Below are positions 1 through 30,841 of a stretch of DNA of 30,841 nt, piece by piece. The notes under the pieces are model-generated. The model did no database searches and was not told the DNA's origin. It worked only from the letters and a program-made list of their open reading frames with translations. This DNA comes from a virus: positions 1 to 30,841 of IMG/VR virus record IMGVR_UViG_3300037502_001833; one strand, 5' to 3'. Each line of letters begins with the position of its first letter. Positions within the stretch are counted from its first letter, which is position 1. Position numbers and translations under genes: made by a program.

Positions 1-127
1 ATCGGAACCCTACCAAAATCGGAACCCTACCGTTTTTGGACCTGAAACCCTACCAAAAACGGACCTGAAAGGTACCCAAAAACGGGTAGCAGAACCTAAA
101 GAGGATCCGTTAGTAGATCACAAGAGA
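1..127. repeat. Terminal overlap copy 1, identical to 30715..30841. The contig closes into a 30,714-bp circle.
   Basis: Read directly: bases 1-127 (atcggaaccctaccaaaatcgg...tagatcacaagaga) recur exactly as the last 127 bases of the window. Confidence 0.95.
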
Positions 128-400
128 ACTACACTGGGTAGTAGATATAGTCGTGAGCCAAAAACGGCACCGTTGGCACCGCCGCGATCGACCAACAATC
201 AGTCGATAGACTGGCTGATCGATGCGCCGGCGAGACCACAGCCACAGCGACGCGAATCGGAGCCCGAGGCCCGGGCACGACGGGCGGTTGAGCTGTCCAA
301 ATCGCTGTACGACGCAGAGGACGACGCGGAGCTCGAGCGCATCAACCAGTGGTACCGTGACCGCGAGACCAAACAAATGAACGCAGGAGAACAACAATGA
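2..400 (+). CDS. 3' part of a wrap-around replication-initiator-like wHTH protein. The 5' part is 30434..30841 and the joined product is ~226 aa.
   Basis: Position 2 is in frame with ATG 30434 once position 30715 is equated with position 1. The frame stays open to TGA 398-400. The track ORF 173..400 is its tail. The stop overlaps the next ATG (ATGA). Confidence 0.75.
   Translation, partial: SEPYQNRNPTVFGPETLPKTDLKGTQKRVAEPKEDPLVDHKRTTLGSRYSREPKTAPLAPPRSTNNQSIDWLIDAPARPQPQRRESEPEARARRAVELSKSLYDAEDDAELERINQWYRDRETKQMNAGEQQ
6..85 (+). repeat. Iteron-like direct repeats; same sequence as 30720..30799 in the terminal overlap.
   Basis: AACCCTACC-containing 17-18-bp units lie at 6-22, 23-39 and 45-62, with a GGTACCC variant at 68-85. 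Confidence 0.7.
101..160. promoter_or_regulatory. AT-richer block next to the iterons; possible DNA-unwinding element of the ori.
   Basis: This stretch is visibly lower in GC than its surroundings. It contains TAGTAGAT twice (111-118 and 139-146) and sits immediately 3' of the iteron array. Confidence 0.35.
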
Positions 401-1122
401 CACAACCCGAGGCCCAGTACATACACACGGCCTACCGCGCATACCATCAGGCGTTGCTGGCCGAAATCGGCCGGCACCCGGGCGGCGAAATCGACGACCT
501 CGACGGCGAGCTGGTGCGCCAGCTGATGACCAGGATCAAACGGCACGGCCGATCGGGACACCGCATCGCGCACTGGGAGCCCGGCATGGTCTGGGGCGTC
601 GGCAAACCGCTGTGGACCAACGGTGCGCCCAACCTGCTCCTGTGGATTCGAGCCCAGCAGTACCGGCCCAAAATGGTCCAGATCGTCGCCGAGGCCGAGC
701 GCCTGGGCATGGTCGTGCCCGATGCGCAGATTGTCGATGGCAACGTCGCAGAGCAACGCCGGCCCGTGACCGCGCCGGCTGAATACACCGTCCGCGCACT
801 GGCCGCCGGCGGCGACGGTTTGCTGGGTATGCCCGCCGCAGCCAAACCCGACGTCATGCCGTCATGGATCGACGATTTCCCGAGCCGTGGCAACGCCGAC
901 GAGGACCGCATCATCGTCAATTGTCTGTTGCATATGGGCGAGGACGCCGCCCGACGCACCATCCACCGCATACAGGCAGACCGGTTCGCGCAGACCCGTC
1001 GCCAGACCGAGCACGAAACATCCCGCGCACGGGCCGCAGAAGCCCGCCACAGGCGCGTCAACGCCGAGGACGGCGCATCGGCGGTCATGGCCGAAATCAA
1101 CCGCAGGAGGGCGTCGTCGTGA
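397..1122 (+). CDS. Hypothetical early protein, 241 aa. It occupies the position that the helicase-loader gene has in lambda-like replication modules.
   Basis: ATG 397 is preceded by AGGAGAACAACA and coupled by ATGA to the upstream stop. Third-position GC is high. I recognised no motif. Confidence 0.7.
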   Translation: MTQPEAQYIHTAYRAYHQALLAEIGRHPGGEIDDLDGELVRQLMTRIKRHGRSGHRIAHWEPGMVWGVGKPLWTNGAPNLLLWIRAQQYRPKMVQIVAEAERLGMVVPDAQIVDGNVAEQRRPVTAPAEYTVRALAAGGDGLLGMPAAAKPDVMPSWIDDFPSRGNADEDRIIVNCLLHMGEDAARRTIHRIQADRFAQTRRQTEHETSRARAAEARHRRVNAEDGASAVMAEINRRRASS

Positions 1123-1556
1123 CACGACCGGAAATGACCGGCATCCGGTCGCTCGATGTCTCCGCATGGCTCCGCGCCAATCTGCCCGGGTCCGACGAGC
1201 TGGTGATCAGCGACGTCGATTTTGTGCTGCGCAACCGTAAAACCAAACAGGTGGGCATCGTCGAGGTCAAATCCAACCTGAACCGCATCACATACGCCCA
1301 GTACCGGATGTATTGCGACCTCGACCGCATATTCGCCGCCGGTTGCAAAACCATCGGCTGGCATTGGGCTGGTATCGGCGTGTTGTCCCATGCTGGCTCC
1401 GCGTTTCCATCGAGCCTGATGTATTGGTACCCGTACCAGCTGGACGATCCGACCGCGTGGCGGGCGAACATTCACAATCGCGAGGGCTATCAGATCGACG
1501 AGGACGGTCTGCGCCGGGCGCTCGCGCTACAATCGCACCAGGAGGCCAACCAATGA
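1119..1556 (+). CDS. Putative PD-(D/E)XK-fold nuclease (Hjc/RecB-like core), ~145 aa.
   Basis: GTG 1119 overlaps the upstream TGA as GTGA. AGGAGG lies at 1105-1110, 8 nt upstream. The motif ISDVDFVL...VGIVEVKS fits D-x(n)-E-x-K. The upstream part of track ORF 864..1556 overlaps the previous gene and is rejected. Confidence 0.6.
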   Translation: MTRPEMTGIRSLDVSAWLRANLPGSDELVISDVDFVLRNRKTKQVGIVEVKSNLNRITYAQYRMYCDLDRIFAAGCKTIGWHWAGIGVLSHAGSAFPSSLMYWYPYQLDDPTAWRANIHNREGYQIDEDGLRRALALQSHQEANQ

Positions 1557-1972
1557 TTGACGCGTTGTTGTGGGTCGGCGGCGTTGCCGTCGGCCTGACG
1601 TTTGGATTCGGTGTCGGCCGGCGCCGGCTCGAGATCGACGACCAGCGCGTCGCCAAGACGATCGCCAACCTACGGCACGATGTCCAGGATCGCGATTTAC
1701 AGCTCAACGCCCAGCGCATCTCGCACAACGCACTGTCGAGTGAGTGCGATGCGCTCCGATACGCATTGCAACGCGCGGAGCAAAACGCACAGCATGCCGA
1801 TGTCGGACGCTACGGGCGATATCGCACTGCCCGCGGTGTCGAGCTGCGCGTCGCGATACTGGCAGTCGCCACACACAACAACACCGAATACGCCATCATC
1901 GTGCCCAGCGACCTGCCGGGCGCGACGCCGTACATGATCAGGCACGACGCCGTCACGGTCGGTGCCGAATGA
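1553..1972 (+). CDS. Membrane-anchored coiled-coil protein, 139 aa.
   Basis: ATG 1553 overlaps the upstream stop as ATGA, with AGGAGG at 1540-1545. The N-terminus is hydrophobic (MIDALLWVGGVAVGLTFGFGVG) and is followed by RRR and a heptad-like Q/R/D-rich stretch. Confidence 0.65.
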   Translation: MIDALLWVGGVAVGLTFGFGVGRRRLEIDDQRVAKTIANLRHDVQDRDLQLNAQRISHNALSSECDALRYALQRAEQNAQHADVGRYGRYRTARGVELRVAILAVATHNNTEYAIIVPSDLPGATPYMIRHDAVTVGAE

Positions 1973-2226
1973 GCGACGAGCAGACTGCGAACGACATCGA
2001 CGACTACAGCGAGCGGTTGCTCGCTGTCATGCGCGAGGCCGGGCATCACGGCATCGCCTGTTACGCGGTGCTGCACACGACCGATCCGATTTCCCGCACG
2101 TCGTCGACCCGGTACATCAACACGGCCGATCACGTGCTGGCACTCGGGATGCTAAACGCCGCCATGATTTACCAGCAGGACGATTTCGTCGATGCCGGTG
2201 ACGACGAGGATGACCAGCGCGTATGA
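1969..2226 (+). CDS. Small acidic hypothetical protein, 85 aa.
   Basis: ATGA overlap at 1969-1972. The frame is open with high GC3 and encodes an acidic C-terminus (DDFVDAGDDEDDQRV). Confidence 0.6.
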   Translation: MSDEQTANDIDDYSERLLAVMREAGHHGIACYAVLHTTDPISRTSSTRYINTADHVLALGMLNAAMIYQQDDFVDAGDDEDDQRV

Positions 2227-2546
2227 GCAATTACCTGCGATGCCCGCGATGCGAACGCATACACGGCGACATCGTCAACGAGACCGGCCCGCATCTGGTC
2301 GTGCGCCGCGCCGGCGATACGCTGTACTGCAAACCGACGACCGTCATCTGTCGATGCGATGCCATCTGGACGATGCGCGACGGCTGGCTCTACGGTCGTG
2401 CGCTCGATCAGGCCAAACACGAAACAATGACCGACGAACCCGCGTCTGATCAGGACGCGAGGCAGAATGAGGTGACAGATGCCGAGACCGACAAAATACA
2501 CACCAGAGCGCGTGCAGCGAATCGTCGAAACGCTGCGGGGCGGTAA
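2223..2546 (+). CDS. Zn-ribbon-like small protein, 107 aa.
   Basis: ATGA overlap at 2223-2226. It carries CPRC...CRC cysteine pairs. Its 3' tail overlaps terS by 68 nt. Confidence 0.55.
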   Translation: MSNYLRCPRCERIHGDIVNETGPHLVVRRAGDTLYCKPTTVICRCDAIWTMRDGWLYGRALDQAKHETMTDEPASDQDARQNEVTDAETDKIHTRARAANRRNAAGR

Positions 2547-2847
2547 CACGCGCCGGGCCGCGGCGTGGGCGGGCGGCATCGAGGTCGAGACATTCCATCA
2601 GTGGCTCCGTCGCTATCCTGCTTTTTCTGACGCCGTAAAACAAGCGGAGTCCGATGCCGAGCTGGCGATGGTCGAGAGGGTGCGTCTGGCGTCGGTCGAC
2701 ACATGGCAGGCCGCCGCATGGTGGCTCGAGCGCAAGCTCAAACAGGACTGGTCGGCACGGCAGGAGCAGACCGGCGCGGACGGCGGTGCGGTGCGCGTCA
2801 TCGTCCAATACGCGGACGAGCCGGCGCAACCAGACGCTGATGGCTGA
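2479..2847 (+). CDS. terS: Terminase small subunit (HTH type), 122 aa.
   Basis: The N-terminus MPRPTKYTPERVQRIVETLRGGNTRRAAAWAGGIEVETFHQWLRRYPAFSDAV is a typical small-terminase HTH. The gene lies directly upstream of terL and overlaps it. Confidence 0.8.
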   Translation: MPRPTKYTPERVQRIVETLRGGNTRRAAAWAGGIEVETFHQWLRRYPAFSDAVKQAESDAELAMVERVRLASVDTWQAAAWWLERKLKQDWSARQEQTGADGGAVRVIVQYADEPAQPDADG

Positions 2848-4012
2848 CATAACGCTCACGCTGCCCAGACCGCATCGGTCCCAGCGCATCATCCTGGACG
2901 AGGCGCGGCGTTGGAACGTTGTCGCCTGTGGCCGTCGTTTTGGCAAGACCACACTGGGCGGCAACCTGCTCGCCGATCCGGTACTGCGCGAGGGCAAATC
3001 CGTCGCATGGTTTGCGCCGACCTACCGGCTCCTCGAGGAGGCGTACAACGATCATCGCAGGATCTACCGGCCAGTGGTCACCCGGGCCGTGCAGACGCCG
3101 GCACCGCGCATCGAGCTCATCACCGGCGCCGCGATCGATTACTGGACGCTCGACGACCCGAGCACGGTCGCCCGCGGGCGCAAATACAAACGCGTCGTGA
3201 TCGACGAGGCGGCGATGGCCCGGCATTTGGAGGTCGCATGGACCGAGGCGATTCGGCCGACACTCACCGACTGGGCCGGCGATGCGTTTTTTCTGAGCAC
3301 GCCAAAGGGCGGCAACTATTTCAAGGCGCTCTGGGATATGGCCGAGGCCGGCGGCGACTGGGCCCGATGGCAGATGCCGACGTCGAGCAACCCGTACATA
3401 CCCGGGCTCGAGATCGAGGCGGCTCGCGAGTCCATGCCCAGCATCGCGTTTCGCCAGGAGTATCTCGCCGAGTTCGTCGACGCCGCCGGCGCCCGCATAA
3501 AACGCGAGTGGCTGCGCAACCGCGACGCACCAGACGGTCTGCCCGTCGTGCTGGGAGTCGACCTCGCGATCAGCACCAAGGCCGAAGCCGACTGGACGGC
3601 AATCGTCGCGCTGTCTCGCAGCGACGACGGCAACGTCTGGATCCGTGACGCCGCCCGCATCCGCGCACCATTCGACGGCGTCCTGCGGTTCGTCGAGCAG
3701 ATGGCCGACAAATGGTCGCCGGTGTCGATCGGCATCGAGCAGGTGCAGTATCAGGCGGCTGTCGTGCAGGAGCTCCTGCGTCGCACCAGATTGCCCGTAC
3801 GGGGCATCCGTCCCGACCGCGACAAAATCACCCGGTTCGGCCCGCTCGAGGCGCGATACGAGCAGGGTCTGGTCAATCACGCGACCGACCTGCCGGCATG
3901 GTACGTCGACGAGGTGCTGTCGTTCCCGGTCGGTCGCCACGACGACGCGGTCGACGCCACGGCGTACGCATGGTCGATGCTCGACAAACGCAGGAGTTTC
4001 AGCGCCGTATGA
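2840..4012 (+). CDS. terL: Terminase large subunit, 390 aa.
   Basis: Walker A is CGRRFGKTT and Walker B-like is RVVIDEAA. The C-terminal nuclease-domain acidic motifs are GVDLA and GRHDDAVDA. I chose ATG 2840 over the longer track ORF start 2654, which overlaps terS. Confidence 0.9.
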   Translation: MADITLTLPRPHRSQRIILDEARRWNVVACGRRFGKTTLGGNLLADPVLREGKSVAWFAPTYRLLEEAYNDHRRIYRPVVTRAVQTPAPRIELITGAAIDYWTLDDPSTVARGRKYKRVVIDEAAMARHLEVAWTEAIRPTLTDWAGDAFFLSTPKGGNYFKALWDMAEAGGDWARWQMPTSSNPYIPGLEIEAARESMPSIAFRQEYLAEFVDAAGARIKREWLRNRDAPDGLPVVLGVDLAISTKAEADWTAIVALSRSDDGNVWIRDAARIRAPFDGVLRFVEQMADKWSPVSIGIEQVQYQAAVVQELLRRTRLPVRGIRPDRDKITRFGPLEARYEQGLVNHATDLPAWYVDEVLSFPVGRHDDAVDATAYAWSMLDKRRSFSAV

Positions 4013-4299
4013 CAATCACCGACACACATCAGCGATGCCGGCGATGCAACGCCGGCCTGTACCGCGTCGACGACTGGGCCCGCGAAATGGATCGGACACC
4101 CGAGCAACGCCAATGGTTCTGCGACGGACACTGTCGACGCGCATGGTTCGCGGATCAGTGGGGTCTGGTCGTCGAGCTGGCGACAGACGAGCGCCCGATG
4201 TGCCCGACCTGCATTCGACCGATGGCACGATTTGGCAAACGCGACGGAGGTCGATGGCGATGCAATCAATGCCGCACGATACGTCGCGTCGCGGTATGA
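4009..4299 (+). CDS. Double Zn-ribbon protein, 96 aa.
   Basis: ATGA overlap with the terL stop. There are four Cys pairs: CRRC, CDGHC, CPTC and CNQC. Confidence 0.65.
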   Translation: MTITDTHQRCRRCNAGLYRVDDWAREMDRTPEQRQWFCDGHCRRAWFADQWGLVVELATDERPMCPTCIRPMARFGKRDGGRWRCNQCRTIRRVAV

Positions 4300-4319
4300 T
4301 GACACTGATTCTGTGACTC

Positions 4320-4351
4320 GACCCGGCAGGTCTGGCCGGGTCATTTTTTTT
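4320..4351 (+). terminator. Rho-independent terminator.
   Basis: An 8-bp GC-rich stem, GACCCGGC (4320-4327) with GCCGGGTC (4335-4342), has a 7-nt loop. After one A it is followed by a T8 run (4344-4351). Confidence 0.8.
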
Positions 4352-4378
4352 GCCCGACGGCGAACAAATCACTCGTGG

Positions 4379-4407
4379 TTGACGTCGCATCATCAGGGCG
4401 GTATAAC
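4379..4407 (+). promoter_or_regulatory. Near-consensus sigma70-type promoter.
   Basis: TTGACG (4379-4384), a 17-nt spacer and TATAAC (4402-4407). It lies in a 185-bp non-coding gap upstream of portal. Confidence 0.55.
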
Positions 4408-4413
4408 GCTCAG

Positions 4414-4466
4414 GATTGTTGTTCTCCTCAAGGCCCTGCGCCGACATTGAGTCGGCGCGGGGTTTT
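4414..4466 (+). ncRNA. Candidate ~50-nt small RNA, or a terminated leader of the structural operon.
   Basis: The predicted start is ~7 nt after the -10 element. A 5' block AUUGUUGUUCUCCU (4415-4428) is followed by an 11-bp hairpin (4434-4444 with 4452-4462, one G-U pair, 7-nt loop) and then UUUU (4463-4466). Confidence 0.3.
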
Positions 4467-4484
4467 GATTATTTGGAGGTCTGA

Positions 4485-6212
4485 TTGGGCATATTCGACG
4501 CAATCAACGCGGCCATCAAGGCGGCGGCTCGACGCAACGAGCCGTTGCCGCCACCGCTTGCGTCGAGGTCCAACACCGCCATCGGCACCGGGTCGGGACA
4601 GCTCGTATCGTTTCTCACCCGGCGTCTCCCAGGATCGCATCGCGACTGGGCACGCGAGGCCGGCGATCTCGGGCTCAACAGTGTCGTTGCCGTCGCGCTC
4701 GATTGGTACATCCGAAACTGGGCGCAGGGCGTCCCGCAGGTCATGCGGTACGTCGGCAACGGCCAGTCGGAGCTGGTGCCCGAGCATCCGGTGTACGACA
4801 TCCTGATGCAACCACAGCCGGGCGTCCCGCCGTCGGTGTTTTGGTCGTGGATCATCGCCGATTACAAACTGCTCGGCAACGCGTACATCCGCAAAATCCG
4901 CAGCAACAACATCGCCGGCGTCCCAACCAACCTGCAGTACCTGCCGGCCGATATGGTGCGACCCGTCGGCGATGGCAACCAGCCGGTCAAATACTGGGCC
5001 TACACAGCGGACGGTGCGACGTACAACATCGACCCGGCCGACCTGATCCACATCCGGTACAGCCGCGACCCGGTCGATATGCGTCTGGGCCGTTCGCCGG
5101 TCGCATCCGTCCTGCGCGAAATCGCGACCGACAACAGCGCATCGAGCACGGCGTACGGGCTGATGCGCAACAACGCGATGCCGTCGATGATCATCGGGCC
5201 CGATGCCCGCGACCAGATGGTCGACATCGACGAGGACTCGGCCCGCGCGCTCAAGCGCCGATTGCAGGAGAATTTCGCCGGCGACGGTGCGGGCGGCGTT
5301 GCCGTCATGCAGTCGGCGTACAAGGTCGATCGAGTCAGCCTGACGCCCAGCGAGCTCACACTCGACAGCGTCCGACGTCTGCCCGAGGAACGAATCTGCT
5401 CGGCATTGGGACTCAACCCGATGGTGCTCGGGCTCGGCAGTGGTCTCGACCGCTCGACATACTCGAACTACGAGCGGGCGCAACAGGCGGCATGGGAAGA
5501 TGGGATGATCCCGCTCATGGCGCAATTCGCGGAGGCGTTGACGATTGCGTTGCTCCCGGAGTTCCCGCAGACGGCCGACACAGACTACCTGCGATTCGAC
5601 GTCAGCGCCGTGCGGGCGCTCGCCGACGATCTGGCGGCAGAGGCCCAGCGGGCTGAGCGTCTGTACAAATCTGGCATCATCGATCGCGCAGAGGCGAAAC
5701 GCATCAGCGGTATCGAGCCCGCCGACGAGGACGAGGGCCAGATGTTCCCTGGTGCGGCCGCTCCTGCGATCGACGGCGAGCCGATTACTGCCGCGGTGCG
5801 ATCGATCGGCATCAAATCGATGCCGACCGAGGCGATGCAGACCGCCGCCCGTCGGGCGCTCGCCTGGAAACGCGACGGTCGCGCCGGCGGTACACGCGTC
5901 GGTCTGGCTCGCGCCAATCAGATTGCCAACGGTGGCGTCATCACCGAGGACACCATCCTGCGGATGTATTCGTTTTTCCGACGTCACGAGGTTGACCGCG
6001 AGGCCGAGGGATTCAACGCCGGCGAGCCCGGATACCCGAGTCCCGGTCGTGTGGCATGGGATTTGTGGGGCGGTGACGCCGGGTACGCATGGGCGACCAG
6101 ACTGCGCGACAAAATTCAGCGTGGCGAGTCGCTGGCGAAACAGCTTGATTGGGACGATGCGTCGGTGGAGGCCGGCGACGTCGACCCTTTTTGGATATTG
6201 ACAACCGAATAG
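4485..6212 (+). CDS. Portal protein (HK97-family type) with a ~130-aa C-terminal extension; 575 aa.
   Basis: TTG start with GGAGG at 4475-4479. Its size, its position after the terminase genes and its portal-like core support the call. The C-terminal block is GGTRVGLARANQIANG...FFRRHEVD...WDLWGGDAGYAWA. Confidence 0.85.
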   Translation: MGIFDAINAAIKAAARRNEPLPPPLASRSNTAIGTGSGQLVSFLTRRLPGSHRDWAREAGDLGLNSVVAVALDWYIRNWAQGVPQVMRYVGNGQSELVPEHPVYDILMQPQPGVPPSVFWSWIIADYKLLGNAYIRKIRSNNIAGVPTNLQYLPADMVRPVGDGNQPVKYWAYTADGATYNIDPADLIHIRYSRDPVDMRLGRSPVASVLREIATDNSASSTAYGLMRNNAMPSMIIGPDARDQMVDIDEDSARALKRRLQENFAGDGAGGVAVMQSAYKVDRVSLTPSELTLDSVRRLPEERICSALGLNPMVLGLGSGLDRSTYSNYERAQQAAWEDGMIPLMAQFAEALTIALLPEFPQTADTDYLRFDVSAVRALADDLAAEAQRAERLYKSGIIDRAEAKRISGIEPADEDEGQMFPGAAAPAIDGEPITAAVRSIGIKSMPTEAMQTAARRALAWKRDGRAGGTRVGLARANQIANGGVITEDTILRMYSFFRRHEVDREAEGFNAGEPGYPSPGRVAWDLWGGDAGYAWATRLRDKIQRGESLAKQLDWDDASVEAGDVDPFWILTTE

Positions 6213-7255
6213 CGACAAAACAGGACGGCACGGATTCGGAGCTCTGGCGTGCGGCACGGTCCTACCGGGCCGGGCTCGAGCGCCGGGATATGGCGTACGT
6301 ACGTCGGATGCGCGAGGCATACACCGACGCACTCGCCGGCGTCCGCAAACAGCTGGCCGAGATCGAGGCCGAGATCGACGACCTCGAACGCGCCGGCGTC
6401 GGTCCCGAGCGCCAGATGGTAATGTTGCGGGCACGTTTCATCGCCGCGCAGGACGAGCTGGTGCAGGCCATCGAGGCGTTCACACCGATCGGCGTCGAAC
6501 AAACCGCGAGCGGCCAGCGCGAGCTGGTGATGTACGCGATCGACAGCCTGGACAAAACCGTGCAGATTGCCGCCGGTCGACCAGACCAGATCGGCATCGA
6601 GCTGGGATTCACCCGGCCCGAGACCGAGACGCTCGAGCGGTTTGTGGGATTCGCGGGCAACGGCTCGCCACTCGATGAGATATTCGCCGAGGTCGGCACC
6701 GCCGCGCGATCGGCGTTGCAGGAGGGGATGGCCAGTGGCATCGGTCCGCGCGAAACAGCCCGTATGATGCGGCAGGTCGGACAGGGATCGTACCAGCGCA
6801 TGGAGACGATCGCACGCACCGAGATCATCCGCGCATCGCGCGAGGCCACGCGCCAGTCGTTTATCGACAACCAGGATGTGCTCGAGGGCTGGATGCGGGT
6901 ATGCGCCGGCGACGCGCGTACCTGCATGGTCTGTTTCGCATTGCACGGCACGATCCACGCGACCGACGAGATCATGCCATCCCATCCGAATTGCAGATGC
7001 TCGATGATGCCGATCCCGAAACCGCTGTCCGAAATCAGTGGCGATCCAGACGCACCCGATGTTCGGCCGACCATCCCGACGCGCGACGCGCTGTTCGCAA
7101 CGCTCGACGAGGATGATCAGCGCGAGATACTGGGCAAATCGCGGTATGAACTGTGGCGCAACGGTATGAGTTTGTCGCGATTCGGCGCGGTCGAGCAGGA
7201 CCCGGTATGGGGTCCGACGGCGGTACCAGTCAAACTGGTTGATTTGGGAGACTGA
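6191..7255 (+). CDS. Head morphogenesis protein, Mu F / SPP1 gp7-like.
   Basis: The ARTEIIRA motif and the C-terminal CMVC...HPNCRC Zn motif are typical of the family. The start is uncertain: TTG 6191, ATG 6149 and ATG 6290 are all possible. Confidence 0.75.
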   Translation: MDIDNRIATKQDGTDSELWRAARSYRAGLERRDMAYVRRMREAYTDALAGVRKQLAEIEAEIDDLERAGVGPERQMVMLRARFIAAQDELVQAIEAFTPIGVEQTASGQRELVMYAIDSLDKTVQIAAGRPDQIGIELGFTRPETETLERFVGFAGNGSPLDEIFAEVGTAARSALQEGMASGIGPRETARMMRQVGQGSYQRMETIARTEIIRASREATRQSFIDNQDVLEGWMRVCAGDARTCMVCFALHGTIHATDEIMPSHPNCRCSMMPIPKPLSEISGDPDAPDVRPTIPTRDALFATLDEDDQREILGKSRYELWRNGMSLSRFGAVEQDPVWGPTAVPVKLVDLGD

Positions 7256-7259
7256 GACG

Positions 7260-8291
7260 ATGGATATGTTGATGACATACGGGGACGCCATCAAGGCGAC
7301 GCCAGACGGCAGGGTATCTGGGTACCTTGTGCGTTTCGGCTCGCCGCGCGACACCGACCTCGAGGGCGATTTTTTCACCAAGAGCACGGATTTTGGTCGT
7401 CCGATGGCCGAGGGCGAAACGTTCCCGTTGCGTCTGTATTACGCTCATGGCATGGACCCGAAAATCGGCCGCCGCGCGATCGGCAATGGCACCGTGAAAA
7501 TGACCGACGCCGGTCTGTGGTACGAGGGCCAGATCGAGCAGAGCGACGAATACCGCGCGATGATCAAACGGCTCGCCCAGGAGGGCCGGCTCGGCTTCTC
7601 GAGCGGTGCCGCCGGGCATCTGGTGATCCGCGAGGCCACGGGCGTCGGCAAATCGTCTCGCATCACTGCATGGCCGCTGGGCGAGGCGTCGCTGACGCCG
7701 CGCCCGGCAGAGTCGCGCAACCTCGCGTCTGTCAAATCTCTCGACGAGGTCAAAAACGATTACGAGATGCCCGATATGAGCGAGATGCCGGGCGAGATGC
7801 CCGAATCCGAGGACGAGATGCCCGCGTCGCCAGCCGATGTTTTTGCCGGCTGGCAGATGGACGCAGCCGAATCGATCATCGGGCGACTCACCGGTCGAAT
7901 GCTCGAGGCCGTAGGCGAGATGCTCGAGTACGGGCGGCCGATCGACGAGATCGACGGCGTGCTCACCGAGTATCATCGCATCCTGCTCGAGGTCGCCCAG
8001 ATGCCGACCGCCGGCAAATCGTTCCGACGATCCACCAGTCGCCCGGCGACCATCAAACAATTTGAGCGGCAGCTGCGCGACGCGCTGTCGCTGTCCCGCA
8101 GGGAGGCGGCAGCAATCGCCTCCAAATCGTGGCCCATCCTGCGTGATGCAGAGGACGGCAACGGGTCCGAAACCGAGGACGACGGTCCTGCGGTCGCGGC
8201 GAACAACGACGACCAGACCAAACTGCGGAGCGCACTGCTCCGTCGTTTGATCGCGCAACGCATCGCGGTGCAGACCGCGGTGGAGGTATGA
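7260..8291 (+). CDS. Prohead protease (HK97/S78-like) fused to an acidic scaffold-like C-terminal half; 343 aa.
   Basis: The N-terminal half reads YLVRFGSPRDTDLEGDFF...YYAHG...LGFSSG. The C-terminal half is acidic and helical, with EMP repeats. GGGAG lies upstream of ATG 7260. Confidence 0.8.
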   Translation: MDMLMTYGDAIKATPDGRVSGYLVRFGSPRDTDLEGDFFTKSTDFGRPMAEGETFPLRLYYAHGMDPKIGRRAIGNGTVKMTDAGLWYEGQIEQSDEYRAMIKRLAQEGRLGFSSGAAGHLVIREATGVGKSSRITAWPLGEASLTPRPAESRNLASVKSLDEVKNDYEMPDMSEMPGEMPESEDEMPASPADVFAGWQMDAAESIIGRLTGRMLEAVGEMLEYGRPIDEIDGVLTEYHRILLEVAQMPTAGKSFRRSTSRPATIKQFERQLRDALSLSRREAAAIASKSWPILRDAEDGNGSETEDDGPAVAANNDDQTKLRSALLRRLIAQRIAVQTAVEV

Positions 8292-8293
8292 CC

Positions 8294-9610
8294 ATGAATC
8301 GTATCGACAACCTGCGCGCCCAGATCATCGCCAACGCGACCAAGGCGCAGGACATTCTCAAGGATGACAATTTCGACCCGGCCGAGGCCGAGAAATTGCT
8401 CAACGACAACGAGGTGCTCGAGCAGCGCATCAAGGCACTCAGCCGCCTCAACGGCCGCCAGGATATGCTCCCGTACGGCGCATCTGCCAAGGTCGACCCG
8501 GCCGAGCTCGATGCCAGCGACGCCACCAAGGCGTTCGGCCAGCCGACCAATGCATCGAGCGTGTTCGGTGGCACCCGCCGCGAGGCCAACCTCAAGGCCT
8601 ACCGGTTGGGTATGTGGTTCTTGGGCGCTGTCTGCGGCAACCAGAAAGCTGCGCAGTGGATCGCCGACCGCGGCATCAAGGACCACCTCGAGTCGAACAA
8701 CGCACTGGGCGGCTACCTCGTGCCCGAGGAATTCGCCGGCGAAATCATCAACCTCGTCGAGCAGTACGGCGTGTTCCGCGCCAACGCTCGCGTGGTCTCG
8801 ATGTCCAGCGACACCCGCGTGCAGCCCAAGCGCACCAGCGGCATTACCGCCTATTTTATTGGCGAGGGTGCGTCGATCACGTCGTCCGACAACGGATTTG
8901 ACAACGTGCGGTTGACCGCCAAGAAGCTTGCGGTCTATACCCGTTTGTCGAACGAGCTGAACGAGGACGCGGCCGTCGATCTGGGTGCGTGGGTCGCGCA
9001 GGAGTGCGCCCGTGCGTTCGCCCAGAAAGAGGACGAATGCGGTTTCATCGGCGATGGGACGTCGACCTACGGCGGCATCGTGGGTGCTACCGAGGCGCTC
9101 AAGGGCGTTTCCGGTACCATCTCGTTGATCAAGGGTTTGCAGGTCGCGACCGACAACCTGTACTCGGAACTCGACCTCGCCGATTTCAACGGCGTTGTCG
9201 GCCGTCTCCCGCAGTATGCGGACACCGCCAACGCTGCATGGTACGTCAGCCGGCTGTTCTACCACAACGTCATGCGCAAGCTCGCGGATGCCGCTGGTGG
9301 CAACACCAACGAAACGCTGGCGATGGGCGTCAACCGCGAACCGATTTTCATGGGCTACCCGGTGCGCATCGCTCAGGCCATGCCGTCTGTCGAGGCTAAC
9401 TCGCAGGTCTGCGCGCTCCTGGGCGACCTGTCGCAGGGTGCGTTGTTCGGCGATCGCCGCGGCATCGGCGTCTCGATCTCGGAACACGATGCGTTCCAGG
9501 CCGACGAATTGGCGCTGCGGGCTGTTTCGCGATTCGACATCAACGCATTCGGCGTGGGCGACACCAGTGCCGCCGGCCCGATCGTCGGTCTCATCACCGC
9601 CGCGTCGTAA
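8294..9610 (+). CDS. Major capsid protein, HK97 fold, with an N-terminal delta-like domain.
   Basis: A coiled N-terminal ~100 aa is followed by ALGGYLVPEEF...FIGEGA...LAVYTRLSNELNEDA, typical of HK97-type capsids. ATG 8294 lies 7 nt after GGAGG. ATG 8288 (ATGA overlap) is the alternative start. Confidence 0.9.
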   Translation: MNRIDNLRAQIIANATKAQDILKDDNFDPAEAEKLLNDNEVLEQRIKALSRLNGRQDMLPYGASAKVDPAELDASDATKAFGQPTNASSVFGGTRREANLKAYRLGMWFLGAVCGNQKAAQWIADRGIKDHLESNNALGGYLVPEEFAGEIINLVEQYGVFRANARVVSMSSDTRVQPKRTSGITAYFIGEGASITSSDNGFDNVRLTAKKLAVYTRLSNELNEDAAVDLGAWVAQECARAFAQKEDECGFIGDGTSTYGGIVGATEALKGVSGTISLIKGLQVATDNLYSELDLADFNGVVGRLPQYADTANAAWYVSRLFYHNVMRKLADAAGGNTNETLAMGVNREPIFMGYPVRIAQAMPSVEANSQVCALLGDLSQGALFGDRRGIGVSISEHDAFQADELALRAVSRFDINAFGVGDTSAAGPIVGLITAAS

Positions 9611-9621
9611 CACTGACAATG

Positions 9622-9647
9622 CCGGCCGAGTCGCGAGGCTCGGCCGG
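9622..9647 (+). other. Stem-loop immediately after the capsid gene, with no U-tract.
   Basis: CCGGCCGAG (9622-9630) pairs with CTCGGCCGG (9639-9647) around an 8-nt loop. It abuts the SD of the next gene. Confidence 0.5.
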
Positions 9648-9661
9648 TGGAGGATTGAATC

Positions 9662-10108
9662 ATGGTTTCTGCACAGGCCGTCCGCTATTTCAACATCACG
9701 CCGCCCGCGGCCATTGTTGACGCTGCGGATTTCACGACCAACGTCATCGACACCGTCGCCAATGGTGTCAAATACGACTACCTCACTGTCGTTGTCCAGC
9801 TGGGCGCGACCGACATCGCGATGACTGCGCTCAAAATGCAGCAGTCGGATGCCAGTGGCTCTGGTTTTGCCGACATCACCGGCACCGTCGGTGGCACCGA
9901 TTTCACGTTGCCGTCCGCAACCGATGACAACGGGTTTGTCGTGTTCAACATCGACCTGCGCGGTAAAAAGCGGTATTTCGACTTGGTCGCAACCGCTGGC
10001 AACGGTACGCTCGGCACATTCATGTCGGCCGTCGCCATCCTGTCCCGCGCCAAGGTTGGCCCGAATTCGGCGACCGACAGCAACGCTCTCGCAGTGGTGA
10101 CTGTCTGA
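9662..10108 (+). CDS. Hypothetical virion protein, 148 aa. By position it could be a head decoration or accessory protein.
   Basis: GGAGG at 9649-9653 precedes ATG 9662. The sequence looks beta-rich and the gene follows the capsid gene directly. Confidence 0.6.
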   Translation: MVSAQAVRYFNITPPAAIVDAADFTTNVIDTVANGVKYDYLTVVVQLGATDIAMTALKMQQSDASGSGFADITGTVGGTDFTLPSATDDNGFVVFNIDLRGKKRYFDLVATAGNGTLGTFMSAVAILSRAKVGPNSATDSNALAVVTV

Positions 10109-10599
10109 TGGCACGGACCCGCGCACAGACCGCCGAGCAACTGGCACCGCTCTGCTCTGCCGAGCTGTACCCGACGCTCTCGTCCGACGATCTCCTGCGG
10201 ATCGTCGACGGGGCTGTGCGCGGGTCTACCCATGCGGTCTCCACGGCCTACGCTGTCGGAGACCGTGTGGTACCCGCGACACCCAATGGTCGGTTGTACC
10301 GGGCCGTACGCGCCGGCACGAGCGCAGCGACCGCACCAGACTGGGCAACCGAGCCCGGTCTCCAATACACAGGCCAGCGATACAGCGACGGCGACGACCT
10401 GCTCTGGGAGGACGACGGACCCGCGCCGGTCGAGATGTACGACCTCAAATTGGCGGCACAGCGGGCATGGCTCGAGAAGGCCGGCCGAGCCGCCGCCGAT
10501 ATGGCCGTGAGCGACCAAAACAAATCGGTGCAGCTCCAGCAGGTGCACCAGCATTGTCTCGAGATGGCGACCCGTTATCGCCCGATGGGGATCTGGTGA
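10108..10599 (+). CDS. Putative head-tail connector/adaptor, 163 aa.
   Basis: TGATG overlap with the upstream stop. The call rests on synteny with HK97-like modules. The protein contains an AGTS-x-ATAPDW-type motif that is common in phage structural proteins. Confidence 0.5.
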   Translation: MARTRAQTAEQLAPLCSAELYPTLSSDDLLRIVDGAVRGSTHAVSTAYAVGDRVVPATPNGRLYRAVRAGTSAATAPDWATEPGLQYTGQRYSDGDDLLWEDDGPAPVEMYDLKLAAQRAWLEKAGRAAADMAVSDQNKSVQLQQVHQHCLEMATRYRPMGIW

Positions 10600-10970
10600 T
10601 GATCCCGACCGATCTCCTGGCGCACATCAGCGGGCGCATGGCATCCATCGTCGCAACCGAGACCGTCGATATTTACCGGCAGGTCACCGACAGCGACGGC
10701 ATGGGCGGCATCACCGTATCCTGGCGCAGGGTCGGTCACGATATCCCGGGTGCCAAAACATACAACAGCGGCGACCATTCGCAGGTCGGCGGCGGTCTAC
10801 TGCAGGAGGGCGAATGGACATGGGCGCTGCCGATCGGCACGGACATCCGCACCAGCGACGAGATCAGGACGGACGACATTGCGTGGACGGTCATCGGGAC
10901 CGACTCGCATCGATCGCAACCGCTGATGTTGACGGTGCGTTGCAATCTGGCACAGGACGGTCGAGCATGA
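10599..10970 (+). CDS. Head closure / head-tail joining protein, 123 aa.
   Basis: TGATG overlap with the upstream stop. The size and the pattern VDIYRQVTDSDGMGGITVSW resemble head-tail joining family proteins. Confidence 0.6.
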   Translation: MIPTDLLAHISGRMASIVATETVDIYRQVTDSDGMGGITVSWRRVGHDIPGAKTYNSGDHSQVGGGLLQEGEWTWALPIGTDIRTSDEIRTDDIAWTVIGTDSHRSQPLMLTVRCNLAQDGRA

Positions 10971-11272
10971 CACCGCAGGAATCTCAGGTCGCGTGGAACG
11001 TTGCCGCCGGCGCGGCTGGTGGAGCAGTACGCCACATCGTGCGATTTTTGGCAGACCCGAAACGACGATGGCCGGCGCTGGTGGCCGGCACTGTTACCGG
11101 CACATTTTGTGCCACGTTTCTGACGCCGCTCACCGCCCATGCGATCGGCTGGTCCGACGAGCCAGCAAAAACGACCGGGCTCGCGTTTCTGCTGGGCGTG
11201 ATGGGTATGGAGGCGGTCGAACTCATGCTGATGCGCGTCCGCAAATCGCTCGGCACCGAGGACGCAAAATGA
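10967..11272 (+). CDS. Small membrane protein with 2-3 predicted TM segments, 101 aa; holin-like.
   Basis: ATGA overlap with the upstream stop. Hydrophobic stretches are VAWNVAAGAAGGAV, WPALVAGTVTGTFCATFLTPLTAHAIGW and TTGLAFLLGVMGMEAVELMLM. The C-terminus is charged. Confidence 0.6.
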   Translation: MTPQESQVAWNVAAGAAGGAVRHIVRFLADPKRRWPALVAGTVTGTFCATFLTPLTAHAIGWSDEPAKTTGLAFLLGVMGMEAVELMLMRVRKSLGTEDAK

Positions 11273-11334
11273 CGGTTGTCATTACTCGGCACACTCCCGC
11301 TCAACGCGGTGGCTGACATCGAGGAGGTGCGCTG

Positions 11335-12414
11335 ATGCCTAAGTTTGAAGTTCCGTACAGGATTCCGTTTGAGTCAGGTGGTGCGGCTGCCGTACAGAAT
11401 CTTGCGCTCAATTCAACAACGACATACATAGCGATTGTGTTTGTTGCAGAAGCAACCATTGATGTGAAGAAAGCCGGGTTCTTGGCATCCGCCGCGGGAG
11501 CTGGTGGGCAGAACGTCAACGTTACGATTGAGACTGTCAATGCGGGAGATGGCTTGCCTAGCGGCACTGCTGTTGTATCTACGACCACTGCATTGCCATT
11601 GACTGTCGGGTGGAATGAAGTCACATTTGGCACAAGTGGAACACTGTCAGCAGGCACCTTGTACGCATTGAAGTTACAGATGGCCGCAACTCCAACGACG
11701 GCCACAAGCATTCTCTATGCTTATACGAACATGGAAGAGACATTCGTCCCGTACTTTGTGAATACAGGAACTCGCGCTACAAACCGAGTCACAGAGATGT
11801 TCTACTTAGTAGACAACGCAGGTGGCGCGAAGTATTACGGATGGCCTTTCTATGCACCCACAAACCAAGCGGTCAACAGTAGTCTCCCTGAAATTGGGAT
11901 GAAGTTCAACATACCGACAACGGTATGTTCAACCTACAAACTACTTGGTGTTAAGTTCACTGGTGACCCTAACGCAGTAACTGAAAACGTCAAAATCGCA
12001 ACCTACAACTGGAACGGTGGCAACAATTCAACTGCCCTAGAGGATACAGAGTTCAGCAGTTTTGCCACGGCGAATGCCACGAATACCGCCATTATCGAGT
12101 ACTACTTTGACACCCCGCAGACATTGACTGCTGGTTCGGACTATATTGTTTCCATAGGAACAAGTAATCCAGCATCAGGCAACACTCCTATGACCGTTCG
12201 ATCGTTAACAGTTCCCGATGCTACAAAACCGGCGTTGTTTGATCAGACTTCTGGATACACTTGGGATCGCGTTTCAAGGACGAGCAGTACCGGATCTTGG
12301 ACGACTACTGCTGACAGCAGCCTTGAGATCAAACTGATCTTGGATGTGGCATCATTGCCCAGCGGTGGTGGTCTGCTCGTACACCCGGGCATGACGGGAG
12401 GTATTCGGGGATGA
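11335..12414 (+). CDS. Hypothetical beta-sandwich-like structural or binding protein encoded by a low-GC cassette; 359 aa.
   Basis: GAGGAGG precedes ATG 11335. Two similar halves end in LSAGTLYALKLQ and LTAGSDYIVSIG. Two sampled 60-nt lines are 42-50% GC against ~58-65% in the flanks. Confidence 0.7.
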   Translation: MPKFEVPYRIPFESGGAAAVQNLALNSTTTYIAIVFVAEATIDVKKAGFLASAAGAGGQNVNVTIETVNAGDGLPSGTAVVSTTTALPLTVGWNEVTFGTSGTLSAGTLYALKLQMAATPTTATSILYAYTNMEETFVPYFVNTGTRATNRVTEMFYLVDNAGGAKYYGWPFYAPTNQAVNSSLPEIGMKFNIPTTVCSTYKLLGVKFTGDPNAVTENVKIATYNWNGGNNSTALEDTEFSSFATANATNTAIIEYYFDTPQTLTAGSDYIVSIGTSNPASGNTPMTVRSLTVPDATKPALFDQTSGYTWDRVSRTSSTGSWTTTADSSLEIKLILDVASLPSGGGLLVHPGMTGGIRG

Positions 12415-14336
12415 GCAAACGCTGGATCAAAACCGGGCTGACCGACCAGACCATAGACATATTTGTCCTCGATTCGTCCTCGACGACGGGAGCAGGATTG
12501 ACTGGATTGACGTCCGGTACGTCTGGTTTGACCTGTTATTACCGCAAGGGTGCCACTGGATCAGCACAGCAACTTACGCTTGCCAGCCAGACGGTCGGTG
12601 GCGCTCATGCGGACGGTGGCTTCGTTGCGATCGACGGCACCAATATGCCGGGCCTGTACCGGCTGGATCTCTCGGACACAATGGTTGCCGCCGAGGGGAT
12701 GCTCACGATCTACCTGCGCGGAGCGACGAACATGGCTCCGGTTGTCGCGGAACTGGAGATCGTCGATGTGGACATCTACGACTCCGTGCGTCTGGGGTTG
12801 ACCGCATTGCCCAACGTGGCAAGCGGATCGGCTGGTGCGATCATCACCAGTGGCACCGGCACCGCCCAACTCAATACCGCCAGTGGCAACGTCACGGTCG
12901 GGACAAACAACGACAAAACCGGGTACAGCCTGGCGACTGCTCCTCCGACCTCGGCAGAGATTGCTGATGCGGTCTGGGACGAGGCGCTATCGGGTCATCT
13001 GTCGAGCGGATCAACCGGCGCGGCACTCAACGCGGCAGGTGCCGCTGGCGATCCGTGGTCCACATCGATCCCTGGCGCATACGGTGCGGGAACAGCAGGA
13101 TACATTCTCGGCACAAACATCGACGCGACCATATCGAGCCGGTTGGCATCGGGCAACGTCACGGTCGGTGGGTTTGCCTCTGGCGCGATCACATCGACGG
13201 CATTCGGCACCGGGGCATTGACGTCCAACGCATTCGCCGCCGGGGCCATCGCGCCGGGAGTGCTGGCGGCAACATCGATCACCAATACGACGTTCACAAA
13301 CGGGGCCATCACGGCGGCTGTCATTGCGACTGGTGCGATTACGGCCGACGAAATATCGTCCAACGCGGCGCAGGAGATCGCCAACGCGGTCTGGTCTGCC
13401 AACATCAACAACGATTACGCGATCAGCCCGACCCCATCGGCCGCATGGGCCAACGACACGATGGGCAAGCGCGTGCTGCGATCGTCGAACAACACCGACG
13501 CCACAGAGGCCCTGGTTGCGGACGCTGTCTGGGACGAGGACAACCGGGATCACCTGCTGGCGCATTCGACCGGCAAAAACCTCGACCAGATCCGCAAAGC
13601 AAATTACCTCACCGACGGCACTGTCAACAGCACGACCGGCGCGTCGACGACATCGTTCCGCACGACCCTCACCGAGCCGAATGACACGTTCGACCACCAG
13701 ACGATCCTGTTTGTTACGGGCGATCTGGCTGGCGAATCCAAACCGATCCTGTCGTACGCGCAGACCAACGGGGTGATCACGCTGGACGAGCCGCTCACCG
13801 CGGTCCCGGCGCTGAACGATGAATTTGTGATCCTGCCTACACACGTTCATCCGTTGTCCGTCATGGTCTCCCAGATCGCGGACGGTGTCTGGGACGAAAC
13901 GCTTGCGAACCATCTCACGGCAGGCTCGACGGGAGCGGCGCTGGACGGTGCTGGTGGCGGTGGCTCGACGACGACGTTCGTCACCGGCAATCTGCCATAT
14001 CGCGTCAAATCCGACGAGCAGTTTCCGGGCGGTGTGGTCGACATCAACATCGGTACCCTTATGCGGCTCGATCTCCAGATCGTCGACCGCGACGACAACC
14101 CGATCAATCTCACGGGCGGCACCGTCACCGTCGGCGTCCGAAACGCCAGCACCGGCGCGACGGTCGGCACCGATCAGAGCGCGACACTGTCGTTGGCCCG
14201 GCTGGGATATATTTACGTCGACACCGTTGCAGACTGGTCGGCGACCGCCGGCACATACCGCATCACGGTGTCGGCGACACTCGGCAGCGACGTCATCGTC
14301 GCCGGCCCGCTCCAGCTGATTGTGAGGACTCGATAA
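12411..14336 (+). CDS. Fibre-like protein with repeated AVWDE...HL..GSTGAAL motifs and a C-terminal Ig-like domain; 641 aa.
   Basis: ATGA overlap with the upstream stop. The central region is Gly/Ala/Thr-rich and repetitive. The motif occurs three times, near nt 12966, 13519 and 13879. Confidence 0.75.
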   Translation: MSKRWIKTGLTDQTIDIFVLDSSSTTGAGLTGLTSGTSGLTCYYRKGATGSAQQLTLASQTVGGAHADGGFVAIDGTNMPGLYRLDLSDTMVAAEGMLTIYLRGATNMAPVVAELEIVDVDIYDSVRLGLTALPNVASGSAGAIITSGTGTAQLNTASGNVTVGTNNDKTGYSLATAPPTSAEIADAVWDEALSGHLSSGSTGAALNAAGAAGDPWSTSIPGAYGAGTAGYILGTNIDATISSRLASGNVTVGGFASGAITSTAFGTGALTSNAFAAGAIAPGVLAATSITNTTFTNGAITAAVIATGAITADEISSNAAQEIANAVWSANINNDYAISPTPSAAWANDTMGKRVLRSSNNTDATEALVADAVWDEDNRDHLLAHSTGKNLDQIRKANYLTDGTVNSTTGASTTSFRTTLTEPNDTFDHQTILFVTGDLAGESKPILSYAQTNGVITLDEPLTAVPALNDEFVILPTHVHPLSVMVSQIADGVWDETLANHLTAGSTGAALDGAGGGGSTTTFVTGNLPYRVKSDEQFPGGVVDINIGTLMRLDLQIVDRDDNPINLTGGTVTVGVRNASTGATVGTDQSATLSLARLGYIYVDTVADWSATAGTYRITVSATLGSDVIVAGPLQLIVRTR

Positions 14337-14704
14337 TGGCGATCCTGCGCGAGGGCCCGTGGCGAATCTACCAGTCGCCCGAAACGTGTGGCGACGATGC
14401 GTCGGTCATCGACACATACATCGGCGATGCCCATGAGTACGAGCTCGAGGCCCGCGCCGGCGACGGCACGGTGCTCGACATCACGGGCTACAGTCTGTCC
14501 GGTCGAGTCACCAACGCCAGCACCAATGCAATCGTGCTCAACAACCAGACGGTTACGGCCGCGTACGCCGCCGGCGGGCGCATGACCTGGACGCCATCGA
14601 CAGCATGGGCGACAGCCGGGACGTATCGTCTGACGATATCGCTGACAGCCGCCGGCGAGGTCGTCATCCTGGGACCGCTGGTGATACGGGTGCGGCCTCG
14701 ATGA
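14336..14704 (+). CDS. Ig-like domain protein paralogous to the C-terminus of the 641-aa protein; 122 aa.
   Basis: TAATG overlap with the upstream stop. ATAGTYRLTISLTAAGEVVILGPLVIRVRPR aligns with ATAGTYRITVSATLGSDVIVAGPLQLIVRTR in the upstream gene. Confidence 0.7.
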   Translation: MAILREGPWRIYQSPETCGDDASVIDTYIGDAHEYELEARAGDGTVLDITGYSLSGRVTNASTNAIVLNNQTVTAAYAAGGRMTWTPSTAWATAGTYRLTISLTAAGEVVILGPLVIRVRPR

Positions 14705-15171
14705 ACATCGACATCACCATCAATACCCGCGGCCTCGATATGACGCGCCAACATCTGGATCGCCTCGACGCGATCGTGCGCACGATGGCGCTCACGGTAC
14801 AGGCGGGTGCTGCGGCCTCGATGACCGGTCCCAAATCAGGACGCGTGTACAGGATTGGCCGTCGCAGACGCGCGAGTGGCAGCGCTCCGAAACGTCGGTC
14901 GAAACCGCGACTGCACAGGGCATCCGCTCCAGGTGAATCGCCGGCACGGCTGACCGGCAACCTCGCCAACGCCATCAAGACGCGGCGCACCGGCGCATCG
15001 ACGTACGAGGTATACGTGATGCAGTCGGCTGCACGGTATGCGATCCCATTGGAATTCGGTGCACCGCGCCGTCGGCTGGCACCGCGTCCGTTCATGCGCC
15101 CGGCGCTCGAGGCCGTGCGCAAACCATTCGTCGCGGCGATCGAGCGCGAGCTGTTCGGAGGATTGTTCTGA
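14701..15171 (+). CDS. HK97 gp10-family tail/neck component, 156 aa.
   Basis: ATGA overlap with the upstream stop. The motifs SAPGESPARLTGNL...YAIPLEFG...RPFMRPA are typical of the gp10 family. Confidence 0.75.
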   Translation: MNIDITINTRGLDMTRQHLDRLDAIVRTMALTVQAGAAASMTGPKSGRVYRIGRRRRASGSAPKRRSKPRLHRASAPGESPARLTGNLANAIKTRRTGASTYEVYVMQSAARYAIPLEFGAPRRRLAPRPFMRPALEAVRKPFVAAIERELFGGLF

Positions 15172-15656
15172 TGGCCGTTGAAGCGCTCGTCATCGAGGAC
15201 TGGATTTACGACACGCTGTCGACCGACCAGACGCTCGCCGAGGCTCTGGCCGGCGAGGATCGCGCACCGTTTTGGCAGGTCGGGGTCTACAGCACGATCG
15301 CGCCATTGGTCGATCCGCGCACGGGCAAACCGCCCGCGACACCGTACATCGTGTACACCAACGAGGGCGTCGCCGGCGACGACGACATCGCGCTCTGCGG
15401 ACAGCGGATAATGTCCGAGCCGGTGTACCGGATCGCAGTCTGGGACAGCGCCAAGGGCGCGGTCTCCTGGGCGAAAATACGAGCGGTCGCCGACCGCATC
15501 GATGCGCTGGTGGACAACCAGACGCTGGCAACCACGCCACCCGCGTGGTCTCGCCGCCTAACCGCCTCGACGGACATCGAGGTCAGCAACGACGGCCTGA
15601 TTGATTACGCGATCAGCCAGACGTATCATTTCCGCGTCAAATCCAACGCATCATAG
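15171..15656 (+). CDS. Tail completion/terminator-like protein (DUF3168-like pattern), 161 aa.
   Basis: TGATG overlap with the upstream stop. It lies immediately before the major tail gene and contains PYIVYT...YRIAVW. Confidence 0.6.
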   Translation: MAVEALVIEDWIYDTLSTDQTLAEALAGEDRAPFWQVGVYSTIAPLVDPRTGKPPATPYIVYTNEGVAGDDDIALCGQRIMSEPVYRIAVWDSAKGAVSWAKIRAVADRIDALVDNQTLATTPPAWSRRLTASTDIEVSNDGLIDYAISQTYHFRVKSNAS

Positions 15657-15664
15657 GAGCCACC

Positions 15665-16111
15665 ATGCCAACGCCATTGCTCGCCTCAGAGGCGACACTC
15701 AAAGTCAGTTTTGGAACAGACTCGCAGCTCGGCGCATCGCCGACGCCGGCGACGCCCAGCACCACATACCAGTGCCAGGCAAAATCAATCCGCGCCTCGG
15801 TGCAATCCAGCACGATCGACCTCAGTGTCCTGTGCTCGACCACGGTCGAGACGCTGGCCACCCGCAAAACGGGCTCGCTCGAGATGGAGGTCTACGTCGA
15901 CAAAACCAACGGTCCCGTGTTTCAGCCCAAAGTCGGATTTTTGTGCAAGGTCGAATTGGACCTTGACGGTGCCGGCAGCGTCGGTGCGAACAAAATCACG
16001 TACAACGGTCTGGTGACCGATGTCGCGATCAACGAAACGCCCGGCGAGGTCGCGACCGAAAACGTCACGATTAGCCTCGGTGGATTCGGATTCACCGCTG
16101 TCACGGCCTAA
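15665..16111 (+). CDS. Major tail protein, 148 aa.
   Basis: AGGAG lies upstream of the start. The gene sits between the tail-terminator-like gene and the G/GT chaperone pair, and its size is typical of small siphovirus tube proteins. Confidence 0.7.
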   Translation: MPTPLLASEATLKVSFGTDSQLGASPTPATPSTTYQCQAKSIRASVQSSTIDLSVLCSTTVETLATRKTGSLEMEVYVDKTNGPVFQPKVGFLCKVELDLDGAGSVGANKITYNGLVTDVAINETPGEVATENVTISLGGFGFTAVTA

Positions 16112-16126
16112 CAGGAGATTGAGCTG

Positions 16127-16513
16127 ATGGGACTCAAGAAAATCGACGGGCTGGTGCGCGAGCGCCGGCCCGTCCTTGAAATAGATCTCTCTCGGTTTAC
16201 CGGCGAGACGTACATACTAAGATTTTCAGAACCTCGGGCTGCCGATATGTTCCCTAACTGGGACTTGAAGAAGGAACTAAAGATTGCCTTCCCGGAGTTT
16301 CCCTACGAGATGATCGATCAAATTATCTTGTTAGGTCGAACTTACGTCCTCGATCAGGATGATACGGAAGTAAATCCTATCCGTACCTTTGCGAACCTCG
16401 CTCGCAATCATCGTGATGTCTTCATTCACGTTCTTACCTCGCACTATCAGGCTTTCCAGCAAGGTGAGGTTGAGCGCGGGGTAGCCGAAGCAAAAAACGC
16501 CTTCGCGGAGTAG
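16127..16513 (+). CDS. Tail assembly chaperone (G-like), 128 aa.
   Basis: It lies directly upstream of the tape measure gene and contains a slippery heptamer near its 3' end. Confidence 0.8.
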   Translation: MGLKKIDGLVRERRPVLEIDLSRFTGETYILRFSEPRAADMFPNWDLKKELKIAFPEFPYEMIDQIILLGRTYVLDQDDTEVNPIRTFANLARNHRDVFIHVLTSHYQAFQQGEVERGVAEAKNAFAE

Positions 16514-16683
16514 CCGGGGAATACCTGCTCTACTCCGTTACCCGTTTGGGGCGTCATCCTGTCGAGACCGATTTGACGTTGTCGGAAATGTTCGACGTTA
16601 TATGGGCTGGTCGAGAGGCTGACAAAATGGAGAATCAACGCTGGGAAGCGTTGATAAAATCGATTGCCGGGAGGGTTCTCTGA
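16127..16683 (+). CDS. Tail assembly chaperone frameshift product (GT-like), ~185 aa, made by a -1 shift at 16492-16498.
   Basis: The -1 frame is open from 16474 to TGA 16681-16683 and encodes ...EYLLYSVTRLGRHPVETDLTLSEMFDVIWAGREADKMENQRWEALIKSIAGRVL. Its stop overlaps the tape measure ATG. Confidence 0.7.
16492..16537 (+). promoter_or_regulatory. Programmed -1 ribosomal frameshift signal: slippery site plus stimulatory hairpin.
   Basis: A_AAA_AAC lies in the zero frame at 16492-16498. After a 7-nt spacer comes an 8-bp stem, CGGAGTAG (16506-16513) with CTACTCCG (16530-16537). Confidence 0.7.
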
Positions 16684-18260
16684 TGGCATTGTCCGAACTG
16701 GTTATCCGTCTAGCCGCGAAAGGCGGCGACGATGTCAAACGTGAACTGGAGAAAACCAAAAAGGCCCTGCGGGAAACTGCCGGTTCGGCTGATTTCCTGG
16801 TCGATGCGTTGGAAGAGATCAATATCGGCGGCAAGTCGTTGCTCGATGTCTACGCTGGCGTTACGACGCGTATGGGCTCATTCATGGCGGCAATAGGTCC
16901 AGTCGGCGGCGCCGCATTGGGAGCGGCTGGAGCGGTCATGGGCCTTGGTGCGGCTATCGTCGGTTTGACAGCCGAGGCCTATAAATTTGGGTTCAATAGC
17001 CGACAGGCCGGTATCGAGTTTGAATCGATGCAACGTCGACTGGAGGGCCTTACCGGATCGGCAGACCGTGCCAGGTCTATTCTCGCGATGGCGAAAAAAG
17101 AGGCCGGTCCGTCGATGTTTACAACGCAACAGTTGGAACAGGCTAGCGTCATGCTCGCCGCGTATGGCATGAACGTAGAACGTACCATCCCGCTTATTAC
17201 CCGTTTGGGACAGGCCTTCGGAGCCGACCAGGAGCATATGATGATGTATGCCCGTGCATTCGGGCAACTGGCTGGCGGCAAAATGCCCGAAGCCGAGGTA
17301 ATGAGCCAGATGGGTATTTCCAAAGGCGAACTGGCACAGCAGGGAATTAAGTTCGACTCCCAGGGCGCGTTGCTATCGTCGGCTGAGGAAACGTTGACGG
17401 CATTCGAAAAACTGGTCTACAAAAAATTCGACGGAGCCTACCGAGCATCGGCGACGACGTCCGAGGCGATGAGGGCTTCAATCCAGGACTCGTTCGAAGG
17501 CATACAGCGTGCGTTCGGTATGGTCGTAAACGACGGCATGAAACCATTCGAAAAAGCGTTTGGTGAAATGCTTGGTTTGATTTCGCAATCCGATTTCGCG
17601 AAGGTCGTCGCAATGGATATGATGCGACCGTTGACGTTGTTGTCTGGCGCGTTGAACGACGCTCAGGATTCGTTCGCTCTTTTTGTCAGCGGACTCGCGG
17701 CAACAGTAACCATTATTCCGGCGATGATTTCGAGGACCATCGAAGCATTTCAAGCGTTACAAACTGGCAATCTTAAGCAGAAGGCTTTGGCGATTTTGCA
17801 ACTCCGTAGTGGGCTGGGCGGCGCATTTGCCTTGGCAGGAAAAGATTTTGCTTCTCGATTCAAAGACTATTACACGATACTGAAATACCAACAGCCCGTA
17901 AACGACGTCGATACCAGTCAAATGACTAAGCCCTGGGGGGGACCTCCAAAACTACCCGGCGACGAAAAGGACAAAAAGCACAAAGAGAAGGTGGAGAAGA
18001 GCCTCGACCGAATCAGCAACAACACCCGCAAATCGGCTGACCTGCTCGATCTGCGCAACCAGACGATCGGCGGTGGGCGGCTCGCCGGGCTGGGCATCAC
18101 CGGTCCCGAATTCGCCGGCATGGGTATGCGCGTGCAGTCTGATTTCAGCCGGGCGAAACCTATCAGCGCCGACACAATGGTCAATCGAGGGATTAAAACG
18201 ATGATCCAGAACAACCTCGGGTTTGCCGTCAACGGCGGCAGATCGATGCCGGTACGCTGA
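16683..18260 (+). CDS. Tape measure protein, 525 aa.
   Basis: It follows the chaperone pair. The sequence is long and helical with a hydrophobic Gly/Ala block (AIGPVGGAALGAAGAVMGLGAAIVGL) and a TMP-like core (FTTQQLEQASVMLAAYGM). Confidence 0.85.
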   Translation: MALSELVIRLAAKGGDDVKRELEKTKKALRETAGSADFLVDALEEINIGGKSLLDVYAGVTTRMGSFMAAIGPVGGAALGAAGAVMGLGAAIVGLTAEAYKFGFNSRQAGIEFESMQRRLEGLTGSADRARSILAMAKKEAGPSMFTTQQLEQASVMLAAYGMNVERTIPLITRLGQAFGADQEHMMMYARAFGQLAGGKMPEAEVMSQMGISKGELAQQGIKFDSQGALLSSAEETLTAFEKLVYKKFDGAYRASATTSEAMRASIQDSFEGIQRAFGMVVNDGMKPFEKAFGEMLGLISQSDFAKVVAMDMMRPLTLLSGALNDAQDSFALFVSGLAATVTIIPAMISRTIEAFQALQTGNLKQKALAILQLRSGLGGAFALAGKDFASRFKDYYTILKYQQPVNDVDTSQMTKPWGGPPKLPGDEKDKKHKEKVEKSLDRISNNTRKSADLLDLRNQTIGGGRLAGLGITGPEFAGMGMRVQSDFSRAKPISADTMVNRGIKTMIQNNLGFAVNGGRSMPVR

Positions 18261-18261
18261 T

Positions 18262-21018
18262 ATGTCACGACGCATCCGAGTGCTCGTCGACGTTCCGGAG
18301 CCACGGCCCGTCAAAGGCCGGCTCGCCGTGGGTGCCGACGGCTCGACCTGGGATTACCGCCCGGGCACGACCGCCAGCAACGTCTGGATTGATCCCTGCA
18401 CCAGCACAGTCATGCTCGCGCCGTTGCCGGTCACTGGCGCATGGGCGACGACGTTCAGCGGCAATTACGCTCGGTATGCGTACGCCGATTTCACAGGCAC
18501 AGACATCGGCAAATGGTCGGGATTCCACGTCAGCAAATCGACGTCCGATACCGCGATCCGCAACGATCAGGTCACCAGCGCGGCGATCGAGCTGACGACC
18601 AGTCTGTCGCGCAACACTCCGATGTGGTTCCGGTTCCACCGCAACGCGCCGCAGGACAGCTCGGACGCCATCCTGTTGTCGGCTCGTTACAATTACGGTG
18701 CGGCTGGATCTGCACCGGACAATTTTTCAATCGAGGTCAAATTCCGCGCCAACGGGTCGATATCAGTATTCAAAAACGGGAACCTTGAGGCCACCTACGA
18801 TCGCTCGGGCTCGAATTTCTCGAGCGCCCGCGCGTACACCAGCACGTACAATCCGACCAAACGATGGGTCAACGTGATGATCATCCCGTTTCGCACCCGG
18901 GAGCTGCTGGTCTGGACGGACAACGGCACGTGTTTCAGCCACACGTTCGAGGGCCTCGAGTATCCAAACGATCCAGCGGCGAATCCGATCACGCCGGCGG
19001 GCACGTTTTCGTTTGTCGTGCCGACCGAGAAAATCGGGCTCCAGGTCGCGCGGATCTATTTCGAGACATCGGGCTACATCATGGGTGCGCTCAAATCCCT
19101 GCGGTACGCACCGTCGAGCGGGGAGTGGGGCACGCCGACATACCAAACGTACAGCGACAATTTCGGGGCCGGCGCGACCATGCCGACCATCACGACCAGT
19201 GTGGTTGACGGGGCGTCACCGTTCAGCGCGTTCAGCGCCAACGGCTCAAAAACCGACGTGCGCATCAAGGTGGCGTGGTCTGGCAGCACAGCCGGGTGCA
19301 ACGCCGGCGTATACTGCGCGGACGCATGGTCGGACCCGACACCAACGACGACCTACGACGGCACGATCGACATTACCGACGCCATCACATCGCTGTCGAT
19401 GGAGACCGGCGAGGACGGCCGCACCACGCTGTCGATGTCTGCCAGGATCAAACGGCTGATCGACAAATCGGTGCCGAACCTCAGCCAGACCGGCGACCGA
19501 CCGATTGCCGTGCAGATCAGTTCGCCCAAAACAGGCGCGTCATGGGTCGATCTGTTTCGCGGGACACTGTCGCCGCCCGAGATCGTGTACGAAACAGGCG
19601 CGGACCCGTACACGTACGGCACGATGGAGTTCCGCGGGGTCGATCGATACGGCGACCTCGACGTCACGATGTTTCCAGAGTCGGTGCCTAACGACAACAA
19701 CACGATCGCTCAGTTTCTGGATCGCGTGTTGCCCGTCGCCGGTTACGACCGAGCGACCTATGTCGACGAAAATTACACGACCGGTTTCACATTGCCGTTC
19801 AGCGCCGACATGAGCCGAGGCAACTACTCGATGGTGCCAAAACGCGCCGATTATGTCGGCGGATACATCAACCAGTACCGCGACGAGTATTTGGCGACGT
19901 GGTATCTGGGCTGGCGACCGACCAGCGCCACATCGCCGACTGGCGGGTACAAATTCCAAATCAGCGATCCTGACGATGTCGGCAACGACGCTCCGATCAC
20001 GCTGTACCAGTCGTATGCCGATGCCCAGCTCTGGGGCGGCTATCTGGGGTACGAGGCGACGCAAAAAACGATCAGATCGATGCGTCGATATTACGAATCG
20101 CCCGAGGCGAATCAGGTCACGGTCGTCGGGCAGGACCCGAAAACCAATCGCCTGCTCACCAAAACGACGATCAACCTCAACAGCCAGATACCGGGCACGG
20201 CACCGGGGTCGAGGCCCGACAACTGGCGAGGTCGACCGATCCAGTACATTTTGACGAATGAGAATCTGACGACACAGGACGCGGTCGATTCGGCTGCCGA
20301 CCTGCTGTACAAACGGCTCGGCACCGGGCGGTACATGATCGAATGGGAGTCCGACCTGCTCACATATTTCGACCCGGCGGCGATCAAATCGCTGATGCGT
20401 CCGACGGCGACGATCACGGTCACCAACGGCAATGCGACCATATCCTGCGTCAACCAATACGCCGACGGCACACGGCTCAAACTGACGACGACGATCGGCA
20501 ATCTCACGGCCGGCACCGAATATTTCGTGGTCAACCGCACTGCCACCGGATTCGGGCTGGCGACAACATCGGGCGGGTCGGCGATCACGCCCAGCGCCGG
20601 CGGCACCAGTGTCGTCTCGGCGTACTGGCTCGAGGCGAGCAACACGCTGTCGATCGGCGACACCGTCAAGGTCGAGCGCTCGCTCGGCGGTTTCGCCGCC
20701 GGCACGACCTATTACGTGGTCGCCCAGGACGTCAACAGTTACCAGCTGTCTGCGACGTCGGGCGGCTCGCCGATCGCTCCGACCGCGTACGGCTCGGTCA
20801 ATGTGTTCGACGGCGACCAGCATACCAATGTGGTCTGGATCGGCGATACTGTCGCGATCTCGTTGCCCGAGACCACGGTCGGCGTCGAGCCCGATCTGCT
20901 CGGAACGTACCAGATCATCGCGATTCCGCAGATTAGACTGGTGCGTGAATCGACCAGCGACGACGACCTGCACATCCGCAGTTGTGTGTACCGTGGCCTG
21001 TACAAGGCGCTCTCCTGA
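18262..21018 (+). CDS. Large tail-tip/hub protein, 918 aa.
   Basis: ATG 18262 lies 1 nt after the tape measure stop. The central block (...LFRGTLSPPEIVYE...MEFRGVDRYGDLDV...IAQFLDRVLPVAGYD) resembles hub/gpD-like folds. The C-terminal part has two ~45-aa repeats of the form G..AGT.Y.VV...........ATSGGS.I.P.A.G. Confidence 0.6.
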   Translation: MSRRIRVLVDVPEPRPVKGRLAVGADGSTWDYRPGTTASNVWIDPCTSTVMLAPLPVTGAWATTFSGNYARYAYADFTGTDIGKWSGFHVSKSTSDTAIRNDQVTSAAIELTTSLSRNTPMWFRFHRNAPQDSSDAILLSARYNYGAAGSAPDNFSIEVKFRANGSISVFKNGNLEATYDRSGSNFSSARAYTSTYNPTKRWVNVMIIPFRTRELLVWTDNGTCFSHTFEGLEYPNDPAANPITPAGTFSFVVPTEKIGLQVARIYFETSGYIMGALKSLRYAPSSGEWGTPTYQTYSDNFGAGATMPTITTSVVDGASPFSAFSANGSKTDVRIKVAWSGSTAGCNAGVYCADAWSDPTPTTTYDGTIDITDAITSLSMETGEDGRTTLSMSARIKRLIDKSVPNLSQTGDRPIAVQISSPKTGASWVDLFRGTLSPPEIVYETGADPYTYGTMEFRGVDRYGDLDVTMFPESVPNDNNTIAQFLDRVLPVAGYDRATYVDENYTTGFTLPFSADMSRGNYSMVPKRADYVGGYINQYRDEYLATWYLGWRPTSATSPTGGYKFQISDPDDVGNDAPITLYQSYADAQLWGGYLGYEATQKTIRSMRRYYESPEANQVTVVGQDPKTNRLLTKTTINLNSQIPGTAPGSRPDNWRGRPIQYILTNENLTTQDAVDSAADLLYKRLGTGRYMIEWESDLLTYFDPAAIKSLMRPTATITVTNGNATISCVNQYADGTRLKLTTTIGNLTAGTEYFVVNRTATGFGLATTSGGSAITPSAGGTSVVSAYWLEASNTLSIGDTVKVERSLGGFAAGTTYYVVAQDVNSYQLSATSGGSPIAPTAYGSVNVFDGDQHTNVVWIGDTVAISLPETTVGVEPDLLGTYQIIAIPQIRLVRESTSDDDLHIRSCVYRGLYKALS

Positions 21019-23903
21019 TGGCGACGTACATCGACCGCGACCGCAAAACGACAGTCACGGCACTGTGCTCATTCTCGCTCGCGCGATGGGTATTCCCGAG
21101 TGACGTTCCAACACCAGACCCGCTCGATGAGTATTTCCCGCTCGACATCGATTTCGCGTCAAACCAGCAGACAGCATCGGTCTACATTTACCCGGTCGCA
21201 TCAAGCTCTGGTCTCGGCTCGACATCCTGGACATGGGACATCAAGGCGGACATAACAGTCGTTAATGGTTTCGGCGCGAGCACGACATCGACGATCACTC
21301 TGGCATCTGGCACCGGTACCGCCGGCGAGGCGAGCACGGGCAAAACAGCTGTGGTCGGTGCGTGCACGGTGCAATTCGACGCGGAGATCGAGGACTCACG
21401 CATCCTGTGGGACATCACGCAATCGACGTTTGGCACAGTCGGCAGTGCCTATCCCGACATCGAATACCGGATGTACGAACAGGCCAAATCGGGCGCGACT
21501 GCAAAATCAAAAATCACATTCAACGGCCAAACGGTCACGGCATCTGGCACGGTCGGCACTGCGTCCGATCTGTCGCACAACCTCGACGTCAGCTGGGATT
21601 ACTGGAACAACACCAGCACGGCGCGCGAGTTCACTGTCAGCAACCAGTCGATGAACAGCCTGTCGATGTCAGGATCGATCCCGAGTTACACGCACTCGGC
21701 GCACAGCCAGACGGTTACAGCGACCCAGTCGACCGTCACCGGTATAAGCCCGCTTGACGGCCTGTACCGCATCACGGCAACGACCAGTTTTACGTTCAAA
21801 CGGGACATTACCCTGCGCGGACGAATCCACGCGTTCGGCAACAGTTATCCCGACAATCTGGACTGTCGGATCACCGGATTCGACGACGGCGGCGCGGGAT
21901 ACCGCGACATCACCGCGGTGAGCGGGAGCTACAACGAATCGGACACGTTTCGCAAAACGTCGATATCGACATCCATCATCAAACCGGATTCGACGACCTC
22001 GAATCAGTCGAGCAACGTCGACACGGTCCCGAGCTGGGTCTACGCGGACATCAAATCGGCGAGCCTGTCATCGCTCGGCGACGATACCGCCAACACCAAG
22101 ATGTACCTGCGCGGGTGGAGTTTTTCGGGCGCTAGCGTTTCACAGGCGGCGACGGTGGCTATCAGTACCGGCGTCACCACCGCGACCAGGACATTCGCCG
22201 CGCCCGGCACCGGCCTCAACTCGTATCGGTACCTGCGGGTGCAGCTCCGCAGGACGTCGGGCACCACGCGCACCGGCACGATATCGATCACGACCCAGCC
22301 GGGATCGGTGGTCAAATCATGGGATGTCTCGACCTCGAGCGGCACGTTCGAGTATGTCTACCTCGATCTCTGCTCACCGGACAACAAGAGTTCCACGATC
22401 GACGAGACCGATTCGCCATACCCGCGCATGAATCCCAGCGACACGACCAATGCCGGGCAGATGAGCGACGGCGACTACTGGGGCATCACCCGTGCCACCG
22501 AGATTGCGGTCACCGGCACGGCGATCGAGATGGGCGACATCCATCTGTCCAAATCGAGCGGTGCATCCGCATGGTGTACCGGGTACTGGATGCCCACGCG
22601 GACGTGGACCGCGCAAAAATTTACGTCGTTTGGTGGCAACACCCAGACCACCAACCGCCTGTACCACGGCCACACCGAGGGCAACAGCCAGACCGAGGAG
22701 GGCTGGGCGCTCTGGCAAACCAGCCCGTCGTCAAACGGTCTGATGACGATCACCGATTTCGTCAACGAGATGAACGCGACGGATGCCGGGGTGGTGCGCC
22801 ATCGCGGCTATACCTGCTCGGCATCGACCAGCAACACGAGCTCGACGTACATCCGCAACGGGTACGCCAACAGCATCGACGGCCATGCCATCTGGCTGGG
22901 AGGCATCACGCGCAAGCGCGGCGTCGGCGAAAAGGTCTGGATGGGCACCGACCAGAGCGACGGTGGCGCGGATGTGTCTGTCCTGGCGCAGACCATGTTC
23001 CGCAAAATCAACGGCGATTTTGTGCCCGACGCGTTCGATGCGTTCGAGCAGGAGGACTCCGGATCCCAGTACCTCTCGATGCTGGCGGTGAACTATGCGC
23101 GCGGGCGGGCGCACGGGCTGGTGCTCGGCACCAACACCGACCCGTTCGATCTCCAGACTGTCACGCTCAAGAAGGATGTCGGCGGGGCATCGCGTGGCTC
23201 GGGCCAGAGCAACAGCATCGGATCGTATTTCACCGGCCTCCCGTGCGGTCTCGGGCAGGTCGATCACGACATCGTCTGCGAAACTCTCGACACCAACGAT
23301 CCGCATCCGCTGTACACCGCCAAACAGTACCGGGCAGTGTTCAAGCTGCAATCGCCGGCTGGAACCGCATTGTCTGCCGATCGCAATCCGTTGTTGCAGC
23401 ACTATTACGCGACGCTCTCGAGCGGGACGGTTTCGCTTTGGCGAGCCGCCGGCCCGCTCGCGACGAGCTACACCGAGCGGGTGACCTCGCTCACCGGCAT
23501 CGCCGATCTGCATATGCGATGTCTGCATCCCGACCCGGCGCTGGGCATCGTGATGTTCGTGCGCGAAACAGGCGGGACGCTTAAACGGCAGTACACCGAC
23601 GACGAGGGAGCAACATTCGTGGCGACAACGATCAACAGCTCGGGCAACCAGCCGGCGTTTTGCGTCGATGATCTGGGGTCCGAATATTACATCTGGCGCA
23701 CATCGGGAGGCAACATCGAGGGCAAAATTTTGAGCGCCGCCGGCACGCAGGTCATGGGTGTCACAACACTCGTCACTGGTAATGTTGCGGATACGGCGAT
23801 CGATATATACGAGCGCCTGGACGATTTGTACATCGTGTACAACCACACGACCAACGGCATCACGGTCGTGCGATCGATCGACGGCGGGAGGACATACGCA
23901 TGA
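21018..23903 (+). CDS. Large tail-tip/receptor-binding protein with C-terminal Asp-box (BNR) motifs, 961 aa.
   Basis: TGATG overlap with the upstream stop. Asp-box-like motifs are TDDEGATF (~23589-23625) and SIDGGRTY (~23871-23900). The protein is Ser/Thr-rich. Confidence 0.6.
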   Translation: MATYIDRDRKTTVTALCSFSLARWVFPSDVPTPDPLDEYFPLDIDFASNQQTASVYIYPVASSSGLGSTSWTWDIKADITVVNGFGASTTSTITLASGTGTAGEASTGKTAVVGACTVQFDAEIEDSRILWDITQSTFGTVGSAYPDIEYRMYEQAKSGATAKSKITFNGQTVTASGTVGTASDLSHNLDVSWDYWNNTSTAREFTVSNQSMNSLSMSGSIPSYTHSAHSQTVTATQSTVTGISPLDGLYRITATTSFTFKRDITLRGRIHAFGNSYPDNLDCRITGFDDGGAGYRDITAVSGSYNESDTFRKTSISTSIIKPDSTTSNQSSNVDTVPSWVYADIKSASLSSLGDDTANTKMYLRGWSFSGASVSQAATVAISTGVTTATRTFAAPGTGLNSYRYLRVQLRRTSGTTRTGTISITTQPGSVVKSWDVSTSSGTFEYVYLDLCSPDNKSSTIDETDSPYPRMNPSDTTNAGQMSDGDYWGITRATEIAVTGTAIEMGDIHLSKSSGASAWCTGYWMPTRTWTAQKFTSFGGNTQTTNRLYHGHTEGNSQTEEGWALWQTSPSSNGLMTITDFVNEMNATDAGVVRHRGYTCSASTSNTSSTYIRNGYANSIDGHAIWLGGITRKRGVGEKVWMGTDQSDGGADVSVLAQTMFRKINGDFVPDAFDAFEQEDSGSQYLSMLAVNYARGRAHGLVLGTNTDPFDLQTVTLKKDVGGASRGSGQSNSIGSYFTGLPCGLGQVDHDIVCETLDTNDPHPLYTAKQYRAVFKLQSPAGTALSADRNPLLQHYYATLSSGTVSLWRAAGPLATSYTERVTSLTGIADLHMRCLHPDPALGIVMFVRETGGTLKRQYTDDEGATFVATTINSSGNQPAFCVDDLGSEYYIWRTSGGNIEGKILSAAGTQVMGVTTLVTGNVADTAIDIYERLDDLYIVYNHTTNGITVVRSIDGGRTYA

Positions 23904-24115
23904 GGCTCGGTCAAATTGGGCGCTGGGCGATACGCCAAGCGCTTGGTACCGTCAACGGCACCAGGCTCATCGCCATCATCGAGGCGATCCGTCCCGAGGA
24001 CATCGCTGCGCTCGAGCAGCTGCTCGACATCATCCGTCGCCGGCGCATTGTCGACATCCTGGACGACCTCACGATCCTCGAGCAGATCGACGGCATTGTC
24101 GGAGGCGATCGATGA
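23900..24115 (+). CDS. Small hypothetical protein, 71 aa.
   Basis: ATGA overlaps at both ends and high GC3. There is no TM segment. Confidence 0.6.
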   Translation: MRLGQIGRWAIRQALGTVNGTRLIAIIEAIRPEDIAALEQLLDIIRRRRIVDILDDLTILEQIDGIVGGDR

Positions 24116-24642
24116 GCAACAGACCGATCGCAATCGAGGCCGCACGGGCGGCGCTCGTCAACGTCGGAGTGACCGAGGTCGGTGACAACCGAGGGCAATG
24201 GGTCGAGGTTTACCAGAAGGCCGTCGGCATACCGCCCGGCTCGCCGTGGTGCGCTGCGTTTGTCCGATACCGTTTTGAGGCGGCGTCGGAAAAACTCGAT
24301 CGTGATCTGCCGTCGGCATTCCCAGACAGTGGCTGGGTGCCGAGTTACGTTGGCTGGGCGAAAACGGCTGGCCTCTGGATACCGCGCAGAACCGCTCAGG
24401 ATGACCATACACAGGTCCGACCGGGCGATCTGGCGTGTTACTGGTACGACGCGTCCCAGCGGTGCGCACACATCGGCATCGTCGTCGAGCCGGCGACAGC
24501 AGACGGATTTGTGACCGTCGAGGGCAACACCGGGCCCGATCGCGGTGTAGACGTCGAGCGGGATGGCGACGGCGTGTATCGCAAACGCCGGCGCTGGTCG
24601 TCGCTGGGCATCGGCGGAGGCATCATCCGCATCAACTGGTAG
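24112..24642 (+). CDS. Peptidoglycan hydrolase, CHAP / NlpC-P60-like (endolysin); 176 aa.
   Basis: The Cys motif is GSPWCAAFV, the His motif is CAHIGIVV, and VTVEGNT follows downstream. I chose ATG 24112 (ATGA overlap) over the longer track ORF start 23758. Confidence 0.8.
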   Translation: MSNRPIAIEAARAALVNVGVTEVGDNRGQWVEVYQKAVGIPPGSPWCAAFVRYRFEAASEKLDRDLPSAFPDSGWVPSYVGWAKTAGLWIPRRTAQDDHTQVRPGDLACYWYDASQRCAHIGIVVEPATADGFVTVEGNTGPDRGVDVERDGDGVYRKRRRWSSLGIGGGIIRINW

Positions 24643-24652
24643 GAGGTCGGCA

Positions 24653-25600
24653 ATGAGCGATTTCATCTCAGATTACAACCTCGACCGCCGGGTGCCCGAG
24701 GATTTGCAACGGCGGGTGTTGCAGATGCACCGCGCCGGCACGCCGGTCCGCGCGATCATTCACGAATTGTTCCCGGCGACGAGCGTCGGCACGGCCACGC
24801 GATGGATTCGCACCATTATCAGGAATCACAAACTCGACACCGAGACGGGCACCAAAACAAACGACCCGATCGTGGCGCGGGCCGATACACCGCTGGCGGA
24901 TCAGATCCTCGAGCTCGATGGCGACCTGCTGATCATGAGCGACCTGCACATCCCGTATCACGACGCCGACCTGATCGACACCGCGATCCGTCACGCCCAG
25001 GATATGGGCATCAAACAATGGCTGATCGTCGGCGACCTGATGGACGGCAACCAATGGAGCAAACGCGGGCTCAACCAGACGTACCAGCGACGCTGGCAGG
25101 ACGACGCCGAGGTCGCACAGGCGATCGTCGCGCAGCTCGTCGCGCACATCGGGCCCGGCACCGTGCTCATGGGCAATCACGACGCATGGTTCGTCCGACA
25201 TTTTCGCGGCCAGGCCGAGACGGAGTGGTTGCTGTCGCGGTTGTTTCGCACCGATGAAAACGTGCTCTGGTCGATGTTCGAACAGTGCAGGATCAGATCA
25301 GGCGGGCGCGAGATCCGCGCGACGCACGGCGCGAATTACAGCGGCGCAAACCCGCTGGGCGTCGGCCAGCGACTCGCGGCCAAATGGGAGTGCAGCGTTG
25401 TCATGGGCCACCAGCATCACGCGACGCACGGGCTGTCATGGTCTGGTCGGCACCAGATCGTCTGCATGGGCGGTATGCACGACCCGCGCAAACTGTCCTA
25501 TATCCACGAGGGGCCGCGGACAAACCCAGCGCAGACGCGGTCGTATGTTGTGCTGGTGGGCGGAAACATGGATCACGTCATCGCCGACGCATGGCACTGA
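24653..25600 (+). CDS. Calcineurin-like metallophosphoesterase with an N-terminal HTH-like segment; 315 aa.
   Basis: AGGAGG lies at 24641-24646. The motifs are in canonical order: SDLHIPYHD, VGDLMDG, MGNHDAW and MGHQHH. The N-terminus reads RRVLQMHRAGTPVRAIIHEL...ATRWIRTI. Confidence 0.8.
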   Translation: MSDFISDYNLDRRVPEDLQRRVLQMHRAGTPVRAIIHELFPATSVGTATRWIRTIIRNHKLDTETGTKTNDPIVARADTPLADQILELDGDLLIMSDLHIPYHDADLIDTAIRHAQDMGIKQWLIVGDLMDGNQWSKRGLNQTYQRRWQDDAEVAQAIVAQLVAHIGPGTVLMGNHDAWFVRHFRGQAETEWLLSRLFRTDENVLWSMFEQCRIRSGGREIRATHGANYSGANPLGVGQRLAAKWECSVVMGHQHHATHGLSWSGRHQIVCMGGMHDPRKLSYIHEGPRTNPAQTRSYVVLVGGNMDHVIADAWH

Positions 25601-25607
25601 TCGACGC

Positions 25608-25645
25608 AAAAAAACACCCGACCGATTGGCCGGGTGTTTGAGTTT
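25608..25645. terminator. Bidirectional rho-independent terminator between convergent genes.
   Basis: An A7 run (25608-25614) precedes a 10-bp stem with one mismatch (25614-25623 with 25628-25637) and a GATT loop. TTTGAGTTT (25637-25645) follows. Confidence 0.7.
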
Positions 25646-25676
25646 AACGTGAAAGGTCTCGCGACTCAATTGTACC

Positions 25677-26084
25677 TCAGCGCCGGGCGTCAGCATCCCA
25701 GCGCATCTGCTCGATTTGATCGCGCATCAACAGCAGGGCATCGGTCGCATCCTGATCGAAACGGCCCTCCATACGCGTTCGGTCGTTGTTGAGATCCTCC
25801 GACCAGCCGGCGCGGATGATGGCGATGTCGTCGGCGAAATCGTTGACCATTTCGCGGATGTAGGCGTTGCTCATGTTGTGCGACAAAACGAACGTCGATT
25901 CGTAACCGTACCAAGCGCGGGCAGCGATGTCGAACGCACAGGCTCGAGGTCGGGTGTGCACGTCGATGACGCCGGTCTGCCAATCGATGCGCAGGATGAG
26001 CATCTCGTTGCGGCGATTGCGGGCGATTTCGGCGCGGAGACCGTGCTCGATGGCGACGGTCGGGATGTTGATGGTTGCAGTCAT
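25677..26084 (-). CDS. Hypothetical protein, 135 aa; the only minus-strand gene.
   Basis: GGAGAACAACAATGAC is the initiation region on the minus strand. The gene ends at the bidirectional terminator. I recognised no HTH or other motif. Confidence 0.7.
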   Translation of the reverse strand: MTATINIPTVAIEHGLRAEIARNRRNEMLILRIDWQTGVIDVHTRPRACAFDIAARAWYGYESTFVLSHNMSNAYIREMVNDFADDIAIIRAGWSEDLNNDRTRMEGRFDQDATDALLLMRDQIEQMRWDADARR

Positions 26085-26116
26085 TGTTGTTCTCCGTGTC
26101 AGTGGGCTGACGTCAA

Positions 26117-26130
26117 TAGTGTACCAGAAA
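26117..26130 (-). promoter_or_regulatory. Putative leftward promoter/operator; a 14-mer shared with 29039..29052.
   Basis: The minus strand reads TTTCTGGTACACTA, i.e. an extended -10-like TGGTACACT. TTGCGA lies 16 nt upstream of TACACT as a possible -35. Confidence 0.4.
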
Positions 26131-26172
26131 ATGTAGCACTCGCAATAGATTCTGGTATGTCTCGCCTAAATA

Positions 26173-26184
26173 TTTGGTACAATA
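26173..26184 (+). promoter_or_regulatory. Putative rightward early promoter (extended -10).
   Basis: TTTGGTACAATA contains TGGTACAAT, which matches TGnTAnAAT. It is a variant of the 14-mer found at 26117 (minus strand) and 29039. Confidence 0.4.
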
Positions 26185-26210
26185 ACGATGTCGGCGACTG
26201 CAAACGCAAA

Positions 26211-26239
26211 ACGGCCCGGGCGATGGGTACCCGGGCCGT
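26211..26239. other. Perfect 10-bp inverted repeat / hairpin in the early leader.
   Basis: ACGGCCCGGG (26211-26220) pairs with CCCGGGCCGT (26230-26239) around a 9-nt loop. On the minus strand it is followed by TTTGCGTTTGC. Confidence 0.6.
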
Positions 26240-26264
26240 GCCGACCAGGAGATTAGCAATCGGC

Positions 26265-26408
26265 ATGGACATTATACGCAAACGACGCCGGCTCGAGATC
26301 GTCGGCAACATCCTGCTGTGCGTGTTGCTGGCGATCGGCGCGATCGCATACGGCGTCGATCTGGGCAACCGCACCGAGCAACGTCTGGCTGCGCGGTCTG
26401 CCCGATGA
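26265..26408 (+). CDS. Small single-pass membrane peptide, 47 aa.
   Basis: AGGAGA lies at 26247-26252. The product is MDIIRKRRRLEIVGNILLCVLLAIGAIAYGV.... Its stop overlaps the next ATG (ATGA). It is shorter than most ORFs listed in the supplied track and appears there only as the tail of the longer ORF 25716..26408. Confidence 0.5.
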   Translation: MDIIRKRRRLEIVGNILLCVLLAIGAIAYGVDLGNRTEQRLAARSAR

Positions 26409-26926
26409 GGTCGCGCACGTTGGATGCAGTGGTATCGGATCTCGAGGCCCGCGAACAGCAGGGCCTGATCACATACGGGTGCACGGTCGACCGGGTCGAC
26501 CTCGCCCGCACAGACTGGGTGCGCCATGCGTACCATGAGGCGCTCGACCTGGCGATGTACCTGCGCCGGGTCCAGATGGAGGACAACAACGATGTGGCTG
26601 ATGATGCCAATGACGGTGGCGGCGCTGTGGATCGTGCTCACGGCGCTGGCGATGTGCCGGCTCGCGGCACTGTCCGATCGCAGGTGACGATCGATTACCC
26701 GGCTGGCCTGTTGACGGCCGGCGCGGCCGCCGCGGTGTATCTCGCGATGCGCACGTTGACGCAGGACGGCGACACTGTCACCGTATCGGGCCGGCAGATC
26801 GCGACGATGGTCGATATGTCGCCCGTCACTGTCGAGCGCCAGATCGGCGTGCTGGTCAAGCGCGGGTACGTCGAACGCATCGAGGGCGAGCATCGCAACA
26901 GCAGATCGACGTACCGCATCCGGTGA
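26405..26926 (+). CDS. Winged-HTH DNA-binding protein, 173 aa as one ORF; candidate early regulator.
   Basis: The C-terminal 80 aa (AAVYLAMRTL...VSGRQIATMVDMSPVTVERQIGVLVKRGYVERI) look like a MarR/GntR-type wHTH. The N-terminal 60 aa are helical. An Asp/Gly-rich linker with lower GC3 joins them. Confidence 0.65.
   Translation: MRSRTLDAVVSDLEAREQQGLITYGCTVDRVDLARTDWVRHAYHEALDLAMYLRRVQMEDNNDVADDANDGGGAVDRAHGAGDVPARGTVRSQVTIDYPAGLLTAGAAAAVYLAMRTLTQDGDTVTVSGRQIATMVDMSPVTVERQIGVLVKRGYVERIEGEHRNSRSTYRIR
26592..26687 (+). CDS. Candidate overlapping 31-codon hydrophobic peptide in an alternate frame.
   Basis: GGAGG (26578-26582) lies 9 nt before ATG 26592. The product is MWLMMPMTVAALWIVLTALAMCRLAALSDRR. 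By my count GC3 is 28 of 31 codons here against 21 of 37 in the annotated frame. Its TGA overlaps an in-frame GTG (26684) at the start of the wHTH domain. Confidence 0.3.
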   Translation: MWLMMPMTVAALWIVLTALAMCRLAALSDRR

Positions 26927-27150
26927 GTCGACCCAGCGCTCGCGAGCTTTACGACCGGTACCGGCGGTGCGCATCGCCGCCGGGCTGGACGCAGGACGAC
27001 GAGCGCCAATTCCGAGCCTATTGGCTGGATCGAATCAAACAGGAGAACAACAATGACACAGACACAATATCCAATCACGGTGACACCGCGGGGGTACGAC
27101 GACCCGACGTACGAGGTCGACCGCATCCTGGACAACGTCACGGTCGGTGA
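26923..27150 (+). CDS. Small hypothetical protein, 75 aa; its 3' tail reads through the next gene start.
   Basis: GTGA overlap with the upstream stop. GC3 is high up to ~27050 and then drops where the ORF overlaps CDS 27053. Confidence 0.45.
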   Translation: MSRPSARELYDRYRRCASPPGWTQDDERQFRAYWLDRIKQENNNDTDTISNHGDTAGVRRPDVRGRPHPGQRHGR

Positions 27151-27301
27151 CATCGCACGATTGCCAGACGGCACAGCGGACCGCGCCATGCGGGCCTACC
27201 TGCGCATCATCGCCAACATTCACGCGCCGACGGCACAGGCCGACGCCCGGTACATCGAGCTGGCGTTGATGCGTCATGGGATCTGGGCGGTGACGAAATG
27301 A
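27053..27301 (+). CDS. Hypothetical protein, 82 aa.
   Basis: The ATG is preceded by the conserved block CAGGAGAACAACA. GC3 is high. Confidence 0.65.
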   Translation: MTQTQYPITVTPRGYDDPTYEVDRILDNVTVGDIARLPDGTADRAMRAYLRIIANIHAPTAQADARYIELALMRHGIWAVTK

Positions 27302-27828
27302 GATGGCACGACGTCAAACTGGTGGCGCAGTGGTACCGGATGTCGATCCGACGACGGTCGTGGGAGCAGGGAGTGGCATACAAACACGACAAATGGGAAT
27401 CCCGATACAGCGATCGTCACTCGCCCGAGTACGGCCATGCGTCCAACGACTGGATCAACCTGACGATGACGATGGCGATCTGCGAGCGCCGCATGGCCGA
27501 GGGCAAAACCAACATCGACGACAGACGCGATTACGCAATCTGCGATGCGACCGACTGGTGTCTGGCCGATTACGACACAAGGGCTGAGCTCGAGCATCTG
27601 CCGTACGGCGCGGCAAAAATCCTGGCGGTGCGCGGATTAACGGTGCGCAGGGCATCGTGGCCGTCGCACTGGCGCATGATCCACCGGCAAAAACGCGGCG
27701 ATCTCGACGACGGCGCGGCGATCTGCGACAGCAGGACCGGTCAGCTGATGATCATGCCTCGCACAGACCGCGTCGTGATGGTCGACGGGCGCGACATCGA
27801 GGTCAAGGACTGGATGGTCGTCGAATGA
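27298..27828 (+). CDS. Two-domain protein, 176 aa, with a DUF2829-like C-terminal domain.
   Basis: ATGA overlap with the upstream stop. The C-terminal ~75 aa start YGAAKILAVRGLTVRRASWP and end DIEVKDWMVVE, which matches the begin and end signatures I recall for DUF2829. Confidence 0.55.
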   Translation: MRWHDVKLVAQWYRMSIRRRSWEQGVAYKHDKWESRYSDRHSPEYGHASNDWINLTMTMAICERRMAEGKTNIDDRRDYAICDATDWCLADYDTRAELEHLPYGAAKILAVRGLTVRRASWPSHWRMIHRQKRGDLDDGAAICDSRTGQLMIMPRTDRVVMVDGRDIEVKDWMVVE

Positions 27829-28046
27829 CAGGTCTGCGTGGTGCTGATGCGTTTCGCGCACTGGTCGCCGGCAGGCGCATCAGGCGGGCTGTATGGCCCG
27901 CCGGGTGCACATGGGCGGCAAACCTCGAGGACCGCGAGTGCTCGCCGGTCATCACGGGCCCGCCGGCATGGGTGCGGCGTTGCCACGACGATCATCGCTG
28001 GTGCGGTCACCAGTGGCGCGGCAACGACTGGGAGGTGCTGGACTAA
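27825..28046 (+). CDS. DUF2829-like small protein, 73 aa.
   Basis: ATGA overlap with the upstream stop. It starts ADAFRALVAGRRIRRAVWP and ends WRGNDWEVLD. Confidence 0.55.
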   Translation: MTGLRGADAFRALVAGRRIRRAVWPAGCTWAANLEDRECSPVITGPPAWVRRCHDDHRWCGHQWRGNDWEVLD

Positions 28047-28633
28047 TGGGTCGCAATCCGATGGATTTGACGTCGCGCAGATGCAAGATCTGTGGCGACA
28101 TCTGCCCGATCGAGCAGTTCTGCCGCCCGAGCAAAAAATACCAATCTGGGTTTGTGCTCGAGACCAAATGCCGAGCCTGTTACCGCCAATACCAGCGGAC
28201 GCGCAAACAGATGCAATACGCCGACCCGGCAAAACGGCAGGTCATCCTGGACCGGGCTCGCAAATACAGGGCATTGCGGATGCCCGACCAGACCGACGCC
28301 AAACGCAACGATTTGTGCAGCTCGATCGCATGGGTGACAAACCGATGCGAAACAATCCTCGCCGGTGGCAAACCCGGTTCGGTCATCGTGTACCTGATCG
28401 AGGGCCGTGGCGCTCTGGTACCGCATGATCGCGATGCGGAGCGCCCGTGGCGTGGCAAATCATGGGCAATACGCGAGCATCGTCCCGGCATCGTCCCGCC
28501 ACGTGGCGGTATCCCGCTAATGCGCATCGTCGGCATCAGCGCATTCCCGCATTCGTTGTGTCCAGACGGGTGGCGCTGGGTCGCCAAATACACCGGCAAC
28601 TGGTTGCGCCGCCGGTACCAGGAGAACGATTGA
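28046..28633 (+). CDS. Zn-ribbon protein, 195 aa.
   Basis: TAATG overlap with the upstream stop. The N-terminal motif CKICGDICPIEQF...GFVLETKCRACY is common at the N-terminus of phage DNA-binding and HNH-associated proteins. I saw no HNH catalytic motif. Confidence 0.6.
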   Translation: MGRNPMDLTSRRCKICGDICPIEQFCRPSKKYQSGFVLETKCRACYRQYQRTRKQMQYADPAKRQVILDRARKYRALRMPDQTDAKRNDLCSSIAWVTNRCETILAGGKPGSVIVYLIEGRGALVPHDRDAERPWRGKSWAIREHRPGIVPPRGGIPLMRIVGISAFPHSLCPDGWRWVAKYTGNWLRRRYQEND

Positions 28634-29025
28634 TGCCAACGAAACCGCCGCTCGAATCCACCATACAGACCAGCATCGTCAACATCCTGACCATGCTGGG
28701 ATACACCGTCATCGAGATCGGCAGGACGCGCAGGATGGTCCCGTGCAAACGCTGCGGAGCATCGACGCCGGCGATCGGCTGGCAGGGCAACACGCCGGGC
28801 GCACCGGACCTGATGGTGACCAGCACGCGCTGGTCGGGAGATTGGGTCGGCATCGAGGTCAAACGGCCGGGCGGTGCGATCCGTCCTGAGCAACAACGTC
28901 TGGTCGACGCCGGCACGGTCGTCATCGTGCGATCGTTGCGCGATGCACTCGGCGTCGTTGTCCAGGCGGAGGCCCGGCATGGTCACCAGAGCGCCCAGAT
29001 CGACGCGGTGATCCAACAATTGTGA
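28633..29025 (+). CDS. VRR-NUC domain nuclease, 130 aa.
   Basis: TGATG overlap with the upstream stop. The motif GAPDLMV...WVGIEVKRPGGAIRPEQQRLVDAG fits VRR-NUC (PD...E-x-K). Confidence 0.75.
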   Translation: MPTKPPLESTIQTSIVNILTMLGYTVIEIGRTRRMVPCKRCGASTPAIGWQGNTPGAPDLMVTSTRWSGDWVGIEVKRPGGAIRPEQQRLVDAGTVVIVRSLRDALGVVVQAEARHGHQSAQIDAVIQQL

Positions 29026-29038
29026 CACCGTGCACCAG

Positions 29039-29052
29039 TTTCTGGTACACTA
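29039..29052 (+). promoter_or_regulatory. Putative promoter/operator upstream of the RecT-like gene.
   Basis: TTTCTGGTACACTA is identical to the minus-strand 14-mer at 26117-26130. It is embedded in the palindrome ACCAGTTTCTGGT (29034-29046). Confidence 0.45.
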
Positions 29053-29087
29053 CACCGTGCTCAATCGAGCACACAGGAGATACAGCA

Positions 29088-30017
29088 ATGACAGATTTGG
29101 TTGTGGCGGCACCCGTGTCGGTGCCCGACGTCATGACGATGGCCGACGTCATCGTCAAATCCGGTTTGTTCCCGGCGTTCAAAAATCGCGAGAGCGCCGC
29201 CGCGATGATGCTCCTCTGCCGTGCAAAAGGCCTCGACCCGATGACCGCGGTCGAGCGCTACCACATTGTCCAGGGCCGGCCGGTGATGCGGGCCGACGCC
29301 ATGCTCGGCGAGTTCATCCGCATGGGCGGGCGAGTTGAGTGGCACCGGCGCGACGACACCGAGGCATCGGCAACATTTAGCCATCCGCAGGGCGGCTCGG
29401 TCACCGTTAGCTGGACGATCGAGATGGCACGCAAGGCGAAACTCACCGGCAAGGACATCTGGTCGCAATACCCGCGCCAGATGCTTCACGCGCGTTGTGT
29501 TTCCGAGGGCGTCCGATCTGTGTTGCCCGGCGCGACCAACGGCCTGTACACGCCCGAGGAGGCGATGAACATGGAGCCGGTGGCAGATTCTCCCGCGCCG
29601 GCGTCCAAACCCGCTGTACGGGCAATCTCGCGCGATCCCGAGCCTGTTGCCGCGTTGCCGTCGCCCGAGCCCGTCGTGGTCGATGCCGTCGTCGTCGATC
29701 CGAAAAAACTGCTCACGCTGGCGATGCAGGATTTCGCCGATGCCGCGACCGAGCGCGGCTGGGAGATCGCCGGCGCCAACGGCAAACCCAGCAAATCCAA
29801 AATGGTCGCGCTGGCCGGCAAACTGGTGACCGGGTTTGACGCCGCCGATCCCGAGCATTGGGCGCTCGCGCAGGACGCTCTGGTCGAGACCGGCGACACC
29901 GATCCGGTACCTGCGCCGGCCGACGACAACGGGCTGGTGCTCGAGGCCGAGGTCGTGACAGCCGACGCCGACACCAGCGGCACGTTCACAATCGCGGACC
30001 CGTTCGCCGACGATTGA
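29088..30017 (+). CDS. recT: RecT/Red-beta-family single-strand annealing protein, 309 aa.
   Basis: AGGAGA lies at 29075-29080. The motifs LLCRAKGLDPMTAVERYHIVQGRP...WSQYPRQMLHARCVSEGVRSVLPGATNGLYTPEE fit the family. The C-terminal tail is acidic. Confidence 0.7.
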   Translation: MTDLVVAAPVSVPDVMTMADVIVKSGLFPAFKNRESAAAMMLLCRAKGLDPMTAVERYHIVQGRPVMRADAMLGEFIRMGGRVEWHRRDDTEASATFSHPQGGSVTVSWTIEMARKAKLTGKDIWSQYPRQMLHARCVSEGVRSVLPGATNGLYTPEEAMNMEPVADSPAPASKPAVRAISRDPEPVAALPSPEPVVVDAVVVDPKKLLTLAMQDFADAATERGWEIAGANGKPSKSKMVALAGKLVTGFDAADPEHWALAQDALVETGDTDPVPAPADDNGLVLEAEVVTADADTSGTFTIADPFADD

Positions 30018-30098
30018 CACAAAATGGGCGGTGGAATTAACCTTTCGCCATCGCCCAGAAGCCGGCGCGTAAGCTGTAGGGCCGCACCGGCGCAACGG

Positions 30099-30135
30099 CC
30101 GGCCCGGTACGAGACAGCCGGGCCGGTTTTGATTT
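30099..30135 (+). terminator. Rho-independent terminator.
   Basis: A 9-bp GC stem, CCGGCCCGG (30099-30107) with CCGGGCCGG (30118-30126), is followed by TTTTGATTT. Confidence 0.75.
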
Positions 30136-30175
30136 CAACCAGTCGGAATTTCCGACACATTGCGAGGCAACAACA

Positions 30176-30355
30176 ATGACCGAGGCAGAACGACAACGGA
30201 TGCTGGATTGGCTGCTCAACGAGCGCGCGCGCATCGAGGGCCAGATCGCCGAGATCGATCAGCGCATCGACCATCTGCGCGGTCTGCGCCATCCTGCGAC
30301 ATCGACCAGTCCGACCAGGACACCGGACACGACGACCGCGTACCGGGTAAAATAG
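30176..30355 (+). CDS. Small coiled-coil protein, 59 aa.
   Basis: The ATG is preceded by GAGGCAACAACA. The product is MTEAERQRMLDWLLNERARIEGQIAEIDQRIDHLRGL.... It is absent from the supplied track, presumably because of its small size. Confidence 0.55.
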   Translation: MTEAERQRMLDWLLNERARIEGQIAEIDQRIDHLRGLRHPATSTSPTRTPDTTTAYRVK

Positions 30356-30433
30356 ACTGCTCATCGGATACCGCCACAGCGCGGGCCCGCCGGCTGATCC
30401 CCGGCGGGTACATCCCATGAGCGGAGGCACACG

Positions 30434-30841
30434 ATGAGCATCAACGCCCTCAACTGGGCCGGCCGTACCGTCACAGGTTCGGCATCACGCAAGGCCGTTT
30501 TGTTGTGTCTGGCGAACTATGCCAACGAACAAAACGAGGCGTATCCGTCCGTCGAGACCATCGCCAGGATCACCGAGCTCAACGCCAAAACGGTGCGTCT
30601 GGCGCTCACCGAAATGGAGTCCAACGGGCTCATATTCGACACAGGTCGACGTCGCGGACAGACCCAGAACATTCGGGTCTGGGGTCTGAATCTGGACGCC
30701 GAAACCCTACCAAAATCGGAACCCTACCAAAATCGGAACCCTACCGTTTTTGGACCTGAAACCCTACCAAAAACGGACCTGAAAGGTACCCAAAAACGGG
30801 TAGCAGAACCTAAAGAGGATCCGTTAGTAGATCACAAGAGA
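30434..30841 (+). CDS. 5' part of the replication-initiator-like wHTH protein; continues at 2..400 across the circular junction.
   Basis: GGAGG at 30423-30427 precedes ATG 30434. The N-terminus is NWAGRTVTGSASRKAVLLCLANYANEQNEAYPSVETIARITELNAKTVRLALTEMESNGLI, the pattern of HTH_36/DnaD-like phage and plasmid replication proteins. The frame stays open to the window end. Confidence 0.75.
   Translation, partial: MSINALNWAGRTVTGSASRKAVLLCLANYANEQNEAYPSVETIARITELNAKTVRLALTEMESNGLIFDTGRRRGQTQNIRVWGLNLDAETLPKSEPYQNRNPTVFGPETLPKTDLKGTQKRVAEPKEDPLVDHKR
30703..30799 (+). repeat. Iteron array (five units) inside the initiator gene.
   Basis: AACCCTACCAAAATCGG occurs twice in perfect tandem (30703-30719 and 30720-30736). 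AACCCTACCGTTTTTGG follows at 30737-30753. Two 23-bp units follow: ACCTGAAACCCTACCAAAAACGG (30754-30776) and ACCTGAAAGGTACCCAAAAACGG (30777-30799). Confidence 0.75.
30715..30841. repeat. Terminal overlap copy 2, identical to 1..127.
   Basis: Read directly from the sequence. Confidence 0.95.

Follow-up and report, generated by a model that had tools for sequence, protein, structure and literature searches.

A predicted leader RNA in front of the portal gene of an uncultured freshwater phage, with a variable 5' segment complementary to the start regions of its early genes

In the window, that is the whole 30,841-nt stretch of DNA analysed here, the gap in front of the portal gene carries a promoter-like site, a short seed complementary to the Shine-Dalgarno (SD)-to-AUG region of three early genes, and a GC-rich hairpin. 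Judging from sequence, we see about an even chance that the leader transcript, or the 5' end of the structural operon mRNA, pairs in trans with these early starts and blocks their translation. The leader is probably a regulatory RNA, because the versions found in relatives each match their own genes best and because the seed mirrors the ribosome-binding block.

Genome and relatives

The window is the complete ~31-kb genome of a small uncultured freshwater phage known solely via metagenomes. No nucleotide match to it was found in 50,697 cultured phage records and all matches of its portal protein to cultured phages were below 35% identity, so that the phage has no annotated relative. Relatives of the portal protein were absent from the 185,579 bacterial and archaeal genomes scanned, and there is thus no host assignment and no prophage context. 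No integrase or repressor family was matched by the ORFs scanned, a set that omits many of the structural and tail ORFs. The early ORFs scanned against Pfam, PHROGs and NCBIfam (several small ones were left out) gave no match to an annotated antiterminator family, and the lambda PR'-tR' antitermination logic offered in the preliminary description of this DNA is not supported. In Rfam, the region 4200-4700 reached best scores of 13-23 bits vs gathering thresholds of 39-162. A pattern scan of IMG/VR for the promoter plus hairpin returned the known relatives and two chance matches inside coding sequence (L086 and L087), which were rejected.

Claims on the leader unit cover only the clade whose portals are at least 70% identical (14 relative contigs). 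In relatives of ~60% identity, the arrangement GGTAYAAT ... ACUCCUC ... hairpin before the portal gene was first taken as the leader unit and then excluded. In two methylase-linked contigs of this group (L005 and L010) the -10-like motif includes the stop codon of the upstream gene, and in the other ~60%-identity relatives the upstream ORF seems to continue through the motif; the stretch is therefore 3' UTR plus terminator in these phages. Their leaders showed no extended complementarity to gene starts.

Organization of the leader unit

The promoter-like site lies in a true intergenic gap, downstream of a terminator (called at 4320-4342 plus T8) that every relative of the clade keeps at this position. 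Together with the hairpin it stands directly before the portal and head genes, which is a late promoter-terminator layout (Table 1). The portal CDS (4485-6212) matched Pfam Phage_portal with E = 9e-55. The previously described coordinates of the promoter-like site, seed, hairpin and targets all agree with the sequence. The promoter had been called near-consensus, which overstates the case: TTGACG (4379-4384) and a 17-nt spacer precede the -10 hexamer TATAAC (4402-4407), in which the highly conserved T at -7 is missing. The portal promoter of the window may therefore be weak, and a consensus scan did not call it because the -10 ends in C. By eye, no TAnnnT-like hexamer was seen in 4408-4430, where a lambdoid late unit would have the -10-like sequence of its sigma-dependent pause element.

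Between the promoter-like site and the hairpin lies ATTGTTGTTCTCCT (4415-4428), and the seed has a predicted mean unpaired probability of 0.93 in the short form of the RNA. The hairpin arms 4434-4444 and 4452-4462 were lengthened by ViennaRNA to 16 bp (4430-4445 with 4451-4466), with a folding energy of -29.7 kcal/mol and z = -4.6. UUUU occupies 4463-4466, the region 4428-4468 was called terminator-like by the scan, and the hairpin lies 20 nt before the portal gene. A discrete ~50-nt sRNA, as originally proposed, is not assured, because the U tract consists of 4 U here and falls to 2-3 U in part of the relatives; the seed may thus work chiefly as the 5' end of the portal mRNA.

Table 1. Positions of the leader unit, the proposed target blocks and the cassette variants in the window
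Feature	Position	Strand	Basis or remark
Intrinsic terminator, closes the terS-terL-Zn-ribbon unit	4320..4351	+	8-bp GC stem plus T8
Promoter-like site of the portal/structural operon, TTGACG-17 nt-TATAAC	4379..4407	+	Sequence, conservation
Single-stranded 5' seed of the predicted leader RNA	4414..4429	+	Antisense part 4415-4428, AUUGUUGUUCUCCU
GC-rich hairpin of 16 bp ending in UUUU, putative attenuator or terminator	4430..4466	+	Folding, terminator scan
Portal SD GGAGG (4475-4479) and TTG start (4485-4487)	4475..4487	+	Both invariant in the clade
Proposed target block, SD-to-AU(G) of CDS 397-1122	385..398	+	14/14 complementary; predicted unpaired probability 0.93
Proposed target block, SD-to-AU(G) of CDS 27053-27301 (82 aa)	27041..27054	+	14/14 complementary
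Proposed target block, SD-to-AU(G) of the lone minus-strand CDS 25677-26084	26083..26095	-	13 nt complementary
Weak partial target at CDS 30176-30355, comprising spacer and AU	30169..30177	+	9-nt match AACAACAAT
Cassette variant GGAGATACAGCAAT, RecT-like gene	29076..29089	+	Only 6 nt match to the window's seed
Cassette variant GGAGATTAGCAAT before a small ORF preceding the winged-helix gene	26248..26260	+	Motif

Complementarity of the seed to early gene starts

The 14-mer AGGAGAACAACAAT occurs exactly at 385-398(+) and 27041-27054(+), its reverse complement occurs once, in the leader, and a 13/14 match is found at 26083-26096(-), at the start of the minus-strand CDS 26084. These matches, and the 9-nt match at CDS 30176, had been listed before and are all present. 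With up to two mismatches allowed, 5 matches were seen vs 0.12 expected, and 0 of 100 shuffles reached 5, in line with the earlier argument that the match is unlikely to be chance. No other match of the reversed leader, on either strand of the 30.8-kb genome, is as long as the 14-, 14- and 13-nt complements. The complementary stretch spans the predicted single-stranded segment from the start site to the hairpin, and the predicted unpaired probability of the target blocks is 0.57-0.93 (0.76 for the block at 27041-27054). The proposed targets are located 4-9 kb from the seed locus (circular distance), on both strands and in other transcription units; the structural operon downstream of the leader has no seed match longer than 10 nt. 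The flanks of the repeat copies do not align, so the repeat is sharply bounded. The leader thus appears to have one feature expected of a trans base-pairing sRNA, a predicted accessible seed complementary to remote initiation regions. The duplex energy of the A/U-rich 14-bp pairing (-21.4 kcal/mol) is no outlier against GC-rich coding sequence, and site 385 ranks 7th in a genome-wide RNAduplex scan; exact-match statistics were used because GC-rich coding segments with G-U pairs outscore the 14-mer in RNAduplex.

CDS 397-1122 encodes a 241-aa protein of a family restricted to this phage clade, with only 16 homologous clusters found, and the minus-strand CDS encodes a 135-aa ORFan with only 2 homologous clusters found. 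Searches of Pfam, PHROGs and NCBIfam with the target proteins came back empty, as did a PDB sequence search with gp397 and gp26084 only. The minus-strand block lies downstream of the promoter TTCTGGTACACTA (26117-26129), a promoter repeat. The weak partial target before CDS 30176 has no SD match and a duplex energy of only -15.3 kcal/mol. The cassette variant before the small ORF lies downstream of the promoter-like sequence ATTTGGTACAATA (26172-26184), and a homologous ORF of 46 aa was called in the relative L169.

In the general form GGAGA-N3-7-CAAT, the cassette has 6 copies in the window vs 0.69 expected, five of them at early gene starts and one reversed. In forward orientation it is found only at gene starts and follows the direction of the gene, the minus-strand gene included. 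The targeted block is confined to non-structural genes; structural genes carry GGAGG with GC-rich spacers.

That the leader copy is a non-functional inverted member of this repeat family, either a relic start or a product of short-patch recombination in the portal leader, seems very improbable to us. The cassette does form a repeat family within the genome, a RecT-like annealase gene is present, and in the window the -10 hexamer is broken by the local version, as could happen after a recent replacement that has yet to adapt fully. The leader copy, however, shares no flanking homology with any gene-start copy, by which recent recombination with a gene-start region was ruled out. The reversed block runs directly into the -10/-35 and the upstream terminator, leaving no room for a minus-strand gene, and no relative has a minus-strand gene start at the seed locus, so the sign of a relic initiation region named in the preliminary description was not found. 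A relic should also decay, yet in phages with portals 81-96% identical it is replaced by other anti-start versions while the flanks are conserved.

Fixed flanks and variable seeds in relatives

All 14 relative contigs keep the terminator, -35, -10, hairpin, SD and TTG start, so the architecture first described in the window (promoter, 5' seed, hairpin and U run behind the terS-terL-Zn-ribbon terminator) extends across the whole clade. The -35 TTGACGTCG is invariant, and the -10 of the relatives reads TAnnnT (TATCAT, TACACT, TAGACT, TAGAGT), its final base being T in every relative and C in the window. Relatives also retain the hairpin sequence GGCCnnGCGCCGA..., their U run having 2-5 U (2-3 in versions C2 and D), and the bases adjoining the hairpin (T..CTC) are invariant in the clade, as is the portal SD.

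The ~18 nt between the -10 and the hairpin occur in four very different versions across the clade. Version A, GAUUGUUGUUCUCCUCAA, is that of the window and was found in one contig only. Version B, GUUGUCAUUGCGGUCUCUG, is present in L169, L145, L081 and L082 and has no CUCC. Versions C/C2, GUGUUAG(A/U)GUUUCUCCUCAU, are found in L001/L170-172 and L002/L177/L178, and version D is a longer version in L004 with a single 10-nt match to gene starts. The portals of L145 and L169 are 96 and 95% identical to that of the window and the flanks are near-identical, yet both contigs carry version B.

The seeds were compared with gene starts in the three genomes with full early regions (versions A, B and C2), the score being the longest exact complement in -25..+10 windows at gene starts. 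Version A reached 14, 14 and 13 nt in its own genome vs 7 and 10 in the other two, and version C2 reached 11, 11 and 10 nt vs 7 and 9. The corresponding values for version B were 10, 9 and 8 nt vs 9 and 7; it matches modestly (10 nt, or 7+8 around a bulge), and its fit to the gene starts of the window is almost equal. In seed shuffles p was 0/2000 (A), 0.002 (B) and 0/2000 (C2), and with the anti-SD end fixed it was 0.002, 0.0095 and 0.037, respectively. The longest matches in the sense-strand control were 5-7 nt at most. The seed is hypervariable, and the three versions are each most complementary to their own starts, which lends support to the antisense reading of the preliminary description. 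The best targets recurring across versions form one orthologous set, made up of the minus-strand gene, the gp27053 family, the gp397 family and RecT. At the start of the gp397 ortholog, the 4-nt spacer is ACAA in the window vs GACC in L082, and the seeds mirror this difference (UUGU vs GGUC); the L082 pairing AGAGACC^CAAUGACA consists of 7+8 bp with one bulge. We concluded that seed and targets appear to co-vary in the relatives, with a weak signal for version B.

Of all targets of the type B seed, the RecT-site ortholog fits best (10 nt); in L082 this ortholog holds a 14-nt perfect type A target, yet the phage has a type B seed. The perfect match of the window's seed to the RecT start of L082 is an example for the reading of a barrier between phages that is given at the end.

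A leader that works in cis only, being the portal 5' UTR in which CUCC would bind the portal SD GGAGG and the hairpin would attenuate transcription or stabilise the mRNA, with no trans function, is in our estimate unlikely. In the predicted read-through form the MFE structure extends the hairpin by CUCC:GGAG, leaving the portal SD with an unpaired probability of just 0.04-0.06, which agrees with the CUCC masking suggested earlier; the hairpin-adjacent T..CTC and the SD are invariant; the strong terminator just upstream means that the promoter must drive the portal gene; and in the relative L175 a promoter-like TTGACC-17-GATAAT adjoins the portal start without any leader. The masking is not seed-specific, however: seed shuffling or deletion left the predicted SD occlusion about equal (the fractions of shuffles at or below the observed value were 0.13, 0.98, 0.10, 0.28 and 0.63 in five versions). 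The 4-5 anti-SD bases also leave unexplained 9-10 more exactly complementary bases at three genes, the own-genome specificity that persists with the anti-SD end fixed, and version B, which is without CUCC.

The same 13-14-bp block might instead be a double-stranded DNA site of a phage regulator such as the winged-helix protein encoded at 26318-26926, with the leader copy (+1 to +14 relative to the portal promoter) serving as operator and the co-variation tracking protein specificity. The asymmetric stoperators of Cluster A mycobacteriophages would be a parallel to such a site. We give this explanation a low probability, even though four near-identical copies stand in one genome with one of them at a predicted promoter start site, a change in specificity is possible for a winged-helix protein that is 64% identical between the window and L169 (portal 95%), and protein binding was considered for analogous start-associated sequences (PMC3203893). 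The block is itself SD, spacer and AU(G), its position relative to promoters is not fixed, with two copies having no promoter-like site nearby, and the B-type genomes have no shared exact 12-mer. Bulges and variable spacing (4-6 nt) suit RNA pairing and usually not a sequence-specific protein, and the restriction of the cassette to gene starts in gene orientation argues for a role at the RNA level.

Proposed mode of action

If the leader pairs in trans with early gene starts, the unit would be the promoter and leader of the portal/structural operon, with transcription starting near 4414. The first ~16 nt of the leader RNA would be single-stranded and followed by the strong hairpin with its short U run, and the RNA would be either released as a ~53-nt attenuated transcript or retained as the 5' end of a long structural mRNA. 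Its seed would be antisense to the cassette cAGGAGA-N4-6-CAAUGAC, which the phage uses on non-structural genes only. Pairing would extend from the Shine-Dalgarno sequence across the spacer to the first two bases of AUG in genes 397, 27053 and 26084(-), with 30176 as a weak fourth target; it would block 30S binding and possibly trigger decay. Translation of the target genes would drop as the promoter of the structural operon fires, and the leader may then be, as the preliminary description put it, a late RNA that shuts off early genes. We infer the production of the leader RNA, its timing, its pairing in vivo and the repressive outcome. Antitermination in trans, by early mRNA pairing into the hairpin arm, was ruled out, since the sequences upstream of the targets are not complementary to the 5' arm.

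Comparison with known phage RNAs and start-associated sequences

By analogy, the leader RNA would be a variant of the known phage antisense RNAs. StxS of Stx phages, which derives from the PR'-tR' short transcript, is a base-pairing regulator that also acts on a phage transcript (Sy et al., 2020, PMC7547250). Like lambda PR'-tR' (6S RNA) and StxS, the unit described here has a promoter before late or structural genes and a terminator hairpin within ~50-200 nt. It differs in that no Q-type antiterminator was found among the scanned ORFs, the U tract is weak, and the proposed targets are several of the phage's own early starts, which share one cassette, rather than a host mRNA or a single downstream gene.

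The CI RNA of P4 is a phage RNA that pairs in trans around a ribosome-binding site. The c4 RNA of P1/P7 also pairs in trans around the ribosome-binding site, and its short complementary segments differ and set P1/P7 heteroimmunity (PMC12197685). In the present clade, as in c4 and P4 CI, the short complementary segments vary between close relatives. The c4 and CI RNAs are processed from the leader of the operon that they control and serve lysogenic immunity, whereas the leader RNA here has its own predicted promoter before the structural operon and its proposed targets are scattered over the early region, on both strands and in other transcription units. Also in contrast to c4 and CI, no integrase or repressor match was found among the scanned ORFs and no prophage relatives in the 185,579 genomes.

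P22 sar is a further case, in which the RNA covers the ant ribosome-binding site. It limits antirepressor synthesis, and lambda OOP acts on cII mRNA (PMC12197685). The RNA proposed here would likewise be a small phage RNA that pairs with phage mRNA and lowers expression. Both sar and OOP are encoded opposite a single target and are fully complementary to it, whereas here a 13-14-nt seed would act on several targets at a distance of 4-9 kb.

The cassette also resembles the start-associated sequences (SAS) of Cluster K mycobacteriophages, which were unexplained in their 2011 description. SAS are short asymmetric AGGAG repeats that follow gene orientation and stand just before the ATG of non-structural genes, mostly those preceded by a large intergenic gap; whether RNA or protein binds them was left open by the authors (Pope et al., 2011, PMC3203893). 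The cassette of the window likewise contains AGGAG, stands a few bases before ATG, follows the orientation of the gene and is confined to non-structural genes, most of which also have such a gap in front. It has 5 forward copies at early gene starts and one reversed copy in the portal leader; Anaya has 16 forward copies and one reversed. This resemblance is a likeness in behaviour, not membership. The 13-bp SAS consensus GGGATAGGAGCCC has no match in the window with up to two mismatches, and with three mismatches 5 matches were found vs 7.5 expected. Cluster K SAS number 11-19 copies vs 5 cassette copies here, and the phage group and host are unrelated. The reversed SAS of Anaya, at 59,870-59,882, sits in the gap of 385 nt that separates gp96 from gp97; no promoter-hairpin unit was recognised around it and no expression data for it were found in the literature.

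Implications

Phage antisense RNAs that are known to block ribosome binding mostly form one-RNA, one-target pairs in immunity circuits. Even if pairing in trans is not what the leader does, the window would still provide a clear case of a repeated initiation cassette, one copy of it inverted, that needs an explanation. If the leader does pair in trans, a single short RNA from the structural promoter would act on a whole set of cassette-marked early genes, and RNA and cassette would change together between phages whose portals are 81-96% identical. This would amount to a simple RNA-only early-to-late translational switch in a small lytic-type phage, and would provide naturally orthogonal seed/target pairs that can be tested and reused.

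A wider proposal is speculative and, taken as a whole, improbable in our view. Seed and cassette might form a fast-evolving, RNA-coded specificity pair in which one RNA from the structural promoter silences an early regulon, pairing might at the same time free the portal SD, and non-cognate versions might serve as a barrier or weapon between co-infecting relatives. The same principle might explain the Cluster K SAS and their single reversed copy. For the start-associated sequences of mycobacteriophages, trans pairing of the leader would offer a concrete hypothesis, namely a transcript across the reversed copy.

The leader unit and its promoter

The portal gene (Pfam Phage_portal, E = 9e-55) is preceded by a leader that consists of a promoter, a 5' seed predicted to be single-stranded and a hairpin, and the positions given for these three elements in the preliminary description all agree with the sequence. 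Calling the promoter near-consensus was an overstatement, since the consensus scan missed it because the -10 hexamer ends in C. A strong terminator lies directly upstream, and we therefore concluded that the promoter at 4379-4407 drives the portal/structural operon, which runs from portal through Mu-F-like, scaffold/protease and major capsid genes and onward. The leader hairpin has a folding energy of -29.7 kcal/mol compared with -15.4 in shuffles (z = -4.6). The U tract behind it has four residues in seed versions A (the window) and B, four to five in C, two in C2 and three in D (B to D being those of the relatives). Because this tract is short and variable, the hairpin is likely a partial terminator at best, and a discrete sRNA of ~50 nt claims too much; the seed may function within a released ~53-nt RNA, at the 5' end of the long mRNA, or in both settings. 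A separate repeat, TTGACGTC, which contains the palindrome TGACGTCA, is present at seven window sites (2.0 expected; 0/100 shuffles reach 7), with one copy serving as the leader promoter's -35 and a second placed between the -10 and SD of minus-strand gene 26084.

Coordinates of the leader, the start-site matches and the early promoters in the window
Feature	Position	Strand	Remark
Terminator closing the terS-terL-Zn-ribbon unit	4320-4342		followed by T8; just 5' of leader
-35 TTGACG	4379-4384	+	then 17-nt spacer
-10 TATAAC	4402-4407	+	
Predicted start site	~4414	+	7 nt past -10 hexamer
Seed ATTGTTGTTCTCCT	4415-4428	+	
Hairpin, 16 bp	4430-4445 with 4451-4466	+	final four bases UUUU
Portal SD GGAGG	4475-4479	+	
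Portal start TTG	4485	+	
AGGAGAACAACAAT	385-398; 27041-27054	+	exact
AGGAGAACAACAAT	26083-26096	-	13/14
GGAGA-N3-7-CAAT (n=5)	386, 26083(-), 26248, 27042, 29076		early gene starts
GGAGA-N3-7-CAAT, sixth copy			reversed, in leader
TTCTGGTACACTA	26117-26129	-	before gene 26084; exact 13-mer, extended -10 type TGGTACACT
TTCTGGTACACTA	29040-29052	+	before RecT-like gene; exact 13-mer, extended -10 type TGGTACACT
ATTTGGTACAATA	26172-26184	+	similar to TTCTGGTACACTA; faces rightward to small ORF and winged-helix gene
TTGACGTC	4379, 12507, 13218, 20728(-), 26109(-), 27310(-), 28067		

Complementarity to early gene starts

The seed at 4415-4428 is the reverse complement of AGGAGAACAACAAT. Allowing up to two mismatches, AGGAGAACAACAAT has five matches in the window against 0.12 expected (0/100 shuffles reach five), its copies have flanks without alignable similarity, and the longest genome-wide matches to the reversed leader are the three gene-start copies, followed by one of 10 nt. 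The match between seed and gene starts was confirmed, and chance does not account for it. Gene starts in the window form two classes: structural genes carry GGAGG with GC-rich spacers, and a subset of non-structural genes carries the start cassette cAGGAGA-N4-6-CAATGAC. The pattern GGAGA-N3-7-CAAT occurs six times (0.69 expected).

In the mechanism that we consider most likely, the seed would pair with the SD-to-AUG block of genes 397, 27053 and 26084(-), and weakly with that of 30176; pairing would shut out ribosomes at these early-gene starts, and translation of the target genes would drop when the structural promoter fires. We give this mechanism, in which the leader lowers early translation by blocking ribosome binding, about an even chance of being correct. 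Folding predicts that the seed is 0.93 unpaired in the short form and the target blocks 0.57-0.93 unpaired within their mRNAs, with a 14-bp duplex of -21.4 kcal/mol. In the read-through form, the predicted fold pairs the portal SD (0.04-0.06 unpaired) with a CUCC adjacent to the hairpin, and masking of this SD in cis is possible. Shuffling or deleting the seed leaves most of the SD paired in the prediction, and its pairing is not unusual relative to seed shuffles in any of five versions. SD pairing thus persists without the native seed, and folding does not demonstrate cis masking. A leader that works only in cis seems improbable to us.

Genome layout

The window (GC ~62%) is a whole phage genome of ~31 kb, circular or circularly permuted. 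The gene order in the relatives L082 and L169 is 27298 - 27893 - 28447 - RecT - 30176 - 30505 - 397 - ... - terS - terL - Zn ribbon - leader - portal; the homologues of 27298 to 30505 directly precede that of 397, and the window's end is therefore contiguous with its start. Non-structural genes at 25.6-30.8 kb and 0.4-2.5 kb encode a winged-helix protein, a RecT-like annealase, nucleases and many products without assigned function. Their promoters differ in appearance from the leader promoter, and the TTCTGGTACACTA and ATTTGGTACAATA sites together make up a putative divergent early promoter region.

Several other features were recorded. The RecT 5' UTR contains a small hairpin (GTGCTC-AATC-GAGCAC). 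An 11-bp GC hairpin (ACGGCCCGGG...CCCGGGCCGT) occupies 26211-26239, within the 5' UTR of the early transcript that runs rightward; its minus strand, on which TTTGCGTTTG comes next, was called terminator-like, with no minus-strand gene upstream. The minus-strand slot by the divergent promoters is occupied in the window (25677-26084), L169 (3-194) and L177 (3964-4356 and 4452-4631) by proteins that differ in size, with no similarity detected between them; the 135-aa window protein has only two homologous clusters among 5.8 billion proteins, and the start of each genome's slot gene is among the better matches to its own seed. The longest terL ORF (2654-4012) overlaps the terS-like ORF (2479-2847) by ~190 nt; L169 gene calls put the terL start ~150 nt further in, so the true window start is probably near 2810. 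On the P0006 contig (portal 82% identical; genes 3403-4026(-)), the small-terminase region is separated from a shortened terL by an HNH endonuclease gene that runs on the opposite strand and looks like a homing-endonuclease insertion.

Leader versions in relatives

Phage-record searches found no cultured relative and a scan of 185,579 genomes found no relative; the relatives are metagenomic contigs only, collected through portal and gp397 homologues. The close clade (portal identity at least 70%) comprises L169 (31.6-kb contig, portal 95% identical), L145, L081, L082, L001 (early region = L083, 94-nt identical overlap), L170-L172, L002, L177 (from a 26-kb contig), L178 and L004/L084. In every member the terminator upstream, the -35 (TTGACGTCG), a -10 of the form TAnnnT, the hairpin (GGCCnnGCGCCGA...), the GGAGG SD and the TTG start are retained. 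The least conserved part is the ~18 nt from the -10 to the hairpin, which exists in four versions; L145 (portal 96% identical) and L169 have flanks near-identical to those of the window, yet carry version B. The reversed block directly abuts the promoter and the upstream terminator, and in none of the relatives does a minus-strand gene begin here; a gene start of this kind, which would mark the block as a relic initiation region, is what the preliminary description had named as fatal to its own reading.

Outside the clade, L175 lacks a leader, its terminator being followed by TTGACC-17-GATAAT immediately before the portal start. The ~60% identity group (L005-L080, L089-L168) has a terminator and then a conserved TGTGGGATA(C/A)T before the portal ATG; this motif, TGTGGGATACT or CGTGGGATAAT, ends 6-8 nt 5' of the ATG and may be the extended -10 of a leaderless portal mRNA. 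These relatives support portal as the opening gene of a transcription unit, and the close clade is set apart by a leader of ~70 nt that contains seed, hairpin and SD and by the TTG start of portal.

Seed versions and longest exact seed complements (-25..+10 of all called gene starts; C2 for the third row)
Version	Genomes	Seed	Own genome	Best elsewhere
A	window only	GAUUGUUGUUCUCCUCAA	14, 14, 13	7 (L169), 10 (L177)
B	L169, L145, L081, L082	GUUGUCAUUGCGGUCUCUG	10, 9, 8	9 (window), 7 (L177)
C/C2	L001, L170-172 / L002, L177, L178	GUGUUAG(A/U)GUUUCUCCUCAU	11, 11, 10	7 (window), 9 (L169)
D	L004	longer, two CUCCUC tracts		

Seeds track their own gene starts

Three genomes with a leader and a full early region (window, L169, L177) were compared. 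Scored by the summed length of the three best matches, seed shuffles gave p = 0/2000 (A), 0.002 (B) and 0/2000 (C2); with the eight 3' bases (anti-SD end) fixed and the rest shuffled, p was 0.002, 0.0095 and 0.037, respectively. The sense-strand control reached 5-7 nt at most. Seeds A and C2 show a clear own-genome signal, seed B a modest one. A non-functional inverted repeat is, in our view, the least probable explanation of the block. At the gp397 start the window has AGGAGA-ACAA-CAATGACA and the orthologous L082 site has AGGAGA-GACC-CAATGACA, and the matching place in the seed reads UUGU and GGUC, respectively; the L082 pairing is AGAGACC^CAAUGACA (7+8 bp, one bulged base). Recurrent best targets across versions are the minus-strand gene, the gp27053 and gp397 families and RecT. 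The duplex-energy matrix is only roughly block-diagonal, and one case is discordant: the L082 RecT start is a perfect 14-nt target of seed A, yet L082 carries seed B.

The block could instead be recognized as double-stranded DNA by a regulator that co-varies with it, such as the winged-helix protein, which is just 64% identical between A and B genomes; however, matches in the B genomes have bulges and differ in spacing, and the block is itself the SD and spacer, which points to an RNA-level role, and we consider a DNA site unlikely. The antisense reading of the preliminary description stood in part: comparison with the relatives strengthens it. The sequences show the complementarity and its geometry, the conserved flanks, the highly variable seed and its preference for its own genome; that the leader is expressed, when this happens, that it pairs in vivo and in which direction it acts are what we infer.

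Comparison with known systems

The lambdoid PR'-tR' leader has a similar architecture, and the short PR'-tR' transcript of Stx phages acts as the sRNA StxS (PMC7547250). The suggested lambda-type antitermination found no support; the ORFs scanned yielded no Q-like protein. In mode of action the proposed leader RNA is similar to c4 of P1 and P7, an RNA that base-pairs around a ribosome-binding site and has short specificity segments that vary between close relatives (PMC12197685); unlike c4, the window's RNA would have its own promoter and several dispersed targets, and there is no sign of lysogeny among the ORFs scanned. The start-associated sequences (SAS) of Cluster K mycobacteriophages are asymmetric AGGAG-containing repeats a few bases before the ATG of non-structural genes only, with one copy in opposite orientation away from gene starts (PMC3203893). 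Since the SAS and cassette sequences are unrelated, the two are alike in behavior, not membership. In Mycobacterium phage Anaya (L176, JF704106), we confirmed 16 forward SAS copies and one reversed copy. The latter (GGGATAGGAGGCC, 12/13; 44871-44883(-) in L176, record 59870-59882) lies in the 385-nt non-coding gp96/gp97 gap, ~190 nt before gp97, behind a terminator-like hairpin, and it overlaps the motif TTGACC-17-TATCCC; we made out no clear unit of promoter and hairpin around it. The main value of the present finding lies in the co-varying pairs of seed and cassette and in a testable link to SAS.

What the first reader, a model, noticed from the sequence alone, without database searches (positions are those of the whole stretch)
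27598..28046. Two adjacent DUF2829-like (Tad2-family-like) domains in the early accessory region
The C-terminal ~75 aa of CDS 27298 (YGAAKILAVRGLTVRRASWP...IEVKDWMVVE) and the whole of CDS 27825 (AFRALVAGRRIRRAVWP...GNDWEVLD) both match the begin and end signatures I associate with DUF2829. Those signatures are an N-terminal F/Y-x-x-A-x-x-x-L-x-x-G-x-x-V/I-x-R-x-x-W and a C-terminal D-W-x-V/I. A DUF2829 protein, Tad2, is known to sponge Thoeris signalling nucleotides. Two diverged copies coupled by ATGA, one of them fused to an unknown 100-aa N-terminal domain, would be an unusual arrangement. They could bind two different immune signals or form a hetero-oligomer.
Basis: inference. Interest (0 to 1): 0.65.

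Follow-up and report, generated by a model that had tools for sequence, protein, structure and literature searches.

The report
Two divergent Tad2-like phage genes
Two overlapping early genes of an uncultivated phage encode very divergent relatives of Tad2, a small viral protein that soaks up bacterial immune signals; the resemblance is real but weak, and related phages carry similar runs of such genes at the same spot.

Summary
CDS A (27298-27828, 176 aa) and CDS B (27825-28046, 73 aa) overlap by ATGA. The begin and end signatures occur only in A's C-terminal 76 aa and in B among 388 six-frame segments (0.012 expected).

Both are real genes: dN/dS is 0.15-0.5 and GC3 is 0.76-0.80.

Neither protein hits Pfam Tad2-like (PF11195) at E<=1. 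Nine relatives or neighbouring small proteins score only 12-16 bits, below the 25-bit cut-off, but PF11195 is their best or only sizeable hit.

Against 25 published Tad2 homologues, A's C-domain aligns end to end (hhalign 92%, z about 11). B aligns only over the N-terminal 22 columns (55%, z about 7). AlphaFold models are poor (pLDDT 40 and 54), yet SPO1 Tad2 is the top PDB match for both.

The canonical WNGKG motif is replaced by W-P, so the published gcADPR pocket is not intact.

The arrangement is not unusual. Tad2 fusions are published, and related phages carry two to four divergent Tad2-like genes at this locus.

Verdict: a divergent variant of a known anti-defence family. Sponge function is inferred, the ligand is unknown, and A's N-terminal 95 aa stay unassigned. 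Interest is moderate.

The parts
27298..27828 (+). CDS A, 176 aa: an unassigned N-terminal half plus a C-terminal Tad2-like domain
   Evidence: ORF and translation. Homologues are P0001 (94%), L001:6368-6871 (59%), L009:338-841 (45%) and P0005. dN/dS is 0.30-0.51 and GC3 is 0.80.
27298..27582 (+). N-terminal half of A (aa 1-95); function and fold unassigned
   Evidence: No Pfam, PHROG or NCBIfam hit. hhalign against Tad2 gives 2-3%, reached by 3/200 and 4/100 shuffles. Its HMM finds nothing outside the family. It carries a relaxed I-x-R-x-x-W ... D-W-x-L signature (a post hoc pattern).
27598..27825 (+). C-terminal Tad2-like domain of A (aa 101-176)
   Evidence: hhalign against 25 published Tad2 homologues gives 91-92%, 67-76 aligned columns, and 0/200 shuffles reach the score. 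PF11195 matches the equivalent region of L001 (E 0.29, profile 3-73) and P0006 (E 0.15). A PDB profile search puts SptTad2 8wjd on top (E 0.57). Foldseek puts 8wje SPO1 Tad2 on top (E 0.16).
27825..28046 (+). CDS B, 73 aa: a stand-alone, Trp- and Cys-rich, probable Tad2-like protein
   Evidence: ORF. There are 11 homologues at 55-97% identity. dN/dS is 0.15-0.29. hhalign against Tad2 gives 55% over 22 N-terminal columns, 0/200 shuffles. PF11195 scores E 0.027 (P0003) and 0.072 (P0007). Foldseek puts Tad2 or Tad2-like proteins on top in PDB and BFVD.
27825..27828 (+). ATGA stop/start overlap of A and B
   Evidence: Read directly. It is conserved in L001, L009 and L004.
27053..27301 (+). Upstream 82-aa gene of unknown function, syntenic with A and B; its stop overlaps A's start (ATGA)
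   Evidence: An 82-aa homologue sits directly upstream of A in L001, L002 and L009. It has no family hit.
28046..28633 (+). Downstream 195-aa gene with an N-terminal Cys-rich, endonuclease-VII-like region; it marks the 3' edge of the Tad2-like gene run in every related locus where the downstream sequence is present
   Evidence: PHROG 1035 endonuclease VII, E 9e-5. Homologues follow the Tad2-like genes in L001, L007, L009, L010 and L013. Its start overlaps B's stop (TAATG).

Best explanation
A's C-terminal 76 aa and the whole of B are two very divergent members of the Tad2-like (PF11195/DUF2829) group. They are expressed as translationally coupled early genes of an uncultivated tailed phage. 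They occupy a locus where related phages carry a variable run of two to four such genes. That locus lies between a winged-helix gene and an endonuclease-VII-like / VRR-NUC / RecT module.

Most likely each protein assembles into a small oligomer that binds and sequesters a nucleotide-derived immune signal of the host (Thoeris, CBASS or Pycsar type). The specificity would differ from SPO1 Tad2, because the WNGKG loop is replaced by W-P-x-x-x-W in both.

Shown: the genes are real and under purifying selection, the similarity to Tad2 is above chance, and the arrangement recurs. Inferred: the fold, oligomerisation, ligand binding and anti-defence role.
For: - Motif pair unique to A and B in the window, 0.012 expected.
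- Profile-profile match to 25 published Tad2 homologues, four of them verified active: A C-domain 92% over the whole domain, B 55% over alpha1-beta1. Neither score is reached by 200 column shuffles or by the reversed alignment.
- Reciprocal HMM searches: 19 of 25 (A C-domain) and 14 of 25 (B) Tad2 references fall in the top 45 of 1,303 sequences. Best E-values are 3.3e-4 and 1.3e-3.
- PF11195 is the only Pfam hit, or in two cases one of two weak ones, for nine relatives or neighbouring small proteins, at E 0.02-0.3 for a search of 24,736 families. The SPO1 Tad2 positive control scores 85.8 bits.
- SptTad2 is the top PDB sequence-profile hit.
- SPO1 Tad2 is the top Foldseek PDB hit for both models. 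Tad2-like proteins are the top two BFVD hits for B.
- Trp25 is kept in both. A motif equivalent to S-Q-T-D79 (SQLD, TQDD or PRTD, Asp invariant) is kept in the A family.
- Small size and early-operon position fit.
- Purifying selection: dN/dS 0.15-0.51.
- Tad2 homologues are already known to have diversified to gcADPR, His-ADPR, cyclic dinucleotides, cCMP/cUMP and N7-cADPR.
Against: - The window proteins have no Pfam, PHROG, NCBIfam or PDB sequence hit on their own. No relative reaches the 25-bit PF11195 cut-off.
- An HMM of canonical Tad2 gives only 6.6 bits (B) and 2.3 bits (A).
- For B only the N-terminal third aligns. A forced global alignment scores 2%.
- AlphaFold models have low confidence (pLDDT 54 and 40), so the Foldseek results (E 0.16-1.1) are not significant on their own.
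- Ligand contacts Asn26 (Pro in both) and Trp73 (not conserved in A) are missing.
- Both proteins are basic (pI 7.7 and 8.5), while SPO1 Tad2 is acidic (4.9).
- Nothing is known of the host or its defence systems. There are no relatives in GenBank phages or GTDB genomes.
- The decoys are mostly non-coding frames, which may flatter the enrichment.
Confidence: 0.45

Rival explanations
1. A's C-domain and B are Tad2-like in origin, but they are not sponges for immune signals. The small helix-plus-sheet domain has been re-used for another early function, for example binding a host or phage protein or nucleic acid in connection with the adjacent replication and recombination genes.
For: - The canonical pocket is not intact. 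Asn26 is Pro in both, and Trp73 is not conserved in A.
- The proteins are basic and Arg-rich, unlike acidic SPO1 Tad2.
- B has three invariant Cys and an invariant GPPAWVRRC block that canonical Tad2 lacks.
- The genes sit inside an operon of a winged-helix gene, an endonuclease-VII-like gene, VRR-NUC and RecT.
- One Tad2 homologue in the published table was 'tested, not active' against Thoeris.
Against: - Every member of the Tad2 family characterised in the papers read here is a signal sponge, with widely varying ligands.
- Anti-defence genes commonly lie among early genes (established knowledge).
- The number and type of these genes varies at a fixed locus, which fits arms-race genes better than a core replication function.
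Confidence: 0.28
2. A and B form an obligate hetero-oligomer. In Tad2 the pockets lie between protomers, so a mixed A/B assembly would create composite pockets that neither protein forms alone.
For: - A and B are adjacent, ATGA-coupled and co-inherited in three diverged lineages: the window, L001 and L009, at 45-70% identity.
- In every context with readable flanks, B lies next to or near another small gene that looks Tad2-like.
- Tad2 pockets are formed at protomer interfaces.
Against: - B occurs without A in several phages (L004, L007, L010-L013), where its neighbours belong to different families.
- All known sponges are homo-oligomers (10.1101/2025.07.12.664507).
- ATGA coupling runs through the whole operon, so it is not specific to the pair.
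- No multimer prediction could be run.
Confidence: 0.12
3. The resemblance is convergent or due to chance. These are unrelated small Trp- and Arg-rich phage proteins that merely share a short amphipathic-helix / R-x-x-W motif and a D-W-x-V terminus.
For: - There is no family hit above threshold anywhere.
- B's profile match is confined to 22 columns.
- The structure models are unreliable.
- The two window domains barely match each other: BLASTP gives 13 residues at E 0.008, and hhalign gives 40% over 12 columns.
Against: - A's C-domain aligns over the whole Tad2 domain at 92%, including an ungapped SQLDREAIDWMVIE / SQTDVLAEDWDIVS match.
- Independent methods (Pfam, PDB profile search, hhalign, reciprocal HMMs, Foldseek on two models and two libraries) all put Tad2 first.
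- The shuffled and reversed controls fail to reach the observed scores.
Confidence: 0.12

Closest known systems
SPO1 Tad2 (gene 34.65, 89 aa; PDB 8SME-8SMG, 8WJE), founding member of Pfam PF11195 / DUF2829
   Same: - A small early phage protein.
- N-terminal helix ending in G-x-x-V-x-R-x-x-W, and a C-terminal D-W-x-V strand.
- Trp25 equivalent present in A and B.
- An S-Q-x-D79-like motif in the A family.
- Top structural match for both models.
   Different: - WNGKG is replaced by W-P-x-x-x-W, so Asn26 is lost.
- Trp73 is not conserved in A.
- The central region is shorter and unrelated in sequence.
- The window proteins are basic rather than acidic.
- They score below the Pfam threshold, against 85.8 bits for SPO1 Tad2.
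- Ligand and oligomeric state are unknown.
HgmTad2 (AcrIIA7) and SptTad2 (PDB 8KBI-8KBM, 8WJC, 8WJD)
   Same: SptTad2 is the best PDB sequence-profile hit of the A C-domain family. Both ends align in register, with LmsqtdreakDWlvve against LASQTDMQAEDWFVLE. These proteins show that the family can carry more than one ligand site.
   Different: These proteins have a 35-41-residue insertion between beta2 and beta5 that forms the cyclic-dinucleotide pocket. A and B have short central regions with no similarity to it. E = 0.57 is not significant.
Tad2 fusion and multi-domain proteins: Acb4-Tad2 of Pasteurella phage Pm86, PF21825 (Sequestin)-Tad2, and the long forms in Yirmiya et al. Table S12, including Clostridium intestinale (162 aa)
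   Same: A Tad2-like domain sits at the C-terminus of a longer protein, as in A. The C. intestinale protein has a degenerate N-terminal Tad2-like repeat (PF11195 E 0.035) ahead of a canonical one.
   Different: A's N-terminal 95 aa match neither Acb4 (PF13876) nor PF21825 nor any other family. In the window the second Tad2-like unit is a separate gene.

Membership tests
Pfam PF11195 Tad2-like (DUF2829) | Score at or above the curated gathering threshold (25 bits) against the family HMM | tested here: not met
   A and B give no hit at E<=1, and the separated halves of A give none at E<=10. Relatives score 12.1-15.7 bits, E 0.02-0.3. The SPO1 Tad2 control scores 85.8 bits.
Pfam PF11195 Tad2-like (DUF2829) | Profile-profile similarity to bona fide Tad2 homologues over the whole domain | tested here: inconclusive
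   Met for the A C-domain: hhalign 91-92%, 67-76 columns, 0/200 shuffles. Only partly met for B: 55%, 22 N-terminal columns, and a forced global alignment gives 2%. Not met for the A N-domain (2-3%).
Pfam PF11195 Tad2-like (DUF2829) | [quoted passage not shown] | tested here: inconclusive
   AF2 secondary structure agrees: B has H6-14 plus five strands, and A's C-domain has H103-111 plus strands. But pLDDT is 54 and 40. Foldseek ranks SPO1 Tad2 first for both, at E 0.63 and 0.16 and TM 0.43 and 0.55.
Tad2 sensu stricto (gcADPR sponge) | Ligand-contact residues of SPO1 Tad2: W25, N26, W73, D79 (plus S76, T78) | tested here: not met
   W25 is kept (A W121, B W24). N26 is Pro in all A- and B-family members. 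D79 is kept in A (D157, invariant). W73 falls in a gap or is M/S/G in A. For B, W49 and D55 may correspond to W73 and D79, but only by manual alignment (inference).
Tad2 sensu stricto (gcADPR sponge) | Conserved G-W-N-G-K-G loop after beta1 | tested here: not met
   All 25 reference sequences have WNG. A has S-W-P-S-H-W and B has V-W-P-A-G-C.
Tad2 sensu stricto (gcADPR sponge) | Homotetramer with pockets at protomer interfaces | not testable with these tools
   No multimer prediction is available. The monomer models are of low confidence.
Tad2 sensu stricto (gcADPR sponge) | Binds 1''-3' gcADPR and rescues phage from Thoeris | not testable with these tools
   This needs experiment.
Phage signal-sponge proteins in general (traits listed in 10.1101/2025.07.12.664507) | Short protein (often under 100 aa) encoded by a phage, sometimes fused to another sponge domain | tested here: met
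   B is 73 aa. A's Tad2-like domain is 76 aa and is fused to a 95-aa unknown domain. The phage context is terminase, portal and capsid genes.

The most novel reading that the evidence does not exclude
This phage group carries a fast-changing set of W-P-type Tad2-like units at one locus, two to four per genome. They occur as single genes, as fusions to DUF3310, or as fusions to the unassigned 95-aa domain of A. On this reading they form a new Tad2 subfamily whose altered pocket (Pro in place of Asn26) binds a signal not yet known to be sponged. The paralogues either divide several signals between them or co-assemble. A's N-terminal domain would then be a new sponge domain or a third, degenerate Tad2 repeat.
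Probability: 0.15. Interest if true: 0.7.

Novelty: new variant of a known kind. Interest (0 to 1): 0.4.

Why it matters
Tad2 is one of the most widespread families of phage sponges for bacterial immune signals. Recent work shows its members have diversified to at least five classes of ligand.

A subfamily that current Pfam and PHROG models cannot see would extend the known range of the family. It has the key Asn replaced by Pro, and it occurs as runs of two to four diverged copies at one locus. It also offers test cases for how specificity changes and for whether paralogues co-assemble.

A's unassigned N-terminal domain is a candidate of the kind that 'fused to a known sponge' searches have already turned into a new sponge family (Sequestin).

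If the proteins prove inactive, the finding is simply a pair of divergent small phage proteins.

Tried and rejected
- **Direct family scans.** Pfam, PHROGs and NCBIfam gave nothing for A or B.
- **PDB sequence search.** Single-sequence searches gave only noise.
- **GenBank phages.** megablast of the region and tblastn of A found nothing. tblastn of B found only chance hits in helicases.
- **Exhaustive phmmer.** A against 1.84 billion representatives gave three hits, all close family, so alignment depth could not be raised.
- **Word-indexed searches.** Three runs found only close relatives, none with a Pfam label.
- **Collection scans.** The viral-contig scan with A found nothing. The GTDB genome scan with B found nothing, so no host could be named. 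The portal is at most 32% identical to any GenBank phage.
- **Canonical Tad2 HMM.** The model I built from the published homologues was too narrow: 6.6 bits for B and 2.3 bits for A.
- **hmmalign.** Aligning to that HMM only placed the N-terminal motif, so it could not map the pocket.
- **AlphaFold2.** With 4-sequence alignments the models were poor. Both prediction slots are used, and no multimer test was possible.
- **A's N-terminal half as a third Tad2 repeat.** A relaxed motif fits. Profile comparisons do not support it. I rejected it as a claim and kept it as a lead.
- **Spurious high-GC ORFs.** Rejected on GC3, dN/dS and conserved synteny.
Full report
**1. What is in the sequence**

CDS A runs 27298-27828 (+, 176 aa). 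CDS B runs 27825-28046 (+, 73 aa). They overlap by ATGA.

The flagged interval begins at A's residue 101 (LPYGAAKILAVRGLTVRRASWP...IEVKDWMVVE) and covers all of B (...ADAFRALVAGRRIRRAVWP...GNDWEVLD).

The window is a tailed-phage genome of about 62% GC. It has:
- terminase (2654-4012), portal (4485-6212), capsid (8288-9610) and a metallophosphatase (24563-25600);
- then an operon of a winged-helix protein (26318-26926), an 82-aa unknown (27053-27301), A, B, a 195-aa endonuclease-VII-like Cys-rich protein (28046-28633), a VRR-NUC-like nuclease (28633-29025) and RecT (29088-30017).

Successive genes in this operon overlap by ATGA, TAATG or TGATG. Translational coupling is therefore a property of the operon, not of the A/B pair.

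**2. Are they genes, and is the signature more than chance?**

GC3 is 0.80 for A and 0.76 for B, within the 0.72-0.84 range of the other genes. Against homologues from other metagenomes, dN/dS is 0.30-0.51 for A and 0.15-0.29 for B, with dS near 1. Both are real genes under purifying selection.

The core signature is G-x-x-[VIL]-x-R-x-x-W, then 25-75 residues, then D-W-x-[VIL] at the C-terminus. It occurs exactly twice among 388 six-frame stop-to-stop segments (50,229 residues), in A and in B. Shuffles expect 0.012, and 0 of 500 reach 2.

**3. Direct family tests fail**

A and B have no Pfam, PHROG or NCBIfam hit at E<=1 to 10. They have no meaningful PDB sequence hit and no relative in GenBank phages.

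The families are tiny.
- An exhaustive phmmer of A against 1.84 billion representatives found only P0001 (94%), P0005 and P0006.
- B has about eight clusters at 55-97% identity, plus three IMG/VR contigs.
- No GTDB genome carries B.
- The portal is at most 32% identical to any GenBank phage.

The host is unknown.

**4. Targeted tests point to Tad2**

I took SPO1 Tad2 and 24 further Tad2 homologues from the supplementary tables of Yirmiya et al. (10.1101/2023.05.01.538930). Four of them are marked as experimentally verified. I aligned their Tad2 domains.

| Query | hhalign probability | Score | Aligned columns | Column-shuffle control |
|---|---|---|---|---|
| A C-domain family | 91-92% | 36 | 67-76, end to end | 11.0 +/- 2.3, max 20.6; 0/200 reach it; reversed 8.9 |
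| B family | 55% | 25.5 | 22, N-terminal only | 10.4 +/- 2.2; 0/200 reach it |

 With L001 as master sequence, SQLDREAIDWMVIE aligns without gaps to SQTDVLAEDWDIVS. A forced global alignment of B collapses to 2%.

Reciprocal test: HMMs of the two window families were searched against 1,278 six-frame segments of all loci plus the 25 references. After self-hits they retrieve Tad2 references first.
- A C-domain: E 3.3e-4, 2.9e-3 and 0.021, with 19 of 25 references in the top 45.
- B: E 1.3e-3 and 3.6e-3, with 14 of 25 in the top 45.

The caveat is that most decoys are non-coding frames.

Pfam gives PF11195 'Tad2-like' as the only hit, or in two cases one of two weak ones, for nine proteins:

| Protein | E-value |
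|---|---|
| P0003 (B family) | 0.027 |
| P0007 (B family) | 0.072 |
| L001 A homologue, C-domain, profile positions 3-73 | 0.29 |
| P0006 (A family) | 0.15 |
| L004 76-aa neighbour | 0.043 |
| L007 78-aa neighbour | 0.029 |
| L013 68-aa neighbour | 0.022 |
| L013 68-aa and L004/L007 neighbours aside: N-terminal repeat of the C. intestinale Tad2 homologue | 0.035 |

 These E-values are for a search of 24,736 families. For the single family named in advance they correspond to p of roughly 1e-6 to 1e-5. All are still below the 25-bit curated cut-off, against 85.8 bits for SPO1 Tad2.

A PDB profile search with the A C-domain family ranks SptTad2 (8wjd) first, at E 0.57.

AlphaFold2 models from 4-sequence alignments are poor: B has pLDDT 54 and A has 40. 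Their secondary structure (a helix, then strands) agrees with Tad2. Foldseek ranks apo-SPO1 Tad2 (8wje) first of 350,542 PDB chains for both models:
- B: E 0.63, TM 0.43;
- A: E 0.16, probability 0.97, TM 0.55 normalised by target length.

Two 'Thoeris anti-defense 2-like domain-containing' proteins rank first in BFVD for B.

No single result is significant by database-wide standards. Every method puts the same family first.

I rate Tad2-like ancestry at about 0.8 for the A C-domain and about 0.6 for B.

**5. What differs from Tad2**

SPO1 Tad2 binds gcADPR through W25, N26, W73 and D79, with S76 and T78.

| SPO1 Tad2 residue | A family | B family |
|---|---|---|
| W25 | W121, kept | W24, kept |
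| N26 | Pro in every member | Pro in every member |
| W73 | In a gap, or M/S/G | Possibly W49 (manual alignment only) |
| D79 | D157, invariant, within (S/T/P)-(Q/R)-x-D | Possibly D55 (manual alignment only) |

All 25 references have WNG after beta1. Both window families have W-P-x-x-x-W instead.

In B an invariant GPPAW49VRRCxD55 block can be laid on xxAW73VPSQTD79 by eye only, so this is inference. B also has three invariant Cys (C39, C53, C60).

A and B are basic (pI 7.7 and 8.5). SPO1 Tad2 is acidic (4.9).

The published gcADPR pocket is therefore not intact. Membership of Tad2 in the strict, gcADPR-sponge sense fails on tested features.

The family's ligand range is already known to be plastic. 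It includes gcADPR, His-ADPR, cyclic dinucleotides via an insertion domain, cCMP/cUMP and N7-cADPR.

**6. The arrangement recurs and has precedents**

The order 82-aa gene, A, B, endonuclease-VII-like gene is conserved in L001 (A 59%, B 70% identical) and L009 (A 45%, B 67%). The ATGA overlap is conserved too.

In another branch (L004/L005, L007/L008, L010-L013) B occurs without A. There it is flanked by other small proteins with the same begin and end signature:
- a 77-78-aa family (MNWEDAKEAL...DATDWEVV);
- a 74-77-aa family (AAFYHLRLGRKVRCQRW...HNWEIE), which the B-family HMM hits at E 7.5e-5;
- in L013, a 68-aa protein plus a 240-aa protein that joins DUF3310 to two further stretches that look Tad2-like.

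The run always ends at the endonuclease-VII-like gene.

Published data already show related arrangements:
- long Tad2 homologues with N-terminal extensions, and one with a degenerate N-terminal repeat;
- frequent fusions of Tad2 to Acb4 and to PF21825/Sequestin.

The run of several diverged copies at one locus is not mentioned in the six papers I searched by keyword.

**7. A's N-terminal half**

Residues 1-95 have no family hit. They show no profile similarity to Tad2 (2-3%, reached by 3/200 and 4/100 shuffles), to A's C-domain or to B. Their HMM finds nothing outside the family.

The half does carry a relaxed I-x-R-x-x-W ... D-W-x-L pattern that is conserved in all homologues. That pattern occurs only three times in the window, all within A and B. 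I defined it after seeing it, so it is a lead, not evidence.

By the 'fused to a sponge' logic, the domain is a candidate new sponge domain. That is untested.

**8. Verdict**

Best reading (0.45): two very divergent Tad2-like units of a W-P subtype, part of a variable set of such genes. They most likely act as oligomeric sponges for an unidentified nucleotide signal.

| Rival | Confidence |
|---|---|
| Same ancestry, other function | 0.28 |
| Obligate A/B hetero-oligomer | 0.12 |
| Chance or convergent resemblance | 0.12 |

Novelty: a new variant of a known kind. Interest: about 0.4. The subfamily is invisible to current models and the paralogue runs are attractive test material, but fold, oligomer state, ligand and phenotype are all still inferred.

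Noticed in passing
window 27298-27582 (A residues 1-95): The unassigned N-terminal half of A carries a relaxed version of the same begin and end signature (SIRRRSW ... DATDWCLAD). It is conserved in L001 and L009. The relaxed pattern occurs only three times in the window, all within A and B. Profile comparisons do not support a third Tad2-like repeat. The domain could instead be a new domain fused to a sponge.
   Followed up: partly
window 27825-28046 (B); alignments A1 and A5: The B family has three invariant cysteines (C39, C53, C60), an invariant GPPAWVRRC block and 8% tryptophan. None of these are features of canonical Tad2. A metal site or a disulphide is possible.
   Followed up: no
L013:341-1478; L007:3310-4449; L004:2447-3498; L010:33-466: Related phages carry two to four small genes or domains that look Tad2-like at the same locus, always ending at the endonuclease-VII-like gene. 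In L013 a 240-aa protein joins DUF3310 to two such stretches. It is followed by a 68-aa Tad2-like gene (PF11195 E 0.022) and a B homologue.
   Followed up: partly
window 27757-27783 (A residues 154-162 region): The window's A (and P0001) has a 9-residue insertion (VVMVDGRDI) just before the C-terminal DW motif, relative to L001, L009 and P0005/P0006. It sits where canonical Tad2 has its S-Q-T-D ligand-contact helix.
   Followed up: no
window 28046-28633: This 195-aa protein has an N-terminal CxxC...CxxC region weakly like endonuclease VII (PHROG 1035, E 9e-5) and an unassigned C-terminal two-thirds. It is conserved directly downstream of the Tad2-like genes in all related loci. Its start overlaps B's stop (TAATG).
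   Followed up: no
window 27053-27301: An 82-aa gene with no family hit is conserved immediately upstream of A in L001, L002 and L009 and is ATGA-coupled to A. It may belong to the same functional module.
   Followed up: no
window 25612-26239: A lone minus-strand gene (25677-26084, 135 aa, no family hit) lies between the metallophosphatase gene and the early operon. A terminator-like hairpin follows it on the minus strand (25639-25612), and another minus-strand hairpin lies at 26239-26211. This may be a divergent control region. No integrase turned up among the proteins I scanned.
   Followed up: no
whole window: The window looks like most of a roughly 31-kb phage genome with no close relative in GenBank phages (portal at most 32% identity to Sinorhizobium and Microcystis phages) and none in GTDB genomes. 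Relatives come only from metagenomes (Logan SRR24791510, JGI 3300010354, IMG/VR 3300007212-16). The host is unknown.
   Followed up: partly
published Table S12 of 10.1101/2023.05.01.538930 (Clostridium intestinale DSM 6191, 162 aa): This listed Tad2 homologue has an N-terminal 68-aa stretch (MNFDKAFKLMKDGLGIKLPSW...SDEWIVAD) that itself scores PF11195 at E 0.035. It is therefore a tandem of a degenerate and a canonical Tad2 domain within one protein. The degenerate repeat also lacks WNG.
   Followed up: partly
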